From: Somniosus microcephalus
Lineage: Eukaryota
Length of the DNA: 64,000 bases
Reading direction: 5' to 3'
Assembly (NCBI GenBank): GCA_052327205.1
Contig: CM126213.1
Location: 79,546,001-79,610,000 of the forward strand
A program made the translations under genes and the position numbers. Below, piece by piece: positions 1-64,000 of the stretch. Position 1 is the stretch's first letter. Each line of letters starts with the position of its first letter. Below the pieces are notes generated by a model that ran no database searches, was not told where the DNA came from, and saw only the letters and a list, made by a program, of their open reading frames with translations.

Positions 1-1719
1 CTTCCACATTCCCTTTCGCCATCATCCCTCTCATGGTCTCTACCACTCTGCGGGGGAGCAGCTTGATGCAGATCAGTGACGTGCTGTAAGGCCAAGGCTA
101 CGGTGTCGGTTATCCTATTTAAGGCACCAGACAAGTTGGCATCCAGAGTTTACACAGGCGTGGTCAAGGTGGACACATTTGATTGCTGCGATTGATGCTT
201 CATGGAGTTAGCCACTCTATCCATGGAAGAAGACATCATCGCAATGCCCTGTGACATCAACCCATCCAGGCTTGAGGTGAACTGCACCATTCTCTTTGCA
301 ATTGTGGACAGTGTGCGTGGGAGGCCAGTCGGTGCGTCACAGATTTTCTGCTGCCCTTCAATGATTATTCGATGCGGACTCTCCACAGCTGTCCCCGCCA
401 CCACTGTCTGCTCTTGCTCACTTGTGAACTGTGAGTCACCAGGTGAAAACCCAACTAACTGCCTAACTGGAGCCACCTAAGTGTGAGTTTCTGTGCTGGT
501 GCATGGTAAGCATGAGTCCTGTGACGGTGCACACTCAGAAAGAATCAGCTCCTCTGAGGATTCATCATCCGGCAGGTCCACCGACTGCTGCTGTACGTGT
601 GAAGGCCGAGGCGGAGAGAAAAGATATGAATTAGTACTGGCAAGCTAAGAATGTTTCAACTTATCATTATGAAGGTGATCATATTTCACTCGCTGCTAAA
701 ATCAAGTCAACATGACTGAGTATTGTATGAATTGTGAGTCGCTGATATGTAATTCTGTCACCAGGTATCTGGGAGGTCCCAGTCTCTCCATCTCCGATGG
801 CTAGGGCACTGAAACGCCACTGATCTCCATCGCCTCCTCCTCGGCAGCTGTCAACTGGGAAATCTGTGGAGGACCATCTCCGTTTCTCTCCCTTTCCCTA
901 TGTTCAATTCTCCTGCAACGGGAGAAAGAACAGATCTATGAATGACTGTAATGGCATGTGTTCACCTGATGGATGGATTGCATTTGGTGATGGTGACTAT
1001 CAGGGCGAGGCATCAAATTGCATAAGGATCACAGTGAGTGGCAGATGGATAGATGGGGGTGCAAGGAAGTGCATAGAAAGAGAAAGATGGGTGCGCTTGC
1101 AAGGTAAGTGAGTGTGAGGAGTGATGTGATCAAGTAGGCTTGACAAGGCAGTGTGAGGGGGGGTGTTGTGCATAGTAGGATGTAGGTGAATGTGCAACTG
1201 TATGCACTTTTCCTGACCTGGTTAGGTCATTAAAGCACTTCCTGCACTGAATCCAGGAGCGTGCCACAATGCTCCTGCTGCTGACCTCCTCAGCCGCTTG
1301 CAGCCACACCTTCTTCGTTGCAGTAGCAGGTTTCTTGCTCCTGTTACTGAGGAAGAATTTCTCTCTCCTCACTGCACCTAGCAGTGCATCAAGCTATTCG
1401 TGTTGAATCATGCCACAGCCCATGCCCATCCTGAATCTATCACAACACTTCTCCTTCAGTTTGCTGTAACTCCTAATTCCTCCAAATTCCATCCTTGCAT
1501 TGGCCCTTTAAATGCTCCAGTTGAGATCGAGTCATGAGGGTCCTCATCATGCCTGCTATTCGCAATCGACGCCAAACCCGGAAGTAAAATTATAATGGGG
1601 TGGCCCTGTAGAGATTGCACAATCCGACGTGCCTAGACTTCTTCCAGGTTTTGTACCCGATATCACACCACCTCCCCCACCACCGCTCCGAATATGCCTT
1701 GGGAGTTATCATCGGGGCC
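1..1719 (-). mobile_element. Decayed PIF/Harbinger transposon, right arm with Myb/SANT gene remnant (runs off window start)
   Basis: ORF 1130-1372(-) reads ...KKVWLQAAEEVSSRSIVARSWIQCRKCFNDLTRSGK, a Myb/SANT-like domain resembling those at 45139 and 54399. Acceptor ttgcag near 918 and donor gtgaca near 762 match the exon-2 layout. ORF 150-476 resembles exon 3 of the 50481-54657 element. The region ends in a TIR-like atcggggcc at 1719. Confidence 0.75.
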
Positions 1720-2842
1720 ATACTTTCCCTTTCTATTCAGAATTAATAATTAGGGATTACTCATGATTTTTATTTGAAACTGTAATGAACATTTGGAAAG
1801 TATGAGGACATACAAGTTAAATACTTTATCAGTACCTAAAAGTTCAGAACATGAGGAAAGACATTAAGGTCCATGTCTTAAGGCTTGTTTCTCTCGGATA
1901 AAATTTGCAAAATAAAAAGCGAAACAAAGACTGGAACTGGAAGGTAAAGCAGGAGAACTTAGGAAGTCATCATTTGAATCATAATAAATCAAGAATAGTA
2001 AAGACTTATCATTGTTTTCTTGGTACATCTCTTTCATTCTCTGGCTGCCTCCATTTCAGTTTTTGCTCTGTTTTGTCTCCCCTCTTTTGTTTTTGTTATC
2101 TCTTTGTCCTGATGCATTTTTAAAAGTAAAATTAAACTTCTGCATTCTAAAATGCATTCCTTTCTTAGCCTAGATCATTTAGCAATTTTTCTCAGTCTTC
2201 CACGTTGAAATCAGAGACAGAATTTAGAGGAACATATTCCAAAAAGTAGTAATGAAAAGATCAACATGAATGAACTGGTGAGCAAGGCTGGTAAAAAAAC
2301 ACAAAACAGGCCCTCAGATTTATTTCTAGTGCTATATTGTTGCTCCAATTGTAAAAGGGAAAAAGACAAAAGACAAATACAAACTTTAAGGGCTTGTTAA
2401 GGGCTCTAGTTGTTTTAGGACAACGATAAGTACCTGCCACTCGGATCTGCCATTAATTGTATGAATAGGCAAGATTTTGAAATTTTAACACACTATTATC
2501 TGGCAGATTTCAGGGGGATGGAGGGGATGAGGTCATCAGAGCTGACCTTACCCCTGCTGATTTTTCCCCTCCTTAACCTTGGAGAACTGAGGCCAATTGC
2601 AGTAACCCAACTGCTGCCCAGCAGAAACCAGTTCATTCACATCAGCATGAGAATTCTTTATACTAAATTCCATAAATAGTCATATCTAACCATTGTACAA
2701 ATTTCTATAAATTCTGCAATTCAAAATAACTTGGAGCTTCCACAATGGAGAAACAGTTTAGTTCAAGTCATATCGACCAGACAGTTGCAGATTCAATCCC
2801 AGTTCTGTGCTGAGTTGTGGTGGCAATCTCTCTGCTCCATAT

Positions 2843-3500
2843 AACAACAGAAAATGCTGGAAAAACTCAGCAGGTCAGGCAACATCCGTGGACAGAAATT
2901 TGAGTTGACGTTTCAGGTCGAACCCTTCTTCAAAACTGGAAAGAAAAGATAGATCGGAGGCAGGGCTGCGATCGGACAAAAGAATAAAAGAAACAAAAGA
3001 AGTAAAAAAGAGACAATAAAAGGTATTAGAAGCTAGACGAGATGGTAATAGGCTGAGATTAGGTGTAAAGTGTACTGGCAGGGCAAGAGATAGCTGCCAG
3101 GTGTGAGAGAGAAACAAAAGGAAAGGGGGGGGGGGAAAGGAGTGGAAAAATTACAAGAAAAAATGAAATAGGGGCCGAGGTTATGATCTGAAATTGTTGA
3201 ACTCGATATTGAGTCCGGAAGGCTGCAGAGTGCCTAATCGGAAGATGAGGTGCTGTTCCTCGAGTTTACGTTGAGCTTCCGTGGAACAATACAAGAGACC
3301 AAGGACGGTGAGGTCCGAGTAGGAATGGGGCGGTGAATTAAAATGACAGGCGACCGGAAGCTCAGGGTCACCCTTACGGACTGAACGGAGGTGTTCCGCA
3401 AAGCGGTCACCCAATCTGCGTTTGGTCTCCCCAATGTAGAGGAGACCGCATCGTGAGCAGCGAATACATTATACTAGATTGCGAGAAGTACAAGTAAATC
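2843..3500 (-). mobile_element. Penelope-like element (PLE), 5'-truncated: GIY-YIG C-terminus plus 3' terminal repeat
   Basis: ORF 3181-3414(-) GDRFAEHLRSVRKGDPELPVACHFNS...LGTLQPSGLN is nearly identical to 19236-19565(+). The element is flanked by TCCATAT at 2836-2842 and 3499-3505 (possible TSD or microhomology). Confidence 0.9.
2903..2937 (-). ncRNA. Minimal type-I hammerhead ribozyme motif in PLE terminal repeat
   Basis: The minus strand reads AGTT-TTGAAGA-AGGGTTCGACCT-GAAA-CG-TC-AACT: stem I AGTT/AACT, core UUGAAGA (CUGANGA variant), stem II hairpin, GAAA, palindromic ACGU and a GUC triplet. PLEs are known to carry such minimal hammerheads. Confidence 0.75.
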
Positions 3501-5789
3501 CATATGGTTGAGGATAACATTGGAGTGGTGCCTTTACCCATTAGACCATCATGGAATTTCCAAGTGATATTGTTAGTAACAGTAGTTTGCTCTATTATCT
3601 GATAAACCAAGCTCTATTTGGCATCTAATTACTTTGGCTCAAACTTAGATTATTTTGGGGTGGGATTTCTTCTTAAGTAGGTAGTAAAACAAAATACATA
3701 AACAATAGGAGCAGATGCATTTTTCTCTCTCAAATATTTATCCACTTCCCTTTTAAAAGCTATAATGGGTTCTGTTTTCATCCCTGTTTGTGGTAGAGCA
3801 TTCCATATCTTAACAACCTATTGCGTAAAAAAATTCTCCTAACCATTCTCTTCATTCAGTGGTGGCTAGTGGCAAAAAATGTTGCCCATTCACTTAATTA
3901 AAGCCCTTTATAATTTTGAACATCTCCTATCAGCTATCCTCTTAACCTTCTCCGTTCTTATGGAAAGACTCCCAGTTTCACAAGTGTCTCCTCACAACTA
4001 AAGCCCATCATCCCTGATATCATCTGAGTGAACTTCTGCAACCTCGTTATGACTTTAATATTCCTTGTAAAATAGGGTGCCCAAAACTGGACAGGATATT
4101 CGAATTGCAGCCAATGATTTGTAGAAGTTTATTGTTACCTCTTTTCTTTTGTATTCTATCTATAAAATCTAGGATTCTATCAGCTGCATCACTGGTGAAT
4201 CTCAACAGTTCTTACCATCATTTCCGAATGGAGTACGAGCACTACACAGAAAGAAGGTCCTACATGAGGAAAAACCGAAAAAAGAGTTGAGCTCATCCCC
4301 CACCCCCTTGGATTGCACTCTTTCCAGCTGAAACAGCAGCGGAGAAGCTTACAGCCAGACTGTCCTCTAGCCCCTTGCTGGTGTTGAGCAGCATAATCAG
4401 AAGATAAATGTGGTTAGGGTGAAGTTGGAGAGGTAATGAAGGTAAATTTGAAAAAAAATGTTTACACATATTCTTCAGTTACCATGATATCGAGGGAAAG
4501 AGATCCATCTAAAATCTCCTTCACCTCATGGGAAACAGATGCATGCTGCAAATAAACTGCACGTTCAGAATAAGCAGCTTGTGAGGTTTTGAAAAATGGT
4601 AATTACTTATCCAACACACATTTTAGGCAAAAGTCCAAGAGAAGCTATTTTGAACAAATATTTATAATAACTACATTTCTCATAACCAACAGTTGTTCAG
4701 AAATTGTGTAAATGATAGAATGGCATTTGCAATTTATACCTCACATGGTTTCATTTTTGACATTTAGTGTGGGTTGACCTGTGTATATTGTTGGGTAGTT
4801 ATTAGTAAAGCATGCAAGTCTGCAGGGAGGATTCTGAACCGAGTGCAGTGATATTTTGTGCCAGACAGTGTGTTTGTTAAAACTCTGCATCTCTTCTTGC
4901 ACGAACTGAGAAAGTTCTGCAGGTCAGAAGACCAAAGCAAACAAATAACAACTTTTTCCTTTACAGAGACTCCTGTTACTTCTGATCAAGTTTTAACTTG
5001 ATGGTGTGCACATTTAACTCATTCCCACACACTGCTATTGGGAGCTCACTTTCTACACCTGCTTCCAATCTATACAATGGTTGCTGGGAATCGGAGGGTG
5101 CAGGATGAAAAATTAGGTTTTAGTAATGCACGAATTAAATGAAATTACATATGATTTAAAAAATAAAAATACGCTGCCAAGAATTCAAAAGAATTACAGG
5201 CAGCAATTTAAAATGCAGACACTTTGTAAAAAAAACGTAAGGGAACACATGGACTTGTAATGTAACCATATTACTATATGTGAAGGTATGCATTTGTTTG
5301 GATAGGAACACACCAAAATACTGAAACCTGTGATTAACATATGCACTCTCATACACTATTGCCTAGATAAACAACTAGTTTATTCCAAACTGTACAGCTG
5401 GGGGCAGAATTCCTGTCTTCATGTGACAGTGTCTACCTTCCAAAGCATCAGAATGCTGAAAATGTTCATAAATATAAACAGTAATTTAGTGCAGTGAATA
5501 ATGGAGAGATTGAAATGATGGCAGTGCAGACAAAACATCCGTAGTAAATCAAACACGTACACTAACAACTCTCAAAGGAAACGCCTGCTTCTGTAAAGTA
5601 TAAAGTAAACTTTCCCACACTAATTGCTATTCTGGCTATATCTATGGCAAATATATTTGAAACATGCTTTGTTTGAAATTTAAATGTTGGAATTTATTTT
5701 ATTTGTCAAGACTCGAGTTTAAGAAGAATTTTTCATATATGGACAGAAAATGTGTACATCATAAAACAACAATGTCAGGAACAGCTTGT

Positions 5790-6225
5790 ATTACATAAAA
5801 TTACATAGAATTACAGCACAGGAACAGGCCATTCGGCCCAAGTGGTCTATGTGGTGTTTATGCTCTACACAAGCCTCCTTCCACCTTACTTCATCTCACC
5901 CTATCAACATATCCTTCTATTCCTTTCTCCCTCATGTACTTATCTAGCTTCCCCTTAAATACATCTATGCTATTCACTTCAACCACTCCATGTGGTAGTG
6001 AGTACCACATTCTCACCACTCTCTGAGTAAAGAAGTTTCTCCTGATTTTTTTATTAGTTATTAGTGACTATCTTATATTTATGGCCCCTAGTTTTGGACT
6101 CCCCCACAAGTGGAAATATCTTCTCTACGTTTACCTATCAAACCCCTTCAGAATTTTAAAGACCTCTATCAAGTCACCGCTCACTCTTCTCTTTTCTAGA
6201 AAAGAGTGCACCCTGTTCAGTCTAT
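5790..6225 (-). mobile_element. CR1 LINE 3' fragment
   Basis: Tail (acatagaattacagcacaggaacaggccattcggccc) and C-terminal ORF2-like sequence (ttctcaccactctctgagtaaagaagtttctcc) resemble the CR1 copies at 36666 and 56875. Confidence 0.7.
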
Positions 6226-7874
6226 CCAATAGTTTAATGTGTGTACTGTATTATACCACACTTCATAAAATTATTTTCATGTTAGCATCACCAGGCTTTA
6301 TTCTGTAATTCTAAAATGTTCTTCTTGATAAAATTTTTACCAGTTACCTTTTCCCTTAAACCTGTATCCTGGTAATACCATGGCTAAATTTTAGTTATCC
6401 ATTGTTGCATTATAGTTAATTTCCTTGATTATTTCCATGACTATTAGGGATCAGAAGATGCCAAACAAGGGCATGTTTCTTCAGCGACCTTTAAACCTGT
6501 GATCATCTTCTCACAGCTGCATGAGGAAGTGTACCTCAGTGAGTGTCACAACTCCTGCTAAAATCAAGTCACCTCAAAACATAGAAGCAAGCCACTGTTT
6601 GCACAGCCAGCTCCTCTAAACTTCTCTTATCAAGCTCATCGTTCCACCATTCTTGTCAGTCTGTCAAAGCAATGGATGTGGCGGGTCTAAAATCTTGTCA
6701 GGGGACCAGCAGTGATGTGACAGGTCAATCCCACCAGTCAGTTAGTATCTCAGTGGTCCAACATCCCGCAGAGTTTTATGTGTATAGTGTTCATCAGCAG
6801 CTGTGTTAGCACAGCTTTTCCTGCTGACAATCCAAGCGTAATAGAGTCATAGTGGCGGCCATTCAGAAGGCACTTCAAAACCAAAAGAAAATTGATGAGG
6901 CGTGTAACACAGCATAACCTCACAATTAATCACACATTTAAAGGACTAACATCTCCAGCTGCTTCGTATAGTTAATGCTGGATATGACCAGCATGTCCCA
7001 AGAACAATCTTCCTAAATGCTAATATGAGCTAATTGGTCACGAGCTGTCAACTCTTCAGACACTATCACACAAGCAGCTTTCTTTCTACTATAATGTTTT
7101 CTACTTTTAACAAAGGTTTAGGAAAATCTGATGCCTCCAATGTCAAAAAAGAAAGCATTAAATACTATTTTGTTGTATGAACTGTATAACTGATAGTTCA
7201 GTGGTACTGAAATGCTCCATTCTTAATCTGCAACTAACAAATAGATCTAAAATGAGTAAAATATCTGCAGCATAAAACCAGTATGGAAAGCCTCAATATG
7301 CAAATGTTCTTCTGAATCAATGATCTCTTGAAATATGCAAAATATTAGTACGGGCAGGTAATTCTTCACAGGTCACACCTCAATCACGCAACATAAACCA
7401 AACTTCAATTCACCCATTTAATTCACAATCCTCGACTAAAAGAGACTCAACCCCAATGTTCCTTGGAAAAATGTTTGTTCAAGACATTTTGTACAATAAA
7501 ACTGTAGCTAAAAAAAGCACTGAAATAATAGAATTTAAAAAAACAGGGCTTGGGATAAACCAACCACAGAATGTAATAATATAAATTGGATTCCTTTGGC
7601 ATTGCTCATGCAAAATCTTGCGTCGGGAGCACAGTTTTAATAGTTAACTGCTAAACGGGCCTGTCCCTTGAAGGCCACTGCCCAAGTTGTAGCTGCCTTT
7701 AAACTCATGAGGTCAATTCAAGGGCAATTGTATCTGCTTATAAAACTCCAGGTCAACAACTGGTTTCTTTTTATATATTAATAAATCTTATATAGGCACA
7801 CACTTTCTGTCAATTATAAATTCCTATGTCCACATTTATAACTGAAACTACCTATGCAAACTTGTCAAGAGGTC

Positions 7875-8222
7875 GAGCAGTGCAATGGTTATGTTGATGG
7901 ACTCGTGATTGAGAGACCCAGACTAATAATCACCGAGAGTGTGAGTTCAAATCCCACTGTGGCCGTTTGAGACTTTGAAATCAGTTTAAAAAAAAATGGA
8001 TGTGACCATGAAGCTGTCAGATTGTTGAAAAAAAACAACTGGTTCACTACTTCCTTTTAGGAAAGGAAATCAGCTGTCCTGACCCAGTGTGGCCTATATG
8101 TGACTCCAGTCCCACACCAAGGTGGTTAGAACCTTAACTGGCCTCTGAAGTGGCCTCTCAAACCACTACATGTGGTTCAAGACCTTCTCAGGGCGACTAG
8201 GGATGGGGGATAAAGGCCAGCT
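7875..8222 (+). mobile_element. tRNA-derived SINE whose 5' part matches the head and whose 3' part matches the tail of the LINE at 36090-41140
   Basis: B-box GAGTTCAAATCCC near 7943. The body (ctggttcact...ggaaat...ggcctatatgtgactccag) matches 40830-41140(-). The end (ggttcaag...cttctcagggcgactagggatggg) matches 36120-36200(-). Confidence 0.75.
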
Positions 8223-8790
8223 TTTTAAAACAAATGCTGTAATTACACTGTCCTGCCAGAGGCAGTGCTGTATTACCTCAGTTTTGTGTCTCTGAGCTCC
8301 TCAGACTGGACTGCAGAACAACTCCTACATGCCAACCAACTCTACTTCTCCACTTCCCAAATTATCGTATATTTTGCTATTTAACTATAAGCAAGATCAA
8401 ATATCACATAAAAATAAAGACACATTGATTGATTGGTGATTGAATGGTCTGCATGGCACGGTCCAATTATCCCCAGCCTTCTAAATCCTCTTAATCTGGA
8501 GACTACATTTGGTTTTGACTCCCCATGTGCAACACCACGGCACTTCAACTAATAGTTCAAAAATCCCTCAGTTTTGTTTGCCATATTTTGCACCTAGTTT
8601 TCAAAGCACATAGAAGGAGCTAATGAAAACCTGGAAAACATGCATCTCGTTTTCAAAGTTCATCTAATAAGTTGCATCACAAGCATAACTCCATTATTAC
8701 ATAATTTAGGCAAATTATATCCTAATAAAAAGAATGATGCTGCAGAGCTTTCAATATGGGGGCCTTCAAGTAATACTTCTCTCCAACATT

Positions 8791-9555
8791 GGCCCAGTAA
8801 TTCCGTTCCAAACGCGTGAGTACGGTCGGGGTACTCACGCGTCTGGCCGGAGGAAATGCCGGTTTTCAGCATGCACAGCGCATGCGGGGAAAACCGGCAT
8901 TTCCTGTCCTCTGAACGAAGGGGTTCAGAGGCAGAACGCGCGCGACTGCACAGGCAGCGCGTGCGCAGTAAAATTCCTTTTTTTTTCAGAGTTGCGCGCG
9001 TGTAAAGGCCTCCGGTCTTTACGCGTGGAAAAACAAGACGTAAGTATTTCGTTTTTCAGGTAAGTGGGCTTTTAGTACAATGTAGAAATTTTTTTTCCAC
9101 AGGTTTGTTATTTTTAAAGAATTTACAGGATGGTAAGTTTAGTTTTAGACCCTATTTTTTAAAAATTTATTTTTTTCAGAAAATTGATTAATTGTTTAAA
9201 ACATTTTTAAAAACTTATTTATAGTTATTCTAATCAGTGGGATGTTTTTTAAAATTTTATTTAAAGTTAAAGTAGTGTTTTGGCAGCCCATACTTTTCAT
9301 GAGTTTGACAGCTCTTACTGTCAAACTCATGAATGAGTTTCCCCTCCCCTGATTGGCTGCCCAGTGCTCACCTGATTCCAGCCGGCACATCGCACTAACT
9401 GCGCCGCTGGATCAGGTAAGCACATCGCGCCGACAGCTGAACCGGGCCAGTGACAGGAAATGCAAGCAGGCCCGGGCTTCAGATGTCGGCGCGCAGGGTG
9501 AGTGTTGATCGGGGGCTTGCACGTGCGGCAAGCCCCCAATCCTAATTTCAGGGCC
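8791..9555. mobile_element. Non-autonomous Harbinger-type element (MITE), hairpin-rich family, copy 1
   Basis: Imperfect TIRs GGCCCAGTAATT / AATTTCAGGGCC with 3-bp TSD ATT (8788-8790, 9556-9558). A second copy lies at 46698-47406. Confidence 0.85.
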
Positions 9556-12500
9556 ATTATGTTTGCGGGGAGGAGGGGGGACTCCATGTTAGTTCAAGTT
9601 ACAAAAGTCACATCGTGCTGATGTTAACAAAATGATTTTACAAAACATTTTGCTTTACTTCTATAGGTCAATATCAAGGATGAACACCAAAGGGTGTTTG
9701 CCAATGCGATAGAAAAATAATGAGTATGAATAATAAAACCACCTTCAAACAGGTTTGAAATAGTCTAGAGAAGTGTTACAAAAAGCTACCATAGTAAGAT
9801 TACTAGGCAGTTGAAAATAGCAGGACTTCACAGGTCCTTGCTCTTTTTTTGAAAAGCAACATTGTCTTTATGGTCCTTGTGCACCTTGGTTTGAAAATAG
9901 GGTATTGCCACAAATATGTACAAAGATCAATATGCAATAAAACTGAATATTGCAAATAGTTTTTCAAGAATCGTTTTTTAAAGTTTTTTTATTCGTTGTT
10001 TTTCTCAAAAATGAGGCTAAAATAAAGCCCTCCCTGTGTGGGGAGCTGTCTGTGCCTCCTCACAGTCCATGGTGCAACACATTTCAGTTTTTCAATGCGC
10101 TATGTCACTGGGATGACTGTAACATCATGTTTTTTTTTAATTGATCACATTTAGATTTATGATGCATTAGTATTGTAGTTCCTAAGATTGAAAAAAAATG
10201 TTTTTGGTAACGAAGCCACATAATTTATTCTAGAATGCAAATGAATAAAGTTTGACTAACATTTTTATGCAAAGCTTCACATTGAGAATAGGTCACAGGT
10301 CAAAAGGGCTGCAGCACATTAAATTAATGGCATTTAATCGATTTCCTGTCACTGCACTTCTGCAGGTGCTCTGTGTGACAGGCTGTGTACACCATTCTGT
10401 CATCAAACAGCTGACAAGGAAAAGTAGTGGGCAGCAATCAGACTGAGCTTTATGGGATAGTTCAGGCTGCCATGCTCATACTGTTTGTTTATGTTTCAGT
10501 AGGAAACCATGTGACCAGTCAGTACATTGTTATTGTTAGAGGTTTAATGATGGGGTTTCAATTTTCAGGAGGACCAACATGGTTTGTTTAAACAGAGAAG
10601 GTCCTACTAAGGTCAGACCATGACAGCTCATTAAGGAATTGCATGTTTATTCCATATGAAAAAGGAAACTGGAGGTTTTAGTTCAGCTTGGCCTTCCTAG
10701 TACAAAAGCAGTGGAGCTAGCTCAAGAAAGTTACTGCTAGGAAAAGTGCAGCGCTTTTATCTTCTGTAATCTCTCTTATAGATCAGTTATATTGCACAAC
10801 TTGATCTGATGTAAAATCTAATTGATCAAATTTTAGGCGAGAGTTTTGAGACCACAACCAGGACCGATTCTCACACTGCTCAGGCTGCACATTGGCTTCA
10901 GGCAGTCACCCCTTTGAGAATTTTTAAATAATGTTAGTAGAAAGCTCACTGACCTGTCAGCTGTTTGTTAACATTAAAAATGTAACCAGCATGTGGACAG
11001 AGGTCTGTGTATGCACTCTTCCATGCACATGCAGAGCTCTGATTTGCCAAACAAGATATCGATGTGCAATCAACAGTATCGATGCGGAACTGGCATTATA
11101 ACTTGGGTATGCTGGGCCTATATTGCTCCCAGTAGGCACTGGTGACAAATCTGCAGTATAATGATACTTTGAGATTCAGAAAAACATGAAGACTAAAAAA
11201 TTCCCAAAGAACAGTACAAAAGGTAAGTTGGTGACCAAGGTGCTGAAAGTAACTCTTCCCGCCTTTCATAAATGAGTCTTTGAATTTCCACAGCTATTTA
11301 TATATAAATTACATTGATAATTCCTGCATAATTATAGACAGCAACAAGATCGTATTTATATTTTACATATGGCCACATTTCCTCCTTTAGCTTTTAAATA
11401 CATTTTTTTTTACAAATGATACATGACTTGTTTTTAATTAACAGGCAAGCTAGAATGCAAAGCTCACCACGTTGTTGCAGATGAGGAGTACATGTATGCA
11501 GAGAATGCTTGTGGTCTGGCAGGTTGGACACAAAAAGATACTTCTGCTATTTGTTGCATGGGAGCTGAAGCAGATGTTGGGGCTCTGGGTTGGCACAGGC
11601 TCCAGATGCTGGCAGGGAGTCATTCCACACAGGCTGCAGGGTTCAGAGGAGGAGTATCCAGGGACCATTTGTTCATAAACACAGCTGAGGGCCAGCAACC
11701 TGCTCTATGCTTTCCTTGTGCTGCGCTGTAGGGTTTTTTTTTGCGTGCAATCTCTCTATGAGAGGAAAAGCAGGCACACACTGCTCCTGCAGCCCACGCT
11801 CTCCAGAAGTAATTAAACAGTTTTGCTTAACCCTGTTAGCCCGTCATTTGTTATTTTCATTCTCTGATGTCCACTACTTGGGAATGCAGGAACGCCTGAA
11901 GCTGTACTGCTGGGTTGTGGAATTAGGCTTTAATTGAAATGGAACATTTGGAAATTATACAAAGTGTTTATAATAGAAGTTTCTGGTTTACTGAATCCTT
12001 TCCATATAACAAACAATGAGGGTCGACATGCATGGCAGGAAATAGAGGATAAGTCTGTTACTGATATGAACATGTTACCAAACCCTTCCTCTATTCCGAG
12101 TGACATCTGTGTTCTAATAAAAACATTCCACCGTCAAAATACCAGGAAATTCTGAAAGTACCTGCGTTCTCTTCAGGCTACGCTACAATGCGCGTTCTTG
12201 GCTTACAAAGTAGAAAAATATGGAAAACATAAGCCAAGTGTGTATAAAACACCACTCATTATTACATCTTTAGGAGTAAACCTCAGAAGTAATTATGCTC
12301 TTAATGTTTAACATTAAGAAATTCTTTTATTTAATTGAAAATAAAAACAGCATAAAATATAAACTATTGCATAAAAATGCTATCGATATAAATATATGTG
12401 TGTGGGAAAGTAAAATGCTGTATTGAATATTCTGGCTTTCCTATCAGGTTCAACATAATAATTAAGATAATTCAGTGAAATAGAATTCTAGCAAATGTCT

Positions 12501-13199
12501 TTCTTTTTCATATGGCAATAAAAAGCACTTCTCACATTTGAAATGCTAATATAAGCAAATACTGTATATAGAAAACTTTCACAGGTTGGTAGATTACAAG
12601 TTAGATTTTGTAAATTCAAATATGTTTGTTTTAAATTATAGTTTTTGATAGGACAATGCAAGTAGGTTGTTTTAGTTTGAAGCATGCACTTTGCTTTAGG
12701 GGCAACTGTTTTGACCTCTCTTTCCGCTTTCTATGAAATTCTCCTGACTTTTCAATCCTTTTCGCCATTAACTGTGTCCTTCTGCTAGCTTCTTTCCACT
12801 TTTCACACCATGGCCTAGAATTTGGATCATGCAGCGCCCATTTTTCACAACCGTTGCATGCTGCGGTCAGGCAAACAGCAGCCAAGCCAACGGTCTTTAA
12901 AGGGAATTAAAATGTTTTGCTTACCTGAATGTTGAGCCAAAGGAGCACGAGTGCTCCTCCAGGCTTCACATTAACACTGCGAGCTTTCACCAGCCAACAC
13001 GTCCTGCCCCCCGCACCTCCCAATCTCCCTCTGCCCCACCAGACTCATGGAACGTCCGGATCTGGTGCTCCCCCCTGCCTCCCTCCTGATCTCCTCCCCC
13101 CCGGACTCACGGTAGGTCTGGATCCGGCGTACCCGCCAGATGATCCTTGTCTTCTTCATAACCGCCGCACTGCCTCTTCGATGTGACCAACGTCCCCAG

Positions 13200-13735
13200 C
13201 ACATTGAACATACGAACAATGACGGACAGATAAAGACCCTCCGGTCCATCCAGCCTGTTCCACACAAGGTATCACAGTATATACAATCTCCACCCCACCC
13301 AAAACCATTGATTACCTGGGAGAGGCGAAAAACCAGATAAAAACCCAGGCCAATTTGGGGAAAAGAAATCTGGGAAATTCCTCTCCAATCCATCTAGGCG
13401 ATCAAAACTAGTCCAGGAGATCACTCTGGCCCTGAGTTCCCTGCAGTACCTACCTTTTGTAAGAGGTGATGTCTACCCCAGCCAGAAACAGGTCCAGCTC
13501 TCGCTTGAAGGAATTCAGCGAATCAGTGTCCACAGCACAAGACACCAGCCTGTTCCAGAGGTCCACAAGTATCTGGGAAAAGAACCACCTCCTGACATCT
13601 AACCTAGATCTGGCCTTATACATCTTCAATTTGTTAACTCTGGTCCTGTCTAATCTATTTAATTGGAACAAACTGTCAAATGGAACACAATCTATTCCCT
13701 TCATTATCTTAGAAACCTCAATCAGATCCCCCCAT
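13200..13735 (-). mobile_element. CR1 LINE 3' fragment
   Basis: ORF 13450-13704(-) MKGIDCV...ARSRLDVRRWFFSQILVDLWNRL...SLNSFKRELD is a typical CR1 ORF2 C-terminus, followed by a 3' UTR. Confidence 0.85.
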
Positions 13736-14202
13736 CTTGATAACTAAGATGCTTTATACTGGAATTAGTCTAGTGGCCCTCCTCTGCATCCTTTCCAAAG
13801 CTTCAATATCACATCAATTTAACATCGTCACTAAGAGAGTGATGAGAAAGGTTAGGAAAAAATGTCTTTTCACTGGTGCTTATTGGAGCATGGACTGCTT
13901 TGCCAGAGGGAGTGGGTGAGGCTAGACCATTACATATTTTAACAAAAATTGCATAAACATTTGAAGCAGAGGAAGGGCTATGGGAAGAGTGTGGAACTGT
14001 GATGACATATGGGAAGTGTAGTCTGCTTGGGAGGAATGGGTGACTTTGGGCCTGTGGTCCATCACTGAGCATTTTCCTTGCCTCATGTCTGGGTCTGATG
14101 TCGACTAATTGATAGAGATTGATTGCTATGATTAGTCAACAGCTCCATTATTGCATCATGCGACTACCAGCTGCATCTAGATTGTGAACTAGAAGGACCT
14201 TG

Positions 14203-15113
14203 GGCCTAGAAATTCAGTTGTTTGTGCCAGCCGCTAGCACCTTAGGAGGAGGAGATGTGGGACGCTAGGCGGCTAGCGGCCGGGTGCAGCGCGATCTGCG
14301 CCTCTCCCCAACTTCAGTAAAGATTTAGCGGCGGCGCAAAGCCTTTGCGCGCGCTCAGCTGCGCGCGCAGATCCTGACGTCATTTCATCGTGCAACGCCC
14401 TTTGTTCGCCCCAAACCGGAAATTCAGTGGCGCCGCCCTATTGTGCGCCTGGCGCCCCTAGCGACTGGTAGAGGGGAACGGTTCTCAGTCGATGCAGGCC
14501 GCGGGGGGCGCAAATTAAAGGGCACTCCTCCTGCAGTAGAAAAGGCAGCCTTTTTGCAACACTCCTTCTTTGTGAGAGACGGATCTTTGCAGAGAGACAA
14601 AGGTAGAGAGCTTTCTGGTTTGGCTCAACACTCGCACAGGTACTTGTGGCTTCAGGCCACAGCTTTGCACTTATCTTTAACTTCAGAGCCATAGCATTGA
14701 TTGGAAACATATAATGGGGGCTGCAATGGGTGCAAACATTGGCCTTCTCCATAGTCCTGGGCGTTGTACAGATGAAGCAGCAGTGGTCAGGCCTTGCTTC
14801 AGGGCTGCAGTGTGCAGGGCGTGGCAGGCAAACAAATCCACCCTCCCCCTTTAAGAGCTCACCGGCGCCAGAGTGTCTGCCGTCAATCAGCAACTCGCCG
14901 CACCTGCGCTGCACCCGCCCTCGGGGGTATCGCCCCGGGCCGCCGGCTTAGCGCCTAATAATAGTCGTGCATCACCTGTTTTAGCGCAGCAGCAACCTCT
15001 TGGGGCGATGCGACTGAATATCGGCGAAGGTGGCGCGAACTTGCGCCGGGCGCAAACTTTAGCGGCCGCCCGACTGTAGCGCCCCAAACGTGGCTATACT
15101 GAATTTCTAGGCC
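14203..15113 (+). mobile_element. Non-autonomous Harbinger related to the 41175-45493 element, inserted in a CR1-like 3' UTR
   Basis: Perfect 16-bp TIRs GGCCTAGAAATTCAGT with TSD TTG (14200-14202, 15114-15116). Both arms align by eye with the two ends of 41175-45493. Confidence 0.9.
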
Positions 15114-15489
15114 TTGGTCTTTTTTTAATCTAGCAATTCCTATGGTCCTATACAATTAGTTTGGATTTCTGTAGCAAAGAGCTGCCACAATGGGCCAAAT
15201 GGCCTCCTTCTTTGCTGTAAGTATCGATTGTTCTTTGGTTCTATGTGCTGTGTGTGCTTCACAGTAACAAATGGTTTAAGGAATCTGAATAATTACTGAG
15301 CAAATAGGAAAAGGATATAGAAGCCCTGACACAGATAACAGCAAGAAAAGTGACCCACTTGAAATGGGAGCCATGAAATACCAGTCTTATAGGGCAATAG
15401 CCTTATTTGAGATTGCTGAAGTGGACTTTGATGGTCTTGCAGTGAGACACAAAATAAATTTTACTCATATAAACTCAGTGAAAATATAT

Positions 15490-15790
15490 TTTTTTTAAAT
15501 TTGTCCTTGGGATGTGGTAAACACTGGCAAGACATCATTTATTGTCCATTCTTAGGTGCCCTGAGGGCATTAAGAGTCACCCATATAGTGTTGGCCTGTA
15601 ATCACATGCAGGCCAGACCTGGTGGGGGAGTGGCTGATGGACATCGGTGAACCTAATTGTTTTTATGACAATACAACAGCTATCGTGGTCATTTTTGCTG
15701 GTCAACCCACAAATCACCAGATTTATTGAATTTTACAACTTGCCATGGTGTGATTTGAACTTAAAGCCTTTGGGTTGTGCTAGGCTACCA
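15490..15790 (-). mobile_element. Diverged tRNA-derived SINE, same architecture as 7875-8222
   Basis: The minus strand has a B-box-like AAGTTCAAATCAC, the ggtctggcctgcatgtga body and the gggcacctaagaatggacaataaatg tail. Confidence 0.6.
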
Positions 15791-15888
15791 TTCCTATCTG
15801 TGCAGTACATGCAACAAAATTGTAACCCTAATGTTTATAAATGAGTTTGTGATTCGAGCCCAAATAGCCCACCGAGGAAATATGCCTT

Positions 15889-16243
15889 TGTAGGAATCAA
15901 CGGATTCCTATCTAAATCACTGAGGTCGAGTCAGTTCAGTAAATTAACCAAATTTAATTAAACTGGTGAACAAAACAAAAACATGCAGGAGCAACAGCAA
16001 ACAGGTCTATACAGTAGCTTGTTCCACGAGGTCTGAACCCAGAACCTCCCACCTCTGACGTCATGACATCATCACGTTTCCCGCCACTCGGGGCACCACG
16101 TGACCAACGTGATGACGTCATCGCGTTGTTTCAGGGTTTTTACAGAAAGCTTGTTTACACTCAGCAAACGGACATAGGTGCTGTAACATTGCTTTAAAGA
16201 CAGTTATTCATTTGTACAGGAGTTCATTGGTGGTTTTACCACA
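15889..16243 (-). repeat. 3' LTR of gag-only element
   Basis: Direct repeat of 17091-17445, starting TGTAGG and ending ACCACA on the + strand. Confidence 0.95.
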
Positions 16244-16276
16244 TGCGCCCCCCAGAAGTGTCTTTAATCATCAAAG

Positions 16277-17035
16277 TCAATCATCAAGGAGGTCGGACAA
16301 TCCTGTCGGAGCGACTCCGATATTCCCGGAATCACCAACTGTCATTGTGGAGGCGAAACCGACCTCGGGGCTTCCCTTCCGGTCGCGCAATCGGTGTTGC
16401 TGCTTTCTCGGTGCCGGCGGCACGAATTTACACGGGGGTCGGCAGCATCTGGCTTTCTGACCGAAACGGGCGTGGTAGTAGCAAAGGCCGGTCTGTGGAG
16501 GTGCCGAGGCGGGGTTCTTGGAGGCGGGGCGCGTCGAGGTGGCACAATACTGTTGCATCACCGCGTAAATGGTGTCGGCTTCGGCCGCGAGTGCCACACC
16601 ATCCGTAGCCGTCGACCTGGCCAGGGCTGCTTGTACCTGCTCAGGGAGCTGGCTCAGGAACAGTTCACGAAATATAAAACACTGCGGCTCAGACCCGAGG
16701 AGGGTGAGCATGTGGCTCATCAACTCGGAAGGCTTAGCACTGCCTAACCCGGGGAGTGCGAGCAAGCGTCGTGCGCGCTCCGCCTTTGTGAGAGCGAATA
16801 CTTGCATGAGGCGCGCCTTGAGCGTTTCGTACTTGTTCTCCACGGGCGGGGTCTCCAGCAGGCTGATAATGCGGGAAGCCGTCGAGTTGTCCAGTGCGGA
16901 GACCACATAAAGGTAACGGGTCTGATCCAGCACTATGTTTCACAGTTGGAACTGAGCCTCCGCTTGAATGAACCAGGAGGCTGCCTGTTGTTCCCAAAAT
17001 TGAGGGAGCTTCAAACTCACTGCATTTACATCCAT
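16277..17035 (-). pseudogene. gag: Gypsy gag with one in-frame stop
   Basis: ATG at 17035 gives MDVNAVSLKLPQFWEQQAASWFIQAEAQFQL*, with TGA at 16940-16942 (probably CGA>TGA). The frame continues into ORF 16277-16933, which has the C-terminal LCYYHARFGQKARCCRPPC motif typical of this Gypsy gag type. Confidence 0.88.
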
Positions 17036-17090
17036 CTTGTTCTCGAGCTTGCCTCCGCGAAAATCGTCCGCGAAGCTTCGGGGTCACCAA

Positions 17091-17445
17091 TGTAGGAATC
17101 AACGGATTCCTATCTAAATCACTGAGGTCGAGTCAGTTCAGTAAATTAACCAAATTTAATTAAACTGGTGAACAAAACAAAAATATGCAGGAGCAACAGC
17201 AAACAGGTCTATACAGTAGCTTGTTCCACGAGGTCTGAACCCAGAACCTCCCACCTCTGATGTCATGACGTCATCATGTTTCCCGCCACTCGGGGCACCA
17301 CGTGACCAACGTGATGACATCATCGCGTTGTTTTAGGGTTTTTACAGAAAGCTTGTTTACACTCAGCAAACGGACATAGGTGCTGTAACATTGCTTTAAA
17401 GACAGTTATTCATTTGTACAGGAGTTCATTGGTGGTTTTACCACA
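17091..17445 (-). repeat. 5' LTR of gag-only element
   Basis: Direct repeat of 15889-16243, adjacent to the PBS. Confidence 0.95.
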
Positions 17446-17574
17446 CCTTGATGTTTGTTTGAGTATTTCCCAATGTCTAAATATTTTAGAAAAAAGTCTT
17501 ATGAACATCAGTGGAAAACACATTTAGTCATGAATATAATCTTAGTAGGACCTCATAATGTAATAAGACCACAA

Positions 17575-17735
17575 AAAACAGATTGTCCAGTAACTCATCT
17601 CATTTCTGCTTGAGGAACCTTGCTCTGCACAACTTGGCTGCTGCATTTGCCTATATAAAAAAGTGACTGCACTTTACAATTAATTCACTAGTTGTGAAGC
17701 ACTGTAGGAAATCCTAGATATGATAAGGTGCTTGT
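17575..17735 (+). mobile_element. Degenerate DeuSINE-like fragment
   Basis: cttgctctgcacaacttggctgctgcatttgcc...gtgactgcactt resembles the copies at 56195-56410 and 58290-58480. Confidence 0.5.
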
Positions 17736-18210
17736 CACAACTAGGGATTTTTGGTTATTTGACCTAGCAGGGATTTACTGATTAAGCTATATAATGTTTC
17801 TGCTATGAACTCAGGTTTAAGATTTGAAGATTTCCTCTAGATTTTGAAGATTCTCAAAGGTCCAGCATCCTTTCTGTCACCTTAACAAGGAGAGGCAGTT
17901 TTACCATTTGAGACTAAGAGGGGATTGATATGTTAATGAGCTCACCTGGATGTTAATGAGCTAGCTACTGTTATCCATAACGTTCTGGCAATTCATTATT
18001 TTTTTTACACAGCAGTAGGCATTCACACATGCAATGGTGGGAGAAACTGTTTTCCTGTGTATATAGCATAGGGTTATCTTATAGGACTTCACTTTTGAGA
18101 GAGCAGTAGCTGATTTAATTAGCAGACCTACAGCTCAATCCCCAGACAGCGAGAGTGTCAGAGGTCAAACCACTAACTTTGTGCCCTGAAAATGTACAAA
18201 AGAACAAAGA

Positions 18211-19565
18211 TCCCTCCTCTACACCTCCATCCCCCACCAGGATGGCCTGAGGGCGCTCCGCTTCTTCCTTGAACAGAGGCCCGACCAGTCCTCATCCACC
18301 ACCACCCTCCTCCGCCTGGCTGAACTTGTTCTCACATTGAACAACTTCTCCTTTAACTCCACTCATTTCCTCCAAATCAAAGGTGTTGCTATGGGTACCC
18401 GCATGGGTCCTAGCTATGCCTGCCTTTTCATGGGATATGTGGAACACTCTTTGTTCCAGTCCTACTCAGGTCCCCTCCCTCACCTCTTTTTCCGATACAT
18501 TGATGACTGTATCGGTGCCGTTTCCTGCTCTCGCCCCGAACTAGACAATTTCATTCACTTTGCCTCCAATTTCCACCCTTCCCTCACCTTCACATGGTCC
18601 ATCTCTGACTCTTCCCTTCCCTTCCTCGACTTCTCTGTCTCCATCTCTGGGGATAGGTTATCGACCAATATCCACTACAAGCCCACTGACTCCCACAGCT
18701 ACCTGGACTACACTTCCTCCCACCCCGCCTCCTGTAAGGACTCTATTCCATTCTCCCAGTTTCTCCGTCTCCGCCGTATCTGCTCCGACGATGCCACCTT
18801 CCACACCAGTGCTTCCGACATGTCTTCCTTTTTCCACAACCGAGGATTCCCCTCTACCGTGGTTGACACGGCCCTCGACCGTGTCTGTTCTATCTCCCGC
18901 ACTTCTGCCCTCACCCCTGCCCCTCTCTCCCGGAACCACGATAGGGTTCCCCTTGTCCTCACCTTTCACCCCACCAGCCTCCACATTCAGCGGATCATCC
19001 TCCGCCATTTCCGCTACCTCCAAAGTGATCCCACCACCAAACGCATCTTCCCCTCCCCTCCCCTTTCAGCATTATGTAGGGACCGCTCCCTCTGAGACAA
19101 CCTAGTCCACTCCTCTATCACCCCAACAGCCCTTCCCCTTCGCTTGGCACCTTCCCGTGCAAGCGCAGGAGATGTAACACCTGCCCCTATATCAACCCCC
19201 TTCCCACTGTCCAGGGCCCCAAACACCCCTTCCAGGTGAAACAGCGATTTACTTGTACTTCTTGCAATCTAGTATACTGTATTCGCTGCTCACGATGCGG
19301 TCTCCTCTATATTGGGGAGACCAAACATAGATTGGGTGACCGTTTTGCGGAACACCTCCGTTCAGTCCGTAAGGGTGACCCCGAGCTTCCGGTCGCCTGT
19401 CATTTTAATTCACCGCTCCATTCCCACTCAGACCTCACCGTTCTTGGCCTCTTGCATTGTTCCACGGAAGCTCAACGTAAACTCGAGGAACAGCACCTCA
19501 TCTTCCGATTAGGCACTCTGCAGCCTTCCGGACTCAATATCAAGTTCAACAATTTCAGATCATAA
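18211..19565 (+). pseudogene. PLE reverse transcriptase / GIY-YIG endonuclease, disrupted
   Basis: ORF 18337-19095 (RT) ends at an internal TGA. ORF 19236-19565 (GIY-YIG) is in a different frame, implying a frameshift. Confidence 0.88.
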
Positions 19566-19841
19566 CTTTGGCCCCTATTACATTTTTACTTATATATTTT
19601 AATTTTTTTCCCACCCCTTTGCTTTGGGTCTTCCCTTCCCCCCCCCCGCCTTTCCTTTTTTTTCTCTTTCCCACATGGCAGCTGTTTCTCATCCTGCCAG
19701 TACACTTCACACCTAATCTGAGCCGGCTTTGTCTCCTCTGTCCTATTACCATCTCATCTGGTTTTGAATACCTCTTAATGTCTCTTTACTTCTCTTTTGT
19801 TCTATTGCAGCCCTGCCTTCGATCTATTTTATTTCCTTTCC

Positions 19842-19877
19842 AGTTTTGAAAAAGGGTTTCAACCCGAAACGTCGACT
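19842..19877 (+). ncRNA. Minimal type-I hammerhead ribozyme motif in PLE terminal repeat
   Basis: AGTT-TTGAAAA-A-GGGTTTCAACCC-GAAA-CG-TC-GACT: stem I, variant core, stem II, GAAA and GUC cleavage triplet. Confidence 0.7.
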
Positions 19878-20445
19878 TTTAATTTCTCTCCACGGATGTT
19901 GCCTGGCCTGCTGAGTTTTTCCAGCATTTTCTGTTGTTATTTCCTTCTTCTTCGGCATGTTCATGGTGAGATGGTAAGATCTGCTAAGAGACAATGGGTA
20001 AGGTCTAAGCCAGTTTACCTTAAGCAGAGAGCTGACCAGGCCCAGAGCAAACCTTGCTCTGATTTAGTGATAGGGCTGACCAAAAATAGATGTTAATTAA
20101 CCCATTAACTGGGGCAGGGTAGAGCAGTTTGCTGTTTTTCTTATTTACAAGGAGAGATTGAAGTTAACTTGAACTAAACTATTAATCAGTCTGCCTTTTG
20201 GAAGGTTGAAGACATGCACATGAGGACACATGTGGAGAGTTATAATATCTAGTCCGGGGATGTCAAATATACCGGATCCGGCCTGCCAAACAGTTTCATC
20301 CAGCCCAGGGTGTGCTGCGCTATGCTGCGTGTTTGCAATGTGTGATATGCCCCCGTGATCCGCCCAAGTGTATGACTCACACGTGCATGTGATGGTCCTG
20401 ACATCACGGTTACACATTGGAACATGATGGCTCAGTAGAGACAGT

Positions 20446-21292
20446 GGGCAGGATTTTCATTGGGCCGTGGAGTCAGGATTGGAGGCGTGCGGGGGGTTAA
20501 AATCCTGAAATCAGGGGTCCCGAACACATCCCGCACCCAAACCCGCCTCCATACCAGTTTCAAAGGAGGCGGGTACCCGCCCCGCACTGAGACCCGCCTA
20601 CCCAAGGCGGGAAGGGATTAGCGCCAATTAACTGCCTGTTAACAGGTAGTTAACAGGCAGTTTTTAGCCTAATCCCTATTTTTAAGGTTGAAGTGTGGGA
20701 TTCCTGACGGCTCCAAACCATGCCAAGTTAGAGGAGGCGGGCCGTCGGGTTGAAGGACTTGGAGGGGTTGAGATGTCGGTGTTCAGGTGAGTGATGGGTG
20801 CATGAGTGCAAAAGTAAGTGTGTTTGGTGCGTCTAAAGTCATTAAATAAGTTTTACATACCTTTTCTTACCTTTTCAGCCTCCCTTCCTTTAGGTCTCAG
20901 AGTCCCTCATCTCACCGGCGCAGAAAGCAGAATGGCCACGAACTGTCAAAAGTGACAGCCTTCAGCTTTCTGTGCAGGAGAGATTTCTAACTGATAGTCT
21001 GTGGAGAAGGACTCAGGTTAGAAGTAAGACTGTCAGTGTTTGACAGCTTCAAACAGCTGTGAAACGCTGATATTTCATCTGTCAAAAGCTCTTGATAGAT
21101 GAAATTTCAGTCTGTGTGACGTCACCTGTTGCCGGATGGCCCTTAATTGGCCTGCTGAGCCCACTGGGTGGGCTCAACAAGGTCAATCAAGTTAAAATCG
21201 CGTGGATTGGCTGCATCTTGATGGAGGCGGGACTACAACCCCGAAAGTTGTAGTCCCGCCTCCAACCTGACTCCTGAATGAAAATCCTGCCC
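20446..21292. mobile_element. Non-autonomous Harbinger-type element
   Basis: Perfect 16-bp TIRs GGGCAGGATTTTCATT with TSD AGT (20443-20445, 21293-21295). Repeated ACCCGCC/GGCGGG subterminal motifs and internal hairpins, e.g. 21222-21263. Confidence 0.88.
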
Positions 21293-22458
21293 AGTTGCTG
21301 CGAAGCTGAACAGTTTTCCACGTTTCACACAGCAGCTGAGCGAGGATTAGGAAAATATTTAGTGTAATAAGCTGAAAATGTAACAGAGGGCCACAATCCT
21401 GACTTAATGGCCCATGCAAAGTTCACTCTGGAATACTGCAATATTCTGCACTGCAGAATGATGAGACATGGGCCTTGATTCTCCTCTGAATTACTGTCCA
21501 TTTTCAGGTGTATTCGGAAGGTAAACAGAATAAAATACATTCTTAAAGGCTACCACCACAAATCTGCCAAAACCTGCACCAGCATTCCTCGTCCAAAAAA
21601 AATTAATTTCCCTTCAAGGCCCTTCAGGATGCCATTTTGTGCAATGCTACTGAAGGTTGGTGTTTCTTTGCCTGCAAAGCAAACTTTTCAGTACTTTCGG
21701 GGTTGAGGTGGGACTTTTGCTGCTACTCAGCTCTGCTCAAAGTACTGCTTTAGAATCTAGAGGTGGAATTCTCAATGGGAATATTTTTATTTTGATGTTA
21801 TGAAGAGGAGGAGGACACGTGAGAGGCTAGGTTGGATACTTTAAGAGACTGGCATCACTGAATGTAGTCCTTACCTACATGTAGTAACTCGCTCACAAGG
21901 GCCTACAGGCCAAGAAGGTCTTAATTAGGCATCCTCACAGCATGAGGAAGGTTCAGAAGAAAAAGAGGAAGTGGAACAGCAGCCAGCTGCCAGACCAAGA
22001 AGAGCACAAATTATCGCCCAAAACTTTCAATAAATACAGTTGACTCACCAAATAAAGTCACTTCATAGGTGTTTGTTCTCTCACCCTCGCAAAGTCCCTC
22101 ATTGCCCAAGACCTTTGCCAAGGTCCTGCAGAAGACAGAAGTCTATTATGTCTCCTGTCATCAATGAATTCCCAAATGTTGAAAACATACACAGAAATGA
22201 ACTCACAAAATGTGCTCAAGCTGTCTTTAAACAACAACATTCAGCAGGAAGTGACAACAAAACAATTCTCCCTATTTACAACTAATTACTTATTCTAGTT
22301 GCTAATTAATTACTCCTGCCAATTGTTTCCTGAATGACTTGAGGCAGAGTGGTGGGTGGCTGGAATGGTTCCTTTGGAGCTTTCAAGATCTGAGGAGACT
22401 CTTGTCTCTGGGTAGCTGCTGTCCCAGAGGGACCAGCTGCCGGCAGCCTGATACTTGC

Positions 22459-23147
22459 CTGAGGAAGGCCAGGACCTCAAACCTGGCACTAAGCTCATGG
22501 TCTACAGAGCAGCAGTGATACCCACCCTGCTGTATGCCTCAGAGACATGGGCCATGTACAGCAGGCACCTCAAAGCACTGGGGAGGTCCTGCAGCAAGAT
22601 CCTGCAAACCCATTGGCAGGATAGGCGCACCAATGTCAGTGTTCTTGCTCAGGCCAACATCCCCAGCATCGAAGCTTTGACCACGCTCGATCAGCTCCGA
22701 TGGACAGGTCACATTGTCCGCATGCCCGATACGAGACTCCCAAAACAAGCACTCTACTTGGAGCTCTGACACGGCAGGAGAGCCCCAGGTGGGCAGAGGA
22801 AACACTTCAAGGACACCCTCAAAGCCTCCCTGAAAAAGTGCAACATCCCCACTGACACCTGGGAATCCCTGGCCCAAGACCGCACAAAGTGGAGGAGAAG
22901 CATCCGGGAAGGCACCGAACACCTCGAGTCTCTTCGCTGGGAGCAAGCGGAAGCCAAGCGCAGGCAGCGCAAGGAGCGCACATCAACTCAAGCACCCCAC
23001 CCACCCACCCGCCCCTTCAACCACCATCTGCCCCACCTGTGACAAAGACTGTAGGTCCTGCATTGGACTCATCAATCACCTGAGAACTTATTTTTAACGT
23101 GGAGGCAAGTCATCCTCGGTTCCGAGGGACTGCCTAAGAAGAAGAAG
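22459..23147 (+). mobile_element. RTE-clade LINE, 5'-truncated
   Basis: TKLMVYRAAVIPTLLYASETW...QLRWTGHIVRMPDTRLPKQ is an RTE ORF C-terminus. (GAA)n tail and TSD ACTTGC (22453-22458, 23148-23153). Confidence 0.9.
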
Positions 23148-24619
23148 ACTTGCAGTACAAGGAGTGCCAGGCCCTTTCTGAAATACCATCATCTGCAGGC
23201 ACTGAAGGGTGCATTAAGGAAGTGGGTTTACTGCCACTCTCCAGAAAGACAGCGGCATCTACGCCCACTCTTTGCAGTCCATTGGTGCTGGGCACAGGCT
23301 CAGAGGTGGTGCTAGTCAGTGTCATCACTGACCGTATAGTCCCAATGAGGCCTTGGAAGACATCTGCAAGTGTGGTTTTCAGATTGACCCTCAAGGCATC
23401 TATTGAAGTATTGGCAGCTGTTGTTCCAGAAGTGACCAAAGTATGTAGAAGCTGTTTCTAGCATTTTGATGCTGCAGGTATCTCCCAGCTGTCACAGCCT
23501 CCAAAGTGTTCTGCAGCTTATGAGACACTTCCTGCAATGTGCTGCAGATGCGGATAGGGGACTCCTCCCAATTATCCATCATCTCAACCATATGTGTGGT
23601 AACCATCTTCACCACCTGCATATGAGATCAGTGCTCCTGAAACATTTTTCCTCTTAAGACTGGGCCCCCGAAATCTGGGTCCCTAAGCTCCTCATCTGAG
23701 GGCACAGTGGAGGAATTCCTCCGTGAAGGAATGGCACTCTCCCTCTCTTCCATTCCCAGGTTCTCATTCTCACTAGTCTTCAGTGACTCAACTGCTGACA
23801 ACCCTTCTGACTGTCTAATTCCTCATGCAGACAAGCTAGCAGGACGGAGTTGGTGAAGATGTGGCAATAGCCGTGGATCTGGAAGTGCCTGGGTGGTCAT
23901 TTATATGGCTAGCAATATTTCTCCAAGGCACCATCTATAAAGTGAAAGACAGAGGAGCATTAGCTATGCACACAGTGACATTGTCCCTTGAGAAATAGTG
24001 AGTGAGTGTAAGGGCATTGCAATACTTGAGAAAGCTAATATTACACATAATAAGCCTTGCCTAGACTTTAACAGGTCACCTCCAACCTCGCTCTCTCCAA
24101 CCAACTCTCCTGTACACCTGCCTATTAAATCTAACACTTCCTCTTCCTTTAGACCCAGACTGATCGTGATTTCCCCCAGTTGTACATTTATGGCACTTGT
24201 TGTAGACCATTTATTCCATTGGATGGAGGGAAGACAATGTTACAGGCCTGTAAGTGTCATGGAGTCTTTCCCATATGAGGTCGTACATGCTATGATGATG
24301 TTTTGTCTCTTTAAATGAAGTATTCTTGAAAACTAGCAGAAGCCCTTGTTGCAGAGAATGGTTTTGAGTAAAAGAAGGTGCTTGACTATTTCAGAGGTTA
24401 CTCTTTACAGAATTGAGTTTACTTCGCATCCAGATGCTGGGAGAGATAGTGTACGATAGGTTAGGAGCTGAATATTGGCACCAGAGCCTTGAATTACCTT
24501 GGCCACCCTTGTGAGGTTATTGAACATTTTTCTACACTGAGTGGCAGTTCTTGGGATAGTGGAGGTTATATTTAATGTTTCTGCCACTTCCCTCCAGACA
24601 GCCTATGCCACTCCTTTAT

Positions 24620-24813
24620 AGTACGATAGCAAAATACCGCAGATGCTGGAAATCCGAAATAACAACAGAAAATGCTGGAAAAACTCAGCAGGCCAGGCAA
24701 CATCCGTGGAGAGAAAATAGAAAAAGGGTTAGACCCGAAACGTCGACTCTATTTTCTCTCCATGGATGTTGCCTGGCCTGCTAAGTTTTTCTAGCATTTT
24801 CTGTTGTTATTTC
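24620..24813. mobile_element. Fold-back PLE terminal-repeat insertion
   Basis: About 65-bp inverted arms (24656-24720, 24749-24813) enclose the 3' part of the hammerhead. Flanked by CCACTC(C/T)TTTAT at 24608-24619 and 24813-24824. Confidence 0.85.
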
Positions 24814-25007
24814 CACTCTTTTATCGGGCCTTCTGCCCTTAGTCCCCATCAGACGGTCCTTCCGAGACCTCACTTTTACACTGGAAAATCTGGCTGCTGA
24901 CACTCCAAGGCTGCTGCTCCTTCTGCCATCTTGCTGAAAAGTAATGCTGCCCTTTAACTGGCTGAAGTCTTTTAAACGATGCACCAGAATGGTACCTTGA
25001 TCCCGAA

Positions 25008-25089
25008 TCATAAGAACTAAGAAATAGGAGCAGAAGTATGCCATTCGGCCTTTTGAGCCTGCTCCGCCATTCAATAAGATCATGGCTGA
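25008..25089 (-). mobile_element. CR1 3' tail fragment
   Basis: cataagaactaagaaataggagcagaagtatgccattcggcc...gatcatggctga matches the tail at 56875-56960. Confidence 0.7.
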
Positions 25090-25263
25090 GCCCAACTGTC
25101 TAGCCTTTGGCCCTCCATTTACCACACCATTTCTGCAGCTCCTGATCTGCTCAACCACACCCTCACCACCACCTTTGATGCCCTAGTCCCCATTAAAACC
25201 ATTACTGTTTCTCACCCTGGCCGTTCTGTGGTGCGGCCCGCATCTTTGCTCCATTGAGTCCAA

Positions 25264-26122
25264 ATTATTGAGTCCCGATTATCAAAATCCACGACAAGGC
25301 CTTGGACAACGTGGACCACTTTCCATATCTCGGGAGCCTACTGTCAACAAGGGCAGACGTCGACGACGAAGTCCAACACCGCCTTCAGTATGCCAGTGCA
25401 GCCTTCGGTCGCCTGAGGAAGAGAGTGTTTGAAGACCAGGACCTCAAACCTGGCACTAAGCTCATGGTCTACAGTGCAGCAGTGATACCCGCCCTGCTGT
25501 ATGCCTCAGAGACATGGACCATGTACAGCAGATACCTCAAAGCACTGGAGAGGTACCACCAATGCTGCCTCCGCAAGATCCTGCAAATCCATTGGCAGGA
25601 TAGGCGCACCAACATCAGTGTTCTTGCTCAGGCCAACATCCCCAGCATCGAAGCTCTGACCACGCTCAATCAGCTCCGATGGACGGGTCACATTGCCTGC
25701 ATGCCCGATACGAGACTCCCAAAACAAGCGCTCTACTCAGAGCTCCAGCACGGCAAGAGAGCCCCAGGTGGGCAGAGGAAACGCTTCAAGGACACCCTCA
25801 AAGCCTCCTTGAAAAAGTGTAACATCCCCACCGACACCTGGGAATCCCTGGCCCAAGACCGCACAAAGTGGAGGAGAAGCATCCGGGAAGGCGCCGAACA
25901 CCTCGAGTCTCTTCGCCGGGAGGAAACAGAAGCCAAACGCAGGCAGCGCAAGGAGCGCACATCAACCCAAGCACCCCACCCACCCACCGTCTGCCCCACC
26001 TGTGACAGAGACTGTAGGTCCCGCATTGGACTAATCAGTCACCTGCAAGCTCATTTTTAATGTGGAAGCAAGTCATCCTCGGTTCAGAGGAACTGCCTAA
26101 GAAGAAAAAGAAGAAGAAGAAG
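25264..26122 (+). mobile_element. RTE-clade LINE, 5'-truncated, with open 3' reading frame (25302-26060)
   Basis: VDHFPYLGS...LLYASETW...QLRWTGH...CPTCDRDCRSRIGLISH (C-terminal zinc finger). (GAA)n tail and 11-bp TSD ATTGAGTCCAA (25253-25263, 26123-26133). Confidence 0.93.
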
Positions 26123-26947
26123 ATTGAGTCCAAGGGACTTGAATGGATATGGCGGACAACTGGTTTAGCCATTCACTGCCAGATCTGGCTGGACCATATA
26201 AAGCACTATCGGGTCCTGCTCTTGTCTGCCAAAACTGCTCACTATTCCAGAATCATTCTGGAATGCAAAGATAACCCCTGGTTTCTTTTCTCTACTGCAA
26301 ACCGTCTTCTTAAACCCCTCTCCCCTGTCTCCTCCACCCTCGCCTCCAACAACAAGTGCAAGGAGCTCATGAACTTCTTTGTCACTAAAACTAAGACCAT
26401 CTGATAAGCTGCCTCTTCCCTCCCTTCCCCTAGCCCACTGGGCCAAACTTCCTCTAAGGTTCCCTCCTGCCCTAGCCCTGAACTCGCATATTTCTCCAGT
26501 TTCTCTCTGATATCCCCTCATGCCCTCTCTGAGCTCCTCTTGTCCATGAATCCCACTTCCTGCTCCCTCGACCTTATTCCCACTAAACTGATGAACACCC
26601 AACTTCCTTTTCTGGCTCCCATGTTAGCTGATATTGTTAATGGTTCTCTCTCCTCAGCTACTGAACCCCCAACCTACTTCAAAGCTGCCATCGTAACTCC
26701 TCTCCTCAAAAAAACAATTCTTGACCCCTTCATCCTTGCAAACTATCGCCCCATCTCCAAACTCCCTATCCTCTCCAAAGTCCTTTAACATGTTGTCACC
26801 TCCCAAATCCGTGCCCATCTTTCCCAGAATTCCATGTTTGAATCCCTCCAATTGAGTTTCTGCCCAGCCACAGTACCGAAAGTCACAAATGACATCCTAT
26901 GTGACTGTGACTTCTCGACCAGCCTGCAGCCTTTGACACGGTTGACC

Positions 26948-27942
26948 ACAACAACAACAACTTGTATTTATATAGCACCTTTAACATAGTGAAACGTCCC
27001 AAGGTGCTTCACATGAGTATTAAAAGACCAAAAATTTGACACCGAGCCACATAAAGAGAAATTAGGGCAGGTGACCAAAAGCTTGGTCAAAGAGATAGGT
27101 TTTAAGGAATGTCTTAAAGGAGGAAAGAAAGGCAAAAAAGTTTAGGGAGGGAATTCCAGAGCTTAGGGCCTAGGCAACAGAAGGCACGGCCACCAATGGT
27201 TGAGCGATTATAATCAGGGATGCTCAAGAGGGCAGAATTAGAGGAGCACAAATATCTCGGGGGGTTGTGGGGCTGAAGGAGATTACAGAGATAGGAAGGG
27301 GCGAGGCCATGGAGGGATTTGAAAACAAGGATGAGAATTTTGAAATCGAGGCATTGCTTAACCGGGAGCCAATGTAGGTCAACGAGTACGGGGGCGATGG
27401 GTGAACGGGACTTGGTGCGAGTTAGGACACGGGCAGCCGAGTTATGGATCACCTCAAGTTTACGTAGGGTAGAATGTGGGAGGCCAGCCAGGAGTGCATT
27501 GGAATAGTCAAGTCTAGTGGTAACAAAGGCATAGATGAGGGTTTCAGCAGCAGATGAGCTGAGGCAAGGACGGAGACAGGTGCTGTAACGGAGGTGGAAA
27601 AAGGTGGTCTTAGTTATGCTGTGGATATGTGGTCGGAAGCTCATTTCAGGGTCAAATATGACACCAAGGTTGCGAACAGTATGGCTCAGCCTCAGACAGT
27701 TGTTAGGGAGAGGGATGGAGTCAACGGCTAGGGAATGGAGTTTGTGGCAGGGACCGAAAACAATGGCTTTGGTCTTCCCAATATTTAATTGGAGAAAATT
27801 TCTGCTCGTCCAGAACTGGGTGTTGGACAAGCAGTCTGACAATTTAGAGACTGTGGAGGGGTCGAGAGAAGTGGTAGTGAGATAGAGCTGGTGTGTCATC
27901 GGCGTACATGTGGAAACTGACGCTGCATTTTCAGATGATGTC
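26948..27942 (-). mobile_element. L2 LINE 3' segment in antisense orientation
   Basis: ORF 27114-27968(-) contains NFLQLNIGKT, VRNLGVIFD, RLDYSNALL and LHWLPV. The 3' tail is GCTATATAAATACAAG(TTG)n. Confidence 0.9.
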
Positions 27943-29379
27943 CTCCTCCAACGCCTCTCCACTGTCATCCAGCTGGGTGGGACCGCACTCGCCTGGGTCG
28001 AATCTTATCTATCCATTTGTAGCCAGAGAATCACCTGCAATGGCTTCTTTTCCCACTCCTGCATCGTTACCTCTGGTATCCCCCAAGGATCTATCCTTGG
28101 CCACCTCCTATTTCTCATTTACATGCTGCTCCTCGGTGACATCATCTGAACAGCGTCAGTTTGTTTGTTAAATTCTCCAGTACTATTTCTTTACTAATAC
28201 TAATTTCTTTAAGTTCCTCATTCTCACTAGACCCTCAGTACCCACCATTTCCGGAATTTTTTTGTGTCTTCTTCCATGAAGACAGATACAAAGCATTTGT
28301 TTAATATCTCTGCTATTTCCTTATTCAACATTATAATTTCTTCTGTCTCTGCCTGTAAGGGACCCATGTTTACTTTCACTAATCTTTTCTTTTTTGCATA
28401 CTTATAGAAGCTTTTACAATCTGTTTTTATGTCTCTTGATAGCTTACTCTCATTTTATCTTTTCTCTCTTTATCAATTTCTTGATCATCCTTTGCTGTAT
28501 TCTAAAATCTTCCCAATCCTTTGGCTTACTACTCTTTTTGGCAAAATTATAAGCCTCTTCCTTTAATCTAATACTATCATTAACTTCTCTTGTTAGCCAC
28601 GGTTGGACCAATTTTCCTGTGGGGTTTTTATTCCTTAAGAGAATGTATATTCATTGCGAATTATGAATTGTTTCTTTAAATGTTTGCCATTGCTTTGGTA
28701 CCGTCATAATCTTGTTTCCCAATCTACTTTAGCCAACTTGCCGCTCATACCTACGTCGTTTGCTTTTTTCAGATTTAAGACTCTAGTTTCAGACTTAACT
28801 AAATCATTCTCAATATAAAATTGTATATTATGATCACTCTTCCCCAAAGGCTCCTTTGCTACAAGGTTATTAATTAACCCCATCTCATAGCACTATACTA
28901 GATCTAAAATAGCTTGTTTCCTAGTTGGTTCCTCGACATACTGACCAGAAAACTATTTTGAATGCATTCCATGAACTCGTCCTCCATACTATTACTACAA
29001 ATTTGGTTTGCCCAGTCTATATAAAAATTAAAGTCCCCCATGATTACTGTATTATCCTTGTTACATGCACCTCTAATTTCCTGATTTATATTGTGCCTGA
29101 CACTACAACTACTGTTAGGGGGCCTATAAACTACTTCCACCAGTGTTTTCTCCCCCTTGTTGTTTCTTAGCTCCACCCAAAGTGATTCTACGTCTTGATT
29201 TTCCGAGCAAAGATATTTTCTCTCTACTGTCTTTATCCCATCATTTATTATCAGGGCTACCAACCCCCACCCTTTTCCATTTTACCTATCTCTTCTAAAA
29301 GTCAAGTATACTGGAATATTTAGTTCCCAACCTTGGTCACTCTGCAACCATGTCTCCGTAATGGCTATTAGCTCAAACC

Positions 29380-29560
29380 TGTTAAGTCCTTGAATGATTG
29401 AGACACGGACCAGCAGGAGTGAAAACAAACAAGTCTTTACTGGTGGAAGTCAATAGTGAAACTAACAAACAGAGGCTCTCTAGCGCCTTTTATACAGGGG
29501 TGGTCACTGCCGGTACTGCAGTCTGAGACCAGTTATTCTCTTAAAGGTACATACACAACA
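29380..29560 (-). repeat. 3' LTR of Gypsy element
   Basis: Direct repeat of 34207-34387. Confidence 0.96.
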
Positions 29561-29676
29561 ATTCCTCCCCTTTTAGATAAACAGTACATAACATTCATTT
29601 AACAACTAAATGATAACTAATTACAATCACAATCACGGTTGCTAGATACATTGGTTAAGTTTAAGCAATTATAAGT

Positions 29677-32600
29677 TCAGTCTTTGAGAGGCTTCCTGAT
29701 TCTGTCTGGATAATGCCTCTTTGGGGTATCAGGTTCTTCTGGTAATGTTGAGTCGAGATCAATGTCGTTGTTTGGTTCATCTGCTTCCAATATCACCGAT
29801 TCTGCGGTAGCTGCAATTGGTACATCGATTTCATTGCCAGGTGTATCAGATCGTGGTGTGGAGTTGACGTTTTCCAGTGACTCTAGAATCTGGTCAGCAT
29901 GGCGTCTTACAATGCTCTCTCCAACGTCCACGGTATACATGCGAGGTCCTTGCCGTGTACAAATCGTTCCTGGCTGCCATTTCTCAGTGCGGTAGTCCCG
30001 GGCCAAAACTGGTTGACCTATCTTAAAACTCCTGGTCGGCCTTTCATTCATATTCTGAAACTGCCTGTTCTCCACATCTCTTCGGACGTTTGGCTTAAAC
30101 AAATCCAAGCGGCATCGTAGTCTTCGATTGAAGAACATCATGGCTGGGGTTTGGTTGGCAACCGCATGTGTCGCATTCCGGTAGGCAAACAAGAAGTTGT
30201 CCACCTTGTGTTGTAGGGGCATATCTTCATTACACATTGCCTTGATAGCCTTCTTGAATGTTTGGACAAACCTCTCGGCCAATCCATTAGCGGCTGGATG
30301 ATATGGGGCAGATGTGTAATGCTTAACGCCATTGTTCTTTAAGAACCTCCGGAACTCTTCAGACACAAACTGTGGTCCATTGTCAGAGCAAATCTGTTCA
30401 GGCAGCCCATTCCTGGCGAATATGGTTCGTAAAACTGTGATAGTTTTTTCCGTGGTGGTTGAGGACATTTTTATTACCTCTGGCCACTTTGAATGTGCAT
30501 CCACCGCAATTAAAAACATCGAGTCCATGAAGGGACCAGCAAAATCAATGTGCACCCTTTGCCATGGAGATGGGGGCCACTCCCATGGATGCAGAGGAGC
30601 TTGTGGTGGGGCGTTTTAGACCTTCTGGCATCCTGCACAGCTCTTGGTCATCTCTTTGATTTCTCTATCGATTCCCGGCCACCACACAAACGCACTGGCT
30701 AAGTTCTTCATTTTTACCCCACCCAGATGACCCTCATGAAGCTCACTGAGTACTCTATCCGTCAACTTAGGTGGAATTACTACTCTGGATCCACACATCA
30801 AGGTCCCTCTGCACACTGACAGCTGTTCTCTTCTCGGCGAGAATGCTGGTAGCAGTGGTTCGCCATGTGCTGGCCATCCCTTCACCGTTAAATCATAGAC
30901 CCGTGATAGTGTCGGGTCATTCCGTGTTTCCTTTTCTATGTTTGCATTCGTCACAGGGAGACATTCGACTATGGTCGAGTGGAATAACTCCATTGGATCC
31001 ACTGCAAGGTCTTCTTCTTCCACCGTCGGCAACGGTAGGCGTGACAATCTATCAGCATTTCCATGCTGTTTAGTTCCTTTGTACTCGATGTCATATTGGT
31101 GTGCCCCTAGGAAAAGGGACCATCTCTGCAGCCGTTGTGCCATCATTATCGGTACGCCCTTCTGAGGGTTGAAAATGGAGACAGGAGGTTGATGATCGGT
31201 TAGTAGAGTAAATTTTTGACCGTGCAGATAGTGATTGAACTTCTTCACCCCCCACACTAGGCTGAGGGCCTCTCTGTCAATCTGGGCGTAGTTATGCTCG
31301 GCAGAAGTTAACGAGCGTGACGCAAAAGCTATCGGCTTCTCTAAACCATCAAGGAATTTATGTGACAGTACCGCCCCAATGCCGTAGGGAGACGCATCAC
31401 ACGCCAGCCTGATTGGCAGTGCTGGGTTGTAGTGAGCCAATACTTCCCTTGAAGTGATTAAGTCCTTACTCTTCTGAAAAGCACGCTTACAATCATCGCT
31501 CCATTTCCATGCTACCCCCGTTCGTAGCAGGGCGTTCAGTGGGTGCAAAATTGTCGACAAATTCGGCAAAAACTTATGATAGTAATTCACCAACCCGAGG
31601 AATGACCTCAGTTGCGACACATTTTCAGGCGCTGGGGCCTTAACAACCGCTTCAATTTTGTCAGGGGACTTATGTAACCCCTCTTCATCAATCACGTGGC
31701 CACAATACGATATCTGTTTCTGAAAAAACTCGCACTTGGGGCGGTTGGCTCGCAGCCCATGTTCCCGTAGTCTAGTGAGCACCTGTTCTAGGTTGTTAAG
31801 GCGTTCACTGTCATCTTCACCTGTTACAAGGATGTCGTCCAAGTAACACTGAGTCCCCGGAATCCCTTGCAGGACTTGTTCCATCGCTCTTTGCCATATC
31901 GCCGGAGCCGATGCTACTCCGAATACCAATCGATGATACTGGTAAAGACCTTTGTGAGTGTTTATCGTGAGATACTTCCTAGAGGACTCTTCAACCTCCA
32001 TCTGCAAATATGCTTGTGCTAGTTCAATTTTTGTAAAACGCTTCCCTCCAGACAGTGAGGCGAAGATGTCTTCTATCCTTGGAAGAGGATATTGTACTGT
32101 GTGAAGGACAGGGTTCACCGTCACCTTGAAATCCCCACAGATGCGAATCTTCCTTGGCTCTCCGGACTTATTGCTTAACGTTTTCTTCATGACAGGAACG
32201 ATGGGTGTCGCCCACTTGCTCCAGTCGACCTTGGACAACACGCCCGCCTTCTCCAGATTCTCCAGCTCTGCCTCGATGGCTGGGCGAATTGCATATGGTA
32301 CCAGTCTTGCTTTGAAAAACTTGGGAACTGCATTCTCTTCTATTTTTATCGAGGCGGTTATGCCTTTAAGCGTGCCCAGTTCTTGTTGAAATACCTCTTT
32401 GGCGTTAGCTAAGATTGTTGACAATCGTCCAGGAGTGACGTCTTCATCTTTTTTACCATCCACCGTCATTGCATGAATGGAATGCCAATCTAAGTTTATC
32501 TTCCTGATCCATTCCCGTCCCAATAACGGTGGTCCACCATTTGGCAGTATGTAGAGATACAATTTCCGTATTTTCTTGCCATTGTATTCGACAGGCACCC

Positions 32601-33627
32601 TTATTTTTTCTCTGGGGTATACCTTTTGCCCCGTATACGTCATCAAGACGATGGATGTCTCTCTCAAGGGTATGTGTGAAAATAGCCGCTCGTAGTCTCG
32701 TCGATTCATGACGGTTAGCGCTGATCCTGTATCCAATTCCATTTTAACTTGGGACCCTGCTATCGTGAGGGTGACCCAAATGGTTCGGTGATCCTCTTTT
32801 GCGATTACATTGTGAAGTTTGAGACAGCTTAGTCTCCTGTTTCCGGATTCACTATTGCTCATCTGGTCTTCGGAACTACTGTCCGTCATCTTTTGTACTT
32901 TCTTGTACGGTTCCTTAGTAGCCTTTTTGTTGTTGCTGGTCTTCTTCCCAGACCTGCAAACTCGTGTAATGTGTCCAATCTTCCTGCATTGTCTGCATAT
33001 TTTGTCTTTGGACCAGCAGTCCTTCTAGTCATGGTTAGTTCTGCCGCAGCGATAACATTTTGCAAATCCCCGTGTCATTTCGTGGGTGCCGTATTCCTGT
33101 GGTTTTTGTTGAATTTCTGCAGCTCCCCTGGCTGCTGCTTCATACGATACTGCCACGCTGAAAGCCTTATCTAGCGTCAGCTCTTTTTCTGAGAGTAACT
33201 TCTTCTGTGTTCCTTCACTCAGGAGTCCACAGACAAATTTGTCCCGTAGGGTATCTGCCAGTCCTGCTCCGAACTGGCAGTGCTTTGATAGCTTGCGTAG
33301 TTCCGTAAGATACTCAGCATTGCTCTCATCTTTGTGCTGAGTTCTCCTGTGGAATTTAAATCTTTCTGCTATCAACAGCGGTGCAGGGTTTAAGTGTTCC
33401 TGTCGGACAGCAACAATTTCGTTAAAACTCTTTGCCTTCGGTTTGGCTGGAGTAATCAGGTCCCGCAATAGGCCGTACGTTCTAGCGCCCATTAAGTTTA
33501 GCAATATCGATGCCTTTTTCCCCTCCGCTATTTCGTTTGCCTCGAAATATACCTCGACTCTTTCCACATACGTGGTCCAGTCCTCTAATGTATTATCAAA
33601 AGCAGTGATACAGCCAGTCTTCGGCAT
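29677..33627 (-). pseudogene. gag-pol: Single-frame gag-pol polyprotein with two nonsense codons
   Basis: ORFs 33025-33627, 30616-32889 and 29677-30555 are all in one frame, separated only by TAG (33025-33027) and TAA (30616-30618). Motifs: two CCHC knuckles, protease LDTGS, RT YLDD, RNase H CDAS, integrase HHCC and HIDF/SDNG/AER. Confidence 0.94.
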
Positions 33628-34206
33628 CTTGCAAATCTAAAATGGTGCCTCCCGCGCTTTGCCTTCTTCCCCGATTTAACAAAATGGCGCCTCCCGCGCT
33701 TTGCCTTCTTCCCCGCTGTTGTTAGCGCTGCTTTCCACGGTTCCTTGCACGTTAAATATTGATTCTTTTTCTTTTATTATTTTCCCATCGTGGAGCGGAC
33801 CCTCTGGGACACTTCCCTCCCTCTTCTTAGGTCCGAACGCTGCCCGGCTTCGAAGCACCGGCCGCGCCCTGTGTGCTCCACCCTCTCTCTCTCTCTTTTC
33901 TTCCCGACTCGCTGCCCGGCCCCGTTGAAAAGCCACCCGATCGAGCTTCAGCCCGCCGCAGCCCAGGAAGGATCAGAGCACTACCTGCCACCAGCCCGAT
34001 TAGCTGGGAAACCACAGACCGAGGAACCCAACCTGGCTCTGGAAAGTCTCTCCTGCAAGTTTTCAAACCGATGATTGACGGTCGACGCCCGTTTCCTGAG
34101 TTTCTTTGGACTCTATTTTTTTTTCTTTCTTCTGGCTCCGACCTTCAATAACGTCGTCTGAGGTGCTGCCGAGTTGCAGGTAAGTTCGTTTCTTACTCGT
34201 CGCCAG

Positions 34207-34387
34207 TGTTAAGTCCGTGAATGATTGAGACACGGACCAGCAGGAGTGAAAACAAACAAGTCTTTACTGGTGGAAGTCAATAGTGAAACTAACAAACAGA
34301 GGCTCTCTAGCGCCTTTTATACAGGGGTGGGCACTGCCGGTACTGCAGTCTGAGACCAGTTAATCTCTTAAAGGTACATACACAACA
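34207..34387 (-). repeat. 5' LTR of Gypsy element
   Basis: Direct repeat of 29380-29560, adjacent to the PBS. Confidence 0.96.
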
Positions 34388-36665
34388 AAACCCATTTATT
34401 TCTATCTGTGCTATTAATTCGTCTATTTTGTTACAAATGCTTTGCGCATTCAGATATAGTGCCTTCAGTTTTAACTTTTTTCTATTTTTCCCTGATGTCA
34501 CCTTAGTCACTAATGCCCTATTACCTTTGTTAAGCTCTCTGTCCCTTCCTGACCCCCTCTGCTTATTTTTACCCAAATCACTACTCTGCTCTACAGCCTT
34601 GACATTTCTCTCACTACTTTTGAATTTACCCTTTCCTGAATCCTCCCACCCCTCCCCTTCATTACTTTAAAGCCCTATCTACCACCCTAGTTATTCGATT
34701 CATCAGGACACTGGACCCAGCCCGGTTTAAGTGGAGCCAGACCCAATGGAACAACTTCCTCTTTCCCCAGTACTGGTGCCAGTGCCCAATGAAGCAAAAC
34801 CCCTGCTTCCCACACCACTCTTTGAGCCATGCATTTAACCTTCTAAACTGTTTGAATCAATATGAGGGAGGTTATAGCTGAAGAATAGAATGCTTTCCAT
34901 TTCAGCCACTCAGTTAGAATGAGCATCAAGTACTCCAGGTTAGGTGTAGCATGGTTAGCTACTGACTAAAATTTCCTCTACTTTACTCAGCAGGGCATTC
35001 CAGCCCCACCTCCTACTGCACCAGTGTGACAAATCTCCATCTCCCACACCAGCCATCTTGTGGCTGATCATTGCCAAATAATGGTTTTGTGCTTTAGATC
35101 CATGCCACTATAAAATGGATTGAGTCTGCACATTATGTTTTGGCATTTTCTGACTATTTTTCCATGGTAAGGATTTGGAACTTTTAACTTTGCCTTTTTA
35201 AAAGCATAATGTATTCATATGTCTACGATAGGTAGTTAAGTTGCTAACAAACTGGGGTTGATGTTGTTGACCCATAGGCTGTAAGTAATAAGAAATTCAT
35301 TAGATTGCCTTGGCAATGGAAAAACACCTCATGCCCATTGTACTGGATAGTCTTTGATCACATTGGCTGTGAACAGAGGGGACAAGAGAGTGACAGAGAC
35401 ACGGGAGTTGGGGAGGTGGTGAATTTTGACTTTGGGTGATAGCATAAGACAGCCAATATTGATTCAGCTGCCTGTTATACATCTGTCCCGATTTTAATTT
35501 CCATTCAATGAGCAATGTATAATGGGCAGGTTGATCAATAGCGCCCGTTTTACACTATCATTCAAAATCAAAATAACCCCCATGTACTTACTCAGTTTAT
35601 TTGAAACAGTATGCAGAGAAGCAGTCATGCAGCAAACACTGCAAGAAGGGTGGAATGCAAGAGAGAGTAGTCAGAAATGACTTTTTTTGTCAAACAAGAT
35701 GACCTGCTGATGTGGAAAAGTGTAGTGTGTTCATTATTTTGTATTATTGTTCAAAATCAAGTTTAAGTGATTGAACTAAGTGAATCTGATCCTATCTGTT
35801 GCTCTGAATGCTTACCAGTTGTGAAATAAAGCAGCTTAATGGATCGTATTTGGTTTTGTTCACCAACTGGTTTCTCAGTCCACCTTCGAAGAGATTGATA
35901 AAGGACACAAATATCCAGTGCTATTCACAAGGGGATACTATTGTTACACGCCTGGGCTACGCTATTGTACAAGTAGATATAGGCTAGCTGAGCCAACTTC
36001 CATAAAGGTAAAATGTTCAGAAGCCAAGAAGATTTCTATCACAGGACCAAATTTTTAACAATTGGTGGCACCTACCAGGGACATGGAATTTTCTTTTTAT
36101 TCATTCATGGGATGTGGGCGTCGCTGGCAAGTCCAGCATTTATTGCCCATCCCTAATTGCCCTTGAGAAGATGGTGGTGAGCCGCCATCTTGAACCGTTG
36201 TGGTGAAGGTACTCGCACAGTGCTGTTAGGGAGGGAGTTCCAGGATTTTTACCCAGCAACGATGAAGGAACGGCGATATACTTCCAAGTCAGGATGGTGT
36301 GTAATTTGGAGGGGAACTTGCAGGTGATGGTGTTCCCATGCGCCTGCTGCCCTTGTCCTTCTAGGTGGTAGAGGTCGCGGGTTTGGGAGGTGCTGCCGAA
36401 GAAGTCTTGGCGAGTTGCTGCAGTGCATCTTGTAGATGGTACACACTGTAGCCACGGTGCGCCGGTGATGGAGGGAGTGAGGGAGTAAATGTTTAAGGCG
36501 ATGGATGAGGTGCCAATCAAGCAGGCTGTTTTGTCCTGGATGGTGTCAAGCTTCTTGAGTGTTGTTGGAGCTGCACTCATCCAGGCAAGTGGAGAGTACT
36601 CCATCACACTCCTGACTTGTGCCTTGTAGATGGTGGAAAGGCTTTGGGGAGTCAGAAGATGAGAC

Positions 36666-37887
36666 TGGTAGAATAGATAGGGGAGAACCAGTGGATGCGG
36701 TGTATTTGGACTTTCAGAAGGCTTTCGATAAGGTCCCGCATAAGAGACTAGCGTGCAAAGTTAAAGCACATGGGATTGGGGGTAAGGTACTGACTTGGAT
36801 AGAAAACTGGTTGACAGACAGGAAGCAAAGAGTTGGAATAAACGGGTCTTTTTCCGAGTGGAAGGCAGTGACTAGTGGGGTACCGCAGGGATCGGTGCTA
36901 GGACCCCCAGTTATTCACAGTATATATTAATGACCTAGACGAGGGAACTAGATGTAATATCTCCAAGTTTGCAGACAACACAAAGCTGGGTGGGCGTGTG
37001 TGCTGTGAGGAGGATGCAGAGAAACTCAAGTACGATTTGAACAGGTTGGGCGATTGGGCAGATGCATGGCAGATGCAGTATAATGTGGATAAATGCGAGG
37101 TTATCCACTTTGGTGGCAAAAACAGGAAGGCAGATTATTATCTGAACGGCAATAGATTGGGAAAAGGGGAAGTGCAACGAGACCTGTTGTCCTTATGTGC
37201 CAGTCGCTGAAGGTAAGCATGCAGGTGCAGCAGGCAGTTAAGAAGGCAAATGGTATGCTGGCCTTCAGAGCGAGAGGATTCGAGTACAGGAGCAAGGATG
37301 TCTTGCTGCAGTTGTACAGGGCCTTGGTGAGACCACATCTTGAGTATTGTGTGCAGTTTTGGTCGCCTTATCTGAGGAAGGATGTTCTTGCCATGGAGGG
37401 AATGCAGCGAAGATTCACCAGACTGATAGCTGGGATGGCAGGAATGACGTATGAAGAAAGATTGGGTCGATTAGGCTTATATTCGCTAGAGTTTAGAAGA
37501 ATGAGAGGGGATCTCATTGAAACTTATAAAATTCTAACAGGACTAGAGAGACAAGATGCAGGAAGGCTGTTCCCGATGGCGGGGGAGTCTAGAATCAGGG
37601 GTCACAGTCTAAGGATAAGGGGTAAGCCATTTAGGACTGAGATGAAGAGGAATTTCTTCACCCAGAGAGTGGTGAACCTGTGGAATTCTCTACCACAGAA
37701 GACAGTTGAGGCCAATTCATTAAATATATTCAAGAAGGAGTTAGATATATTTCTTAAGGCTAAGGGGATCAAGGGAGAAAGCAGGGATAGGGTACTGAAT
37801 TTGGATGATCGACCATGATCGCATTGAATGACGGAGCAGGCTCGAGGGGCCGAATGGCCTACTCCTACTCCTATCTTCTATGTTTTT
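36666..37887 (+). mobile_element. CR1 LINE, 5'-truncated
   Basis: VYLDFQKAFDKVPH, GVPQGSVLGP and LVRPHLEYCVQFWSP, with an octamer-like tail. TSD ATGAGAC (36659-36665, 37888-37894). Confidence 0.93.
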
Positions 37888-39467
37888 ATGAGACACTTGC
37901 CGCAGAATACCCAGCCTCTAGACCTGCTCTTGCCACAGTATTTATGTGGCTGGTCCAGTTAAGTTTCTGGTCAATGGTGAACCCAGGATGTTGATGGTGG
38001 GGGATTCGGCAATGGTAAGTCTTTCGCTTGTTGGAGATAGTCATTGCCTGGTACTTTTGTGGCGCGAATGTTACATGCCACATATTAGCCCAAGCTTGAA
38101 TGTCGTCCAGGTCTTGATGCATGCGGGCATGGACTGCTTCATTATTTGAGGAGTTGCAAATGGCACTGAACGCTGTGAAGTCATTAGCAAACATCCCCAT
38201 TTCTGACCTTATGTTGGAGGGAAGGTCATTGATGAAGCAACTGAAGATGGGTGGGCCTAGAATACTGCCCTGAGGAACTCCTGCAGCGATGTCCTGGGGC
38301 TGTGATGATTGACCTCCAACAACCACAACCATCTTCCTTTGTGCTAGGTATGCCTCCAGCCAGTGGAGAGTTTTCTCCCCCGATTCCCACTGACTTCAGT
38401 TTTACTAGGGCTCCTTGATGCCACACTCGGTCAAATGTTGCCTTGATGTCAAGGGCAGTCACTCTCACCTCATCTCTGGAATTCAGCTCTTTTCTCCATG
38501 TTTGGACCAAGGCTGTAATGAAGTCTGGAGCCGAGTCGTCCTGGTGGAACCCAAACTGAGCATTGCTGAGCAGGTTATTGGGTGAGTAAGTGCTATGATA
38601 GCACTGTCGACGACACCTTCCATCACTGTGCTGATGATTGAGAGTAGACTGATGGGGTGGTAATTGGACAGATTGGATTTGTCTTGCTTTTTGTGGACAG
38701 GACATACCTGGGCAGTTTTCCAAATTGTCGGATAGACGTCAGTGTTGTAGCTGTGTTGGAACAGCTTGCCTAGAGGCGCGACTAGTTCTGGAGCACAAGT
38801 CATCAACATGACAGCCGTGATGTTGTCGGAGCCCATAGTCTTTGCTGTATCCAGTGCGCTCAGCCATTTCTTGATTGGATTGGCTGAAGACTGGCTTCTG
38901 TGATGGTGGGGACATCAGGAGGAGGCTGATATGGATCATCCATTCGGCACTTCTGGCGGAAGATGGTTGCAAATGCTTAAGCCTTGTCTTTTGCACTCAC
39001 GTGCTGGGCTCCACCATCATTGAGGGTGGGGTTATTCATGGACCCTCCTCCTCCCGTTAGTTGTTTAATGGTCCACCATCATTCATGACTGGATGTGGCA
39101 GGACTGCAGAGTTTTGATCTGATCCGTTGATTGTGGGATCGCTTAGCTCTGTCTATAGCATGTTGCTTCCACTTTTTAGCATACATAAGCAGCCCTGTGT
39201 TGCAGCTTCCCCAGGTTGCCAGCTCATTTTTAGATATGCCTGGTGCTGCTCCTGGTATGCTCTTCTACGCTCCTTATTGAACCAGGGTTGGTCCGTTGGC
39301 TTGATGGTAATGGTAGAGTGAGAGATATGCCGGGTCATGAGGTTACAGAATGTGGTGGAATACAATTCTGCTGCTGCTGATGGCCCACAGCGCCTCATGG
39401 ATGCCCAGTTTTGAGCTGCTAGATCTGTTCTGAATCTATCCCATTTAGCACGGTGGTAGTGCTACAC

Positions 39468-40621
39468 TGATGCTAGCATAATATTGTTTTTTTTTGTATT
39501 TCTTTCATTTTTTTTCCACATGTCCTCTCTTAAAATTATTAACAGAGATGGAATCTTAATTATTAAGGAATTTCTTAATCAATATATGTTTATCTTCTTA
39601 CTTGGCTTGTTTTAATAATTACAAGTTTTGTGTGTGACTGTGAACAAGTGTGTCCTGATTGTTTGGATGAGTGGATGAGTAATTAGCTCCCTCTATTGGT
39701 GATGTAACATCATGCATGCACAGGTCATGCTTCCATCACATGGAGCATCAGGAAAAATTTACTCACCCTATTGCAATCATGCTGATCGACCGCAGTTCGA
39801 CACAAAGACGAATGCCCTTTATTTCTCTGCATAGAACAATGCCACATTTACCGTCGGATGTGTGGAAGCATTTTAACCCAGGCATTAAAGATGGAAAGAC
39901 TGTGTACATGTGCAAACACTGTACGAAGCCATATGTAAAGAATGCCACAAATATGCAGCATTTATCCAAATGCAACAACTTCACTCAAAGTTCTTCTGCT
40001 TCCATTCAAGAAGATGATGGTTCACATTCAGCATCAGGCTCCTTATCATCAGCAACTCCTGGCCCACTTGGAAGGTTCTTTGATACAATGGATAACCATA
40101 GCCAGAAGAATGCAGATGAGTGCCTTGCTCGAGCTGTATATGCAACAAGCTCACCCGTCATGCTCACAGCCAATGTGTACTGGAAGAGATTTTTCAATGT
40201 TATCCGCCCTGCATATTGTCCTCCCACCAGACATGCTTTGTCTACTTATTTGCTGGAGGCTGAGTATAACAGAACCCAAGGAAAGCTCAAAGAAACGATA
40301 GAGAGGGCAGACTGTGTTGCAGTTATCTCAGATGGGTGGTCAAATGTACGAGGGGAGGGCCTCATAAACTACATTTTTATTTTATTTTAGATGGGTCTTT
40401 TTTGTGGGGGTTCAATAAAGTTCAAAATTATAACCTAAATAAAATTTTGAAAGCCTGTTTTTATTTGTATGGAACAGTATGTCTATTTTGATGACAAAGA
40501 TAATATAAGGGTCAGAGACAAAAACCATCATTGTGCAAAAAAACTCAAAATTCCCATAAATTCCCATAAATTTGCATGGAAAGATTCCTCTTTTAAAAAT
40601 TCCCAGAATTTTGCAACCCTA
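39468..40621 (+). mobile_element. hAT transposon deletion derivative (BED finger + N-terminal catalytic region)
   Basis: From ATG 39839: DVWKHF...CKHC...HLSKC (BED zinc finger) and ISDGWSNVRGEGLINY (first catalytic Asp), after which the ORF truncates at 40390. The right TIR is TTTTGCAACCCTA (40609-40621); the left TIR was not found. Confidence 0.8.
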
Positions 40622-41060
40622 AGTATGACTATGTCAGGCTGTTGCTTGACTAGTCTGTGAGACAGCTCTCCCAATTTTGGCACAAGTCCCCGTGAGGAGG
40701 ACTTTGCAGGGTCGACTTGGCCGGGTGTGCCGTTGTCATGTCTGTAGCTGGTGCCAAGGTCGATGCCGAGTGGTTCATCCGGTTTTATTCTTATTACTGT
40801 TTTTCATATCAGTTTTTTACAATTGAGTGGCTTGCTAGGCCATTTCAGAGGGCAGTTAAGAATCAACCACATTGCTGTGGGTCTGGAGTCACATATAGGC
40901 CAGACCAGGTAAAGACAGCAGATTTCCTTCCCTAAAGGACATTGGTGAACCAGATGGATTTTTATGACAATCCGATAGTTTCATGGTCACCATTACTGAT
41001 ACTAGCTTTCTTTCCAGATTTATTTAATTAACTGAATTTAAATTCCCCAGCTGCCGTGGT

Positions 41061-41140
41061 GGGATTTGAACTCATGTCTCCGGATCATTAGCTCAGGCCT
41101 CTGGATTACTAACCCAGTAACATAACCACTATACTGCCAT
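41061..41140 (-). promoter_or_regulatory. tRNA-like Pol III internal promoter (A/B boxes) at the 5' end of the LINE
   Basis: On the minus strand, an A-box-like TGGCAGTATAGTGG at about 41126-41139 and a B-box GAGTTCAAATCCC at 41061-41073. Confidence 0.6.
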
Positions 41141-41674
41141 TCACACTGGTAATGAAGGTGATTCAAAACTTTTAGGGCTAGATTTTCAGTTGCTTGCGCC
41201 AGCAGTTAGCGCCTTAAGAGAAGTGATTTCCGGGCGCTATGCGTGTAGCGCCCGGGCGCAGCGCAGTTTGCGCCCCGCCCCAAATTAAGTTGCCCGTTAG
41301 CGCCGGCGCAAAGTTTAGCGCCCGCCCGGATGCGCGCGCAGAAAATGACGTCACATCCTCGTGCAACGCCCTTTGGCCGCCCCGATTGCAAACTTCAGTC
41401 GGACCGCCCCATTGTGCGGCGGGCGGCCGGAGCGTTTGGAAAAAGGAACGCAACACAACCAGCGCGGGCCCCGGGGGGCGCTAATTAAAGGGAACGTCCT
41501 CTCCAGTATAAAGGCCATCCATTATTTCAGAAAACAGTCTTGTGCAACGCATTTCTGGAGACACAACAAGGAGGATAGCTAACTGGTTTCAAGCAGCAAG
41601 AGCCAGGTATTTTTGGACTCAGGCAACAGCGCTGCAAGTGTCCATTTGGAAATTAGAGTGTTTGCCAGGATTTG

Positions 41675-42835
41675 ATGGGGGTTGCATGGGGTGCCAACGC
41701 GGAGCTGCAGCTCCATGTCCGTAGGGCTCGCAGACGTATTGTCAGAGGGGCAGCCCTGGCTAGAGGCAGAGGGGGCTACAGGCGTCGGCCACGTAGGCCT
41801 TACCCAGTCAGGCTATACCGCCAGCAGCGCTCCTACCTAAACATGAGTGCCGCGCGATGTGTTAAAAGGCTCCGATTCCGGAAGGGGGTGATTGCAGAGA
41901 TCTGCCACCTGCTTCGCCGAGATCTGCGGCCAAAGCTCAGGTGCAGGACGTCTCTGTCGGTGGAAGTGAAGGTGACAGTGGCATTGAACTTCTATGCCAC
42001 CGGCTCCTTCCAATACGCTGCTGGGGACATAGCAAACATCTCCCAGTACGGCGCGCATCGCTGCATCCGCCAGGTGACCGAAGCACTGTTCAGAAGGAGA
42101 AGCCAATTCATCTCCTTCCCCATGGCCCTGGAGAGCCAGCATCAGCGCGCATTGGGATTTTCCAGACTCGGGGAATTCCCCTTGGTGCAGGGCGCCATTG
42201 ACTGTACGCATGTGGCTTTGCGGGCCCCTCTGGAGCATGGCGAGCAGTATCGCAACAGGAAGGGCTACCATTCTCTGAATGTGCAGCTGGTCTGTGACCA
42301 CAAGCAGCGCATCATGGCAGTCAATGCCAGCTTCCCAGGCAGCAGCCACGATGCCTTTATCCTGCGGCAGAGTACTGTGCATGACATGTTCCAGGCACAG
42401 CCTCCCCCAAGAGGATGGCTACTCGGGGACAAAGGCTATCCTTTGTGCACCTGGCTCATGACCCCGCTCCGCGCGCCCAGGACCGCTGCTGAAGAGGCCT
42501 ACAACGAGAGCCATCAAACCACCCGCAACATCATCGAGCTAACTATTGGGGTCCTCAAGCAGCGGTTCCGCTGCCTTGATCGCTCCGGAGGAGCTCTCCA
42601 GTATTCGCCGGACCGGGTCTCCCAATTTGTGGTGGTTTGCTGCATGCTACACAACCTGGCTATCCGCAGGACTCAGGCACTGCCACCTGACGTTGGACCA
42701 GCACCTCAGGAGGAGGAGCAGGAGGAGCATGAGGAGGAGGAGGAGGAGGAGGAGGAGGAGCAGGAGTACATTCCCAGGAGGGAGCGACCAGGGCCAAGGG
42801 CCGCACGACGCCACCTTATTACACGGTACTTCTAA
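41675..42835 (+). CDS. Harbinger DDE transposase (HARBI1-like, DDE_Tnp_4 type), 386 aa from the ATG
   Basis: Uninterrupted ORF with GAIDCTH, NRKGYHSLNVQLVCD, PGSSHD, GDKGY, IIELTIGVLKQRFRCL and CCMLHN. All three catalytic residues are present, followed by a poly-Glu tail. Confidence 0.95.
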   Translation: MGVAWGANAELQLHVRRARRRIVRGAALARGRGGYRRRPRRPYPVRLYRQQRSYLNMSAARCVKRLRFRKGVIAEICHLLRRDLRPKLRCRTSLSVEVKVTVALNFYATGSFQYAAGDIANISQYGAHRCIRQVTEALFRRRSQFISFPMALESQHQRALGFSRLGEFPLVQGAIDCTHVALRAPLEHGEQYRNRKGYHSLNVQLVCDHKQRIMAVNASFPGSSHDAFILRQSTVHDMFQAQPPPRGWLLGDKGYPLCTWLMTPLRAPRTAAEEAYNESHQTTRNIIELTIGVLKQRFRCLDRSGGALQYSPDRVSQFVVVCCMLHNLAIRRTQALPPDVGPAPQEEEQEEHEEEEEEEEEEQEYIPRRERPGPRAARRHLITRYF

Positions 42836-43198
42836 GCCCCCTGTCAGGGAATGGCCAGGGGCCATGAGGGAAGATGAATGCAGCCGCTCCGCAAGCCCTC
42901 AGCCGGCGAAGCCAACAAACACTAAGAAGAACAACCATGGAGACTGCATGAATAAAGATAATTTTTTATTAAACAAAAATGAAAAGCCCTTCCCACATGA
43001 ATCCCCAAAAACAATAAACGGGCCCCACAAAAAGCCCAACAAACGACTCACTCCCACAAACTGGGGAGGAGCCACTCCACCTTTATTGAAACCGGGCCTC
43101 AACGTCGGCCTAACGCAAAAAAAAAGCCCTCCAAAAGCACAACCATGGGCAAAATAAAGATGGCCACCGCCATATTAAAGGAAAGCTGGCCACACCCT

Positions 43199-45139
43199 CT
43201 ACTGAGTGGCCCGCGAGGGCGAGACCTTGGCCAGCATTTTGCCTCCCCTGCCCTGCCTGCTGCTCCTTCGCAAGCTCTGCCCAGTGGCTGCTGCGAGGCT
43301 GGGGGAAGGCGCCTGAGGCTCAGATGCCCTTCCGCCAGATGCCGCTGGGGGGCGGCCTACACGGCGTTTGGGCCTCGAGGGGCCGTCTCCTGAGTGGCGC
43401 GCCTGAGCCTGGCCACCATCAGCTGCAGCCGCTTGCCCTTGACGCCCCAGAGGGGGAATGGCGGCGACGGATGGTGCAATGTGGGCCAGCTGGCGTCTGG
43501 GATGCGCTGGCTGGTGCTGTGGCGCGGTGGCACTCGGCCGGGCCCGCACTGCAGGATCCGCAGCAATCAGCCGACGGCCGGCTTGCTGGGATGGTCCAGC
43601 GCGGCGCCTGCCCTGGCGATGCCTGCCTGAGACAGCGCGTGTGGCAGCAGTGAGTGGCCCTGTGGTCCTGGTGTGCGCGTGCATCACATCCGCCAGGGTC
43701 TTGACGGCATCAGTTAGCATGCGGCCAGTCGCGGCAGTTGCTGCCCCGAACTCGCGCACACTGGTCGCCAGCGACTCGATGGCCTCAGGCATGCGCCCCA
43801 CCACGCTCATGAGCTCCGTGTGGCGCCGGTCCGAGTCGTCGGCCATCTGATCGAGCTTCCGCACCTCCTCCGAAGTGAAGGTGTCCGGACTGGAGTCGCG
43901 ACTCTCCCGCTGGGGAGGAGGGGGCCGAACTAGGGGACCCTTGCCGCGTTGGTGACGGCGAGTGTGCCGAGCAGCAGCACTCCCCTCTGATCCTTCCCCC
44001 CTTTGGGGGGAAGGCCGCGGGCCACGCGCACGGCTGCTGGGTGGCTGGACGCCACTGGTCCCAGAAGCTGCATTGCCCTGCGACAGTTCCTCCAGGCACT
44101 CGTCCAGTGAGGAGGTGTCGAGCATTTCCTCCTCTCCTGCGGGACGTGACTGTTCCCCCGAAGGTCCGGCTTGCTCCTCCTCCTCCTCCTGGTTGGAGGT
44201 GCTGTCACTGGCAGCCTCAGGGTCCTGGTCGTCACCAGCTGAAAGCAGGAATGCACAAGAGTAGCTTCAGAGTGAGGAGACGGCGTCAGCGAGGGAGTTA
44301 GGACTGGTGGGATTCAGCGCATTGGTGGGACAGTGGCAAAGGAGGTAGCTCGGATGGGCCAGTGCGACGCAAGAGGGCCAAAAGGCGAGGTCCTTACCAT
44401 TGCCGGGCAGTGGAGGGTCGGATACACCGCACGCTGTGGGGACAATCACACGTGCTCCCATGAGCACACACACGCGCTCCTCCAGCCGAGTGAGCTTCTG
44501 CAGCTTGGCGCGGCCACCCCTGGCACGGGCCTGGCGATTAAACGCTACTTTAGCCTGCAAGAGAAAGGACGGGCTGTAAGTGCGCAGTGAAGCCCTGATG
44601 TAGTGTGCACTGCCTCCCATGGTGGAATAGCTTGGACAGAGTGAAGCCCTGATGTAGTGAGCACTGCCTCCCATGGTGGAATAGCTTGGACAGAGTGAAG
44701 CCCTGATGTAGTGTGCACTGCCTCCCATGGTGGAATAGCTTGGCCAAAGTGTAGAGTGCCGAATGGCCATTTGATGCTCATGACTGTCCCAATGCTGCTG
44801 GCTGAGGGCTGGCCAAAAGGACTTTCAGGTCCCTTTGCCCATCATGTCAGGTGTACATGCAAGAATGAGGAGGAGACTGGAAAGGCTACTCACCCTCACA
44901 ATCCTGGTCAGATCGTTGTACTTCTTACGGCATTGTGTGTGGGTCCTGGGGGCCTCGCCGGTGAACGTCACCCTCTGGGCGATCTGCTTCCAGGCTTTGG
45001 TGTAGTCGTGGTGGGTTGGATTCCTCCCACTGTCTGGAAACAAGATCTTGCGCCTCACCTCCAGAGCTGTGAGCATGATGTCCAGATCACCCTCTGAGAA
45101 GCGCAGGGCACGCTGACGGGCCTTCTCTGGCGTTGCCAT
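43199..45139 (-). CDS. Harbinger Myb/SANT-like DNA-binding protein, 3 exons (45139-44894, 44554-44398, 44238-43199), 480 aa
   Basis: Exon 1 reads MATPEKARQRALRFSEGDL...AWKQIAQRV...RTHTQCRKKYNDL. The GT-AG introns (gtgagt..ttgcag phase 0; gtaagg..tttcag phase 1) splice to 1443 nt with no internal stop and join ORF 43199-44125 in frame. Confidence 0.88.
44586..44743. repeat. 54-bp tandem repeat x3 in intron 1 of the Myb/SANT gene
   Basis: Unit AGTGAAGCCCTGATGTAGTG(T/A)GCACTGCCTCCCATGGTGGAATAGCTTGGACAG starts at 44586, 44640 and 44694; the third copy is partial. Confidence 0.95.
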
Positions 45140-45600
45140 GACTCCCTGGGGCTGAGCAGTAGTGTTGAGGCCTCTTTGCAAGGCTGCAGTGTGCAGGGCG
45201 TGGCAGCAGACCAATTCGTCCCTTCCCCCTTTAAGAGCTGGTCGGCACCACGGGGTCTGCTGTCAGTGCAAAAATGACCGCACCCGTGCTGCGCCCCGCC
45301 TGGGCGCTATCCCTCTGGACCGCCGGCTTAGCGCCTAAAGAGAGTAGTGGAATGCCTCTTTTAGCGCTCCACCAACCTCTTAGGGCGAAGCCACTGAATT
45401 CCCGGCAACGGGGCGCTACTTTGGGGCGGGCGCTAACTTCGGGCGGGCGCTAAGGTTAGCGCCCCAAAACTGCCTATACTGAAAATCTAGCCCCCGAAAT
45501 TTAAAAGTTGATTGGAACAGAAACAAGGAGATTTAAAAAATTGTCCAGATCAAACAAAGTCAAACTTGAGTTAGCAAGGAACACAGCCAAAGAGAACAAG

Positions 45601-46491
45601 GGGGGGAAATTTGGTATCGCCCCGTTTGGGGCATAATTATCGGCCGGGTGCAAAGTTTAGCACCTGGCGCTAATTATCGTTTCCGACTGCAAATTTGGCT
45701 TCTATCGTCCCTGGAGGTGATTGGAGTGCTAAATCAGGCACTAAATACCTCTCTTAAGGCGCTAATGCCGAGGAGCGAGGCGCTACCTCAGAGCGCTGGC
45801 AAAGCTCATGTGATGTCAGTTAGTAATGGAACACAGACACACTGGCACCGGCCAGTTCTTAAAGGGGAAAGTCGATCTTGCTGTCCATCCACACCCTGCT
45901 CATTGCAGCCTTGAATCAAGGCCTGGAGAGACCTGTACATCAAATCTGCTGGAAAGAACAATGGAGAGGCCCAGGGAAAGAGCTCAGAGTACAGCCCCCA
46001 TAGTCTCTTCTAAATCGATGCAAGGAAGGTCAAATCAAAATGAACCTGCAAAGTGCTGCTCAGTACCCAAAACTCCTTCACACAGCGTTGAATCTTTCCA
46101 GGAGTCTCTCTCTCTCTATCTCAGAATGCGTGGTGCAAAAATGCCGCCGACAAAAAAGGGTAGGAAGCAGTCGCCTTTAAATAGCGCTCCCCCAGTCACT
46201 TCATGACTGCAAAATGCTCCCCTCAACTTGTAATTGCTAGCAGCAGGCGGTAAGGCAGGGGGCACCATTTAGTATCCGCTCCGGGGCACTACTGGGGCGT
46301 TGCACGCTCGACTGACGTCACGATCTGCGGGCGCAGGAGATCGTGGCGGTAGTGTTTAGCGCCACCGCAAAATGTCTGGTCAATTTCGTGAACGGCGCAA
46401 ACATCGCCGCGCCCGGGCGCTAGTTGCTTTGCGCCCCATTAGCGCCCTCTTAGGGCGCTAACGGGAGGCGCAAAGCAACCGAATTTTTCCC
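45601..46491 (-). mobile_element. Non-autonomous Harbinger (TTAGCGCC family), opposite orientation to 49345-50019
   Basis: G-run/AAATT TIR-like ends with CAAG at both junctions. The right end is the reverse complement of the left end of 49345-50019. It retains a Myb-like start, MERPRERAQ, at 45961. Confidence 0.8.
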
Positions 46492-46697
46492 AAGTCTTTC
46501 AATTAGAGATTGAGCAGTCTATGTTTGTGCATGGTCAGTGGAAATCCAAAATTCAGAGAAACCAGAGCATCCATTGTGTGCAGCCATTTAATTCAGTTGC
46601 AAACATCTTCAATATACTTACCAAATCAATTGCAAAAATGCTGATGGCTTGAGTGCTGTCCCCAGAAGTTAGTGTATTCATTCTGTGAGCAGCTAAT

Positions 46698-47406
46698 GGC
46701 CCAGTAATTCTGGGCATAACGCGTGAGTAAGGACGGGGTACTCACGCGTGTGCCCGGAGGAATTGCTGGTTTTCAGCATGCACAGCGCATGCGCTGAAAA
46801 CCGGCATTTCCTGTCCTCTGACCCAAGGGGTTAAGAGGCAGAATGCGCGCGACTGCACAGGCAGCGCGTGCGCAATGAAATTCCTTTTTTCAGAGTTGCG
46901 CGTGTGTAAAGGTAAGTGAGCTTTTAGTACAATTGAGAATTTTTTTTCCCACAGGTTTGTTATTTTTAAAGAATTTACAGTAAGGTAAGTTTAGTTTTAG
47001 CCCCGATTTAAAAAAAAAAAATTTTTTTCAAATTTTAAAATTATTGTTCAAAATAGTTTTTCAGAGTTCTTTATTGTTCATTTAAGTAGTGCAATGTTTT
47101 TTTTAATTTTCTTTCAGGTTTAAGTAGTGTTTTGGAGCCAGGAGTTTTCATGAGTTTGACAGCTCTTTCTGTCAAACTCATGAATGAGTTTCCCCTCCCC
47201 TGATTGGCTGCACAGTGCTCACCTGATCCCAGCCGGCACATCGCACTAACTATGCCGCTGGATCAGGTAAGCACAGCGCGCCGACATCAGAACCGGGCCA
47301 GTGACAGGAAATGCAAGCAGGCCCGGGCTTCAGATGTCAGCGCGCCGGGTGAGTGCACATCGGGGGCTTGCACGCGCGGCAAGCACCCGATCCTAATTTC
47401 AGGGCC
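46698..47406. mobile_element. Non-autonomous Harbinger-type element, hairpin-rich family, copy 2
   Basis: Colinear with 8791-9555 with the same TIRs; flanks are AAT and ATT. Confidence 0.85.
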
Positions 47407-48513
47407 ATTGTTAATCTGTGCTGGTGAAGTGGACATACAGAGGGGGAAACTGCGCTCTATTTTTTGGTTATTCTCTAGTCTGAGTCGAAAAATTAAACAT
47501 CAAAAAGCAAATAATCAAACTTACTTTGAAATGTCTTTTTTTGCTGGGCTCTCATGCTGGGGATTAGAATCCAAGGTTTTTTTTGTTTTTCCATGTTGGA
47601 TCTTGTTCTGCAACACCACCAACTATCAGTGTGGTTAGTTGTACATCTTCACCTGGCAGTGAAACCAGCTCTTTTATGTTGCTGCCAGAGAGGTTTTTAA
47701 GTCATAGGCTCGCACAGCAGGCAGAAGCCTTAATTTTCTGCCTGAACCATGGGCCAAAATATTTTAGCATCGTCATGCAAATGTAAAGTTTTCCTACAAA
47801 TATGTTGGTCCTTGTGAAAATGCTTTAAAAAGCATGTTGAATATGTATAAAAATAATATTGAATAAGTCAAATTAGAGCAGAAGTCAAACAGTAGAATAT
47901 TTAGAATATTTTCAGTATTGTTTAAAACTATTCTGTTTGACTTCATAGAAATCTTTCAAAGTGACAAACCATAACAGACCTTTTGACTCCCTTAACATTC
48001 TTCTGTTTTTGAAGCTAACAGACTCCTAATGTGAACCTTAAAGAAACAAGACCTATGGTTTCTGCTAAGAGATATTGTTTTGCTGAGTCCTGCTTATCTA
48101 GTGCACAAAAACATACTGAACTCTGGGATAAGTATGTGCTATATCCAGCTGTTTAAACAGCGAGTAATTAAAACAATTCAGTTTGAAAAGTAATATTCCC
48201 TGACAGACTGTAACTATTTCATATTACACGTCCAAAAAAAGATACAGCAAGTTTGTGGTATTCTGTGCCCAAGAGGTTAGCAGACGGTATGCTGCTGTGG
48301 TACCCAGGATCTTGCACGAAAACATTTGGTACACATCTTTAGTGACTGGTAAAATGACTGTGGATAGAACTAGTGCCTTCAGGGTGTAAAATGGCCAGAT
48401 TTCCAGGTCCCAGCATCATACAGAACTGCACTCGGCTCATTCGGCATTTTGAAATGAATGACTTGCAGAAAGGCTTAAATGACAGAGAAAAACTGCAGAG
48501 GTTTTAAGTGTAA

Positions 48514-48694
48514 TAGAATCATAGAAACTTACAGCACAGAAGGAGGTCATTCGGCCCATCGTGCCTGTGCCGGCACTTGAAAGCGTTAATTTAGTCCCAC
48601 ACTCCAGCTTTTTCTCCATAATCCTGCACATTGGTCCTCTCCAAGTACATGTCCAATTGCCTTTTGAATGTTCTATGGAATCTGCTTCCACCAC
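48514..48694 (-). mobile_element. Short CR1 3' fragment
   Basis: Tail atagaatcatagaaacttacagcacagaaggaggtcattcggccc and the VEADSI-type ORF2 end. Confidence 0.7.
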
Positions 48695-49344
48695 TACAAA
48701 GATTTAAATTTAAATTTATACTAATCTTCAATTGTGGTAGCAGTTATTTTGAGATGTTATGGAATGATAAAAATCCATTTCATAAATACAATATCTGTCT
48801 ATAAATGTCTACCTCCCATAGTGATTAGGATTTTACTGAGCCATCAAAGTTAGTTCCACTGGGAATGTTATTCTAAAATTTAAATAGTGGCCAAGGCAGG
48901 CAGTCAACTTGTTTTAGGCAAGCAACTTTTTGTAATTTTAGTGCCTTAAGCCAGACCTAGAACCATTTTAAAATCCGGAGATGCCTGTTGATGGCCATTT
49001 CTTAATAAAGAGTTTATATAATAGGAAGGGTTGCAGAGAGATAAGGTTTTAAATGTTATAGCTTGGGCTTGACACAGTTCAACAAATTCTTGGCAGGAAT
49101 GCAATTTTTCTTTTAACAAGAGACAGCTCTTACTCTCATAATGAACCGAACACACTGACATCAGTGCTTAGGTAGCAGACACGATCTGTAGGATTCCCTT
49201 GGCTATTATCACTGGAATTCCTTCTTACAAAGCAAATGGATTCCATTCAGGGCTGTGTGAAAGAACTTTAAAATATGGTTTTAGAAATGAATAATGAGTG
49301 TATAGAATAGATCTGGAGGCAAGTCCTTAACATTCAAAGCCATT

Positions 49345-50019
49345 GGGGGAAAAATTCAGTTGGTTGCGCCACCCGTTAGCGCCTTAAGAGGGCGCTAAGT
49401 GGGGCGCAAACCAACTAGCGCCCGGGCGCGGCACTGCCCACGCCTCCCGCAAAATTCAGCAGGAGGTTAGTGGTGGCGCTAACCGTTAGCGCTGCGCCGC
49501 TGGTGATGACATCATCGATGTGCACAGCGCCCTGCTCATGCCCCGGCTGCGATCTTCCGGAGCGCCCCCTGATTTACCGCCAGACGCTATGTCCGGCAGG
49601 GTCAGGGTGGCGTACCTGCGGCCGGGGAGGTGCAAAATAAAGGTGAGGTGCGGGGCGGCCATTTTTGTTGTTGGCCACCTGCCTGCGCTCCCCTCCCCGG
49701 CCTCCGGAACCCCCCCCCCCGCAGAGTGCCGGCTGCGCTCCAAGAGCCCGGCACTTCTCTTGGGTGCCGGGCTCTTTTGCCTGCACTCCCGATCCCCGGG
49801 GGCCCAGCTGGGCCCCAGATTGCACTGCACAAGGCCCCTCCCCTTTAAGAAGGGGAGGAAGGCCTGCAATACTGCATGTAGCGCTGCGGCACGTAGCGCC
49901 ACGATATTCACTCGCACCGACCAATTTCCGGTGCGGGAGCGTTAATTTTTCCAGGGCGCTACTTTTAGCGCCCCGGCGAAGTTAGCGCCCCAATCGGGGC
50001 TATACTGAATTTCTCCCCC
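49345..50019 (+). mobile_element. Non-autonomous Harbinger (TTAGCGCC family)
   Basis: TIRs GGGGGA(A/G)AAATTCAGT with TSD ATT (49342-49344, 50020-50022). GC-rich, with internal hairpins such as CAAGAGCCCGGCAC...GTGCCGGGCTCTT. Confidence 0.9.
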
Positions 50020-51004
50020 ATTATCTCTAGAGCTTCCTTCTTCAGTAACGTTATATATAATGGACCCGAATTTGCTGCCAAAATAACAGTGAGTTTAATG
50101 GTGCTCACCGTTATTAATGTGTAAATCATTCAGCAACTTGTAGTGAGGAAGCGATCCCCCATGAATTGTGAATTATCACAAGTTGCTGGTTGATTTCTGC
50201 CGCTCCACTGTTTGCCTCGCAAAAACAGCAGCTCGCCCTCAACCTCCCCGTGAGTTTCATGCAATTGCTGCATTTGCACATTAATTGCTAATTAAATTGC
50301 CGCAGAAAGTTAGGGCTTGTACTTAACAGCGCAAGTACCTTTTTAATGAGCAAATTTATGTTCCTGCAATGCCACTCAACCTCTCCAGCCATAAAAGGGA
50401 ATGATTTAAACTGTGGAGTCTCATTCCCTACAGGTAGTAAGTTGTTAGAGATTTTTAAAATTTAATTTAAGATTACGTTGGGGGCGATTTTCCCAGCCCC
50501 GAGGAGGTGGGTTTGAGGTGGGACAGTTGGCAAAATTGCAAAAACTGAAGGCGGGTTCGGAACCCGCCTCCAACCCACCTCTGTGCAATTTTGCCGGAGG
50601 CGGTTTTGATGGGTGCGATTTGGTCCTGCCTCCATCAGTCGAGAGAGGTAGTTAAGACCCTTAAATAGTAGTTAAGGGCCTCTATAATCCTATTTTGACA
50701 GGCCTCATTATTTTACCACATTTTCAGCCTGTTCCACGACCCTCCTAAACCACGCCAGCTAAACCTGGCGGGTTGACAAGTGGGTGGCCTCCTCACAGCT
50801 GCAGCTCCACCATTAAAACGGAGCTTTCATCAGGGATCAGTTGCAGGTGACATAACTTTTGTTGCAAAGGTCTTTCAGCACTTTTAGTGGGCCTACCGAA
50901 GTCGGAGGTGCTGCAGCTTCTATCTCTCAACTGTGGGACATCCTTGGAAGACCCTCTCCCCGCTAGGACTGAGCGCTTCCCCAACGGAGGTATCTGCCAG
51001 GTGC

Positions 51005-52249
51005 ATGGGAACCATTTATTTCCTTTCACCATGGACCTCTGATTCGGATGAGGAGCAGCCACGGCAACAGCAGAACCAGGCAGCTCAGCAGCAACAGCAG
51101 CAGGAGCGCCAACCTCCTGCTCACCCACCTGATGCTGCACAGGGCAGAAGGTGCCAGCGTATGGAAGCACGTCGCCGCATGAAATACCCCCAACACAGGG
51201 TTTACAGAGAGAGGATGAGCTACCTCAACATGACTGAGCAGCAGTGCCAAAGGAGGCTGAGACTTTCGCGAGAGGTTGTCGGAGACATCTGCGCACTGCT
51301 GCACCAACACCTGGAGCCCAGAGGAGTGGGTGGACACCCCTTAACAGTGGCTGTCAAAGTCACCACCGCACTTAACTTTTTTGCCTCAGGCTCCTTCCAG
51401 GGATCATCAGCAGACATCAGCGGCATCTCCCAGTTGGCCACCCACAGTTGCATCACGCAGGTTACTGATGCCCTTTTTGCAAAGGCGCACAATTACATCC
51501 ACTTCTCAAGGGATCAAGCAAGTGTAACCGCACGTTCAGTTGGCTTTGCAAATAAGGCAGGCTTGCCAATGGTGCAGGGCATCATAGACTGCACACATGG
51601 GGCCCTTAGGGCACCCCATCAGAATCCAGCTATTTTTGTCAACCACAAGGGTTTCCACTCCCTCAACATACAGTTGGTGTGTAACCATAAGGAGGAGATT
51701 TTGCATGTTTGCGCCAGGTTCTGTGGTAGTTGCCATGACTCTTTCATCCTTTGGAACTCTCGTGTTCCTCCGCTTTTCAATCCACCAAACCAACTTAATG
51801 GATGGCTCCTTGGTGACAAGGGCTAACCCCTGAAGAAGTGGCTAATTACGCCGATCAGGAGGCCAGCTACCGAGGCTGAAGATCGCTACAACGCCAGCCA
51901 CATTTTGATCAGGTCCATCACCAAGCAAACCATTGGCTTGCTGAAGATGTGATTCCGATGCCTTGACAGATCAGGTGGAGCCCTGCAGTATTCAGCAGCC
52001 AGGGTCTCCAGAATGGTTGTAGTATGCTGTGCACTGCACAACATGGCACAGTGTCATGGCTTGCAGCTTCCTGATGATGAACTGGCTTGGTTCATAGCCT
52101 CCTCAGATGAGGATGAGGATGAGGAGGAGGTGGAGGAGGAGCAGGAGGAGGACCGAGCACCAGCGTATCGACCAGCAGCAGCGGCAGCACACGAGCACAT
52201 GGCTGCCCGTCATGTAAGGGATGCACTCATCCTGGCCAGGTGTGCATAG
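51005..52249 (+). pseudogene. Harbinger transposase pseudogene
   Basis: GIIDCTH, then GDKG* (TAA 51824-51826) and a second in-frame TGA at 51950-51952. The third catalytic Glu reads Lys (ITKQTIG). CCALHN and an acidic tail follow. Confidence 0.92.
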
Positions 52250-52499
52250 GTTGCCATTTTGGCACATGTCCTTGGCTCCATCTTAACACATGATAGACAA
52301 TGGACATGACTCTCTGGCCTCCTTTCATTCTGGCCACCAACCTGACCACGTAAGTGTTGCGGAACCCGCAATGTGGAGCTGGCTAAGTCAAAATAACAGA
52401 TGCCACCACGCCAACAGTTTGCCATCAAATTATTTTTATACTTTCAAACAGGGATGGCATTTCGTTAATAAACAGAAACAATCACCTAAGTGGCTACCC

Positions 52500-54399
52500 C
52501 TATGACTAATGGTGCTTTATTTTTCTCTTATGTGTGCTCCTGCGTGGTGCTCCCCCTGTGGCTTCAGCAGAAGTGGAGGCCCCTTGCTCACTTTGATGCT
52601 GCTCCTGCTTCGACACCTTTGGCGGGTGTCTTCTGGGTTTACGAGCCTGTGAGGGCTCGCCAAACGTCTGCTACGGCAGTGCAGGGGCTGAGACGCCCAT
52701 CTCAGTTGGGTGCGGACTCTGGTGGGGCTCTGACTGAGGGCTACGCATTGTCATGGAAGTGTGAGCGCTTGGAGAGGAGACCCCACTTCCTTGTTCTCTG
52801 CCACCAACTTCCCTCTCATGGGTCAGGTCCACCTCAGCGCTTGCAAGTGGCTTGAGAACACCTTGCTGCACATCAGGGGGGCCATGGGGACCCGTATCTG
52901 CACTGGCAGTCCTACTCAAAAGGACTTCCATGAAGCTCTGGTTTCGCTGTTCATAGCTGCTCATGGCTCCTCCAGAGATGTCAGTCTATTCTGAACAATG
53001 ACCATGTTTTCCTGACTCTGGCGACTTATTTCATCCATGGCCATAGGTTGCCATCCTTTCCATGGTGCTGCGTATATGCGCCATTGCCTCCCCAATGTCA
53101 CTGGTCATGTTAGAGTTGGACGCCTCCATCCTCTTCACACTCACAGTGACCCTGGAGACAAGACCTGTCAGAGACTCCTGCACCTGCTCCTGGAGTTCTA
53201 GCATCGCTCTCCTTCTGGATGGACCCAGAGGCACAGGGTCCACATGCAGTGGAGCAGAGCTAGGAGAGTCCTGCGACCTCCGCCGAGGACTCTCTATTGC
53301 TGTTCCTGTCTCCAACACCTGCTGATGCTCACCTGTGAGATGTGATACACACGGTGACAACACTAATCTATGTCCTGAAGGTCCCACCAAGGTGTGCATA
53401 TCTGCGCTGGTGCTGGGTGCGCTTACATCTGCTGACGCTGCGTCCTCAGAGGTTGCAGGTTTCCCTGAGGAGTCTTGCTGCTCAGCCTCTTCCTCGTCGA
53501 CAGTGGGGTGGGGCTCTGTGGATGGTCCTGTGGGGGAGCAAAGGCATGGGTTAGACATTTGATGGAAGTGTGGCATACACATGCAATGGTGCAGATGCTC
53601 AAGTGGCAGTCTAATAATGTACACCAGCAGCCATTTCAGTCACTCAAGCAGTGTAAATGAGAGCAAGGCAAAACTATTCTGTCACCAGCTTGCTCTGCCT
53701 CGCCCGTCTGTCCGTCCCCCACTTCCACCTCTGTGCTGGCGATGTCCAGGGCCGTCTCTTCAGCCTGGGTGAGATGGGCTAGGGAAGGTGGCCCTCCTCC
53801 TGTCTTCGCCCTTTCCCTTCTATTGTGGGCTCTCTTTTCCTGCAGTGAGGGAGACAAGTGGAGTTGGAGTGAGAATGATGGAGTGAGTGTAGAGAGTCCA
53901 GAGCATAGATGCATAGAAGGAGACAAAGATGGAGTGAGGTTCCATGTCCAAGGGCCCTCCCTGTGCATTCTTGGTCATTGTCATTGCATAACATTGAAAG
54001 GGAGTGTGAGGGAAGCATAGTCGAATCGTGAAGTGATTGGGTTCATAGAGTGGGAGGGATGGTGAAGGGTGCAAGGGTTGTAAGGGTAAAGTGGGATGTG
54101 GAGGAAGAGGTTGACAATGCAGAGTGCTGGTGATGAGAGGAGAAGGGGAGCAGAAGGAGGGTCAAGCTGAAGGTATACTCACTTTGCCTGATCTTACAAG
54201 GTCATTGAACCTTTTATATTCATGTTCTGCTGCACACTGATCTGGAGGTGATGTCCCTTGCCAGCTGTAACCACACAGCCTTGGTTTCTTTGGGAGATGA
54301 GGAGAAGAACACCTCCCTGCTGACTCTCGCCCCCTCAACCAGCATTCCCAGTGCCTCATCGGAGAACCTCGGCGAGGCCCTTGCCTTGGAGTTGGCCAT
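52500..54399 (-). pseudogene. Harbinger Myb/SANT gene, 3 exons (54399-54183, 53839-53686, 53527-about 52500), disrupted
   Basis: MANSKARASPRFSDEAL...VWLQLA...KRFNDLVRSGK with a stop and frameshift in exon 1. Splice positions correspond to those of the 43199-45139 gene. Confidence 0.8.
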
Positions 54400-54858
54400 T
54401 GTTGAAGCAGATAAAAGTTTGGAGGTGGTGCAGCATCGACCAAAAACCAGTGGAATGAGCCAAGGCAGCAAGCAGCCCTTAACTGAAGCTGGAAAAGTGA
54501 CGTCAGCAGAGGCGAGTTTCAGTCCCAAAACATTAACTGACCTCTGAAATCAACTGGCCAATTAGGGAAAAATCGCTATTTTTTTCCACCTCTCAGTGGA
54601 GGCGGGTTTGGAACCCACCCAAACCAAAACCCGCCTCCATTGGGAAATTCACGCCCCTTGACTCCAAATCTTCCTTTCCCTCTCTTTATTTCTCTTACTG
54701 TACCTGATTTGACTTGAATTCATTTACTCTAATTCACCCTCCTTCTCTGTCATTCCTTGAGTGAGGGGAAAAGTCTAACTAATGGAGCACGCTGCAAGAT
54801 GCCCATTCCAGCAAATTCTGGGCCAATATATTCTCCACTGAAAATGTTTCCTTATATA

Positions 54859-55471
54859 GGGCAGAGTTTCAATAGCTCCCGCAGCTGCTCCGAGCCAGAA
54901 AGTCAATACATGGTGTGACACTATTCCTTTAATTCCTGAGGTGATCTTAAAATTGCACGCTTTATTTAATAGTGGTGACTGTTTGTGAGGAGAGCAAGAA
55001 CACATGGAAGGGCGTGAAGCTGCGGTACTTACGTGATAGATACCCACTAAACATGCTAGATAAAGTTAGGGCTTGTCCATTCAAGTCTAAGTGAATTTTT
55101 AATGGGGTGATAAGTCTTAATTACTGCCAAACAACCTCTCTGGCACTGAAAATTAACTTTTCCAAGTGTGGAGTCTCATTCCTTCAGCTTTTAATTATTG
55201 TTGGAGATTTTTTAAAATTAAAATAATTTTTAAAAACTTTTTCTTTGTCATTTTTATCTCTCTCTCTCTTAATCCCATCTTTCTTTTCCTATTTATTTTG
55301 CTTCCTGTACATAATTTTACATTGAATTAAATAGTCCAACTTACACACGCTGTTGTGGCTCTCTAATTACCACAAGTTCCAGTGCAAAAGTCCACAGAAA
55401 GTCTGTGCGTAAGTGCAAGTGTAATGAATAGTGAGCGCCGTTCGTTTGCAGCTGATCGCAAAATCTGGGCC
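54859..55471. mobile_element. Non-autonomous element related to 50062-54824
   Basis: Shares aaagttagggcttgt and tgtggagtctcattcct...gagattttt blocks with 50305-50460, and ends in AAAATCTGGGCC. The left boundary is uncertain. Confidence 0.6.
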
Positions 55472-55811
55472 AATGTTTTGTGCCCTAATGAACAACACTA
55501 GTCCAACAAATTATGATGTTAACCCTGTTTATCAACAGCACAGCAGTAATAACATTTTGTTCCATTTGTCCTAATGAACTATGGCCAAATGCCAAAAGTA
55601 ATGAATTATGGATAGTTCTTGTATTGTGGATTCATACCCCTGGAGCTGGGTTAAGACTGTACAGATTCATTTTATTCATATCCCTTACTAACCATAAGTG
55701 AGAGATCGTTAACCCATCAATCCGAGCTAAAGGTGAAATGAGTATTCTATTTCTCTGTACTAAGCCAGTTTTCCATGAAAAAATCAGTCATATTTGCATC
55801 TACAATATTGT

Positions 55812-56786
55812 GGGGTAGAAATTGGACCTTGTTGCACCATAAAACAGGCACAACAACCATTTCTGGAGACCAACGCCTCAAGGATGTCTGAAAGACATCA
55901 ACCCGATATTGGGTCGAGGCATGTTCAGGTGTCAGGGCGGCCACTAAGACAGGCGTTGGCTTCTTGCATATGCTAATGAGGAGCCGAAGGCCTGTTTTAG
56001 GACCGATGAGTGACACTGGGCTGCTCTGAGCGAAGCAGGCGCGACCCCGCTCTGCTCAGATTTTCTAGGTGTAGATGCAGCCTACCAAGTGGCCGACACC
56101 AGAAAAGGTGAGCGTTTACTTAGGTTTGACATGGAGCAACGAGGCGTTGGAGCGATCCTCCCCGCCAGGTTGAAGCGGATCGGCAGCTGGTGGGAAAAAA
56201 AGACTTGCATTTATATAGCGCCTTTCACGACCACCGGACGTCTCAAAGCACTTTGCAGGCAATTAAGTACTTTTGCAGTGTAATCACTGTTGTCATGTGG
56301 GAAACGTAGCAGCCAATTTGTGCACAGCAAGCTCCCACAAACAGCAATGTGATAATGACCAGATAATCTGTTTTGGTTATGTTGGTTGAGGGAGAAAATA
56401 TTGGCCAGGACACATTTGGGAAGGATGATGAGGCCCTATAGTGAAGTCAAAAATTTCCTTTGTGGGGCCAGGAGGAGAAGGAGTGCACCTCCAGGTTGCG
56501 CCTCCCCCCCCCACCACCCCCCCGCCTCAGACTCCCCCACCCATCCTTCCCTCCTGGAAGATCCTCCTGAAAACCCCTCCCCGCTATTTACCTGGAGGCC
56601 GGCGGGTGACAAAGGCCACTCGATCAGGCAGCCGTTCTGAATGCTCTTCACACCTGTTCCAGACGGGATGTTTATTGGCAGCACCTAAATGAGACCCAGC
56701 AGGTAAAATTGCCATGGCCTCCTGCTGCGCCTAGCGGGAGGAAAATTAACTCACCGCTGGAAACCAGCTCAGAGTTAAAATCCACC
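55812..56786. mobile_element. Probable decayed Harbinger-type non-autonomous element(s) containing a SINE
   Basis: Starts GGGGTAGAAATTGG and ends AAAATCCACC. The ggaggagaaggagtgcacctcc hairpin is also seen near 12940-12965. No clean TSD. Confidence 0.45.
56195..56410 (-). mobile_element. DeuSINE-like SINE, 3' half
   Basis: The minus strand has gagcttgctgtgcacaaattggctgc and the L2-type tail aaaggcgctatataaatgcaagtc. Confidence 0.7.
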
Positions 56787-56874
56787 TGATTATCTGTACC
56801 GGTTTGGTGGTTTAATTAGACTTAGCTTGGGTTCTTTTCAGCTAATGACAGATGGGAGTTAAATCACACCCAGT

Positions 56875-57581
56875 AAACATAGAAACATGTAAGATAGGAG
56901 TAGGAGTAGGCCATTCGGCCCCTCGAGCCTGCTCCGCCATTCAATGAGATCATGGCTGATCATCCAAATTCAGTACCCTGTCCCTGCTTTCTCCCCATAT
57001 CCCTTGATCCTTTTAGCCTTAAGAAATATATCCAACTCCTTCTTGAATATATTTAATGAATTGGCCTCTACTGCCTTCTGATGGTAGAGAATTCCACAGG
57101 TTCGCCACTCTCTGGGTGAAGAAATTCCTCCTCATTTCTGTCCTAAATGGCTTACCCCTTATCCTTAGACTGTGACACCTGGTTCTGGACACCCCGACCA
57201 TCGGGAACATCCTTCCTGCATCTAGTCTGTCCAGTCCTGTCAGAATTTTCTAAGTTTCAATGAGATCCCCTCTCATTCTTCTAAACTCCAGTGAGTATAA
57301 GCCCATTCGACCCGATCTCTCCTCATATGTCATTCCTGCCATCCCAGGTATCAGCCTGGTGAATCTTCACTGCACTCCCTCCATGGCAAGACATCCTTCC
57401 TCAGATAAGGCGACCAAAACTGCACACAATACTCAAGATGTGGTCTCACCAAGGCCTTGTACAACTGCAGCAAGACATCCTTGTTCCTGTACTCAAACCC
57501 TCTCGCTATGAAGGCCACCATACCATTTGCCTTCTTAACCGCCTGCTGCACCTGCATACTTACCTTCAGCGACTGGTGCAC
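56875..57581 (-). mobile_element. CR1 LINE 3' fragment, same family as 36666-37887
   Basis: QQAVKKANGMVAFIARGFEY...LVRPHLEYCVQFWSP with the same 3' tail. Confidence 0.92.
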
Positions 57582-58289
57582 AAGGCAGATTCATTAACCC
57601 ATTTGCTGACTACAGTCAGTACATTTATCAACAAAGCATAATTGTGGTGCATTAACATGCACTTTGAGAAGGAATATTTGTTTCAATTTCCAGACATATT
57701 TAATGTGCAAAGTTAGATATTAATTTAAAGGAATGTCTTCTGAAATTAATTCCCACTCAAAATTACAATACTTTCCAAATGTAAATGCAATCTTCGTGGG
57801 AGTCTGGACTCAGATTTGCCAGGTTTTCTGACTGAACAGCGCCAGATTTTAAGGGAATAGCCTGCTCAAGAATTGCTCCTAGGTTTTCATTTAATGCAAC
57901 AAAAACTTGCATTTAATGGTGCCTTTAATGCCAAAAAACAGCCCAAGTGCTTCACAGGGGAAAAAACGTCATCAGTGACAGAAATGATCCCCCATTAGAG
58001 AAGCAGGACTAGAAGTGATAATGAGAAGTTAATAATACTGGCGGGGCCCATCAGCATTTGACTTGGTGGCTTTTAACTTAATTGTGTAACGACTTCATAA
58101 CTGATAAGCAACAAGTGAAGAGTTCTCTGATAACAAGTGAAACGAGACCATTGGAATTAGGGTTGCCAAACCTCCTGCGTGCTGCTGCTGGCAACTCGGG
58201 AGAAGTGTTTGTTGCATGGTTAGTTCGTGCATGCGCGTAATTGGGAGTGTCGGCACTTGCAGCCAATCAGCTGGTTGCCCCCCCCCACT

Positions 58290-58480
58290 AATCTATTTAT
58301 CCCTCAATCAACATCACTAAAACAGATTATCTAGTCATTATCATATTGCTGTTTGTGGGAGCTTGCTGTGCGTAAATTGGCTGCTGCGTCTACACAACAG
58401 TGACTGCACTTCAAAAAATTGGCTGTAAGGCACTTTGGGACGTTCGGTGGTCGTGAAGGCACTATATATATGCAAGTCTT
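58290..58480 (+). mobile_element. DeuSINE-like SINE, 3' half
   Basis: Reverse-complement match to 56195-56410. Confidence 0.7.
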
Positions 58481-58699
58481 TTTTAACTTGGGGAGGAATG
58501 TCATTTTTTTAAAAACGTGTTGAAAGAATTAATGGTGACCTGGGAGAAAATTACTTTTGTACCCGTGCTTCGTGCCTGGGCGCTTTCATGGCCCAAACTC
58601 TTAATTCCTGCCTCGCGCCAAACCAAAGAGAGAGAGAGCGAGAGAGAGAGATTTGCAAGGGAGGGAATTGTAAATTCAGTGTAATCTACAAATAAACAA

Positions 58700-59030
58700 G
58701 ACCTATTATGTAGAGACGGCTGAAAACACTTAGCAGGCCAGAAGCGTCTGTACGGAATGGAAAATGTCAATGTTTCAAGTTTAGCCCTTCATGTAGGTAT
58801 TACAGATAAAGAGTGTGCAAGAAGGAACGTAGCAAGGGTCAAGGGAAACGGGCTGGAGGAACACATACACAAGAAAAAAATTGATTGGGTGGAGAAGAGA
58901 CTGTCAGAACTGATAATGGCATAAGATAATAGGTGATATGGAGAGAGAGACGAGGGAGATAAAAGGCATATACGAGATGCAGAGAATGTGTGAATTGTTA
59001 AAACAGGTTAGCTAAATTACTGGGGGGGAA
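58700..59030 (-). mobile_element. Old PLE terminal-repeat remnant
   Basis: ctgaaaacacttagcaggccag...tcaatgtttcaagtttagcccttcat resembles the PLE end and decayed hammerhead at 2843-2940, followed by a purine-rich tract. Confidence 0.5.
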
Positions 59031-62000
59031 AGCATGCAAACCTGGCAGCCATCTCCTGTTATGTGCCCAATCAATTCAACAGCACATTTGTTGTTCTTTT
59101 CTTATGTCTGTCCTCTGTCCAAGTACAGGTTTAAGAAGAAAGAAACTGCACTCAACTACAGGGGATACATCCTTTATAAAGCGGGTGCAATAACATTTGC
59201 AAACTGCAGCAATTGGGTATCACGTGATTGGGCGTTATGTGACTGGGTGTGATGTGACTGGGTGTCATGTGATCAAATCTCCAGGAATATGTCCAGCCAG
59301 AGTTGGCGACCCTAATTGTAATGCAAAGAAGTGTCACAAGGGTATAAGCTATTTGTTTTATGTTAATGCCATTTCAATTTAAAATGTAAACTGCAATTTT
59401 GATGTACTGAACTTTGGAGCTATTACTTTGTGTGTGTGTAATCAGATTTTGAGTGCCCAATTGTTACTGTGCACACACAACTGAAAGGTTTGGGTTTACA
59501 TTCTAATAAAATGGTAATGAAAGCATGCTGTTCGGTACTAATGCTGTCTTCCAATGGTGAGTGTGGATAGAGCTACTTGTTATTCTGGATGAAAACTAAT
59601 ACAGAAGTAACACATTTCTTGTGTAAATTGAAGTGTGAAACAGGCTCTTATTGATTAAAAGCATGAAAGTGTTGACAGGACCACACTGGAGCAGAGCATG
59701 AGCAATTAGGGAGTAATTGTCTCTTAATCCCAACCTGTTTTAAATTCATCTAAAGGTATCACTTATAAATTATTTCTAAAGTAAAAAGTTAAAAACTTGT
59801 ACAACTAAAAAAAAATGATTTCCTTACTATCACATTTTATTTCTATTGCTTAACTCAATTTTTTTTGGATTGAAGCCCATTTTAAGATGAATTGAACTGC
59901 TGAATGAACGCAGCTGCATTCAGAACTTTTAATAACTCCAGGCAACAGGCCTGGCTGTGTATTGCTTGGATTAAGTGTCCGTTTTGACTAACATGACATG
60001 TTTAAAATTTTTTGCAGATTTATTTAATGGAATTTTAATTTACAGGGGGGTCAATGACAATACCATCTGAGGCATCTATTTGTCTGACAGATCGACAGGC
60101 CCAGATTGACCCGGGTCCATTTTCTTCATGCTTTTGGATTCGATAAAAGACAAAAATGGACTCATTTGAAAGAAGACATTGTATCCATTAGCTAATTTGC
60201 CCCTTATATTCTTACTTCTGCTGTGGTTACCTGAGACCCTACCTCCTACACCCTCACACCTGCTAGACAGACACTTGAGGTACTGCGGCACATCCTTCCA
60301 ACTGTAAGGGGCCAAATTTCCAGCTTATTGTACTGTCCCCCGGGCTGCTCACATTCCACATTTTGTTTCTAGCATGAAGGATGTTGTTTTAAATCATAAT
60401 AGTAACCAGGCTGTAATCACATTATAGCACACATGGAGAACTTGCAAAGATCATGTGTTTCAGATTTGACATTCTGATTTATGGTTGTGTGCTCCAGTTA
60501 CACAGCTGCAATCTCATTTCCGAACAAAGATGGTTTTTATTTTTCTATTACTTTGCTCCAGCCCTTTCCTTTCAGTGGGGGGAAATGTACACCACCAGTT
60601 AAAGTCATAATACAAGCACAATTATGCTTATTCTTTTCACTTGGCAATAACACTACGTACTCTGTAGAACAATGACAGTACCTCTTGATAAGCAGATACG
60701 CTTACAAATAATTATTCAAATCGGTCCAAAAGTGCCTTTTTACACAAGCTAATCTTTGCCGAAAGTGGGTTATCATTTTAAATGAACCAAAGGAAAAAAA
60801 ACAGTGCTATGTTCTCTGTACTTATGAGCCCCTAACCTTGATTAAATTTACTTTATTATTTTGGCACTAATTAGGAGATTGGCCTGAGCAAAGCACACTC
60901 AAACTGATCTGATTTTAGATTGACCATATAAGGAGTTTGCATTTAAATACACAAACAACAGTATCAGCCACAAACTGGCTGTTTGGGGAGTGTTCCATAA
61001 ATTAGTAGAAGGGGTTGGAGCCAAAATCAGTCACTAAAAACAAGTAAGAATTTTTCTTACTCGCTAGTGGTACATTTGCATTCCACAAACAGAACCACTT
61101 CAAGTAGAAGCTCTGTATGCTGGTATCAGCCCTGTTTACACTATGGGGCGATACCAAAACACCTGTGGTAAAAAAAAATTGCACAATTACTTAAAAAAGT
61201 CTCAATTGCAACTTTAATTTTCTAGCCTCAGACCTCCCTTGATGTCAGCAGAAATGTTATCCAGCCAGCAATTCAAAAATCACTCAACCCACCTGCAGCT
61301 CGAAGAAATGGCAGCCTGTGGCAGCTCACGTTACAAGAGGCAGCATTTACGTTTGCCCCGGGTTTAATTTGGCTCAATCAGTGGGGGAAAGAAACGCTTC
61401 CAGAGACGGGTGCCCATATTGCATCTCCTTCATGTTACAGTGCTGTCCCTGGAGTCGGGCTGCCCATGGTGTCTGGGCTATAATATAAATGAAGCATAAT
61501 TCATCCACCACTTCACAGTTTCACACATGTCCTGCAAAATTGAGAATCCTTCACATTCAAGGAATGTATACAGAATACGTCCAGATTATTTTTATGTGAC
61601 AGAGCATTATGGTATGGGGTCGATTTTCTGAGTCCCCATGCCATTGTGCAGTCAGCAAATTTCAGGGAATTGATTTTCCAATATCAGTTGGCTCTGTTCA
61701 AAGCCTTGCTGTCAGCAAAATGATATTATAAAATTGACCTTCATATGCCACTAATACGATAAAGCATCTTCCAATGTAAACATCAGGTTTAAGTCCATAC
61801 AGGTCAGCAGTGGTGAAAGTACATTGTGGATTGGCCTTTATTGGGCAGGGTGGGAGGTCAATCTGGCTATGGTGGTCTCATGCACACCCCCATATCCTGT
61901 GCAAGCTCAGGCAACAGAAACTGTTCATCTTTACTGCCAGCGGCACCCTGTGGTCGGAAGGATCCCAGGAACTCTTTCCCGAAGAGGGTTTTGATGCCTC

Positions 62001-62649
62001 CTATGGCATCATTTAATGGAGATTCCTCTGATGTCTAAAGCCGTATCTGAGTCAATTTTGTATAGCAAATGGGACATGAATCTTCTATTATTAGTTTTCT
62101 GGGGCTGCCTCCAGGCAAAAGATAATGGAAAGACAACAATTTAATATAATCAATGACTATATAATATTATTGTATACGTTCAACTAGAATACTCTATGAT
62201 CAAATCTTTAGGCATCGGCAACTTGCTCTAAGACATAACCTGATTCTGTATTTACTTTTTAAATTGAAACCAAAAATATAATTTCGGCTCAGTGGTTTTT
62301 TTTCTCTGCTAATTTTCTCCTCTCCTTTCCTGAAGGCGTTTACTCCTTACTGAATAACGTCCCACAGACGCCAGGTGCTCTCAGGTACTTCACTAAATTA
62401 CAATTATTATGCTTGTGTAAGCTTTCAGTGTTTGTAAACCAGCTATTTGACCACAGAGGGTAAAACAGCTGAGTCCAATCATGTTCTTACCCAACATCCA
62501 TTTCCAGCAGGGATCACAGACTAGCAATCAGGAGCAAGATCCATGCCAATTCCCCTCCCTAACGCAGTGTAGGCACTGAAAGGCAATTGTAGCATCCATA
62601 CTGCTACCCAGCCCGAGAACAACTAACTCAGCACAACCCATTCATGTCA

Positions 62650-62996
62650 ATGCTTTCACCCGGTGCGGAGGGGAGCGGACAGGTCGGAGGACCTCCTCGT
62701 GGGCCTGCTCCTGGGCCTGGCCAAGAAAGCCATTAATTGGTCCAGGCAGCGGGCGGCTGAGGGGGTCGTCCGGCCGGATTGCCTCCCTCTCTTCCGCGGC
62801 CATGTTCGCGGCCGGGTGGCCCTGGAGATGGAGCACGCGGTGTCCGCCGGCGAGCTCGAGCTCTTTCGTGACCAGTGGGCGCCGCGGGGACTGGAGTGCG
62901 TAATCGATTTAAGAGGCCAAATTTTAATTTGATTAATCGGGCTTATTTAAAGGGTTTATTTGTTTAAGGGTTTTTTTTTGGGGTTTATAAAAAAGA
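62650..62996 (+). mobile_element. Tx1/L1-clade LINE extreme 3' fragment
   Basis: GC-rich island encoding DLLVGLLLGLAKKAINWSR...LELFRDQWAPRG (ORF 62663-62932), resembling Tx1 ORF2 C-termini. It is followed by a short T-rich UTR and an A-rich end. Confidence 0.7.
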
Positions 62997-63863
62997 GGAC
63001 AACCCATTCATTGAACATGGGATCTTCCTGCTCCATGGATATCATGTTATTTTCCTGCATAATTGATCCTCTCTAAGTACCCTAATATATTAGGCTAGAA
63101 ATTGATGCACATAATTGACAGAAAAGCTGAGACAACCCTCTCCCCCACACAGTCCTCAGGCAAACTGTAATGTGCACCAAAGACATTCTCAGTAGAGCTG
63201 CCACCTTTTGCAAAGCCTAAATCAGAAGAGGGAGAAGGAAGGGGTGGGACTGGATTACAGTACTAGCATTTTCTCTGGCAATATTGAAAATTCAAACAAA
63301 ATACTAATTATCTTAATAGCTAATTCCTACACAACAAAAGACAGAAGTGAGTGGAAAAATAAGGTTTATTATTTATATTTAGTTTGCAGTTTTGAAATTT
63401 TCAAATAGCCTGCTTAAAAAGGAATGATTGCCTGTTCCAAACTAGATGGTGAGCAATCCCTTTTTGGGAAGAGGAGTCTTCACCAGCACAAAGTCTGCCA
63501 AAATGAGGTAGTGTTATCTTTCTCTGCAGAGGCAGGGGTGTAAGTGTTGGTGGGAAGGCATGAAGCATCTCTCAGGTAGCCTGGCCTGCCAAGCAACCCT
63601 TGGCAGCTCCTCCTCTTCCTCAGAAGATCCCTATTGTCCAACCCACTGGTTCCAATAATGTAAGCTCAGGGCAATAAATAAATAAACAGTGATAACTGCA
63701 ACAAAGGCTCATGGAAGCCTAAGTACCAACAGTAAATAAAAAACAAAAAAGGCCATTTAAAAGGCTTAAACCACTTCTCTGTAAAATCTTCAGACTTGTT
63801 AAAGTCAGGTCTTCTTGAGGCCTCCTTCCTGCTAGGTTTCCATAAGCATGTTGGGGACTTGGG

Positions 63864-64000
63864 GGGGCGATTTTCCCAATGGAGGCGGGTTTAGATTTGG
63901 GCGAGTTCCAAACCCGCCTCCACTGAGAGGTGGGAAAAATTTGCGATTTTCCCCTAATTGGCCAGTTGATTTCAGAGGTGTGGGTGCCCCTTTTGGGACT
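63864..64000 (-). mobile_element. Terminus of another copy of the 50481-54657 Harbinger family (runs off window end)
   Basis: GGGGCGATTTTCCCAATGGAGGCGGGTTT...CCCTAATTGGCCAGTTGATTTCAGAGG is the reverse complement of 54541-54657. Confidence 0.88.

Follow-up and report, generated by a model that had tools for sequence, protein, structure and literature searches.

The window, that is the whole stretch of 64,000 nucleotides of Somniosus microcephalus DNA analysed here, contains a complete two-gene Harbinger transposon (Table 1). The preliminary description had proposed perfect 16-bp terminal inverted repeats (TIRs), an intact transposase, a convergent three-exon Myb/SANT gene and AATAAA signals on both strands between the two stop codons, and all of these were recovered, the Myb/SANT frame being open over 480 aa with GT-AG introns and an additional AATAAA lying at 43153 (+) beside 42951 and 43013. 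The TIRs are short and start with GGG/GGC, and those of rice Harbingers start with GG(G/C)CC (PMC4423477). The retention of CpGs, also claimed, stood in part: the observed/expected ratio is 0.66 in the element and 0.47 elsewhere in the window, a weak point as three other 4-kb bins reach 0.61-0.67. The minisatellite in Myb intron 1 ranges from 1 to 11 units over the family copies.

Table 1. Features of the Harbinger element and its flanks, in positions of the window
Feature	Position	Strand	Remark
Left flanking triplet TTA, likely native target	41172..41174	+	Favoured by paralogous repeats spanning the site
Whole Harbinger element, 4,319 bp	41175..45493	+	Younger of two subfamilies
Left TIR, 16 bp	41175..41190	+	Perfect match to right TIR
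Left subterminal GC-rich repeats, TTAGCGCC-type; candidate Myb-binding sites	41197..41340	.	Repeat listing
Transposase ORF, 386 aa, DDE_Tnp_4, acidic C-terminal tail	ATG 41675, stop 42835	+	Stop-free frame
Common 3' region with putative poly(A) signals, AATAAA on + (42951, 43013) and on - (42965, 43082)	42951..43087	.	
Myb/SANT gene exon 3, low-complexity and helical region	43199..44238	-	
Myb/SANT gene exon 2	44398..44554	-	Acceptor and donor also present in diverged families
54-bp minisatellite in Myb intron 1	44586..44754	.	Three units in the window copy
Myb/SANT gene exon 1, ATG 45139, Myb_DNA-bind_5 domain	44894..45139	-	
Right subterminal GC-rich repeats	45328..45464	.	Repeat listing
Right TIR, 16 bp	45478..45493	-	
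Right flanking triplet CCG, likely foreign (from a previous site)	45494..45496	+	Paralogous repeats; one suggestive public-contig record

In the mPing and Harbinger3_DR systems, the Myb protein binds the element ends and recruits the transposase, both proteins are needed, and the excision cut is staggered inside the duplication. The transposase of the window copy matched PF13359 (DDE transposase, IS5/Harbinger type) with an E value of 1.4e-39, and its acidic residues are kept in the aligned homologs (D176 in 101/118, D226 in 88/116, D252 in 96/114 and E288 in 82/116), among which we take D176, D252 and E288 to be the DDE triad. The separate second gene carries a Myb/SANT-like domain in exon 1, which matched PF13873 with an E value of 8e-11. 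Sister families retain the predicted Myb splice sites, as the exon 1 donor falls at the identical codon in 12 of the 14 listed relatives with less than 90% identity and the database model P0004 aligns over the junction of exons 1 and 2 with no gap at that point. A weak test for homologs of Myb exon 1 among longer proteins at E 1e-8 returned none, and a comparison of the transposase with solved structures gave no match, the best hit (E 0.02) being an unrelated protein.

The nearest relatives of the transposase are elasmobranch proteins named 'putative nuclease HARBI1' (sawshark, sevengill, rays, catsharks and others) with at most 66% identity, which are automatic gene labels rather than described transposon families. 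Unlike the domesticated HARBI1 gene, the protein encoded in the window lies within TIRs and is the transposase of a mobile element. An origin as a domesticated HARBI1, MSANTD or NAIF1 gene was rejected, since thousands of TIR-bearing copies occupy unrelated sites instead of a single-copy fixed locus.

The preliminary description had named a single fixed copy with damaging substitutions as one finding that would speak against a young element; the genome search revealed thousands of near-identical copies. Exact-match counts were 5,172 for a left 28-mer, 2,536 for a right 33-mer and 3,126 for a transposase 32-mer, with 0 for the controls. Among the first 100 right ends on one contig, 97 belonged to full-length copies, 70 of which were fully intact, judged by two unbroken reading frames, all four acidic residues, GT-AG splice sites and TIRs without a mismatch. 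From these figures, about 2,500 near-identical full-length copies are estimated, of which about 1,800 are intact; the family makes up ~0.2% of the genome with nearest-neighbour divergence of 0.2-0.9%. The window copy itself stands 10 substitutions away from the majority sequence of the 30 best copies and 6 away from its closest sampled relative, the sole coding difference in the transposase being V366I (present in 6/30 copies), and Myb exon 3 carries R321H, common to 7 other copies of the 30.

Subfamilies of graded age are present in the family. Between the majority sequences of the young and the old subfamily, synonymous and replacement changes stand at 3:1 in the transposase and 11:4 in Myb exons 1-2, suggesting that selection acted on both genes during the spread. 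The sample of 97 unbiased copies includes 2 that are identical and 5 others that lie a single change away from another copy, and CpG transitions account for 103 of the 301 private changes. At the epaulette shark mutation rate of 7e-10 per base per generation (PMC10587355), 3.2 private changes per copy correspond to ~1e6 generations, an upper-leaning estimate from ~5% of the copies, and even identical copies may be ~1e5 generations apart because this rate is slow.

Roughly 3,800 miniature elements (MITEs) with the TIRs of this family are estimated in the genome; the 73 sampled are 594-937 bp long, share the TIRs of the element and show 3-bp duplications, and were probably mobilised by the transposase of the family. 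The earlier suggestion that the element may service related MITEs in the window was not supported, as the one at 14203-15113 is only 71-74% alike at the ends with three TIR differences. That identity also excludes it as a direct derivative of the element; judged by sequence, it belongs to a sister family, and the Harbinger family's own MITE resides elsewhere in the genome.

The family favours an extended palindromic target, a preference that covers about 15 bp in vertebrate Harbingers, with the majority TAAAACAC-NNN-GTGTTTTA, the highest information content (0.9-1.1 bits over 134 perfect sites) at positions 1 and 4 beyond the triplet and a loose central triplet, for which 25 different triplets were found among 86 perfect copies. 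A matching 3-bp duplication, as is characteristic of the superfamily, surrounds 168 of the 255 family copies; the window copy has none, being flanked by TTA and CCG, a point that the preliminary description did not raise. Together with it, 87/255 copies have mismatched flanking triplets, ~10 times the prediction from decay, and 44/255 differ at two or three of the three bases. Among the autonomous copies 40 of 126 were mismatched, where decay would give about 3.4; the MITEs showed 27 of 73 and a pre-stated replication 19 of 53 new copies. Single-base mismatches are in excess (32/68, or 47%, versus 27% in random pairs). Loci L163 and L166, L194 (without right end) and the truncated L045, L050 and L125 were left out of the flank counts, and duplicates (L149 equal to L148, L020 equal to L088, and seven replication loci already in the earlier set) were dropped. 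No earlier report of frequent asymmetric Harbinger duplications was found in the papers searched, among which an Arabidopsis MITE paper has one mention; subscription papers, Repbase entries or supplements may hold one.

Repeats spanning the empty sites clarified the nature of these mismatches. An ungapped homolog over the empty site was obtained for 23/87 mismatched copies (26%) versus 61/168 perfect ones (36%; p 0.12), and for 0/606 shuffled flank pairings. Nine of these 23 mismatched sites carry two or three mismatches; in 16 of the 23 the homolog equals one flank exactly, and in 7 neither flank. The flanks of the window copy are likewise collinear, with three paralogous repeats crossing the site and values of 124/142/125 for keeping TTA versus 117/138/125 for keeping CCG. 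The spanning cases were ungapped in 18 of 19, and no excess change was detected beyond the triplet (6/128 on the foreign side versus 9/128 on the native side). At the empty sites readable through repeats, one flank has been replaced three-for-three, collinearly and without an indel. Of the 16 resolved cases, 13 have the foreign triplet on the right side (p 0.02). The composition of the foreign bases agrees with the target spectrum: disfavoured bases occur in 6/70 outer mismatches (p 1e-7 versus random substitution, p 0.47 versus a donor model), and transitions make up 6/32 single mismatches versus 53% of the non-CpG changes within the element.

The mismatches are also directional, with a ratio of 56:11 (post hoc), 13:3 on replication and 69:14 pooled, after exclusion of five rearranged copies; L223 and L224 are a single duplicated insertion, and counting it once gives 12:3 (p 0.018). 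Interpretation of this bias through mismatch stability was only partly borne out, and thermodynamics as its full cause was rejected, since the excess of G-containing mismatches (32:6) was not replicated (4:3) and the middle base leans the opposite way (20 A.A versus 9 T.T). A preference of each end for 5'-TA(T/G) immediately beyond its TIR would fit the bias equally well. Close relatives with perfect duplications shared triplets in 2 of 39 pairs, with 1.9 expected, and donor-target pairing is therefore not required for integration.

The reading that we favour, and hold to be rather better than an even bet, is that the window contains an intact copy of a massively and recently amplified two-gene Harbinger, and that the foreign triplets are donor overhangs carried over to the new site as in piggyBac. 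The element would be cut out with 3-base overhangs taken from the old target duplication. On integration, the donor overhang would usually be removed and the gap filled, yielding the perfect duplication of about two thirds of the copies; in roughly a quarter of events it would be ligated as a short heteroduplex, to be fixed by repair or replication as in piggyBac at non-TTAA sites, and a minority of mismatched copies would come from local rearrangement. Staggered cleavage in the duplication with a 5' overhang has been described for mPing (PMC4561436), mPing arrives at Cas9 cuts with the donor TTA (PMC11254759), and asymmetric duplications have been described for piggyBac (PMC8717057). The carry-over step would be visible here because the family takes almost any central triplet, so that donor and target rarely match. 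The foreign triplet would stem from the donor site, although no donor-daughter pair was found among the copies, and the bias to the right side is not predicted by a symmetric heteroduplex.

Rearrangement through ectopic recombination or alternative transposition, joining the left and right flanks of different insertions, accounts for five copies: L062 and L063 have swapped triplets in inverted orientation (an inversion), L202 and L203 make up a composite flanked on the outside by an ATA duplication, and L035 is gapped at the site. Such triplets would also show target-like composition, and the lower share of spanning homologs at mismatched copies agrees with some further cases. As the general explanation it is unlikely, given the collinearity of the 23 mismatched sites and the window copy against none of the shuffled controls, a directional bias unexpected from random pairing, and mismatches as frequent in isolated (19/48) as in clustered copies (24/63); its share of the mismatched flanks is estimated to be a minority, up to about a third. 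Just as unlikely, in our judgement, are one-ended or interrupted events, such as gene conversion or break repair templated by an ectopic copy that runs slightly beyond the element end and resolves within the common target consensus, or joining of one end by the transposase and of the other by end joining after fill-in of the donor overhang. The asymmetry towards the right end (13:3) and the weak consensus beyond the triplet common to all sites would suit them, and homology-directed repair copies mPing in yeast (PMC10288884) and non-homologous end joining joins mPing with its donor TTA in TATSI (PMC11254759), but conversion and end joining are expected to leave tracts of variable length, in contrast to the change of exactly three bases without indel.

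Later alteration of perfect duplications, by error-prone gap filling at insertion or by neutral mutation at old sites where the element's interior had been homogenised, would account for the excess of single-base mismatches, decay being expected to yield ~3/126. It is nevertheless highly improbable: the copies differing at two or three bases, the depletion of transitions, the avoidance of bases that targets avoid and the adjacent flank bases without hypermutation all stand against it, and the directional mismatches are predicted neither by neutral decay nor by plain recombination.

With respect to present activity, the earlier inference of a young and mobile element divides: a young, high-copy, autonomous-type family is strongly supported by the copy counts and the intact fraction, and activity today is no more than plausible. 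The splice joints were sought in 3,982 and 5,053 RNA reads from two runs (24% and 31% read, the variant differing from the window) and in two contig runs, and none was found. The RNA reads cover introns and ends as deeply as exons and extend into mixed flanks. In public contigs, no joint over the element occurred among 15 of the 305 joints listed, a search swamped by repeats; one contig stops precisely at 45497 and its remaining 72 bases are unplaced, which would fit an empty allele.

That the family is extinct or fully silenced, its copies looking new since sharks mutate slowly (PMC10587355), comes close to an even chance; the age estimate, the missing splice joints and the CpG decay fit it, and the identical and nearly identical copies in so small a sample, the subfamilies of graded age and RNA reads differing from the window subfamily at fixed sites weigh against it. 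This alternative addresses present activity and can hold together with the carry-over account of the flanks. Current mobility of the family is plausible, at about even odds, and the mismatched flanks of the window copy make it doubtful that this copy can still excise. The combined proposal of a Harbinger still transposing from ~1,800 ready copies and integrating piggyBac-like with donor 3-nt overhangs is more tentative, and we would sooner doubt than accept it as a whole.

Studies of the Harbinger mechanism have been based on rice mPing and a single reconstructed zebrafish element, with no solved structure matching here. No Harbingers were found in the elephant shark, and examination of other cartilaginous fish was requested (PMC9179366); the shark family answers this point. 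Its ~1,800 intact copies supply native proteins for direct testing, and the loose central triplet exposes a step hidden by the fixed TTA/TAA of mPing, with thousands of insertions recording the fate of the donor overhang. If the combined proposal is true, roughly every third or fourth transposition would alter as many as three bases of the host, the superfamily would be a programmed source of multi-base substitutions, the annotation rule of perfect duplication would be overturned, and a vertebrate Harbinger would be available in native form as a vector whose target motif is long. If carry-over is true, annotation pipelines that insist on a perfect duplication would miss one third of the genuine insertions, excision of asymmetric copies may be poor or leave substitutions of 1-3 bases, and vector builders would need control of donor flanks.

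The loose central triplet differs from that of Harbinger3_DR, which has a narrower CWG preference. Harbinger3_DR and Harbinger3N_DR otherwise resemble the present system in the DDE transposase and Myb-like genes, 3-bp duplication, target preference of ~15 bp and non-autonomous partner, but Harbinger3_DR was rebuilt from consensus sequences (PMC2836001), and here the 70 intact copies are so as found. Intact vertebrate Harbingers are already known from the sea krait: Harbinger-Snek shares the explosive expansion, intact two-gene copies and short non-autonomous forms, with 269 intact copies in Laticauda colubrina and RNA reads over both genes, and the shark family has many more intact copies in a far smaller genome share; the accessible text of that report does not mention asymmetric flanks (PMC8437027). 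Rice Ping/Pong with mPing is likewise a two-protein system with MITEs for which staggered cleavage of the duplication was proposed (PMC4561436, PMC2836001, PMC10288884). Since the mPing target is fixed as TTA/TAA, donor and target usually agree; the donor TTA/TAA appears at Cas9-directed insertions and free insertions are described with intact duplications (PMC11254759), in contrast to the third of natural insertions that are asymmetric here. The closest likeness in the proposed step is piggyBac at non-canonical sites, where the donor overhang gives rise, once the host has repaired the site, to an asymmetric duplication, although piggyBac belongs to a different superfamily with a 4-bp TTAA and ~2% of such insertions (PMC8717057), as opposed to 3 bp and about one third in the shark family.

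A perfect 16-bp inverted repeat delimits the two-gene Harbinger transposon proposed in the preliminary description, and both genes read as claimed there: the transposase frame is free of stops, and joining three exons at GT-AG sites on the minus strand gives a stop-free Myb/SANT gene of 480 aa, with the Myb/SANT domain in exon 1. D176, D226, D252 and E288 are among the most conserved acidic residues of the transposase across 120 homologs, and the best 59 homologs are all from sharks or rays, at no more than 66% identity, which makes an elasmobranch host likely. The AATAAA hexamers were likewise found, and the supposed retention of CpGs held as an excess, of modest size (0.66 vs 0.47). The element agrees with every Harbinger criterion examined. 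The preliminary description had missed that it lies between TTA on one side and CCG on the other, without a target-site duplication.

Features of the window, in window coordinates
Feature	Position	Strand	Remarks
Main Harbinger element	41175-45493		4,319 bp
Its transposase frame	41675-42835	+	386 aa; DDE_Tnp_4 match, E 1.4e-39
Its minisatellite	44586-44754		54-bp units, Myb intron 1
MITE	14203-15113		911 bp; perfect 16-bp TIRs, 3 differences from those of main element; TTG duplication; textbook target
Second Harbinger transposase	50888-52078 and 53031-53639		53% identical; frame broken after 51826
LTR retrotransposon gag-pol	29677-33636	-	protease, RT, RNase H, integrase; three successive in-frame ORFs, single stops between
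hAT-like transposase fragment	39683-40390		upstream of main element; weak DUF659 match
Old low-copy repeat	41140-41174 / 45497-45600		interrupted by main element; three paralogs; possibly part of hAT-like element
Further TIR-like ends, and weak matches to ends of main element	20446-21292, 45601-46483, 49355-50019		probably older Harbinger MITE families

The proposed search for near-identical copies returned many, as 31 full-length elements at 99-100% identity on many contigs came from the 34 candidates that were scored, of 2,240 in the 6.45 Gb genome. Exact-pattern counts came to 5,172 for the left end, 2,536 for the right end and 3,126 for a 32-mer of the transposase; the reversed-pattern controls gave 0. 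As a sample free of best-hit bias, the right ends that come first on contig C1 were taken, 100 in all, and 97 belong to full-length copies of 4,206-4,742 bp, the length differing through the minisatellite. Its units number 1 to 11 among copies L031-L130, and even L048 and L075, which are alike elsewhere, differ in unit number; the minisatellite thus has a far higher mutation rate than the remaining element. The 97 copies divide into two subfamilies, 66 in the younger and 31 in the older, with majority sequences that differ at 83 sites; 55 copies of the younger and 15 of the older have intact frames for both genes, intact splice sites, all four of the acidic residues and two intact TIRs. Extrapolation from contig C1 alone predicts about 2,460 full-length and about 1,800 intact copies. 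Among 80 unpaired left ends fetched, 78 were readable: 74 lie in 73 short elements (594-937 bp, same TIRs), implying some 3,800 MITEs, 3 in diverged full-length copies and 1 lacks a right end.

Mismatched flanking triplets occur in 40 of 126 autonomous copies, against about 3.4 expected from internal divergence, and in 27 of 73 MITEs; 19 of 53 new copies, for which the prediction had been written beforehand, were also mismatched. The pooled figure is 87 of 255, with 44 differing at two or three bases. Empty sites were rebuilt by script and uninterrupted homologs then sought in the flanks that had been fetched, about 1 Mb in total, which yielded ungapped spanning homologs for 23 of the 87 mismatched copies, 61 of the 168 perfect copies (both flanks alike) and 0 of 606 shuffled flank pairings. 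In the mismatched set 16 homologs are identical to one flank (13 left, 3 right) and 7 agree with neither; the best homolog agrees in 45 of the 61 perfect copies. Alteration outside the foreign (non-native) triplet is no higher than on the native side. The direct observations are the anatomy of the element and a three-for-three replacement of one flank. The window copy behaves likewise: three old paralogous repeats span its site uninterrupted and TTA fits them at least as well as CCG. A contig of sequencing run X1 ends exactly at 45497 with 72 bases unplaced (orientation uncertain), as an empty allele would give, which is suggestive only.

Neutral decay is excluded as the source of these flanks, because the foreign bases mirror the target spectrum and transitions are scarce. 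Rearrangement could also leave unlike flanks, and five copies are such cases, but mismatch is as frequent in isolated as in clustered copies; one-ended repair and error-prone filling are further rivals. We consider it moderately probable that the element travels with overhangs derived from the donor site and retains one of them in roughly a quarter of insertions. Harbinger transposition requires both proteins, the Myb protein binding the ends (PMC2836001); staggered cleavage inside its duplication releases mPing and leaves 5' overhangs (PMC4561436), and mPing brings donor TTA along at Cas9 cuts (PMC11254759); and piggyBac makes asymmetric duplications at non-canonical sites in about 2% of insertions (PMC8717057).

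Read post hoc as 5'-stagger heteroduplexes, outer-position mismatches comprise 56 of the G.T/G.A/G.G/T.T types vs 11 of the mirror types, a direction that holds for either strand and either element class, was replicated at 13:3 and, being non-symmetric, argues against decay or random joining. A thermodynamic reading is incomplete, since the G part did not replicate in the new copies and middle-base mismatches lean to A.A; a preference for 5'-TA(T/G) immediately outside each end fits as well. The foreign triplet also shows a bias towards the right end. Perfect sites show a palindromic preference, the majority being TAAAACAC-NNN-GTGTTTTA, in which the centre is A/T-rich but loose; about 25 of 202 insertion sites lie within (ACTCTATG)n-type tails, and insertion clusters occupy one phase of tandem repeats. 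L118-L122 (G000:C1:201.90-201.93 Mb) and L032-L036 with L137-L141 (C1:16.55-16.64 Mb) are such clusters of separate insertions in the same phase, among them five copies that share a single TGA/TCA site within 30 kb.

Differences between subfamily majorities are mostly silent (silent to replacement 3:1 in the transposase and 11:4 in Myb exons 1-2), and private changes come close to neutrality (pN/pS 0.5-0.9); such a combination would be expected if only working copies seed new ones. The putative Myb splice model is supported by comparison with relatives of 36-88% identity from fetched flanks, where 12 of the 14 listed have the exon 1 donor at the identical codon, mostly with a matching exon 2 after it; a database protein model also aligns across the exon junction. 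No splice joints occurred in 3,982 and 5,053 reads of two RNA runs labelled organism B (tissue unspecified), which differ from the window subfamily at fixed sites. These reads lie on both strands, with coverage of introns and element ends no shallower than that of exons; they extend into mixed flanks and look like read-through from many loci.

Two of the 97 copies are identical outside the minisatellite and five more are one change from another copy. The shark germline rate is 7e-10 per base per generation (PMC10587355), at which, by our own arithmetic, about 1.7e5 generations separate two copies that differ by one change; the mean of 3.2 private changes per copy corresponds to about 1e6. CpG transitions make up one third of the private changes, hence the copies are methylated. 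Recent activity on an evolutionary timescale is certain; whether the family is active today is about evenly balanced.

The 911-bp MITE has ends only 71-74% alike to those of the main element and is thus assigned to a sister Harbinger family. A convergent ORF downstream of the second transposase may be its partner gene. Elsewhere, L062/L063 is an inversion between two neighbours of identical length, L202/L203 a composite of two MITEs that has an outer duplication, L148 a 594-bp element bearing two left ends, and L012/L267 marks three copies inside 15 kb on contig C2. Among sequencing runs X1-X11, a near-identical element (68-84% of words) occurs under three organism labels, and organism D has low-depth pieces at 95-99% identity with flanking repeats almost absent; close relatives, contamination or horizontal transfer may account for these.

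A literature search, beyond whose reach the original Harbinger3_DR papers lay, gave no account of asymmetric flanks in natural Harbinger insertions. Transcription has been described for teleost Harbingers (PMC9179366), and intact vertebrate Harbingers in bulk have already been described, 269 in a sea krait (PMC8437027). The present family is unusually large and unusually clean, and its asymmetric flanks are a less expected feature than its intact copies.
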